The notes under the pieces were generated by a model that made no database searches, was not told the origin of the DNA, and was given only the letters and a program-made list of their open reading frames with translations. The position numbers and the translations under genes were made by a program. From Trichodesmium erythraeum IMS101 (GTDB lineage Bacteria > Cyanobacteriota > Cyanobacteriia > Cyanobacteriales > Microcoleaceae), in assembly GCF_000014265.1 (NCBI RefSeq), contig NC_008312.1:5220001-5252000 (forward strand): 32,000 bases of DNA, given 5' to 3'. Shown piece by piece: positions 1 through 32,000 of the stretch (the stretch's first letter is position 1; each line of letters opens with the position of its first letter).

Positions 1-10
1 ATCAAAAAAA

Positions 11-790
11 TTAATTATTTAACAAACCATATTTTGTGAAAAAAGACTCAATATTTTTACTATAACCAAATTCTCCATGACTACCTCTTAAAATAGTTAA
101 TAATTAATTCAGTGCATTAGCTTGATTAAGTAATTTGTAAAATCTTACTGCATAGTTATATGGCACAATTAAATTAGTATCGCCATGAACAGTAAAAATA
201 GGTAGTAGTTGAGAATGTACATAATGAATTGGAGAAACACGCTCTGCCATTTCTAAGCGATCGCTCTAGTTTCCCATCCACTTCAGACCATAATTTTAAA
301 CATTTGTTCCTTGCAGCAAATTTTTGATATCAGTAATACCAAAGCAATTAACAATTCCAGCTACTTTGAATTTATCATCACCAGAGCAATAATAGTCAAA
401 ACCAGCAGCAGCAGAAAATATACCTGTTGTCGTCCCCAAATGAATGCCAGTAGAAAACCTACTGACAACAATTTTTTCCACATTGAAATTATATTGTTGA
501 GCATTCCTTATTGCCCAACCTAAAGCACACTGAGAGCCTGCCACTGCTCCAGGTGCTAGGGACTGTGCTACCAAACAATATCCCACAAAAATACAACCGA
601 AAAACCCATTTTCAAATATGGCAATAAAAAAAATAGCTCCACTTCTTTGGGACGGTATAACCAACCCCCACCATGAATAAAAATTACTATTGGTTCTGGT
701 TTAGTTACAAGAGTCTGATAAATGTCTAATTTCAGACTGTATTAAAAGTCAAAGATTTAATATTTTTGTGAATCTTATAGTTATTCAAAA
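11..790 (-). pseudogene. alpha/beta-hydrolase (HGGG-type esterase/lipase-like) gene remnant, fragmented over several frames
   Basis: Reverse-strand translation gives LKLDIYQTLVTKPEPIVIFIHGGGW (about 665-745). A stop and frame change follow. The 296..664 ORF then reads ..APGAVAGSQCALGWAIRNAQQYNFNVEKIVVSRFSTGIHLG, where the nucleophile elbow is degraded to RFSTG. Next comes EMAERVSPIHYVHSQLLPIFTVHGDTNLIVPY.., and a last frame-shifted piece LRGSHGEFGYSKNIESFFTKYGLLNN ends at the stop at 11-13. The motif order HGGGW, GxSxG-like, IHGxxD matches the fold, but no single frame is open. Confidence 0.6.
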
Positions 791-1534
791 ATACCAGTAT
801 TTAAGAAACAGATTTTTACAGTAAATTTCAAATATTAATCAGGAAAAATTTAACCTAACAAATACTTTTTTATATCATGTTATAAAGAGTTTTTTTATAT
901 TTTACTTACTCTCAATTGATGGTTTTTATATATGTTTATGTTAATATCTTTATGTCAATATTTTCCCTAAATATTCTATCTATTCTGAATGATAATAACA
1001 GTCTAATTAACTAGAAAAATTGAAATTTTTAACAGCTTGCTTCAGCTATTTATACTAATTAGCTACAGAGAAATTACTCCTGCACATTCCCCAGAAAGGA
1101 ATCTTATATTTGTATAGCTTAAATCTATTAATATGAATTGAAATATAGTGAATCCTTTATAGAGTTTTAATCAACAAATTTATAGTATTTTTCAGCAAAT
1201 TTAGAACACACTGCTAAAAAACAAAAATCCTTGTAAAGACTTTTTTAGAATCTTCCATACCATGATCTACTAATTATAGAAATCGCTACAATTTTCCGTA
1301 CATCTTGAGAAAAATATTTGTATTTTTTCACCTCAGGGTTTGGAAACTAAACCCTACTACCTCCGTAATCCTTAAACTCATTAAATATTATATATTGACG
1401 GGACTGAACCATAACTACCATATATAATAATAAATCCTACAAATGGTATATAGTTTCATATATGTACCTAAGTCCTGATTCAGTTTATTAACAATCTCTA
1501 GTAACCATAAATAACAATTCAATAAATAACTACC

Positions 1535-2911
1535 ATGCAAATTCCAACAAATCATACTTATCTATCTAAAACACTCCGCAACCGACGAGAAAAATTAGCA
1601 AAATTAATTGATTTTCCAACAATACTTTGGTCAGGTAGTTCTAGTTCCCGCAACTTTCCAGCTAATACTTTTCCCTTCCGTCCTAGCAGTCATTTTCTTT
1701 ATTTTGCTGGGCTACCTATTGAAGATGCTGCTATCCGTTTAGAAGGAGGAAAATTAGAACTATTTATGGATAATCTATCCCCAAGTAATTTACTTTGGCA
1801 TGGAGAAATACCAACACGCGATCGCCTCGCCGAAATTATAGGTGCTGATGCTGCTTTTCCGATTAAAGAATTAAAAGATTATGCCGCAAATGCAGCAACT
1901 ATTTATGTACAAAATCCCACTACTAAAATCACACAATGTCAGATTTTAAATCGCGATATTTTTCCTTCTAAGAAACACCAAAAAATTGACTTAGAATTAA
2001 CAAAAGCAATTATCTCTTTAAGACTTAGCCATGATGATATGGCTTTAACAGAAATTAAACAAGCAGCAGCAGTAACAGTAAAAGCTCATAAAGCAGGAAT
2101 GGCAGCAACAAAAAATGCTAAATTTGAAGCTAATATCCGTGCTGCAATGGAAAGTATTATTATTTCTCATAATATGACCTGTGCTTATAACAGTATTGTA
2201 ACTGTACATGGGGAAGTTTTACACAATGGAGAATATTATCATCCTCTACAAACAGGAGATTTACTATTAGCAGATGTGGGAGCAGAAACAACTTTAGGTT
2301 GGGCAAGTGATGTGACTCGTACTTGGCCTATTTCTGGTAAGTTTTCTCCTACACAAAGAGATATTTATGATGTAGTTTTAGCTGCCCATGATAATTGTAT
2401 TGCTCAACTTAAACCAGGTGTAGAATATTTAGATATTCATTTATTAGCAGCTAAAACTATCGCCGAAGGATTAGTTAATTTAGGAATCTTAAAAGGTCAA
2501 CCAGAACAGTTAGTAGAAATGGATGCTCATGCATTATTTTTTCCCCACGGAGTTGGTCATTTATTAGGTTTAGATGTACACGATATGGAAGATTTAGGAG
2601 ATTTAGCAGGATATGAAATAGGTCGGGAACGTAGTAGTCGTTTTGGTTTAAGTTTTTTGCGATTAAATCGTCCGTTAGCTTCTGGAATGTTAGTCACAAT
2701 TGAGCCTGGTTTTTATCAAGTTCCAGCGATTTTAAATAACACAGAAACACGTCAAAAATATCAGCATATTGTCAATTGGGAAAAGCTCAAACATTTTTCT
2801 GATGTTCGAGGTATTAGGATTGAAGATGATGTTTTAGTTACCACAAAAGGTGCTGAAATTTTGACTAAAGAATTACCAAGCAATACAGATGTAATTGAAA
2901 GTTTACTGTAA
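1535..2911 (+). CDS. pepP: Xaa-Pro aminopeptidase, peptidase family M24B
   Basis: 458-aa intact ORF. The C-terminal pita-bread fold motifs are present: DVGAE..GWASDVTRTWP, HGVGHLLGLDVHD, VTIEPGFY, GIRIEDDV. An AMP_N-like N-terminal region precedes them. Confidence 0.85.
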   Translation: MQIPTNHTYLSKTLRNRREKLAKLIDFPTILWSGSSSSRNFPANTFPFRPSSHFLYFAGLPIEDAAIRLEGGKLELFMDNLSPSNLLWHGEIPTRDRLAEIIGADAAFPIKELKDYAANAATIYVQNPTTKITQCQILNRDIFPSKKHQKIDLELTKAIISLRLSHDDMALTEIKQAAAVTVKAHKAGMAATKNAKFEANIRAAMESIIISHNMTCAYNSIVTVHGEVLHNGEYYHPLQTGDLLLADVGAETTLGWASDVTRTWPISGKFSPTQRDIYDVVLAAHDNCIAQLKPGVEYLDIHLLAAKTIAEGLVNLGILKGQPEQLVEMDAHALFFPHGVGHLLGLDVHDMEDLGDLAGYEIGRERSSRFGLSFLRLNRPLASGMLVTIEPGFYQVPAILNNTETRQKYQHIVNWEKLKHFSDVRGIRIEDDVLVTTKGAEILTKELPSNTDVIESLL

Positions 2912-3237
2912 CCATTTAACGGTTATTTTAAGTATGATTACACATTTTTTATACCAAAATTTTTATAAGATATACCACAAATAAAATTAGGGTAGATAAA
3001 TAATTTTGTTTAGGTACTCAAGTAAAAATAAATATTAGACATTTCCAAAAATACCGATGTTAAAAGATTAGGGTAAGGCAAAGGTTTGGAAAACCTTTCT
3101 GGAGATGTCTATGATCCAAACTATTTCTTATTATTATAAATAATAGAAACTGTAATCCACCTTATTCCATAAAAAAAGTAGTATTTATACTATATAATAT
3201 GTGGAATATAATTAGCTATTATATAGAGTTATTTTCC

Positions 3238-6200
3238 ATGAAAAAAAAATCTCTCAGGCAATTAGATAGAAAGACAAGTTTTTTGAAAGAAATTCCTTTA
3301 ACGTACATCTTAGTTATTCCTTTCCTTTTACAGCTCTTAATTGTAGTCGGATTAATAGGATGGTTATCTTTTCGCAATGGGCAGAAAGCTATCAATGACT
3401 TAGTTAGTAAATTGCAGGAAGAAGTTGGTGCCCGTATCGATCAGAAAGTAGATAACTATTTACAAATTCCTCATCAGATTAATCAATTAACTGCTCATGC
3501 CGTCAAGGAAGATAATCTGAGTATATTCCCAGTTCGAGGTGAAAGTCTTTTTGTGCTACAAATGAATTTGTTTAAGTCAGTTCAATGGATTTATTGTGGT
3601 AGTCCTGAAAAAGGTGAATATATGGGAGTAACAAGACTAGGAAAAAGTCAAACTTTACGGTTGGCTTTTAGTAATCAATCAACTGATTTTTTAAGTTATG
3701 AATCTGCTTTAGACAGCCAAGTCAATATTACAAATTCAATACAAGGTTCTAGAACATATGATTCTCGAAATCGCCCCTGGTATCAAGCAAGTGTTAAGGC
3801 AGGTAAAGCTACATGGAGTGAAATTTACAAAGACTTTAACAGCGGAGAACCTGTAATTACTGCTACTTTGCCAGTATACGATCAGCAAAATCAGCTCAAA
3901 GCAGTATGTGGTGTTGATCTTTACTTCTATCAAGAACTAAGTCAATTCCTCAAAAACCTAGAAATTGGTAATACTGGACAAGCTTTTATTTTAAATAAAA
4001 AAGGTATTATAATAGCAAGTTCCATTGCAAAAGCAGAATTGGAAGATAAAGATAGATTAGGATTTCAAAAAGCTGTAGATAGTAATAATCTACTAATAAA
4101 GTCAACGGCACAATATTTAATAGATCAATACAAAGACTTCAGTCACATTGACACTATAAAACAACTTAAATTTGAGATAGATGGTGAACAAATATTTATG
4201 CAAGTTTCACCTTACAAGGATGAATATGGTCTTCATTGGTTGACAGTAGTAGTCATCCCCAAAAGCGAGTTTATGACACAAATAAATAAGAATACTAAAT
4301 CAACTATTGAACTATGTATTCTGGCTTTGGCAATAACTTTAGGTTTAGGGCTATTAATAGTGAATTGGATCACTAAATCAATCAAACAATTATCAAGAGC
4401 AACCTGCGCAATTTCTCAAGGAAAACTCAATCAAAATGTATCAATTCAAGGATTCAAAGAGTTGGTGATTTTAGCTGAATCTTTTAATAAAATGACAAAA
4501 GAGTTAGCAGAATCATTTAATCATCTAGAAAGAAAAAATCAAGAGTTGCAACACTTAGACCAACTTAAAGATGAATTTTTAGCAAATACATCCCATGAAC
4601 TACGTACACCTCTAAATGGAATAATTGGCATAGCAGATTCCATAAGAGATGGTGCTACCGGTCCGATCTCAGAATTGCAGAAAAAGAATCTATCAATGAT
4701 TGTTGGTAGTGGACATCGTTTAGCCAACTTAGTCAATGATATTCTTGATTTTTCCAAACTACGACACTGCAGCATCAAACTACAAATATCTTCAGTAGGT
4801 ATGCGAGAAGTTACTGAAATAGTTCTCGCCTTTTCTCGGATGATTTTAGAAGGCAAAGATTTACAGCTTATTAATGCTATTTCATCAGATTTACCACCTG
4901 TGGAAGCAGATGAAAATCGCATTCAGCAAATTATGCATAACTTGGTAGGAAATGCTATCAAATTTACAGACTCCGGTGTAGTCAAAGTGTCAGCAGAATT
5001 AATTGATGTTAATAAAAAAATGGCAATTACCGTTTCCGATACTGGTATTGGTATCCCTGAAGATAAATATGAGGCAATTTTTAAGTCTTTTGAACAAGGA
5101 GATGGATCTACAGAGCGTCAATATGGTGGTACAGGTTTAGGTTTACCAATTACAAAAAAATTAGTTGAATTACACGGTGGGACTATTTCAGTAAAATCAA
5201 CTGTTGGTATTGGTTCAGAGTTTACTTTTACTCTGAATGTATCTGAAAAACCTGCACAAAATAAAATTATTGAATCTTCTTCCCTAAATCAAATGTCTTT
5301 GTTGGATACCGACTATTTAGCCCCATCAGTTCCCGAGCCTACCTATTTAGAATCAGAAATTAATCAAGTTCAGACATCTAGCCTCCCTTCATCATCTAAA
5401 AAAGAAAGTGAATTCCAAATTCTTATTGTTGATGATGAGCCTGTGAATCTAACCTTATTATCTAATCAACTTTCTTTGCATAATTATCAAGTTATTCAAG
5501 CTAATAATGGGCAGAAAGCTTTAGATATTCTGGCTCAAGATTTTCTACCAGATTTAATTTTATTAGATGTCATGATGCCTGGTATGACTGGTTATGAAGT
5601 CACACAAAAAGTTCGCGAAACCTGGCTATTACATCAACTACCAATTATCATGTTAACTGCTAAAAATAGAGTTTCCGATTTAGTCATGGGATTAGAAGTA
5701 GGGGCTAATGATTATCTATCTAAACCATTCCACAAAAAAGAATTATTAGCTAGAATTAAGACACATATTAATATCAAAAAACTTCGCACAGAAAAAGCAC
5801 ATATTCGTCAAACTTTTGGTCGTTATGTTACAGACGAAGTTGTTGATAATGTCCTAGAAACACCAGAAGGTTTAAAACTAGGCGGTGAACGAAAAAAAGT
5901 TACCATTCTCACTTCTGACCTTCGAGGTTTTACCAGCCTTTCTGAAAGATTAGCACCAGAAGAAGTTGTGATGGTGCTAAATTTTTATCTCTCTTCTATG
6001 GCAGATGTTATTATCTCTTTTCAAGGAACTATAGATGAATTTATGGGAGATGGAATTTTAGTTTTATTTGGGGCACTAAATCCTAGAAAAGATGATGCCA
6101 AAAGAGCTATTGCTTGTGCTGTAGCTATGCAGCAAAAAATAAAACTTGTAAACAAACAAATGGAAGCTTGGGGTTATAATCCTTTAGAAATGGGAATTGG

Positions 6201-6822
6201 TATTAATACTGGGGAAGTTGTTGTTGGAAATATTGGTTCTGAGAAACGGACAAAATATGGTGTGGTAGGAAACCAAGTTAATTTAACTTATCGGATTGAA
6301 TCTTATTCAACCAGTGATGAAATACTTATTTCTGAAACTACACTAACAGAGGTAGGAGAGTCACTTTTAAGAATTGATGGGCAAAAATTAGTACAGCCAA
6401 AAGGAGTTAAACAACCTATTAATATTTATAATATTGGTGGAATTGCTGGAGAATATAATATATTTTTACAAAAAGAAGAAGAAATCTTTTTAGACTTGGC
6501 TGAAAAAATCCTTATTCAATATATAATTTTGGAAGGTAAACACGTTGGGGAAAACCTATTTTTTGGCAGTTTAGTTAAACTATCTGCTAGAGGAGCATTA
6601 GTCAAATCTGATTCCAAAGAAACTAACTCTATACCTTCTGTATTTACTAATATTAAAATTAACTTATTACTTTCTCTTCACTTGGGAGCAGTAGGAGAAG
6701 ATATTTATGCTAAAGTTTTGGATAAACCTGTGGAGCCTGGGTATTTTTATATTTTATTTACTTCTAAAACACCAGAATTCAAAGCTTTTATTGATATACA
6801 ATATAGTAAATTAATACCTTAG
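3238..6822 (+). CDS. Multidomain membrane sensor: Cache-like periplasmic domain, HAMP, histidine kinase (HisKA+HATPase), receiver, class III nucleotidyl cyclase, and a C-terminal PilZ-like beta domain
   Basis: The ORF is open from 3199, and the ATG at 3238 (MKKKSLRQL) is the more plausible start. Two TM segments (YILVIPFLLQLLIVVGLIGWLSF and LCILALAITLGLGLLIVNWI) flank a periplasmic region of about 300 aa. The H-box is SHELRTPLNGIIG (His codon 4594-4596). N and G boxes are HNLVGNAIKF, DTGIGI and GGTGLGL. The receiver reads ILIVDDEP..LILLDVMMPGMTG (Asp codon 5566-5568)..LSKPF. The cyclase reads KKVTILTSDLRGFTSL (Asp 5917-5919)..EFMGDGILVLFG..GINTGEVVVGNIGS..VGNQVNLTYRIES. Confidence 0.85.
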   Translation: MKKKSLRQLDRKTSFLKEIPLTYILVIPFLLQLLIVVGLIGWLSFRNGQKAINDLVSKLQEEVGARIDQKVDNYLQIPHQINQLTAHAVKEDNLSIFPVRGESLFVLQMNLFKSVQWIYCGSPEKGEYMGVTRLGKSQTLRLAFSNQSTDFLSYESALDSQVNITNSIQGSRTYDSRNRPWYQASVKAGKATWSEIYKDFNSGEPVITATLPVYDQQNQLKAVCGVDLYFYQELSQFLKNLEIGNTGQAFILNKKGIIIASSIAKAELEDKDRLGFQKAVDSNNLLIKSTAQYLIDQYKDFSHIDTIKQLKFEIDGEQIFMQVSPYKDEYGLHWLTVVVIPKSEFMTQINKNTKSTIELCILALAITLGLGLLIVNWITKSIKQLSRATCAISQGKLNQNVSIQGFKELVILAESFNKMTKELAESFNHLERKNQELQHLDQLKDEFLANTSHELRTPLNGIIGIADSIRDGATGPISELQKKNLSMIVGSGHRLANLVNDILDFSKLRHCSIKLQISSVGMREVTEIVLAFSRMILEGKDLQLINAISSDLPPVEADENRIQQIMHNLVGNAIKFTDSGVVKVSAELIDVNKKMAITVSDTGIGIPEDKYEAIFKSFEQGDGSTERQYGGTGLGLPITKKLVELHGGTISVKSTVGIGSEFTFTLNVSEKPAQNKIIESSSLNQMSLLDTDYLAPSVPEPTYLESEINQVQTSSLPSSSKKESEFQILIVDDEPVNLTLLSNQLSLHNYQVIQANNGQKALDILAQDFLPDLILLDVMMPGMTGYEVTQKVRETWLLHQLPIIMLTAKNRVSDLVMGLEVGANDYLSKPFHKKELLARIKTHINIKKLRTEKAHIRQTFGRYVTDEVVDNVLETPEGLKLGGERKKVTILTSDLRGFTSLSERLAPEEVVMVLNFYLSSMADVIISFQGTIDEFMGDGILVLFGALNPRKDDAKRAIACAVAMQQKIKLVNKQMEAWGYNPLEMGIGINTGEVVVGNIGSEKRTKYGVVGNQVNLTYRIESYSTSDEILISETTLTEVGESLLRIDGQKLVQPKGVKQPINIYNIGGIAGEYNIFLQKEEEIFLDLAEKILIQYIILEGKHVGENLFFGSLVKLSARGALVKSDSKETNSIPSVFTNIKINLLLSLHLGAVGEDIYAKVLDKPVEPGYFYILFTSKTPEFKAFIDIQYSKLIP

Positions 6823-7905
6823 TAAAAAGCTCAAGTAAAAAGCTAACAGTAAAAAGTTAAAAATTACACCAAATTCCTAAAAAGAATACAAGCCTTACTC
6901 AAGTAATCCCAATTCCGATGCATTATTGCTATACTTAGGTAACACTTCAGTTATTAAGTAATTAACAAAAAGGGAATAACTTTCTGACACCATCAACCTT
7001 CTCGAATTATCTCAATAGATATACTCTGAAACAATTTTCTGGCTGATACTATTTTTCACAAAAATAGAACACTATTCTTACCAATAAAAAACTCTTGTAA
7101 TAACTAATTATGAAACATCCCCACTGCTGTATACCTAAGTGAAAAATTTTATAAATCTTTCCTTTTTTCTGACTTTTAACTTTTGAATTTCTAAACTTTA
7201 ACCTTCTTTATTTAACAAAAGTTAATATTAATAGGCTCATAAAATCTACAGCTTTTCTATTTTGATTATGAAACTTCATACATCATTTATACTTAACCAT
7301 TACTATGTAAGAATACCACTGTAATTAACCAGTTAAGATCATCTTGGCGAAGACTGCCTTTAAATGTTTTCTCTTGACGAAGAACATTAACTACCAGTGG
7401 TCTAAGAAAAGCAAAGTTGTGTGGACTATATTCTCACCGAATACGACATTGATCTTCGGACAAAGTGGCATCAAGTGTGAAATTAAGATTATTTTCGATG
7501 CTCCAATGAGTGGGAATAGCATAGCAGAGAAATTGAGCATTAGGAGCTAAAGAGCTCAAATAAAAATGAATATCATGGGTAGTTTTATTCTATAAGTCGC
7601 GAATGTACTCGACAACAACAATAGTTTGTAGTTCATTCCATTGTTTTTGTTGATGAAGCCCTCCAAACTTTTCTAGAGGAATAGCCCAAACATATCGTTT
7701 TTCAGTGTGATGATCTGCTTTCTCCACTGAACTATAGTAGTCGTGATCAAATTCCTGGAAATTACTTGTTCTATTGTGATTAAACCACTGTTTGACTTGG
7801 GATAGTAAAGTGGGATAATTAGCTTTAAGAGTTACGATACACTCAGCTTTATTTTGACGAATTTGTCGAATAATATTGGTTTGAGTTTCTATGCATCTAA
7901 AGTAA

Positions 7906-9050
7906 TACCAATTTCCTAAAGTCCGACTACACATAATGCTTCAAGAATAAAATCATATCCTGTACAAGAAGCAATATCTTTTTGACTAAATTCAGTTAAT
8001 ATATTTCTCAGGATTCTGCGTCAGAAATCTAAGGAATCGAAAACTCGATTTTTCAAGAATTTTTTCACCTCTTTCCACAGTCTTTCAATGGGATTAACTT
8101 CGGGACAATAAGGAGGTTGAAATAATAAAATGATGTGATCAGGGATAGATAAATCATTCCCTAGATGCCCTCGCCCGTTATCTAGTTGAATAATATGAAT
8201 CTCTTCAGGATATGTTTGAGAAAAAAGCTCTAAAAATCTTTCAAAGCAAGGAGTATCTAGATGACTAAATTCATAAAAAAAGGAATCTCCTGTTTTTGGT
8301 TCTACTAAACCATAAAGCCATAGATATTTAAATAGCCATTGATATAAACCAATGGGCTTAACACCGCAAGCAGTAATGACTTTACCTGTTATAGTTTTTA
8401 ATCCAATTCTAGTCTCGTCTTGACACCAATAGCGAATTGGCAGTTGATTTTCCGAATATTTATTAATTAACTTAATTTTCTCTTCTAGTTGAGATGAGAG
8501 TTTTTTTTAAAGTTTTCTTGAGCTTCTTTATTTTGTTTTATGTGATTTGGACGTGGAACTTTTAATTTACTTTTTAATTTATATCTGACTAATTGATGAA
8601 CTGTTCGATAAGACAGCTCGATGTCAAAACAAGTCGTTAACCACTGTTGAATTTCACCATAGCTTTGGAAACCTTCCGGGTTTTGCAATTCTGCTTCTAA
8701 TTTCTCGATTACATTTGGTGGAATTGAACTTGGCCTCCCTCCTAGATTTTTCTTTGGTTCTAGTAAAAGATTCAGTCCACCTGTACGATATTTCCCTAAC
8801 CATTTTTGTACTGTGACTCGATTGCGTCCTAACATTATCGCAATTTCTTTTACTGTTTCTACTGTTTGAGTTTTCAACCAGTAAATAGTTTGAAGTCTTT
8901 CCTTTTCTTGAGCTGTACTCGCACTTTTTAAAAGTTTTTTGAGAGTTTCTACCGATTCATTTATCTCAATTTTTACTACTCCTGACATGGGGACATTTTC
9001 TATAATAGGTTACTTATAAAAGTGTAGCTTAAGTTTATGAAATTGGTATA
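7906..9050 (-). mobile_element. IS630-family insertion sequence (about 1.14 kb) with imperfect terminal inverted repeats of about 30 bp, inserted at a TA inside the ISAs1 transposase gene
   Basis: The left end 7906-7935 (taccaatttcctaaagtccgactacac..) is the reverse complement, with a few mismatches, of the right end 9021-9048 (..gtgtagcttaagtttatgaaattggta). Both ends abut TA. Removing the element and one TA restores a continuous ISAs1 reading frame, GGAIIITLDA. Confidence 0.8.
7916..8988 (-). pseudogene. IS630-family transposase (HTH plus DDE). It needs a -1 shift in an A8 run and contains one in-frame TGA near the C-terminus
   Basis: The N-terminal ORF 8485..8988 contains HTH motifs (IAIMLGRNRVTVQKWLGKYRTGG, GGRPSSI). 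The downstream frame reads ..IRYWCQDETRIGL..HIIQLDNGRGH..LLFQPPYCPEVNPIERLWKEVKK, which gives the D, D, E triad in IS630 spacing. The two frames overlap at tttaaaaaaaac (minus strand, about 8494-8505). A TGA follows ..NRVFDSLDF (about 8021-8023). Confidence 0.75.
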
Positions 9051-9828
9051 ATAATTGCACCTCCTACGTCTAATAATTCTAATAAAGTTGGAATTGCCGT
9101 AATTTCATTTGAATAGTCTTTTACCCTTACTTGTTCCAAAACTAAATCCTGTTCACTTACCCATGTAGTGACGAAATGCAACGAGGTAGCCCAAGCTCAA
9201 AGTTATAAGAACCTCCAAGATTTTTCCCATCAATGGGGATATTTTTTCCTTTAAGTGACCCCATTATGGTTAAAAGCCATTTCGGTAGGGATTTTTCCAG
9301 TGCAACAGAATTAATTCTTTTAAAGACTCCTCTAAAAGTATCATCACTAGGAATTTCCTTCGGGAATTCTAGAAATTCTCTTAACTATTGTTCTTTAGCT
9401 ATGCCATAATTTTCCATATCTTCCCATCCTTCTCCTCCTACAGTGACACCAAAAATAGCGATCGCTAATATATTAGTTAATTTATGCCTTAATATATCAG
9501 TTAACTTATGCCTTTAGCTCCTTTAGACTGTGGGATATTCTATTTCGTCAAAATAACCTAATAAGCTGTCTTGTATTTCATCAATAGATACCAAAGACTT
9601 GGGAGTCGTTTTTTTATCCTTTTGTTTCCCTTGATTAAACTGTTGAGAGCCAAAACCTTTTGTCATTCTCTCTATTTTCCCTCTAGTTAATTTAGATAAG
9701 AACTTAATTATAATTGGGTTTGATGTACAATTTCCTACGAATATTTTATTTTTTTGTCAAGTATATTTGATATAATTTTAGATTAAGCTTACCCTACTTT
9801 AATTAGTTAATTTATTTACAAATTATAC

Positions 9829-11175
9829 CTAAAACTTATCTTTAAAAACAGCCCCACGTTTAATTAAATCCTGCTTCATCTTCTCAGAAACTCCCATATT
9901 ATTACCAAATATAGCACCATCTAATTCTGCACCTTCTAGATTTATCTTCCTTAAATCAGCCCCTAATAACCTAGCATTTTTCAAGTTAGCGTTCATTAAA
10001 TTTGCCATAATTAACTTTGCATTTGATAATTCCGCATCACACAATTGTGCTTTTAGCAGCTTAGCTTGATTTAATAAAGCACCCGTCATAATAGAATTAA
10101 ATAATAAAGTATTGCTCAGGTTAGCTCCTTGCATATTTGCACTATATAAATTTGCCTTAATCAAATTAATATCTGCTAGATTAGCATTAGTTAATTTAAT
10201 ATGAGCGAGATTAGCATTACTAAGGTTAGCATATCTGAGGTTAGCATATTCCAGATTAGCATTAGTTAAATTAGCAGTGCCGATATTAGCACCCTTAAGA
10301 TCAGCATTTTCCAGATGAACACCACTTAAATTTCTCCCATAAGCACCATGATTAATAATATCCCAAACCAGATACCACTTATTATCTAATTCTGTTCCAT
10401 GATTAATTTTCACCCCTCTTAAATTAACATGATTTAAATTAGTATTCCTCAACTTTGTGTAATTAAGATTAGCATCACTAAAATTAGTACCTATAAGATT
10501 AGCACCTTCAAGATTAGCACCTTCAAGATTAGCTCCATTTAATTGAGTTCCAACAAGATTAACATTAGATAAATTAGAATCTTTGAGATTAGCATCTTTA
10601 AGAGTAGCATTACTCAAATTAGCATAACTAAAATTAGTACCTATAAGATTAGCTTCGTTGAGGTTTGCATCATTAAGTTCCGCATAACTCAAGTTAACAT
10701 TTGTCAGATTACTATTTCTAAGATTAGCACGAATTAAATTAGCGTATAATAAATTAGCTTGAATTAAGTATGCATCTGTAATCTCACTACGCCAGAGGTT
10801 AGCACCTTCTAGGTCAGCACCTTTGAGGTTAGCACTTTTGAAACTAGCACCTCTGATATCTGCCCCTTTAAAATTTACTTTACTAAAGTTAGCAAACCAC
10901 ATTATTGCCCCACTTAGATTAGCACCACTCAGATCACTATTACTAAAGTTAGTTCTTTTCAAATTAGCACAAAGTAGATAAGCACCCCGGAGAATAGTTT
11001 CACTCAAATTAACATCATCTAGATCACTCATACTCAGGTCAACGGACTCAAGGTTGACACCAGCAAAATTGTTAGTCAATTTTTGATGGCTAGCTTGATC
11101 CCCATTATTTATTGCTTGATTAATAGTATCTTTAATTAGTTTCTGTAATTTATCAAGTGATTTTTGGTTAGCCAT
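9829..11175 (-). CDS. Pentapeptide-repeat protein (448 aa)
   Basis: The A(D/N)LxX pentapeptide pattern runs almost without interruption (ANLSGAIM, ADLEGANL, ANLEGANLEGANLIG..). The C-terminal tail is GNNMGVSEKMKQDLIKRGAVFKDKF. Confidence 0.85.
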   Translation of the reverse strand: MANQKSLDKLQKLIKDTINQAINNGDQASHQKLTNNFAGVNLESVDLSMSDLDDVNLSETILRGAYLLCANLKRTNFSNSDLSGANLSGAIMWFANFSKVNFKGADIRGASFKSANLKGADLEGANLWRSEITDAYLIQANLLYANLIRANLRNSNLTNVNLSYAELNDANLNEANLIGTNFSYANLSNATLKDANLKDSNLSNVNLVGTQLNGANLEGANLEGANLIGTNFSDANLNYTKLRNTNLNHVNLRGVKINHGTELDNKWYLVWDIINHGAYGRNLSGVHLENADLKGANIGTANLTNANLEYANLRYANLSNANLAHIKLTNANLADINLIKANLYSANMQGANLSNTLLFNSIMTGALLNQAKLLKAQLCDAELSNAKLIMANLMNANLKNARLLGADLRKINLEGAELDGAIFGNNMGVSEKMKQDLIKRGAVFKDKF

Positions 11176-11519
11176 ATATAGCTATCTGCTCCTTAAGGCT
11201 TTCAATTAAGATGTTACATCATTTAGATAAATATTTGCTATAATCTATTTTTGCCTGTTGTCTATTAGATGTTAACTATGAAACAGAGTTTTGTAATATT
11301 ATTTACTCAAATTTATATTCTTTGAGGGTGATCATTAAAATACTTAAAAAGTAAATCTAAAAAACGGAATATAAAGTTAGAAGTCGCAGAGAGCAACAAT
11401 ATACAACATTAACCAACAGAAAATATTCTAACAATATGTAAGAATTAAGGTTCTATAGAAAACTCTATCAGTTTTTACTTATAAGAATTTTCAGTCATTA
11501 CTTCCCAAATTATATTCTC

Positions 11520-11701
11520 AAAACCGAAATGGCTATAAGCCTTTATTTTCCTTGTCAGTCATTTTTATAATTCACTTTATGACTAAGTTTGAAATACCTT
11601 AATCCTGACAACAAAACCGAAATGGCTATAAGCCTTTATTTTCCTTGTCAGTCATTTTTATAATTCACTTTATGACTAAGTTTGAAATACCTTAATCCTG
11701 A
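11520..11701. repeat. Tandem direct duplication: two identical copies of about 89 bp separated by 4 nt (period 93 bp)
   Basis: aaaaccgaaatggctataagcctttattttccttgtcagtcatttttataattcactttatgactaagtttgaaataccttaatcctga occurs at 11520-11608 and again at 11613-11701. It lies in a 1.2-kb ORF-free spacer. Confidence 0.9.
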
Positions 11702-12413
11702 AACAATATTGACTAAAATATAGCTAGTCCTAGCAAAGTGAGGACTTTTACTATAGTAACAATTCACCCATAAGTTGTGGGAGATTTACATACTCATAAA
11801 GTTTGAAAAAATCAAAGTTTAACTATTAGCAAACAATTTGAAAGGCTATTTAAAATTTTTAAATTAATGGCATAAGTAATAAAAATTTAGTTTAGTCACT
11901 ATTTTACATTTTAACCGGTACCTTTATTTTTTTATCTGTTATTCCCCAGACATAAATTAAAATATTTCCCCAGAGAATATGACATTTCTATATCATAAAA
12001 ACAGCTAGCTCTTGAGACTTAAAAAGTAGATACCAATTTTTTCATCTTTTATAGAAAAATCATCCTTTTTATTCCACTAAATATTCATCCTTTTTTTTGA
12101 GTTTTTTTGAGCTTTTTTTGATTTAACCTAGTCTTAAGTCAGAAAATTGCAAATTATAATAACTTTAGTCAGACTGATAAATTATATTATATTAAGTTTT
12201 TAAATAAGTTTTTAACCTACCAATACTTTAACTTAAATATATAATGAAAAAAGGTATAAAGCAAAAGTTATAGTTTCAGTTTAAATGGCAAACACTATAA
12301 CAAAAAACATTGATTGATAACACCATATAATCTAACTTGAGTTATCCATAACAAACCTACCCTCATGATTCATTATTTTATGATAATTTATTAATTCCTA
12401 AGTTTTTTTTTGA

Positions 12414-13184
12414 CTAATCATTCTCAAATACTACTCCACGACTAATTAAGTTTTGCTTCATTCCCTCAGATAAACTAGCATCATGCCATAACCTAGCTTT
12501 CTCTACTTTTGTATGTTGAAAATTTGTTCCTTTTAAATTTGTTAATACTAATCCAGCATTACTTAAATTAGCATTACTTAAATTGGCATTACTTAAATTA
12601 GCATTACTTAAATTGGCATTACTTAAATTGGCATTACTTAAATTAGCACCACTTAAATTAGCACCACTTAAATTAGCCAAAGCTAGACTAACACGGTACA
12701 AGTTTGCATCAGTTAAATTGGCATTACTTAACAACGCACCACTCAAATCTGCACCACCCAAATTTACTTGACTAAGATTAGCTTCACTCAAATCTGCATC
12801 ACTTAAATCTGCACCTCTTAAATAAGCAGCATATAGATTTACCCCACTTAAATCAACACCACATAAATTAACACCATTAAATTTAGCACCAGCAAAATCT
12901 TTAGTAGGATTTAGACCTGCAATATTTGCTAAGTCCAATAAATCTTCTGTATTTGCCTCAACCACATTTTTGCTCATAATTCTAAACTCTAAAAAATCAC
13001 ATCCAGCAAAAGTTGCAGATAACATCAAACTTTGCAACTCCTCTGAAGACTTATTTTGTAACGAATGAGAAGTTAACTCAGAGTTAAAATTCTGCGATCG
13101 CAACCAAAGCACCAATTTTCTTTCTAACACTGCGAGTTGATTGGGGCTAATATTATGAGGCCATAATCCTTCAATACCACTCAT
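12414..13184 (-). CDS. Pentapeptide-repeat protein (256 aa)
   Basis: A non-repeat N-terminal region of about 90 aa is followed by continuous pentapeptide repeats, including a run of ANLSN units. The C-terminal tail LSEGMKQNLISRGVVFEND is homologous to the tail of the 9829..11175 paralog. Confidence 0.85.
   Translation of the reverse strand: MSGIEGLWPHNISPNQLAVLERKLVLWLRSQNFNSELTSHSLQNKSSEELQSLMLSATFAGCDFLEFRIMSKNVVEANTEDLLDLANIAGLNPTKDFAGAKFNGVNLCGVDLSGVNLYAAYLRGADLSDADLSEANLSQVNLGGADLSGALLSNANLTDANLYRVSLALANLSGANLSGANLSNANLSNANLSNANLSNANLSNANLSNAGLVLTNLKGTNFQHTKVEKARLWHDASLSEGMKQNLISRGVVFEND
12551..12680. repeat. Near-perfect 15-bp tandem repeat within the coding sequence (att[a/g]gcattacttaa units encoding ANLSN)
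   Basis: About 8 consecutive 15-bp units can be read directly in 12551-12680. The last two units switch to attagcaccacttaa (ANLSG). Confidence 0.85.
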
Positions 13185-13238
13185 AGAAACAAAAATTTTA
13201 TCAGCTATATTTTTAATTGTTATAACAGTTTTTTCTAC

Positions 13239-14765
13239 CTAAGAATAAGTTTTAACTGATTTAATAGTCCTCAAATCATCTCGTCGTTTCACCAACTCTT
13301 GCTGTAGGTTTTCCGAAACACCCAAATTTCGAGCAAATATAGTCTTCTCTACAATTGCCTCTTTATAAATCTGCACCTTTCAAATGACTACCTCGTAAAT
13401 TGGTCTTAGTTCAATTAACTCCACTGAGGTCAGCATTTTCCAGAATAGTGTTACTTTTAGTAACACTAACTAATTATGTGTTGTCACCACCTTCAGACTT
13501 AGGTATTATATGGTCTACTTTTATCAACTCTAATGGTTTGAATATACTTCCACAGAATGCGCATTTGTTTTTCTAAGGTACAGAATTAGTTGGCCAATCC
13601 TCTTCTTACCGGATTTAATTTAGCCATTAAAGACTTTGTTGGAGAAGTTTTTTTGTATCAAAGATTTTTACAAGTTTCCGGTAATGAATTTTTATGCTCT
13701 TACTCAATGGCTTGATCAACCTCTTAAATCTTTGTTTAGTTGACTTAATTTTCCATTGCCTTATAGTGAATACTAAGAAGTCAAATCCAGGTTTATTTCC
13801 TTCATGCTTCAATTCGAGTGTGGGAAATTTTTGTTTTTTCTGGCTTTAGTTCTAATCCTACCTGGGTTAACCATTCCTATATTACGGCTTTTGCTTGTAA
13901 CACTACTTTAAGATCTTTGTGTAGCATAACAAAGTAATCAGTATAGCCTATAAAGAATAATACCTTTCTCTTGTCTCGTTTTTATCCAGGTAAGAATTCA
14001 GCCAGTTTATTTACACATTATTCCATGCCGTGTAGGGCAATTTTTGCACTTTAGGGTACTGATAACCCCTCCCGGTGGTATACATTCCAAAGTATTTGAG
14101 AAATTTTTGTTGTCAAGTACCCCAGATTTTAACCATTATTTGATTAATTTTCTATAGGGTGTTTGACCTATTTTCCTCAACAGTGCATCATGCTTAATTT
14201 GGTCAAAACACTTAGATATATAAGCATCAAGCACATATTTTTGTTTATGATTGACGCTTATATATATTGCCTAAATAGCATCATGTGTTCACCTCCGGAA
14301 AAGACCATAGCTATTAGGTTCAACAAGTGCCTCCCACTTTGGTGACCTAACTATCTTAACCAGTGCTTGGAGTGCTCTGTCATACATTTTTGGTATGCCT
14401 AATAGCCATTGTTCTTATCATTCTGGTTTTAGTATCAGTGACTCTGCGGGTAGGGCTCCCTTTGAGAAGGGGTAGATCTACTGAGTGAAATCTCTGTATG
14501 GGGGATAATTTATTAATGGCGTCAATACCAGCAGTGAAGTTTTTGGTAATTACGCATTCTGCAGATATCGGCACCGCTGGATGCTTTGTAAATTAACTTT
14601 TGCCACTTAAATACATATTTTTCTACCCTTTTCCAATTGATGTCTTTCCACTTGATTAGCTCCACTCAAGTCAGCTAGGATCAAATTAGCATTACAGAAA
14701 TTAGTATTTTGTAGGTCTGTACTAATAAAATTAGCATCTTAAAGCCTTACTCCACTCTACTTAAA
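13239..14765 (-). pseudogene. Third pentapeptide-repeat paralog, degraded and split by a group II intron protein fragment
   Basis: Reverse translation of about 14650-14765 gives DANFISTDLQNTNFCNANLILADLSGANQ. Reverse translation of 13239-13470 gives NTILENADLSGVN*..NLRGSHLKGADL.. and then, in another frame, ARNLGVSENLQQELVKRRDDL..*, which is the same C-terminal tail family as the two intact paralogs. Multiple stops and frame changes are present. Confidence 0.65.
13474..14650 (-). pseudogene. Group II intron-encoded protein (RT, maturase, HNH) remnant, heavily mutated, with no flanking ribozyme domains
   Basis: Reverse-strand pieces read as follows: WKDINWKRVEKYVFKWQKLIYKA (N-terminus), TAGIDAINKLSP, RRVTDTKT..MAIRHT (RT1-2), FRR*THDAI.., VLDAYISKCFDQIKHDALL (RT3-4), IPPGGVISTLK (GTPQGGVISPLL-like), GFDFLVFTIRQW..RLIKPLSKSIKIH (thumb/domain X), and CAFCGSIFKPLELIKVDHIIPKSEGGDNT (HNH). 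Many stops and frameshifts are present. Confidence 0.75.
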
Positions 14766-15337
14766 TCCTGAGGGACAAAATCTATTGTCAAATTTAGAGA
14801 CACTATTTGGACAATTTCTCTAAAATTATTACCCAACTGTTTTGATAATAATTTTTTAGTTTTCCCTGTTTGCTGCTATTTATATTCTTCTAGTTTGCCA
14901 TTTGTTCCCATTGATTTACTAATCTTAGATTAGATAAAGCATCTCCTTAACTAAGGTAATCTTCTCTTCTTTTAGAAATACTAAATTTCTCAAAAAATTT
15001 TCTACATTTTATTGAGTAAATTAGATACTTTTTTCTTCCTCTGACAAAAAGTTTTTAATTAGCATATATCGCTTTTAAAATTTATCTTTTTCGGCTGAAA
15101 TCATACCGCAAATCAATAGAATAGCTCTTAGCTTTACTCAAAAATATCAACTTTAAACCAACTGGAGCCAAAAGATTGTACATTTTTTCCACAAAAAAAG
15201 CGCGCAATAATATTTAAGTAAATACTTTCATTTTTTTTTCAGCTCACCCTAATTATTTGAGCTCACAAGAAGGGGAAAAACTTAGCTTGTATAGATGTAT
15301 AATTAATCCTGTATGACTATTTATAAGTATCATCATA

Positions 15338-16454
15338 TATAGCAATCCCATATTGGTCGCAACAGATATAATAGTAAGAATAACAGATCTAAGAAAAAGA
15401 CAAAAAATGAATATTATAGATAAACTAAATGATTTTATTAATCAAACAAAAGAGTCTAAAGAAATTAAAAGGGCCTTGGCCGTAAAAATGACCTTGTCAG
15501 GAAAATCCTACCATGAAGTCAAAGAATTATTAAATGTTTCTCACAGTTTTATTAGTGAATGGAAAAACCAAGCATTATTTCATGGTGTAGAAAGTTTAAG
15601 GCTTCAGTATCAAGGGAGACAAGGTTACTTAAAAACGGTCGAAAAAGAGAAAACAATTGAGTGGTTGAGAGCACAAGATTATCTTAGGTTATCAGATTTA
15701 AAAAACTACTTACAGGAGCAATATGATGTGGTTTTTGAGTCTAATCAAAGTTACTATAACTTGTTTAAAGAAGCGGGCATAAGTTGGAAAAAAACTCAAA
15801 AAAAGAATCCTGCTAAAAATGATTAATTAGTAGAAGTTAAAAGAAAAGAAATAGAGGAATTTTTAGCTAAATGGCAACCAGAAATAGAAACTGGAAAGCT
15901 TACAGTGTTTATGATTGATGAATGTCATCTTCTATGGGGAGACATATTAGGTTATGCTTGGGGAAAAACAGATGAAAGAATAGAAATTGCAATTAAAAAT
16001 GAAAAAGAAAGACAGACTTATTATGGAGCTTTAGACTATAAAACCAAGGAATTTCTTGTGCAAGAATATGAGAGTGGAAATACTAAAAATACTATTGAAT
16101 TTATTAAATATTTGCAGAAGCAAAGACCGGGCAACAAATTGGCAATATTTTGGGATGGGGCAACTTACCATAACTCTCAAGAATTTCGAGAATATTTAAT
16201 GACAATTAATCAATACTTATCAGAAGAAGAATTGTTGATAAATTGTACAAGATTTGCTCCCAATGCTCCGGAGCAAAATCCTGTTGAAGATATTTGGTTA
16301 CAAACCAAAAATTTCAGTATTACTTTTTATCATCTTTGCAGTTCTTTTAAAGTAGTTAAGTGGCTATTTAAGTTTTTTGCGGATGGTCAAATATTCAATT
16401 TCCCAAAACTTTTTCAGTATAAAATTTTGCCGCAACCTACTTAGGATTGCTATA
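15338..16454 (+). mobile_element. IS630-family insertion sequence (about 1.1 kb) with terminal inverted repeats tatagcaatcc / ggattgctata
   Basis: The left end 15338-15348 (tatagcaatcc) is the exact reverse complement of the right end 16444-16454 (ggattgctata). The ends begin and end in TA, as expected for TA-targeting IS630/Tc1-mariner elements. Confidence 0.8.
15407..16444 (+). pseudogene. IS630-family transposase interrupted by a single in-frame TAA
   Basis: ORFs 15353..15826 (HTH part, ATG at 15407, MNIIDKLN..) and 15905..16444 (DDE part: MIDECHL.., IFWDGATYHNS, APEQNPVEDIW) are in the same frame. Between them the sequence reads ..PAKND-TAA(15827-15829)-LVEVKRKEIEEFLAKWQPEIETGKLTVFMIDEC with no other defect. 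Confidence 0.8.
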
Positions 16455-16559
16455 GATAATTTCAGTTATCAGCAACAACTGCTGAAGTCATATCCTTAAA
16501 ATACTTATGCCGAAAATTTTTTCATCCCCTTAAAAAAACAGGTTGGAGATATTATTGCT

Positions 16560-17315
16560 TTAAAAATTAACATCCATCAAAGTTTTCCAAACAAATTGTG
16601 GTAGAGCCAACATTCGTCGCCAACGCCAAGGTTCCTGGTACAGTCGATACAACCACTCCAAAGAATTGTCCGAAAACCAAGCAGGCGCCCTTTTCTTTAA
16701 ACCAGCCCATATATCCAAACTACCACCAATACCAATCCAAATTGCCTTGGGACAAATATGTTTATTTTCTGCTATCCACAACTCTTGACGAGGCGCCCCT
16801 AAACCCACAAATATCAATCTTGGTTGTAGTTCTGCTAAAGTCTGTAAAAGTTCCCTCTCTTCTGCTGGAGATAGATAACCATGCTGGCAAGCGATGGATA
16901 ACTCTGGGAGTTTCTCTTGCCAAATATGTGCAGCTTTCATGGCTACCCCCGGTTTTCCTCCATAGAAAAATACTAAATTATCTAAATTTTGTTTCGGTGC
17001 TTGCCACAAAATACTTTCTGCTAATTCAATACCAGGACAACGCTGTACACATATACCCTTAAGTCTCAAAGATAAAACTACCCCAGCTCCATCAGGAACG
17101 ACCAGATCAGCTTGACGAATTATCTGAGCTAATACATAATTTTTCTCACTTTGCATGACCATTTCTGCATTTAGTGTCACGACATGAGTTCCTACTCCTG
17201 CTTCATATCGAGAAAGTAAGCAACTAGAATAATCATCTAGACAATGTACTGGTAGACCTAGCACTAGATTGCGGGAAAGTGGACTAAGTCCAGACCCAAA
17301 ATTTTTTTTGGTCAT
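16560..17315 (-). CDS. WecB/TagA/CpsF-family (GT26) glycosyltransferase
   Basis: 251-aa ORF with family motifs VTLNAEMVM, DLVVPDGAGVV, FFYGGKPGVA, LIFVGLGAPRQELWI, GIGGSLDIWAG..RAPAW, EWLYRLYQEPWRWRR. Confidence 0.8.
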   Translation of the reverse strand: MTKKNFGSGLSPLSRNLVLGLPVHCLDDYSSCLLSRYEAGVGTHVVTLNAEMVMQSEKNYVLAQIIRQADLVVPDGAGVVLSLRLKGICVQRCPGIELAESILWQAPKQNLDNLVFFYGGKPGVAMKAAHIWQEKLPELSIACQHGYLSPAEERELLQTLAELQPRLIFVGLGAPRQELWIAENKHICPKAIWIGIGGSLDIWAGLKKRAPAWFSDNSLEWLYRLYQEPWRWRRMLALPQFVWKTLMDVNF

Positions 17316-18088
17316 AGATATTCTATTTTATATTTATGGATTTTTGTTTTTGACAATTGATAATCTTTAAAATACTTACTGAGTTACATTAACTGATTCG
17401 GGTATTTCCAGCTAGTACTTAACCATTTTCTTTAACCAAAAAATAAGGTTAATAGCTTCCCCTTTAAAGGTAGGGTCTATTTTCACTCTATGTAAAATCT
17501 GATAGTAACTAATTACAACAATCCTGTTTTGTTCAAAGTTACTCAACATAAAGTATGGGTTCACAAATATTCTCTGACCATTTCAGAGTGAGCAATACCT
17601 CTCAAATAGGGGATAAAAAAGGAAAATTTGAATTTTGTGGCTTTCTGTTAAATCATAGTTATTAATTAATAATGGAGTTTAATGCCCAATTTACTTATAA
17701 ATATTCTTTTTTGTCAAAAGTTCAAAAATTAATAATAATATCATATAAAACTCTCGCAAAAATATAAAAAATCAAGCTGTATAGTATTTTATTATACTAA
17801 ATTCAGATGAGCCAGAACCAATATTTACGAAGGTAAGGCAGAAGAAAGAAGGGCTAGAGAGGAATTTGAAAAACGAAATGAATTGATAAGCAGAATTAGT
17901 ATTATTTAGAGCTTCGTGGAGTTGGACAGAATAATGGGACTAGGAGGCAAAAAAGCCCACGTCATATTGTAAAGTTACCGTGGGAGTATTCACGAAATTC
18001 ATCTATAATCAATCGAGCAGAATTAACTACAAAAATCTTGTTGTATTCTGACCAGTAATGCTTTTATAAAAATTAAAAATTAGTATTT

Positions 18089-19618
18089 ATGAACCTCAAA
18101 GCAGGAATGGTCCTTCAAAAAGGAAAATATATTATTCATAGTATTTTAGGTCAAGGAGGATTTGGTACAACTTACCGAGCTATTTATGATCAATTGAACA
18201 AAATTGTTGTACTGAAAACTCTGAATGAAAGTCTACACCAGCATCAAGATTTTGCTAAATTTCAACGTCAATTTATGGCTGAGGCTCATCTCCTGGCTAA
18301 CCTTCGACACCCCAATATTGTCAATGTACGGGACTTTTTTGAAGAAGAACAGCTTTTCTTTATGGTCATGGACTATATACCAGGTCAAAATTTGGCTGAT
18401 TTAATACAATCTGGCCATAATCTCCATCCCGGCCAAGCTGTTAATTATATATACCAAATTGCCTCAGCTCTTTCAGTAGTTCATAAAAATGGGTTTTTAC
18501 ATCGGGATATACAACCAAAAAATATCATTAAGCGAGCTAAAAGTAACACAGTTGTACTAACTGATTTTGGTATTACCTGTGACTTAACTGATGGAATTAA
18601 GCAAACTCATGCTAATTTATTTTCCGTGGGATATTCACCACCAGAACAGTATAATCCACAAGAAAAGTTAAGTCCTTCAACAGACATTTATGCTTTAACC
18701 GCTACATTATACTATCTACTTACTGGTAATATTCCTACTCCCGCTGCTTTAAGATTAAGTCAAACTGTTCCTCAAACACTTAAATTTTCTGAAAAAGAAC
18801 TGAAAGATATTTTACCTAATCTTTCTTCTAATATTGAAGAGACTATTGTTAGAGGATTAGCAATAGACCCTCAAAAGCGACCTCAAACTGTAGAAGGTTG
18901 GTTGGTACTTCTTTTAAATAAATCAAATATTTTAGAGGTCAAAAAACCAAATAGTTGTTTAACAGAAAAAGTATCTAGATTTAACAATAATGATCAATTA
19001 ATTATGATGAAATCAGAATCAAGTGTTGATCTAAAAAGAGGTAATTATTGTTCCAATGAAGTCAAAAGTAAAACGGTTAAGATAAAAAGTCTAGGATCAA
19101 ATAAGTTTGATTTTTTTAGCCCTAGTGATAGAGACTATAAATTGAGTGGGATTAATCAATTATATTTGCAACTGATAATTTTTTGGTTATTTTTATTTAC
19201 TGCTGGAACTTTTGGATGGATAGGTTTTGATATTACTCTGCGTTATAGTTATAGAAAAGCAAATAACAACAACATTGCATCTTTGACAAAGGATAATTTA
19301 TTAGAGAATCTCAAGCAATATCAAAATTACACTTTCCGAAATCACGACCCTTCTACTTCTCTTTTTGATTCTCCTTCAGTCAAAAATTATTCTCTCACTC
19401 CACCAAAATTGAATAAATTGCCGAAGCAATCTTTTCAACAGGATGATTTGCTACAAAATGATTTTTCTGTCTCTAATGATGATGAATATTGGTCAGAAAA
19501 AGCAGATTATTCTGCTGATATGAAAACTAAATTTTCTCCGGAAAATAATTTTTATGATGAAGAAGTTAATTTAGTAGACAAATCATATATTCCTTCTGAT
19601 TATAAATTTAAATATTAA
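18089..19618 (+). CDS. Hanks-type Ser/Thr protein kinase with one predicted TM segment and a low-complexity C-terminal region
   Basis: The kinase motifs are a Gly loop LGQGGFGTTY, VVLKTL, a catalytic loop HRDIQPKN (Gln where Lys is usual), DFG (LTDFGIT), and SPPEQ. The TM candidate is LYLQLIIFWLFLFTAGTFGWIGF. The tail is N/S/D-rich. Confidence 0.8.
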   Translation: MNLKAGMVLQKGKYIIHSILGQGGFGTTYRAIYDQLNKIVVLKTLNESLHQHQDFAKFQRQFMAEAHLLANLRHPNIVNVRDFFEEEQLFFMVMDYIPGQNLADLIQSGHNLHPGQAVNYIYQIASALSVVHKNGFLHRDIQPKNIIKRAKSNTVVLTDFGITCDLTDGIKQTHANLFSVGYSPPEQYNPQEKLSPSTDIYALTATLYYLLTGNIPTPAALRLSQTVPQTLKFSEKELKDILPNLSSNIEETIVRGLAIDPQKRPQTVEGWLVLLLNKSNILEVKKPNSCLTEKVSRFNNNDQLIMMKSESSVDLKRGNYCSNEVKSKTVKIKSLGSNKFDFFSPSDRDYKLSGINQLYLQLIIFWLFLFTAGTFGWIGFDITLRYSYRKANNNNIASLTKDNLLENLKQYQNYTFRNHDPSTSLFDSPSVKNYSLTPPKLNKLPKQSFQQDDLLQNDFSVSNDDEYWSEKADYSADMKTKFSPENNFYDEEVNLVDKSYIPSDYKFKY

Positions 19619-20689
19619 CAGCAAAATTAGAACCTAAATGACTACTATTAATTTAATTTTTTAGTATTCATAAAATATTTAAAGTAAAGGATATTATAAT
19701 TATTCCATTCTCCTAGATTTTGCCACTGTTAATATTTTTAAGATAAGTTAATATTTTAAGTAAATATTTTCACCAATTCTTTATACTATAACTTAGTAAA
19801 ACTTATTAGCACTAAACCGATCGGCTATACTAAAATACTAATAATCATAAGTTATAAGTTGACTTGAATCTTGACTATTGAGTGCTAACGATACTCCTAG
19901 AATAATATAGATATAACTACTTAGTTTATTGATTAAATGAAATATATAATCATTTCAGTGTAGATTCAAATGAGGGTTTTACACTTGTTAAAATCTCCCA
20001 TATTGTGAAATGACTAATCTTTATTACCTCGCCCTAAATATAGTATATAGAAACCATTTTATATTTGCTTGCCTAACTATCAGCCTTACAGTTTCTTGGT
20101 TTATATTGGCATAAATAGTTACTACTCAGCTATTACAAGTACCCGAAATAGCTCTATTAATTAGCATCTTTAACTAAAAAAGATACCAGATGCTTTCTAT
20201 ACACACAAACAGGATTTGATCAATGGTCAGGTCAAGCTTGATAAGGCTTGATACCCGCGCTACAAAAGCCTGATTGTAAACATTTGTAAAACAAAATACT
20301 CGGAATCTATATGTATGAAAATTAAATCAATAATTTTTCTCAAAGTCCATATCTAAAAAAATTACATCAGATGAGGGAGCAAATGATGTACAGAATAAAT
20401 TGTGAAAACATTGTAGTAAAGACATCTTGTCAGTTATGGGCATACCTTACTGGGAGAAAAACCGCTGCAGTGAAAGATAAACATCTTTTAATAAAATAGG
20501 TAAGACACTTATTAAATAATGTGATACAATACTTTACAATATGACTCTGTTGAAATTTAAGAAATGGCTGACTAATTGACCAAACTTAAAGTTCAATAGA
20601 CAGTTTATGAAGCAGATAAAAAAATAACTTCAAATCACTAAAAAAACATCTAAATTGATTTGTAAATTATCAAAACAAACTATTTTATT

Positions 20690-21010
20690 ATGAGTAAGCC
20701 ACCAATTCATGCTTTCTTTTTGGGGAGAGCCATTGCAGAGGGAATCTATGAGCAACTAGAAAATGGTATCACAAATACCCTAAGTGGGTTAGGTAAATTT
20801 GATGCAGAGCAAAGAGAAAACTTGCGCAACTTTATTGACCAAGTTTCAGAAAAAGCAGATAGAGAAGCTCAGGTAGGAAATAACACTAGTAACAATAGTC
20901 ATCCTAGCGACTTTGACTTTCAAAGCAAAGATCTACAAGCCATAATTGATGATTTAAGGTATGAAGTTGCTCAAGTTAGGGAGGAATTGAAAAAATATCG
21001 TAATCGTTAA
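20690..21010 (+). CDS. Small conserved hypothetical protein (106 aa), predicted helical or coiled-coil
   Basis: Intact ORF with plausible codon usage, lying 125 bp upstream of the ABC1 kinase gene on the same strand. The N-terminus is HAFFLGRAIAEGIYEQLE and the C-terminus is LQAIIDDLRYEVAQVREELKKYR. I do not recognise a named family with confidence. Confidence 0.55.
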   Translation: MSKPPIHAFFLGRAIAEGIYEQLENGITNTLSGLGKFDAEQRENLRNFIDQVSEKADREAQVGNNTSNNSHPSDFDFQSKDLQAIIDDLRYEVAQVREELKKYRNR

Positions 21011-21135
21011 AAGGCTAAAAGCTTCCCCTTTCAAGAGGGGATAAAAAAAGAAAATTTTTGATTTTCTTGCCTCTTGCTGAAGCTGGGGGTACTAATAACT
21101 AATAAATGAATAATAGATTATAACATACTGCTACT

Positions 21136-22893
21136 GTGTCTGTTCTCCTGGATGACATTATTAACCATAATAAACAAGCTAACTATACAACTGGAGGCTC
21201 AATGACTAAAGGCTCCAGTAAACCCTATAGTCAGAAAGCTTATCGCTGGAATAGAGAAAGTTATTCTCGCCAGCGCCGTTACATTGATATTTGGAGTTTC
21301 GTTCTCCTTTGGCTAACTTGGCTTTGGGTAGATAAAAAAGATTGGAGTTACCGGGGGGGAGTAACAGAAGAAAAGAAAAATCTCAGACGACGCAAACAAG
21401 CTATTTGGGTCCGAGAGACTATGCTAGAGTTAGGCCCTACCTTTATCAAATTAGGACAGCTATTCTCTACCCGTGCTGATTTATTTCCTTCAGAGTATGT
21501 AGAAGAGCTTTCAAAACTTCAAGATAAAGTCCCTGCTTTTAATTATGAACAAATTGAGACAATTATTGAAGAAGATCTCGGCAAAAAGGTAGAAGAACTA
21601 TACTCAAGTTTTGATCCAGTTCCTTTAGCTGCGGCCAGTTTGGGTCAAGTTCATAGGGCACAACTCCACTCTGGTGAAGATGTAGTCGTCAAAGTACAAA
21701 GACCAGGGCTGAAAAAACTATTCCAAATTGATTTGGCTATTCTCAAAGGAATAGCTCGTTATTTTCAAAGTCACCCCCAATGGGGTAGGGGTCGGGACTG
21801 GTTAGGTATTTATGAAGAATGTTGCCGAATTCTCTGGCTAGAAATAGATTATCTCAATGAAGGTCGCAATGCTGATACTTTTCGTCGGAATTTTCGTAGC
21901 TGTAATTGGGTAAGAGTTCCTAGAGTTTATTGGCGGTATTCAGCGCCACGGGTACTCACATTAGAATATATCCCAGGCATTAAAATTAGTAATTATGAAG
22001 CTCTCGAAGCATCAGGGCAAGATAGAAAGGCTTTGGCTAGGATGGGTGCTGAAGCTTACTTACAGCAACTTTTGAATGATGGTTTTTTCCATGCTGACCC
22101 TCATCCGGGTAATATTGCTGTTAGTCCAGAAGGAGGATTAATTTTCTATGATTTTGGGATGATGGGACAAATTAAGTCTAATATCCGTGAAAAACTTATG
22201 GAAACTCTTTATGGCATTGCTTCTAAAGATGCTGAAAGGGTAATTATATCTCTAACTGATCTAGGAGCATTGAAACCTACTGGAGATATGGGGCCAGTAA
22301 GGCGTTCTATCCAATATATGTTGGATAATTTTATGGATAAGCCATTTGAAGCTCAGTCAATTACTGCTATTAGTGATGATTTGTATGAGGTTGCTTATGA
22401 CCAACCTTTCCGTTTTCCGGCAACTTTTACTTTTGTTATGCGGGCTTTCTCTACTTTGGAGGGGGTTGGTAAGGGTTTAGACCCAGATTTTAGTTTTATG
22501 GAGGTGGCACAGCCTTTTGCCATGCAGCTTATGTCTGATGAAGATTCTCAAAAGACTATTTTTAATGAACTTGGTCGTCAAGCAGCTCAGGTTAGCTCTA
22601 CTGCTTTGGGTTTGCCTGGTCGTATTGAGGATGCAATTGATAAGTTAGAGCAGGGGGATATTAAGGTTCGGGTTCGGGCGGTAGAAACGGATAGGTTGGT
22701 TCGCCGAGTTAGTAATGTACAAATGGGTACTAATTATGCTTTGTTGATTAGTGGTTTTACTTTGTCGGCGACTATTTTATATGTTAATAATCAAGGTGGC
22801 TTGGCTTTGGTTTTAGTTTTGTTGGTTGTGGTGATGGGGTTTGCTTTTATACGACTTTTGAAGCGTATTGATAGACTCGACAAGATGATGTAG
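21136..22893 (+). CDS. ABC1/UbiB/AarF-family atypical kinase with a C-terminal TM anchor
   Basis: Family motifs are GPTFIKLGQLFSTRADLFP, AASLGQVHRA, VVVKVQRPG, FFHADPHPGNI, DFGMMG. The hydrophobic C-terminus is ALLISGFTLSATILY..LALVLVLLVVVMGFAFI. The ORF as given starts at a GTG, and an ATG at 21202 (MTKGSSKPY) is an alternative start. Confidence 0.85.
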   Translation: MSVLLDDIINHNKQANYTTGGSMTKGSSKPYSQKAYRWNRESYSRQRRYIDIWSFVLLWLTWLWVDKKDWSYRGGVTEEKKNLRRRKQAIWVRETMLELGPTFIKLGQLFSTRADLFPSEYVEELSKLQDKVPAFNYEQIETIIEEDLGKKVEELYSSFDPVPLAAASLGQVHRAQLHSGEDVVVKVQRPGLKKLFQIDLAILKGIARYFQSHPQWGRGRDWLGIYEECCRILWLEIDYLNEGRNADTFRRNFRSCNWVRVPRVYWRYSAPRVLTLEYIPGIKISNYEALEASGQDRKALARMGAEAYLQQLLNDGFFHADPHPGNIAVSPEGGLIFYDFGMMGQIKSNIREKLMETLYGIASKDAERVIISLTDLGALKPTGDMGPVRRSIQYMLDNFMDKPFEAQSITAISDDLYEVAYDQPFRFPATFTFVMRAFSTLEGVGKGLDPDFSFMEVAQPFAMQLMSDEDSQKTIFNELGRQAAQVSSTALGLPGRIEDAIDKLEQGDIKVRVRAVETDRLVRRVSNVQMGTNYALLISGFTLSATILYVNNQGGLALVLVLLVVVMGFAFIRLLKRIDRLDKMM

Positions 22894-23049
22894 GACGACT
22901 TCCTTGTTGGTTGGTTTTAAAGCCTTGCCCACCCATCGGGGGACTTCCATGTTTGGACTTTCTATGTTTAAATGAGATTGCTTGAAAAATCCGCCTTGTC
23001 TCATAAATACTTTAGAAAAGAAGAGGTTTGTTGAAACTCATAAAGTTGA

Positions 23050-23285
23050 GTGCAAAACTTGAGAAGCTTTTAGGCTTCGGAGTATTTTGTACCTTGAAGG
23101 CACAAATAAACACTCATAAGAATTTTTTCTAAGTCGCGGTGAAGTATTCCGAGACTTTTAACGGGGGTGAAGGTAAGTCTAAGATACTGCCAAAGTAGCA
23201 GCCTCCTATAAAACATAAACCCGGCTAGAGGTTAAGGCTCAGAAATCTCTGCGCCTTTAGGCCGGGGAGGATGTGAAATTATAGT
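23050..23285 (+). ncRNA. GC-enriched structured non-coding segment, possibly an orphan 5' (domain I) fragment of a group II intron
   Basis: No ORF is present. The segment begins gtgca (consensus GUGYG). Nested helices can be read by eye: ttgtacc/ggcacaa (23087-23105), cccggc (23220-23225) with gccggg (23261-23266), extended by cctc (23202-23205) with gagg (23267-23270), and taaggc/gcctta-like inside. A ctaag receptor-like motif is present. The identification is tentative. Confidence 0.3.
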
Positions 23286-23487
23286 TAAACTCAAAAGTCA
23301 GTTTTATTATAAAAAATACTTTTATTATGTTGAATAAATAGTCATAAATATAATCAAGGATAACTTTATAAATTAACGATATATGAATTTGACGGAAAAG
23401 GTCAGGGAAAATCCTGAGCGTTGCTGATTTTTTGGAGCTTCACAGAATGATTACAGAAAGGAGTTGTGAATGGAAACGAGTGGCGAT

Positions 23488-23532
23488 CGCCTCCCCTAGG
23501 CAAATTCCTAAATTAGTGGGGGTTATTTTTTT
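23488..23532 (+). terminator. Candidate intrinsic terminator closing repeat unit 1
   Basis: gcctcccctag pairs with ttagtgggggg over a stem of about 10 bp (one mismatch, G-U pairs) with a loop gcaaattcctaaa. The stem is followed by ttattttttt. Confidence 0.4.
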
Positions 23533-23695
23533 GCGTTGAATAAATAATCATACACAAAGGCGAGATTACTCTTATATCTATATAGTATCAAAATTTGAGG
23601 GAAAATGAAAGGGAAAAATCCTGAGAGCCGCCGTTTTTTTGGAGCTCCACAGAATAATTAAGAAAAGGAGTTGTGAATGGAAACGAGTGGCGATC

Positions 23696-23739
23696 GCCTC
23701 CCCTAGGCAAATTCCTAAATTAGTGAGGGCTATTTTTTT
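23696..23739 (+). terminator. Candidate intrinsic terminator closing repeat unit 2
   Basis: Same hairpin as unit 1 (3' arm tagtgagggc), followed by tattttttt. Confidence 0.4.
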
Positions 23740-23902
23740 GCGTTGAATAAATAATCATACACAAAGGCAAGATTACCCTTATAGTTATATAGTATCAAAA
23801 TTTGAGGGAAAATGAAAGGGAAAAATCCTGAGAGCCGCCGTTTTTTTGGAGCTCCACAGAATGATTAAGAAAAGGAGTTGTGAATGGAAACGAGTGGCGA
23901 TC

Positions 23903-23946
23903 GCCTCCCCTAGGCAAATTCCTAAATTAGTGGGGGCTATTTTTTT
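23903..23946 (+). terminator. Candidate intrinsic terminator closing repeat unit 3
   Basis: Same hairpin as unit 1 (3' arm tagtgggggc), followed by tattttttt. Confidence 0.4.
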
Positions 23947-24180
23947 GTATTGAATAAATAATCATACACAAAGGCAAGGTTACCCTTATATTTATATAGT
24001 ATCAAAATTTGAGGGAAAATGAAAGGGAAAAATCCTGAGAGCCGCCGTTTTTTTGGAGCTTCACAGAATGATTGAGAAAAGGAGTTGTTGGTTTGGGTGG
24101 AGAACAGTGGAATTATTTTCCTGGCTTAACTAAGCTCCAGGACAAAGGAAAAAAAGGGAAAAGAAAAGAGGGTAAGAGTC

Positions 24181-26059
24181 CTAGGAACGAAAGCCAGAAA
24201 CCACCGGGGAAGACGAGATGACTCGAAAACCCCCATTGTAGAAGAGGCCGCCGGCATAGTCATAGACACGCCTGGCACTCCGGCAATAAATAGAATTGAC
24301 GAGCCAGTTACCGTCGCAGAGCACTCGGCCTCCACCAAAAATAGATTTGAAAAATCCCTTTTCTGGGGTTTCCCAAGGACTACCATTACTAAGAGCACTA
24401 AGTTATCGTGCCAAATATCCTTAAACCATTCCCAGACATTGCCGTGCATATCGTATAAACCAAAAGCATTGGGAGGAAAACTTCCCACATTACAAGTAGA
24501 TTTACTGTTGTAGTTAACTAAACTAGGGATCATACTCGGAGTAAAATAGAAAGAAGTAGTTGTACCAGCACGACAAGCATATTCTCACTGACTCTCTCTG
24601 GTTAGCATATAAGCTTTTCCAATTTTTATAGATAGTTTTTGGTAAAATTCAATTGCATCATGCCATGCCACACATTCGACTGGACGCTTTCCTCCTTAAG
24701 AGTTTTTTCCAAATAGTTTTCTTTCTTTAAAGTGAGAGGAGTTTTTGCCCATAATGACTTGATCTTGTTCCGGAGTAATGCAGTATTTACTCATATAAAA
24801 AGGTTGGAGGACAACCTTGTGTCGCGGACCTTCAATTTTTGTTATTCCCTCTTCATTTTCTGGCGAATCCATGAGAAAACTTTCCCCAGGAATATAAAGC
24901 ATTTCTAATTTAAGTAATATAATTAAATCTTCTATTTTTTGCCTCACACTTCTCTAGATATAGTTAGTAAAATATTTAGAGTTGTCGAAAATAAAAACTT
25001 CAAAAGTAAATAGCTCTTCTTTTTCTAATTATGCTGTTGATACTTGAGATATTTTGGTGTATAAATAGACCGTTGTTTTATTTTATAAGTAGACTGAATT
25101 AGCAACAAAATTTCTCCTACATTTTTCAACCTTTTCTTAGTAGCTCCAACAATCATTTTATCCAAGATTTTTTCAACTTTATCCTTCACCTTTGACTTTC
25201 AATAATCTCCCCATACCCACTCACCTTGAGTCACATCAAATAAATTCAAAGGCTCTACTCAGGCTAATAAATAAATGCAAGTCACACCAAGACTATAAAT
25301 ATCACTAGCAAAAGTTGCTTTTATTACTAATTTTTCTGCGCCACATAGGATGCTGAACAATAATAGTTCCTGTTTGTCCTAAAGCATTCATAGTGGCAAA
25401 TTTAGCTGCACCAAAATCCACTAATACTAATTGATTATCTTTACTTTTCCTAATAATATTCTCGGATTTAATATATCGATAAATTACCTGCTTATAATGA
25501 ATAAATTTGAACACAAGTAATAAACATTTTAACAACTATAAAATTTGACTTACATTAAAATTCCGGAGTATTTTAATTCCTTCTGTAAATTTTTACCATT
25601 GACAAACTATTGTAATAAATACTGTCGATTATTATGATAAAAAAAATTGACTTATATTAAAATATCCGGAGTATTATAATTCCTTCTGAATTTGTAAATT
25701 TTACCGTTGATAAACCATTGTAATAAATACTGTCAATTATTATGAGTAAAATATGCGAAAATTTCTGAAATTTGTGGATGTATACTTAAACTATCTAAAC
25801 ATTCAGCTTCTTGAGCAAATAATTCCGCAGCTTTTGATAACGTTTGATTTCCTTGTACTTGAGTAAAGAATTGCTTAATTACACAAAAGGCTTTGAAAGT
25901 TTATATTCATCTACTACTTGAAAAGTTCTGCCAAAACCTCCTTGCCCGATAATTTTTAGAGAGCGATAACCTTCGACTAAAACTAACTTTTCACCACAAC
26001 TTTGAGATTTTTTTTCCTTGGTTAACTCTTCAACAGTTAAGATTTAAACATTGAGTCAT
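24181..26059 (-). pseudogene. Ser/Thr protein kinase fused to an FGE-sulfatase (SUMF1/C-type-lectin-fold) domain, broken by many frameshifts, stops and an internal duplication
   Basis: Reverse-strand pieces read as follows:
- N-terminus MTQCLNLNC*..CGEKLVLVEGYRSLKIIGQGGFGRTFQVVDE (from 26059).
- Kinase core ..LVLVDFGAAKFA..TGT.. (ORF 25305..25535).
- FGE domain IPGESFLMDSPENEEGITKIEGPRHKVVLQPFYMSKYCITPEQ (ORF 24696..24947), [12 protein letters not shown], and [21 protein letters not shown] (ORF 24126..24533).
After WHDN the conserved frame shifts, giving ..[32 protein letters not shown], with its stop at 24181-24183. The annotated ORF tail down to 24126 is an out-of-frame run-on. Confidence 0.75.
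25545..25745. repeat. Imperfect tandem duplication of about 95-100 bp inside the kinase pseudogene
   Basis: ttgacttacattaaaattccggagtattttaattccttctg..ccattgacaaactattgtaataaatactgtcgattattatga (25545-25637) is repeated with substitutions and small indels at 25647-25745. On the reverse strand both copies encode the same kinase segment (..QYLLQ.F[I/V]NGK..). Confidence 0.8.
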
Positions 26060-27101
26060 TTCGGTTATCGGCTATCAACTTTTTCAGTTTTCAGGATTTT
26101 TAGTGAACTACAATCTAGCACTATAATAATTTTAATTATTCTCAAAAAATGGGAATAAATATGTAAATAAATTATGGCTTTTAATACTGCAAATAATACT
26201 TATAATTTAGCAATCTTATGATTCTTGGAAAAAAACTTCAAAATATAAATTATTTCGAATAATTACAAGGAAAAAAAATCATATTTTTGTTGGTTAAAAT
26301 CAGAATTAATTGAAAATAAATACTTTGATTTAGTAAGCATTCAGCTATCAGCTATCGAATGAATAATTAGCCTACAATAAGAATTAAAAGTTTGAGAGAA
26401 AAAAGATGATAAGCTTTATGTAAGTATCTTATTACCTTCATGTATATTTTTGTGCAGCATGACCTAGGAAAAGCTGATAAATGACTGCTAATAGCTTAAT
26501 ACTTATGGTGTTTATAGGTTTAATTTAAATCTTTTCTAAGTAACAAATATGTTTAAATAAGCAGATTGTATAAATTTATAGCAGGATATTTGTTCATGAT
26601 TTTAATGGCATTTTTTTTGCATTGATAAGAATCATATTTATCTTGTAATTAATCAGATAAACATGGGATTATTTTAAATAAAATACTTAGAATTTTTCTA
26701 GGAATCAAGACTTAAAAACAATATTGAAAAACTTGTTAGTACTACTGTACTGAATAAACTACATAATTAGCCGTATACTTTTTTTTGTTTCTCTTTAATA
26801 AAAAAAACTAAAATGAAGATAAAAAAACCTCAATTTATCTATATTAATGCTAAATAATTTATGTTCAAAAATGTAATATTTTAGTTTTAAAACCGAAGTT
26901 TAAATCCTATTTAAACACCAAAAAACTCTAGGTTTAAAAATATTATAAGCTATTTGAAGTTGCTACATAGCTTTTTGCGATAAGTCCTGATGGAATAAGT
27001 TCCAAAAAAAAACTATAAAATGAATACTTTGCTAAACTAACTTTAAGATATAACTATAAAAATAGTTATCTAATTCTGAAGAGTTCTCAGTTTATTTACT
27101 T

Positions 27102-29225
27102 ATGTATGTACCTCTTTGGCCTGGAAAACCATATCCCTTAGGATCATCCTGGAATGGTAAAGGCACTAACTTTGCTATATTCTCTGAAAATGCTACTAGC
27201 GTAGAGCTTTGCCTATTTGACAAGCAAAACAAAGAAACACGGCTCACTTTAACAGAAGTTAGTAACTTTATCTGGCACGGCTATCTACCAGGCATAAGTC
27301 CCGGCCAAAAATATGGATTTCGAGTACATGGTCCCTACGAACCATCCCAAGGCCATCGGTTTAACCCGAATAAATTACTAATTGACCCTTACGCAAAAGC
27401 AATAGATGGGAATATACTCTACGGTCAAGAAATATTTGCCTATTCTTGGGATAATCCAGAAAAAGACTTAGTCTGTATATTAGACGATGATGCTCATCTA
27501 ATGCCAAAATCTGTGGTAATAGATGAAAGTTTTGATTGGGGAGATGACAAATTATTAAATATTCCTAACCACGAAAGTGTAATTTACGAAATTAATCTTA
27601 AAGGGTTTACAAAACTACATCCTGAAATTCCAGAAAATTTGAGAGGTACTTATGCTGGGTTGGCGCATCCTACGGCGATCGCTTATCTTCAGTCTCTAGG
27701 TATTACAGCAGTAGAGCTAATGCCAATACATCATTTTCTCCGATACCCAGGGCATTTAGTTGATAAGGAACTATCTAATTATTGGGGTTATGACTCAATT
27801 AATTATTTTGCTCCCTATAGTGGCTATAGTTCTAGCAGTAAAGCAGGGGGGCAAGTTAGAGAATTTAAACAAATGGTGAAGGCATTGCACAATGGTGGTA
27901 TTGAAGTAATATTAGATGTAGTTTATAACCATACTGGAGAAGGCAATCATCTGGGTCCAACTTTATCCTTTAAAGGTATTGATAATGCCGCTTATTATCG
28001 CCTAGTAGAAGATGACCCCCGCTACTATATGGACTTCACTGGTTGTGGTAATTCTCTCAACGTTCGTCACCCCCAAATATTAAAATTAATTATGGATAGT
28101 CTGCGCTATTGGGTGACGGAAATGCATGTTGATGGTTTTCGATTTGATTTAGCTTCAGCTTTAGCGCGAGAATTATATGAAGTAGATAGTTTGGCAGCTT
28201 TTTTTGATATTGTTCATCAGGACCCGGTTATTTCAAACGTGAAATTAATTGCTGAACCTTGGGATGTGGGAGAAGGTGGTTATCAAGTTGGTAATTTTCC
28301 TCTATTGTGGTCAGAATGGAATGGTAAATATAGAGATACAGTTAGAGATTTTTGGCGAGGGGAAAAGGAAACATTAGCTGAATTTGCTTATCGTTTTACG
28401 GGTAGTTCTGACTTATATGCTTCTAATGGTAGGTTGCCTCATGCGAGTATTAATTTTGTAACTGCTCATGATGGTTTTACTTTAAATGATTTAGTTAGTT
28501 ATAACGAGAAACATAATGAGGCAAATGGGGAGGATAATAATGATGGAGAAAAACATAATCGTTCTTGGAATTCTGGAGAAGAAGGAGAAACTAATGACCC
28601 GGAAATACTAAGTTTAAGAAACCGTCAAAGACGTAATTTTTTAGTAACTTTAATGTTGTCTCAAGGTGTACCTATGTTGTTAGGTGGGGATGAATTTGGT
28701 CGAACACAAAAAGGTAATAATAATGCTTATTGTCAGGATAATGAAATTTCTTGGGTAAATTGGAATTTACAAGTAGAAAATTTAGATTTATTAGATTTTA
28801 CTAGGGAATTAATTTATTTTCGTTTTCAACATCCAGTATTTTATAGACGTAAGTGGTTTCAAGGTCGTGCTATTCATGGTTCGGATGTGAGTGATATAGG
28901 TTGGTATAATCCTGATGGTGGAGAAATGACTGAAGAACAATGGAATATTGATTTTGCTAAAGCTGTTGGCATCTTTTTAAATGGAGAGGAAATTCCTGCT
29001 AGTGGTAGGCGTGGGGAAAGAATTATTGATGATAGTTTTATGATTTTTTTTAATGCTCATTATGAATTAATAGAATTTACGATTCCTCCTAGGTTTCAAG
29101 ATAGAAATTGGGTAATTATTATTGACACGAGTAAGTCTGCTTTTGTAGAAAATGGTAAGTATTATAAAGGTAAAATTCTTGTTCCTGTTATGGAACATTC
29201 AATTGTTGTTTTACAGCTTTTATAA
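27102..29225 (+). CDS. glgX: Glycogen debranching enzyme GlgX (GH13 isoamylase type)
   Basis: 707-aa intact ORF. The N-terminus is [24 protein letters not shown]13 catalytic regions are [41 protein letters not shown], and [27 protein letters not shown]. Confidence 0.9.
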
Positions 29226-29299
29226 ATTGCCAAAAACTATCTAAAAGCTTTTTTGTAGTAGTTACTTTTCAGGGGGTAAATATTATTAACCTCAGATAA

Positions 29300-29900
29300 A
29301 TTAATTTTCAACAAACACAAACTTGAAAATTTTCCGAATTATTCTACTTGGAGAGCTGAAAACCTGAAAAAATTTTCTAGGAGTGAAGAAAAAAGTACTA
29401 CTATTTTATTTTTATCGATTATATAGTTGAGACAAAATGAGGTTTAATTGTGGCTTGCTAGTTAAATATTAAAACCTCAAAATAATAATTCAATAGGTAT
29501 AGATTTAGGAACAGGAATTAAAACTTTTGCTGCTTTGAGAATAGTAAAAAAAACTGATTATCCTGAACCCCAGCCCCTCAAAAAACTGATTAATTAAGTA
29601 GCCTGTTTCAAAGAAGCTGTAAAAGACGCAAAATAAGCAAATCATTCTCGCGGAAAAACTAGAGGTTTTAAAGGATATCAAAAATAGGGATTAAGGGCTA
29701 CTAAATTTCATGACTAACTGAAAACATAAGGATAAATTTTTGGCATAAATTATCTACTCAAACAAAATACGAAAACTAAGTAATAGTTTGAGAAGATTGA
29801 AACATTGATAGAATGATTAAAAAAACTGTATTTGGGGATCAATTTCAACTAGGGGTATAATGAAGTTGATTGATGACTATGTCAAAAACAAATATGGTGG
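29300..29900 (+). pseudogene. TnpB (IS200/IS605-family OrfB, RuvC-like) relic, truncated with multiple stops
   Basis: Translation gives ..SIGIDLGTGIKTFAAL.. (the RuvC-I GIDLG motif, about 29493), ..PLKKLI.. and KFHD*L..NYLLKQNTKTK**FEKIETLIE*LKK (matching ..hKxsxxLxxxxxxIvxEdLnxkgMxKn). There is no open frame and no recognisable Zn-finger/RuvC-III end. Confidence 0.45.
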
Positions 29901-30053
29901 GCCCGATTATGGATGATCTGTTATCTGATTTTGGACGTTATTAATAATCATTTTGGTCTGGAAGGCCATTATTGATTTGATTATTGTCTCTATTTGAGGG
30001 ATAAGTATCATACTCTCTAGAGAAACGCTATTGATTAATATAATTTCAACTTT

Positions 30054-30512
30054 TCATCTTGGAGAATTGTGATGATAAGTATCAACGTTTTCTTTCTTCT
30101 TGCCACTTAACAGTCGCTCACAAATACTTAGCAGATATAATTTACTACTGATAGGTGCTCGTGGCAATGGTGTTTCAGTGTCAGGCCAGTTAGGAAGATC
30201 GAAACATGGACAGTACTCAGGAGGCATTCCTTTAACATGAAATGGAATTGGCATCGAACAACGAGCGCAAGAACAAATATCCCATTGTGGAGATAATAAT
30301 TCTTCAGTTGTCTGATTAGTTCCTTCTAAATAACAATCTCCTGATTCAGATGATAAAATTTTCTGCCAGCATTCTTCAAATTCTTGAGTGTAGCGATCGC
30401 CTGATAGTATAACTTGAGGGACGAAAGATTCTTGGCCATTTCTAGTTAACATTTTCTTACCTAATTGAAACCAATAGGCAATGTATTTTCTAACTTGATC
30501 GTGAGATGCCAT
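30054..30512 (-). CDS. Cys-rich hypothetical protein (152 aa)
   Basis: Intact ORF with ordinary composition. Cys cluster: WDICSCARCSMPIPFHVKGMPPEYCPCFDLPNWP. I do not recognise a family. Confidence 0.5.
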   Translation of the reverse strand: MASHDQVRKYIAYWFQLGKKMLTRNGQESFVPQVILSGDRYTQEFEECWQKILSSESGDCYLEGTNQTTEELLSPQWDICSCARCSMPIPFHVKGMPPEYCPCFDLPNWPDTETPLPRAPISSKLYLLSICERLLSGKKKENVDTYHHNSPR

Positions 30513-30687
30513 AACTTAAATGTCCGATAATTTTTTACTTATAGTCAATAGAAATATTTAATATTTAAAACAATTTAATTTTCTAAGATCTAATTTTATT
30601 AGAATTAATACATTGTGCATAATTTAAGTGTAGTATAAAGTTGAAGCATTTAGTTATTGAGAATTTATTAAGAATTACAAGATGAAA

Positions 30688-31251
30688 TTAAAGTTTTAAA
30701 GGTATTCCTAAATCACTTAGAGGCAAAATGTAACCTGCAGTAACTAGATAAACAGAGTCAGAAATAACTCCTAACCGACGAATAAGACTACCAAGGCGAT
30801 CGCGAAACAAACGTCCAGAAGGAAAAGAAGGAACAACTCCCCAACCTGTTTCTTCAGCGACTAAAATGACATTACCCTTAACTTTTAATAAACATTCAAT
30901 TACTGTTTCTAAAGTTTCATTCCAAGTCTGTTCATCCTGTGCCAAAATATTAGCTAACCAAGTACCTAAAGAATCTACCAAAATACAAGAATCTTCATCG
31001 CTATAATTAATCAAAGCTTCTGATAATTTTACAGGTATTTCTAAAATTATCCAGTCAGAAGGACGACGATTTTTATGTTGTTTAATTCGAGCTTGCCATT
31101 CTAAATCACTAGCATTAATTTGAGAAGTAGCTATATATATTACTTTTTTTCCAGAATTAGTGGCTAAACTTTCTGCCCACTCACTTTTACCAGAACGAGC
31201 AGGGCCAGTAACTAAAATTAACTTATCAGAATTAGCTGTAGAAAAATTCAT
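30688..31251 (-). CDS. cobU: Bifunctional adenosylcobinamide kinase / adenosylcobinamide-phosphate guanylyltransferase
   Basis: P-loop LILVTGPARSGKSEWAE, followed by IYIATS, H.NRRP..W, ILVDSLGTWLAN, VILVAEETGWGVVP, FRDRLG. The ORF is open to 31305, but the ATG at 31251 (MNFSTANSDKLILVTG) gives the usual length of about 185 aa. Confidence 0.85.
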   Translation of the reverse strand: MNFSTANSDKLILVTGPARSGKSEWAESLATNSGKKVIYIATSQINASDLEWQARIKQHKNRRPSDWIILEIPVKLSEALINYSDEDSCILVDSLGTWLANILAQDEQTWNETLETVIECLLKVKGNVILVAEETGWGVVPSFPSGRLFRDRLGSLIRRLGVISDSVYLVTAGYILPLSDLGIPLKL

Positions 31252-31338
31252 GGAGAATAAAACTAAATGTTCAACTAGGAAGGATAATAAATTTAGGAAA
31301 AGCAATTATGTCGATATTCAAAAAATCATAACTAAACT

Positions 31339-32000
31339 ATGGTCTTAATCTCTGCTATTATATGTACTCATAATCGGGACAATTATTTAGGAGCTGCAAT
31401 AGATAGCTTGTTAGCACAGGATTTTCCTGGTAACTTTGAAGTATTAGTAGTAGATAATGCTTCAAAAGATAACACTCGCAAAGTAGTAGAAGCAAGACTT
31501 ACGAACCCCAAACTGGAATATATCTATGAACCAGTCACAGGGTTATCTGTGGCCAGAAATACGGGGGCAAAAACAGCCAGTGCTGAAATTTTAGCTTATC
31601 TTGATGATGATGCTGTTGCTAGTTCCCAATGGTTAAGAGTACTATACGAAGCCTATCAAAGTAACAATAAACTAGCTATTGCTGGGGGCAAAGTCACTTT
31701 AATTTGGCCCAAAGAAATTTATCCTCCCAAATGGCTGTCTGTAGAATTATCAGGCAACTTAGGTTACTATGATCTTGGTAATTCTGTTGTATATATTGAC
31801 CAACCAAGCTTAACTCCTAGAGGTCTAAACTATTCAATTCGTCGAACATTTCTGGAACAAATTGGTGGTTTTAATACTAATTTGGGTCGAGTCGGCAAAA
31901 AATTATTATCAAATGAAGAGTTACACAGCACAGAATTAGCCATAAAGCAAGGTTGGCAAGTAGCCTATCTACCAGAAGCATTAGTTGCTCATAACGTAGC
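31339..32000 (+). CDS. Family 2 glycosyltransferase (5' part; continues beyond the window)
   Basis: From the ATG at 31339 the translation is MVLISAIICTHNRDNYLGAAIDSLLAQDFPGNFEVLVVDNASKDNT..GLSVARNTGAKTASAEILAYLDDDAV.., which carries the typical GT-A/GT2 N-terminal motifs. The frame is open to the end of the window. It is absent from the ORF track because no stop is reached. Confidence 0.8.
   Translation, partial: MVLISAIICTHNRDNYLGAAIDSLLAQDFPGNFEVLVVDNASKDNTRKVVEARLTNPKLEYIYEPVTGLSVARNTGAKTASAEILAYLDDDAVASSQWLRVLYEAYQSNNKLAIAGGKVTLIWPKEIYPPKWLSVELSGNLGYYDLGNSVVYIDQPSLTPRGLNYSIRRTFLEQIGGFNTNLGRVGKKLLSNEELHSTELAIKQGWQVAYLPEALVAHNV

Follow-up and report, generated by a model that had tools for sequence, protein, structure and literature searches.

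Within a convergent intergenic gap of Trichodesmium erythraeum IMS101, a 207-bp sequence is repeated head to tail, and this raises the question of whether the repeats are genes for small RNAs or repetitive DNA. The window analysed here is a stretch of 32,000 nucleotides (NC_008312.1:5220001-5252000). An initial annotation of the window proposed a multi-copy small RNA (sRNA) array with terminator-capped units, and gave a neutral satellite produced by unequal crossing-over as the alternative. The array is a real feature and the refined description of it given below is new; its biology is probably ordinary. It is best read, with a probability of roughly 0.55, as a minisatellite made of mobile-element-related DNA, a lineage-specific modular repeat residing in a convergent intergenic gap.

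The gap is bounded on the left by an ABC1 gene, which ends at 22893 on the plus strand, and the 3' end of a kinase-FGE pseudogene on the minus strand lies just to the right of the array. The units and their neighbours are located as follows (positions are counted from the first letter of the window).

21136-22893, plus strand: ABC1/UbiB-family kinase gene, upstream neighbour and synteny anchor, identical to T. erythraeum WP_044136875.1
23330-24088, plus strand: whole array, 3.7 head-to-tail units of 207 bp each
23330-23535, plus strand: unit u1, diverged edge unit
23536-23742, plus strand: unit u2
23743-23949, plus strand: unit u3
23950-24088, plus strand: unit u4, truncated
24126-25535, minus strand: decayed and fragmented Ser/Thr-kinase + FGE-sulfatase (DUF323) gene, downstream and convergent, with Pfam matches in three fragments

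The neighbouring DUF6825 protein is ABG52520.1 of T. erythraeum IMS101. An origin in Richelia or another heterocystous cyanobacterium was considered and rejected, since protein identity assigns the window to T. erythraeum. Ser/Thr-kinase plus FGE is the domain pair reported for the 12 targets of the diversity-generating retroelement (DGR) of T. erythraeum (PMC4143802).

Much of what the initial annotation said of the layout is borne out. Tandem Repeats Finder reports a period of 207 for 23386-24088 (3.4 copies, 94% matches, score 1229), and a repeat search that counts the diverged u1 gives start-to-start spacings of 206, 207 and 207. TTGAAT forms the first letters of the units (23330, 23536, 23743 and 23950), which places the start of u1 at 23330 and keeps the other three starts. 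Units u2, u3 and u4 are 95-97% identical to one another, whereas u1, described before as diverged, is 79-85% identical to them. The 3' block, which begins GGAGTTGTGAATGGAAACGAGTGG, is the same in u1-u3, and a 24-mer taken from it has 0 chance matches expected. Homology of u4 to the other units breaks off after AAAAGGAGTTGT, as had been stated; u4 has no downstream hairpin or T-run, and the sequence continues toward the 3' end of the convergent pseudogene. The ORF search agrees that the array holds no ORF of 60 or more amino acids, and the only ORFs in it are repeat-generated ones of 20-40 amino acids. The hexamer TCCGGA, also reported as missing, is absent from 23322-24088. In contigs of T. 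erythraeum from metagenomes and MAGs the neighbours are unchanged but 1.7-2.7 units are present, and many contigs end within the array; these lower numbers reflect either copy-number polymorphism or collapse of the repeats during short-read assembly.

The DNA downstream of the ABC1 orthologue was compared between species, using loci from species-representative genomes. The only portion of the unit common to relatives is its 5' ~126 nt, referred to here as module A. Module A consists, in order, of Box1 (TTGAATAAATAATCAT), a variable stretch of 30 nt, a TAnnAT box and then ATCA, an A/G-rich stretch resembling GGGAAAATCC, and an end made up of a T-run, GGAGCT and N-C-A-N-A-G-A-A-T-G-A, the last of which contains a start codon. 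The T. erythraeum unit is module A plus 81 nt, with the following elements.

23330-23456, plus strand: module A of u1 (nhmmer, E-value 1.5e-24 with a profile of the locus copies and 3.9e-8 with a metagenome-derived unit profile)
23459-23532, plus strand: 3' block, imperfect hairpin and T-run of u1, T. erythraeum-specific, with hairpin arms at 23490-23498 and 23514-23522
23536-23665, plus strand: module A of u2, with Box1 at 23536-23551, the -10-like TATAGTAT at 23581-23588, T-run at 23634-23640, GGAGCT at 23641-23646, and ATA instead of a start codon at 23654-23656
23666-23739: equivalent of the 3' block, hairpin and T-run in u2
23743-23872, plus strand: module A of u3, with Box1 at 23743-23758, -10-like box at 23788-23795, T-run at 23841-23847, GGAGCT at 23848-23853, and ATG at 23861-23863
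23873-23946: equivalent of the 3' block, hairpin and T-run in u3
23950-24079, plus strand: module A of u4, with Box1 at 23950-23965, -10-like box at 23995-24002, GGAGCT at 24055-24060, and ATG at 24068-24070

The ATG of u3 opens a 30-codon ORF whose end falls within the TTGAAT of the following unit.

Four relatives (two Trichodesmium, Dapis and Okeania) possess 2-5 tandem copies of module A at the syntenic site, and there too the kinase-FGE neighbour is arranged likewise beside the array. Three copies occur with a period of 328 in Trichodesmium MAG_R04 and three with a period of ~313 in Okeania hirsuta, while Trichodesmium MAG_R02 has three full-length copies plus fragments at irregular spacing and Dapis has two full copies plus half copies. 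Module A is absent at the remaining 77 cyanobacterial ABC1 loci compared. The array thus has the features of a minisatellite, with units arranged head to tail, inner units that are more alike than the edge unit, regular periods of 207, 328 and ~313 in three taxa and irregular spacing in the two others. The initial annotation had cast the 65-nt 3' block and hairpin as the body of an RNA, an assignment that the comparison does not support, as this is the least conserved part of the unit across species. The relatives' counterpart of the 65-nt block is weak and limited to the surroundings of the GCGATCGC (HIP1) octamer, and the G+C-rich hairpin before the T-run has no counterpart in them; an A-run able to pair with the T-run is present there. 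From its sequence, the unit of T. erythraeum appears to have arisen by shortening of a longer ancestral one. The exact T. erythraeum pattern TTGGAGCT...GGAGTTGT was tried as a genome-wide family and had 0 matches in the species-representative genomes; this exact form is private to the array locus, which is assumed to be masked in the collection searched.

Conservation of module A was set against that of four-fold degenerate sites in ABC1, where identity to T. erythraeum is 82% for MAG_R04, 78% for MAG_R02, 77% for Dapis and 66% for Okeania. With identities of 66-82% at such sites, the five taxa are close to one another. Across them, 0.50 of the ABC1 four-fold sites are invariant versus 0.38 of the module columns, and the best 16-nt window is Box1, with 13 of 16 positions invariant (P = 0.01 before correction for 109 windows). 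Because the module is no more conserved than synonymous sites of ABC1, its similarity across species needs no purifying selection, although codon bias may constrain the four-fold sites, which would make this neutral yardstick too strict.

Module A is not restricted to the ABC1 locus. A metagenome scan with a degenerate pattern extending from Box1 to the GAGCT...AAT box found at least 111 contigs, and all 111 of those listed contain full-length module matches (26-88 bits). With the arrays masked, shared flanks divide these contigs into at least 74 groups, which puts module A at at least 74 other sites, so that Okeania-like metagenome DNA contains many dispersed copies at unrelated sites, as is characteristic of MITEs. 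The flanks are Okeania-like: a ChlD fragment has 93% identity to Okeania sp. SIO2D1, and O. hirsuta DNA matches one module-bearing contig at 84-90% identity. Dispersed arrays have 1-3 modules among the matches listed, and the consensus of the dispersed unit is 289 nt long. A profile built from the dispersed copies alone matches the four window units with E-values of 1.8e-17 to 3.9e-8, and since this metagenome-only profile recovers the window units, the homology is reciprocal. Per flank group listed, arrays favour the 3' ends of genes, with ratios of 39:17 (p = 0.005) for a same-strand upstream neighbour and 35:15 (p = 0.007) for an opposite-strand downstream neighbour. Tolerated insertions show a bias of this kind, and the window array has such a setting too. 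A phage origin was considered, and no match was found in viral contigs; nor is there a general link to kinase-FGE (DGR target) genes, which occur at only ~4 of the 111 loci listed. In contig L139, an ORF of 412 amino acids (1152-2387, where the module is on the plus strand) lies 304 nt downstream of the module array and resembles by eye the TnpB/OrfB-type proteins of IS200/IS605 elements; L109, L131 and L176 also have similar ORFs after their arrays.

Many of the leftmost modules in dispersed arrays are preceded by a recurrent arm that begins TATAGAACnnATTTGGTATCTTT and ends ...GAAACTATACTATTTTTAG. Among the matches listed, inverted TATAGAACnnATTTGGTATCTTT 24-mers bracket eight arrays for which both sides are on the contig, and the elements so defined are 570-1150 bp long and contain 1-3 modules. 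The element ends (TA/TAGAAC...GTTCTA/TA) fit a TA duplication, but the duplication is inseparable from the repeat itself. An autonomous parent with these MITE ends was not found. The window does contain an element with the same terminal inverted repeats as those that flank module arrays in the metagenome loci.

20040-20201, no strand assigned: 'empty' MITE of ~160 bp, outside the array and with no module inside, whose ends are TATAGAAACCATTT... and ...AAAGATACCAGATGCTTTCTATA

No terminal inverted repeats occur near 23330-24088, and because the window array is without them, a mobile origin of the window copy can only be inferred. On its sequence the array is filed as a relative of MITE cargo rather than as a MITE itself. 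For the recurrent left flank, group II intron domains 5/6 were considered, but there was no Intron_gpII match at the gathering or E-value level; the flank is actually the left arm of the inverted-repeat element.

Several other repeats and mobile-element remnants were observed in the window. Fragments of IS630-type transposase genes (helix-turn-helix domains, DDE_3) lie at 8485-8988 on the minus strand and 15353-16444 on the plus strand, and the copy at ~15290-16460 has its own TATAG... inverted ends, unlike those of the MITE family. The stretch 23132-23278, close to the left edge of the array, holds CCGGCTAGAGGTTAAGGCTCAGAAATCTCTGCGCCTTTAGGCCGG and is itself a dispersed repeat, with matches in L131, in L189 (twice) and, inverted, in Trichodesmium MAG_R02 (L009 3611-3729). 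A 108-bp tandem repeat of two copies is located at 25540-25751, just upstream of the kinase pseudogene; each copy has TCCGGA (25562 and 25665) followed by GTATTATAAT, which amounts to a DIF-like hexamer beside a -10-like box. At 11519-11706 and 11433-11552 lie a 93-bp repeat, in two copies with 98% identity, and a stretch beside it that is common to metagenome contigs L113 and L151 and so represents another dispersed repeat family. The segment 6903-6983 is shared with the Okeania-like contigs L104, L125, L148 and L151, and 29634-29823 with L125, L131 and L189; at 69-89% identity to the contigs, both look like more dispersed intergenic repeats.

The sRNA array of the initial annotation, in which units would be promoter-RNA-terminator cassettes that make a trans-acting plus-strand RNA and whose copies raise its dosage, is a possible but rather doubtful explanation. 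The cassette-like layout on which it was based is real. Every full unit has a -10-like TATAGT/TAGTAT box, relatives have such a box at the aligned position, and among the dispersed copies the consensus is a perfect TATAAT; five taxa have retained the array at a single site; and highly expressed tandem-repeat ncRNAs have a precedent in T. erythraeum (PMC4143802). No -35 element is found in the units or the aligned copies, however. As a terminator, the hairpin and T7 that close the T. erythraeum units give a mixed picture. The hairpin is indeed present, with a predicted energy of ~-12.6 kcal/mol in u3, but its stem has an internal mismatch, with 9 of the 10 possible pairs, and its loop is 13-15 nt long, a G-to-A change weakens the stem in u2, and a terminator scan did not call it. 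Relatives do not have a terminator-like hairpin at all, as their T-runs are preceded by A/U pairing only. Measured against shuffled sequence, the 81-nt segments have z-scores of +0.45 to +1.3, the hairpins have -0.1 to +0.4, and whole units have -1.1 on either strand; folding is therefore no better than in shuffled controls. The initial annotation had named three results that would refute an sRNA array, and two of these, folding energies no better than those of shuffled controls and homologs that consist only of more of the same tandem repeat, are essentially what was obtained. Covariation in homologs, which had been suggested as a check, is nearly absent: RNAalifold returned no consensus pairs for 13 locus copies, so a conserved RNA structure was rejected, and for 97 dispersed copies it returned short hairpins only, with very few compensatory changes (one example pair is CG in 50 copies, GG in 19 and GC in 4). 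Searches against Rfam 15, proposed with NsiR1, Yfr2/Cyano-1 and others in mind, gave no match at the gathering threshold in the window, none relevant to E = 10 in 22900-24400, and nothing relevant to E = 10 in a dispersed array; the best E-values were above 0.03 and to unrelated families, with none to NsiR1 or Yfr2/Cyano-1. Conservation below that of synonymous sites and a bias toward gene 3' ends that is typical of tolerated insertions likewise weigh against selected RNA genes. Box1 was also considered as a Fur/PerR-like or CRP-like site (TGA-N8-TCA), but the likeness is by eye and the spacing misfits the 7-1-7 model.

The NsiR1 tandem sRNA array (RF02399) is located upstream of hetF in heterocystous cyanobacteria. 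Each of its units has a DIF+ promoter motif (TCCGGA near -35) and yields a discrete transcript of ~60 nt that is induced on nitrogen step-down. The window array resembles it in consisting of intergenic tandem units of ~200 bp, each with a promoter-like box, in a filamentous cyanobacterium, and the T. erythraeum units also have a hairpin and T-run. Unlike NsiR1, the array has no covariance-model match, no TCCGGA, no conserved structure and other neighbouring genes, and its part shared across species is the 5' promoter/leader-like module rather than the terminator-proximal RNA. The NsiR1 model was functional, with scores of 39.7 and 50.2 bits on contig L125. These two tandem matches, at or above the gathering score, are on the minus strand of this Okeania-like metagenome contig (562-621 and 731-790), ~1.2 kb from a module A copy. 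The most abundant RNAs of T. erythraeum come from a tandem array adjacent to Tery_0080 (Pfreundt et al. 2014, PMC4143802). That array is more than 6 kb long in IMS101, with units of 736-973 bp and a transcript of ~260 nt, and its authors report no similarity elsewhere in the genome (PMC4143802). The window array is likewise on the forward strand in T. erythraeum and abuts the 3' end of a reverse-strand gene, but its units are 207 bp rather than 736-973 bp.

The translation signals at the end of module A could be read as a mini-ORF or leader-peptide cassette, in which the T-run, GGAG and ATG would serve to start translation, with either the product or translation itself being functional. In the dispersed copies, AGGAG is located 9 nt from the ATG after a U-run, and together they open the 8-codon ORF MK[MI][FL]V[VI]F[HY]-stop in 57 of the 109 copies listed (as MKMFVVFH*), with an in-frame 16-residue form in 18 of the 109. 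Entropy by codon position in this ORF is 0.68/0.42/0.83, and just 2 of 113 control windows are as periodic; the codon-like substitution pattern of the dispersed mini-ORF is a lead. Copies from a recent burst would nevertheless retain an ORF by descent alone, and the peptide is not conserved at the ABC1 locus, where ORFs from the corresponding start are 4-30 codons long and unrelated between taxa, and where u2, one MAG_R02 copy and one Dapis copy have ATA instead of ATG. The products match no gene on record, and on balance a functional mini-ORF is unlikely. Type I toxins of the Ldr/Ibs type are hydrophobic ORFs of ~19-60 amino acids with an overlapping antisense RNA. ORFs of the window are neither hydrophobic nor conserved, and the dispersed ORF of only 8 codons is too short for a membrane toxin, so a toxin-antitoxin system of this type was not recognised. 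Three further candidate ORFs, the 9-codon METSGDRLP in the 65-nt block and ORFs of 35 amino acids on the plus strand and 40 on the minus strand, were rejected as unconserved and without a gene on record. Least probable of all is that the array is an antisense or cis regulator of the convergent kinase-FGE (DGR-target type) gene through transcription from the last unit into its variable 3' end. The truncated u4, with no hairpin or T-run, does abut that 3' end, the arrangement is kept in relatives, and another T. erythraeum array lies against the 3' end of a reverse-strand gene, part of which it duplicates (PMC4143802); yet such a neighbour is found at only ~4 of the 111 dispersed loci listed, and in T. 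erythraeum the target is a pseudogene. A broader construction would make module A a portable cassette (regulator box, -10, U-rich leader, Shine-Dalgarno and mini-ORF) of a new multi-copy family of dual-function RNA/micropeptide genes, tandem at a single site conserved among Trichodesmium, Dapis and Okeania, spread by a MITE in Okeania, and with the last T. erythraeum copy reading antisense into the kinase-FGE 3' end. The most invariant blocks (Box1, the -10-like box, the T-run with GGAG, and the start codon) are what an expression cassette needs and argue against the minisatellite reading, but the construction as a whole is speculative and improbable.

The neutral satellite formed by unequal crossing-over, offered by the initial annotation as an alternative, fits the data better than its preferred sRNA array, with the amendment that the array is a member of a dispersed family and not junk private to the locus. 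Under the minisatellite reading, the ancestor of Trichodesmium, Dapis and Okeania would already have had tandem module A between the ABC1 gene and the convergent kinase-FGE 3' end. In Okeania-like genomes the module would have spread to dozens of sites, in part carried by a non-autonomous transposon whose terminal inverted repeats are 24 nt long. The shortened unit of T. erythraeum would have been re-amplified recently through unequal crossing-over or slippage, and this would explain why the inner units are nearly identical and the edge unit diverged; continual remodelling by unequal crossing-over would likewise account for the different unit lengths in each taxon. The array would persist because a convergent gap between two gene ends tolerates it. 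Each -10-like box could drive a plus-strand RNA of ~145 nt, predicted to start near 23594 or 23801 and to end at the T-run at 23739 or 23946, and transcription begun near 24008, in the last copy, would extend into the pseudogene in the antisense direction.

The BOX elements of Streptococcus pneumoniae are modular, with the structure boxA-boxB(n)-boxC. A MITE of Porphyromonas gingivalis contains a minisatellite (PMC4596501). The family studied here shares with both a dispersed non-coding element with inverted-repeat ends and variable internal tandem modules at dozens of intergenic sites. It differs from them in that the sequences are unrelated, the modules are long (~290 nt, or 207 in T. erythraeum) with promoter- and RBS-like signals, and the window array has no inverted repeats. 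The family behaves most like modular MITEs that have a variable tandem repeat inside them. Nezha and other IS630-derived MITEs occur in cyanobacteria, and the family resembles these in having ends compatible with a TA duplication and in the presence of IS630-like transposase fragments in the window, but differs in that no autonomous parent has been identified for the array-bracketing ends.

Non-coding DNA makes up about 40% of the Trichodesmium genome; much of this DNA is transcribed, and why this is so is a matter of debate. Trichodesmium genomes are repeat-rich and full of selfish DNA (PMC9950141; PMC4143802). The internal signals of the array may well drive its transcription, which in a repeat-rich genome where abundant RNAs come from another array would be unsurprising and no proof of function. 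The locus illustrates one source of non-coding DNA, through inheritance at a fixed site, turnover by unequal crossing-over, and mobilisation in relatives. For repeat annotation, the family provides a defined sequence model with which to mask or annotate repeats in Trichodesmium and Okeania assemblies, whose contigs often break there. If the promoter- and RBS-like signals are active, the family would give rise to many small transcripts, and possibly micropeptides, that are not selected sRNA genes, and such repeat-derived transcripts, if made, would matter for how counts of 'ncRNA' are read from transcript maps.

Follow-up and report, generated by a model that had tools for sequence, protein, structure and literature searches.

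Tery_3426 of Trichodesmium erythraeum IMS101 as the remnant of a kinase-FGE gene with the variable region of a very probably decayed remote DGR1 target

At the 3' end of a broken gene with an FGE fold, the genome of T. erythraeum IMS101 harbors a short stretch of 108 nt on the minus strand (24327..24220, CGAGTGCTCTGCGACGGTAAC...GGTTTTCGAGTC, also given as CGAGTGCTCTGCGACGGTAACTGG...GGTTTTCGAGTC), which raises the question whether it is the variable region (VR) of a DGR target and, if so, from which template repeat (TR) it was copied and whether it is still being rewritten. The window, i.e., the whole stretch of 32,000 nt that was analysed and to which all positions refer unless stated otherwise, revealed a G+C content of 32.6%, while the 108 nt comprise 17 A, 32 G, 32 T, and 27 C (G+C content of 54.6%). 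Ranked by G+C among all 108-nt windows, they reach the 99.9th percentile, and in only 0.65% of these windows was the corresponding base as scarce. The original prediction, made from the letters alone, had counted 17 adenines and about 55% G+C in a stretch standing out from an AT-rich window, and both the counts and its translation of 24220-24327 were reproduced as stated. Altogether, our analysis indicates that the stretch is very probably the VR of a decayed remote target of DGR1 of IMS101, at which the process has stopped.

Template repeat and DGR1 cassette

A repeat search of the 32,000 nt found no TR-like repeat, and Pfam analysis of ten of the longer open reading frames together with tblastn detected neither an RT nor an Avd gene in the window, in agreement with the earlier statement that a template repeat and a DGR-type RT are missing there. 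A search of the window against Rfam gave no matches. At the protein level, homologs of the repaired FGE domain included a set from Okeania and Trichodesmium with an unusual tail (...GFR[IV][IV]SSSPVVSxFRS), and the proteins with that tail vary exactly between the scaffold residues. The protein P0003, encoded on Tara scaffold L005, shares only 57% identity with the FGE domain of the window, but its DNA hardly differs from that of the window over a stretch that begins with the CRSARR codons, includes the stop codon, and reaches into the 3' flank. Such a pattern is a signature of copying from a common template.

Genome collections were scanned with a scaffold pattern in which each site that could hold an adenine was replaced by N (GGTNNCTGG-N18-TGCCGGNGTGCCNGGCG), resulting in 22 loci. 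Two of them, in Trichodesmium sp. MAG_R02 (L010) and Okeania sp. SIO2C9 (L020), do not code for protein, are A-rich, and follow directly 3' of Avd and an RT with the motif LPLGNLTSQ; these are template repeats. The same pattern gave no matches in viral contigs and six in a scan of JGI metagenomes, none of which was the window locus or a Trichodesmium TR.

An RT search followed by a cluster look-up revealed three scaffolds (L035-L037) whose RT reading frame is identical to ABG50407.1, the product of Tery_1035 of IMS101. Their genes are arranged in the order kinase-FGE, bAvd (PF22296), RT (RVT_1, with LPLGNLTSQ), and TR, and the 150-nt published TR1 of IMS101 is present letter for letter directly downstream of the RT. 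The identity of TR1 in IMS101 is based on the published sequence and on these scaffolds with the identical RT reading frame. According to Paul et al. 2022 (Mob DNA 13:6, Table S1), DGR1 of IMS101 has its RT at 1615715-1616581 of the genome and the 150-nt TR1, which lies at about 1.6166 Mb beside the RT Tery_1035, while the RT of DGR2, the element described by Pfreundt et al. 2014, is found at 2632880-2633791. Thus, the proposed genome search for a near-identical repeat with adenine-biased mismatches led to TR1 of DGR1, and the proposed search for RT and Avd genes beside it led to a cassette containing Avd and an RT with the motif LGNLTSQ (L035-L037).

Extent, adenine bias, and age of the variable region

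The VR of the window and TR1 align without gaps over 149 nt with an identity of 81%. Coordinates of the VR, its flanks, and the host gene are compiled in Table 1.

Table 1. Features of the VR and its host gene on the window (position 1 is the first nucleotide of the window)
Feature	Position	Strand	Description and basis
Variable part of the VR	24235..24322	-	Begins with GCTC and extends to the last codon templated by adenine (TR AGG, VR GGG); aligned without gaps to TR1 of IMS101 as published and to sister-lineage TRs
Invariant 3' tail of the VR	24181..24234	-	Closed by TAG (24183-24181), the true stop codon of the FGE frame; equivalent of the 3' homology or putative IMH-type region
Residual VR/TR similarity after the stop codon	24173..24180	-	VR GACTCTTA, TR1 TATTCTTC
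Pyrimidine-rich tract with 5-bp hairpin (CCTGG...CCAGG)	24100..24172	-	Directly 3' of the VR; folding and flank alignment
FGE-sulfatase / C-type-lectin-fold domain pseudogene bearing the VR	24181..24947	-	PF03781, E=6e-30 (Pfam, repaired translation); defects located by stop-codon mapping and by the ortholog L017
Largest surviving N-terminal Ser/Thr protein-kinase fragment of the same former kinase-FGE gene	25305..25535	-	Pfam Pkinase, E=4e-8
Published gene model Tery_3426 / RVP_5244671	24126..24671	-	546 nt, GTG start; Paul et al. 2022, Table S2

The span of 24220-24327 proposed originally lies inside the VR, but the full homology between VR and TR extends over 24322..24181 plus about 8 nt beyond the stop codon, and the invariant 3' tail was absent from that span. 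The end of the VR coincides with the FGE-frame stop codon, so that the VR is placed at the very 3' end of the FGE-fold gene. Past the residual similarity listed in Table 1, the flanks of VR and TR diverge completely. Within the tail, a small nested hairpin was found (GGGG-TTTT-CGAG-TCAT-CTCG-TCTT-CCCC). When the VR flanks of Trichodesmium, Okeania, and Dapis loci were aligned, a pyrimidine-rich tract similar to that of the window was also seen after other VRs related to the window VR, but not after the TR.

For the analysis of mismatches, the gap-free 142 nt from GCTC (24322) to TAG (24181) were compared. With TR1 of IMS101 as reference, 17 of 33 adenine sites were mismatched as opposed to 9 of 109 other sites (Fisher p=2.7e-7); with the majority TR of four lineages, the corresponding numbers were 16/32 and 6/109 (Fisher p=4e-8). 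Of the adenine-site changes relative to the majority TR, 10 affect the first and 6 the second codon position, while none affects the third. The first two positions hold every one of the 15-16 adenine-site mismatches counted against the TRs of sister lineages and the majority TR, and 15 of the 17 against TR1 of IMS101. In the tail, the last 54 nt of the VR are identical to the majority TR and show one difference to TR1 of IMS101, where TR1 has CAT and the VR CGT.

The high G+C and low adenine content of the stretch can be attributed to a TR scaffold that is G+C-rich and to the replacement of adenines by other bases. The noted NNC/NNT codons, which had been interpreted as adenine-mutagenised AAC/AAT codons, are explained only in part in this way. 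About 12 of the 21 are templated by AAC, AAT, or GAC codons of the TR, but the rest are not: ctc, tct, tat, gcc, and ctc belong to the fixed codons of the TR, and tgc, gac, and att include non-adenine changes. In total, six to nine non-adenine substitutions were counted in the VR, and neither the change of AGG to ATT nor two G-to-A changes are adenine-templated. Adenine sites account for 65% (TR1) or 73% (majority TR) of all mismatches and thereby remain below the share of more than 80% used as a rule in one cyanobacterial survey (Vallota-Eastman et al. 2020, BMC Genomics 21:664), so that the VR of the window qualifies only as a degenerate VR; such a share is as expected for a decayed one.

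Compared with the TRs of MAG_R02, L038, and Okeania, TR1 of IMS101 itself shows differences at CAC/AAC, AGACAT/AGGAAT, GGGGC/GGCGC, AAAAAT/AACAAT, and CAT/CGT (TR1 given first). At five of the six TR1-specific positions, the VR of the window agrees with these three TRs and not with TR1, while the sixth (AAC; AAA in TR1) is an adenine-site mismatch with either template. Judging from this comparison of sequences, an older state of TR1 thus probably served as template for the VR.

Host gene and ortholog in a second Trichodesmium species

The host gene had been predicted to be broken, and its defects could be located. The FGE domain contains two nonsense codons, TAA (24698-24696) and TGA (24587-24585), and comparison with the ortholog L017 revealed a frameshifting 4-nt deletion between 24401 and 24400 as well as the in-frame loss of 6 nt between 24333 and 24332. 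Remnants of the kinase reach to about 26070, with 25524-26070 showing homology to the kinase of the ortholog, and stop codons occur throughout all three frames of this region. Given the two nonsense codons, the 4-nt deletion, and a kinase present only in fragments, no intact reading frame across kinase and FGE domain exists.

In their Table S2, Paul et al. 2022 listed 18 remote targets for IMS101, 17 with homology to TR2 and one with homology to TR1. The latter is RVP_5244671 (Tery_3426), located on the minus strand at 5244671..5244126 of the genome, annotated as "hypothetical protein" and marked with "no" for hypervariability. Since subtraction of 5,220,000 yields 24671..24126, the window corresponds to 5,220,001-5,252,000 of IMS101 and its VR is the VR of Tery_3426, and the site is an already catalogued non-hypervariable TR1 remote target. 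An in-frame GTG is indeed present at 24671, and the reading frame through the VR ends at 24126, matching the published length. However, in the sequence of the window this model contains the internal TGA at 24587-24585, and the 135-aa reading frame of 24126-24533 reads the VR out of frame.

An orthologous FGE gene was identified in Trichodesmium sp. MAG_R04 (L017). Both loci display the same gene order, namely an ABC1 gene, tandem repeats, the FGE gene, the kinase remnant, GlgX, and CobU. The ortholog lacks the TAA, the TGA, and the deletions of the window, but has a 1-nt insertion of its own. While the flanking FGE, GlgX, and ABC1 sequences differ by 7-10% between the two loci, 16 of the 32 TR adenine sites in the VR are different (50%), compared with 8 of 109 other VR sites (7%) and a single one within the last 52 nt. 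These adenine-specific differences rule out plain conservation, and they point to past diversification at the locus, as far as can be read from the two sequences. Two adenine-site substitutions (CTC and TAT) are common to the VR of the window and L017, so that part of the VR content may be older than the split of the two species. Altogether, neither of the two outcomes that the original prediction had named as counter-evidence, a genome without any TR or orthologous FGE domains keeping the same codons, occurred: a TR was found, and the codons of L017 differ.

Present state of the site and alternative explanations

Contigs L001-L004 from Tara Oceans carry the locus of the window with 99.9-100% identity. 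The VR was identical in seven contigs from different samples, namely the window, L001, L002, L003, L040, L041, and L042, and this held even for L042, which showed 22 mismatches (1.6%) to the window over 1395 aligned nt. Accordingly, comparison of the locus for VR hypervariation, which had also been proposed, revealed an invariant VR in seven contigs and adenine sites that differ between species. In Table S2 of Paul et al. 2022, Tery_3426 is likewise scored as "Hypervariable: no" based on metagenome read recruitment. Present-day hypervariation of the VR in populations was therefore not seen either in the seven contigs or in the published flag, the evidence being consensus contigs and a yes/no score rather than individual reads. 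In L040 and L041 (product P0138, four contigs, two assemblers) and in P0143, all from metagenomes, the VR runs straight into sequence found downstream of TR1. That these joins are real variants, generated by recombination or aberrant retrohoming, and not assembly chimeras formed via the 3' tail is very unlikely in our opinion.

The RT of DGR1 revealed signs of decay as well. In T. erythraeum, residues 1-42 and 45-353 (numbering of the Okeania protein) lie in different frames with a stop codon between them, and the annotated reading frame of 288 aa is without the N-terminal 65 residues, so the enzyme is probably defective. This RT is likewise impaired in L038, L039, and L010, where a frameshift and an insertion of 188 nt were seen; L038, considered as a lineage with an intact DGR1 RT, was ruled out for exactly these two defects. 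The only clean reading frame is that of Okeania (353 aa). The non-adenine drift of the VR relative to the majority TR amounts to about 5.5%, which is about half of the divergence of approximately 10% between the two species and suggests that rewriting of the site by DGR1 ended early in the T. erythraeum lineage.

In principle, the site could be a still-active remote target that is rewritten in trans at a frequency invisible in consensus contigs, e.g., by a DGR2 RT that is intact in the wild. This would be in line with the intact 3' tail presumed to serve homing, whose last 54 nt equal the majority TR, with the high expression of the TR RNA of Trichodesmium DGRs, and with the hypervariability of DGR2 targets in nature. 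Nevertheless, we regard it as highly improbable, since the VR is identical in contigs of different samples including the divergent L042, read recruitment scored it as not hypervariable, and the DGR1 RT is disrupted. In addition, the VR fits an older state of the TR instead of the present TR1, and the six to nine non-adenine substitutions persist, although any fresh homing would have erased them.

The chance that the VR was templated by DGR2 (Tery_1728/1729), with the abundant ncRNA of 265 nt described by Pfreundt et al. 2014 as its TR, is negligible. It is true that the 17 listed remote targets of DGR2 in IMS101 are likewise kinase/DUF323 proteins. However, the best local alignment of the published TR2 to the VR of the window spans 16 columns compared with 149 nt at 81% identity for TR1, a VR of the DGR2 type (P0058/L043) has no tail in common with that of the window, and Paul et al. 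2022 assigned Tery_3426 to TR1. As TR2 does not align, the DGR of Pfreundt et al. 2014 (Tery_1728) was ruled out as the source of the VR.

Finally, ordinary conservation of an FGE C-terminus combined with local G+C richness, i.e., no DGR at all, could draw on the scaffold motifs RVLRGGSW, CRSA, and GFRV being generic to the FGE-sulfatase family, but has practically no probability left. It is refuted by the A-rich, non-coding repeat next to an RT, to which the VR corresponds over 142 nt of DNA with strongly adenine-biased mismatches (p about 1e-7), and by orthologs differing specifically at adenine sites. In addition, paralogs with a protein identity of only about 57% still share the DNA of the tail as far as the stop codon.

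Thus, a decayed remote target of DGR1 remains as by far the most probable identity of the site. Based on its sequence, the stretch belongs to the VRs of DGRs, as it combines a TR with adenine-biased mismatches, adenine-site changes confined to codon positions 1 and 2 relative to the majority TR, RT and Avd beside the TR, a location at the 3' end of a C-type-lectin/FGE gene, and a common 3' tail. The TR/VR relation, the adenine bias, the composition of the cassette, the decay, and the invariance would find their explanation in a process of copying and homing that we infer from established DGR biology; in outline, TR RNA is converted into adenine-mutagenised cDNA, which homes into the VR via the conserved 3' region (Liu 2002; Doulatov 2004; Guo 2008). 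Here, the DGR RT would have copied TR1 RNA into cDNA, inserting random bases opposite adenines, and the cDNA, anchored by the conserved 3' tail, would have replaced the 3' end of the kinase-FGE gene. In this way, the ligand-binding face of the C-type-lectin fold may have been altered at its AAC/AAT codons. Today, the gene is a pseudogene, its VR has drifted at non-adenine sites and is fixed in natural populations of the T. erythraeum type, and the cognate RT and TR1 have decayed as well. The initial wording of "fossil or remote DGR target" holds in both respects, with TR1 elsewhere in the genome on the one hand and a broken host, drift, and invariance on the other.

In comparison to known systems, the closest match is the catalogue entry itself. 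RVP_5244671 / Tery_3426 is the same locus, with homology to TR1 and without hypervariability in both accounts, but its pseudogene state, the out-of-frame reading frame, the non-adenine drift, and the ortholog comparison are not part of Paul et al. 2022. The degenerate VRs of DGR2 (Pfreundt et al. 2014, Sci Rep 4:6187) are similar in being remote and located at the 3' end of kinase/DUF323 genes of the same genome; some of them also carry non-adenine mutations and were judged to be former targets, and the RT of the strain is pseudogenised. They differ in belonging to another retroelement with an unrelated TR, and their hosts were described as protein-coding and probably still functional, whereas the host in the window is broken. 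A further parallel is all3226 of Nostoc PCC 7120, a CLec/FGE paralog far from any RT with remnant TR/VR homology; Vallota-Eastman et al. 2020 (BMC Genomics 21:664) interpreted such remnants as former targets left after dispersal, and they also listed ten protein accessions as remote variable proteins of IMS101. With the DGR of Bordetella phage BPP-1 (Mtd VR, TR, bRT, and Avd), the site shares a pair of TR and VR with adenine specificity, a C-type-lectin fold with the VR at its C-terminal end, a conserved 3' homology region, and Avd and an RT with the xGxxxSQ motif beside the TR. Unlike that system, the target in the window is remote (about 3.6 Mb from the TR), cellular, cytoplasmic, and of the kinase-FGE type, and the element has decayed.

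What is added here is annotation detail only: the host gene is described as a pseudogene and its published model as out of frame, the locus is compared with an ortholog, and the RT and TR of DGR1 are seen to have decayed. Tery_3426 should be seen as the remnant of a kinase-FGE pseudogene rather than as a hypothetical protein, which is of little importance beyond annotation. Still, DGR1 may serve as a small case study of the death of a DGR and its targets, as an early stop of rewriting fits the decay of its RT and TR1.

Sequences flanking the variable region

Nearly all variable regions (VRs) of the family to which the window VR belongs (Trichodesmium, Okeania, and Dapis) are followed, after the stop codon, by a pyrimidine-rich tract of the TTCTTCCCCTTT... 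type, as recorded for the flanks in the window and at loci L005, L007–L009, L013, L015–L017, L019, L021, L025, L027, and L028. Unlike these VR flanks, the template repeats (TRs) of the family revealed no such tract after the TR. The tract may represent a recognition element on the target side or just a co-duplicated 3' UTR.

Between the VR 3' end and the ABC1-kinase gene lies a tandem repeat of 207-bp units, each of which carries GGCGATCGCC, a HIP1-type palindrome. Its copy number varies across Tara contigs of this locus, with one unit less in L001 and two less in L002, and the syntenic ortholog locus of Trichodesmium sp. MAG_R04 (L017) harbored units with about 75% similarity at a spacing of about 327 nt. 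A search of the window against Rfam resulted in no match for this repeat.

Elsewhere in the window, a 90-nt direct repeat (11519–11608 and 11612–11701; 100% identity, spacing of 93 nt) was located in the spacer separating two pentapeptide-repeat protein genes (9829–11175 and 12414–13184). Fragments of IS630-like transposases were identified at 8485–8988 and 15353–16444 (HTH_32, HTH_23, and HTH_33, with DDE_3 on a separate ORF), consistent with the reported transposon-rich surroundings of Trichodesmium DGR targets.

Location of features in the window and on other contigs
Feature	Location	Remark
Pyrimidine-rich tract	window 24100-24172	3' of VR stop codon
Tandem repeat, 207-bp unit	window 23386-24088	3.4 copies, 94% matches
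Flank-switch regions	L040 ~10360-10530; L041 ~2830-3421; L042 ~10395-10583	switch point at window 24174-24181
DGR1 RT gene, IMS101 type (Tery_1035)	L035 2958-4017	annotated 288 aa; N-terminally truncated gene
188-nt insertion within DGR1 RT gene, another Trichodesmium lineage	L038 3237-3424; L039 3123-3310	

Variation among metagenome contigs

The TGA codon of the FGE pseudogene at 24585–24587, across which the published coordinates of Tery_3426 (546 nt) run, is polymorphic: some metagenome contigs (products P0139 and P0141), and likewise the MAG_R04 ortholog, display TGG instead.

Contigs L040–L042 contained the window pseudogene and VR, followed by other flanks from the end of the common 3' tail onwards. 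The continuation corresponds to the downstream flank of TR1, the DGR1 template repeat, in L040, L041, and product P0143, and to the VR flank of the DGR1 cassette in L042 and product P0137. In L040 and L042 the switch lies at most about 150 nt from the contig end, and in L041 the contig end is duplicated. Most likely, all these joins are assembly chimeras formed via the repeated 3' tail.

The reverse transcriptase gene of DGR1

In the other-lineage copies, the 188-nt insertion is bordered on both sides by GTAATAT and preserves the reading frame, leading to a spurious 373-aa "RT", while MAG_R02 (L010) revealed 100 N at the matching site (2384–2483). Because a 58-nt part of it resembles window 3118–3175 (79% similarity), the insertion may be a small dispersed mobile element. 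In the Tery_1035-type RT, residues 1–42 are encoded in a different frame, followed by a stop codon. Surveys counting Tery_1035 among DGR RTs may include a pseudogene.
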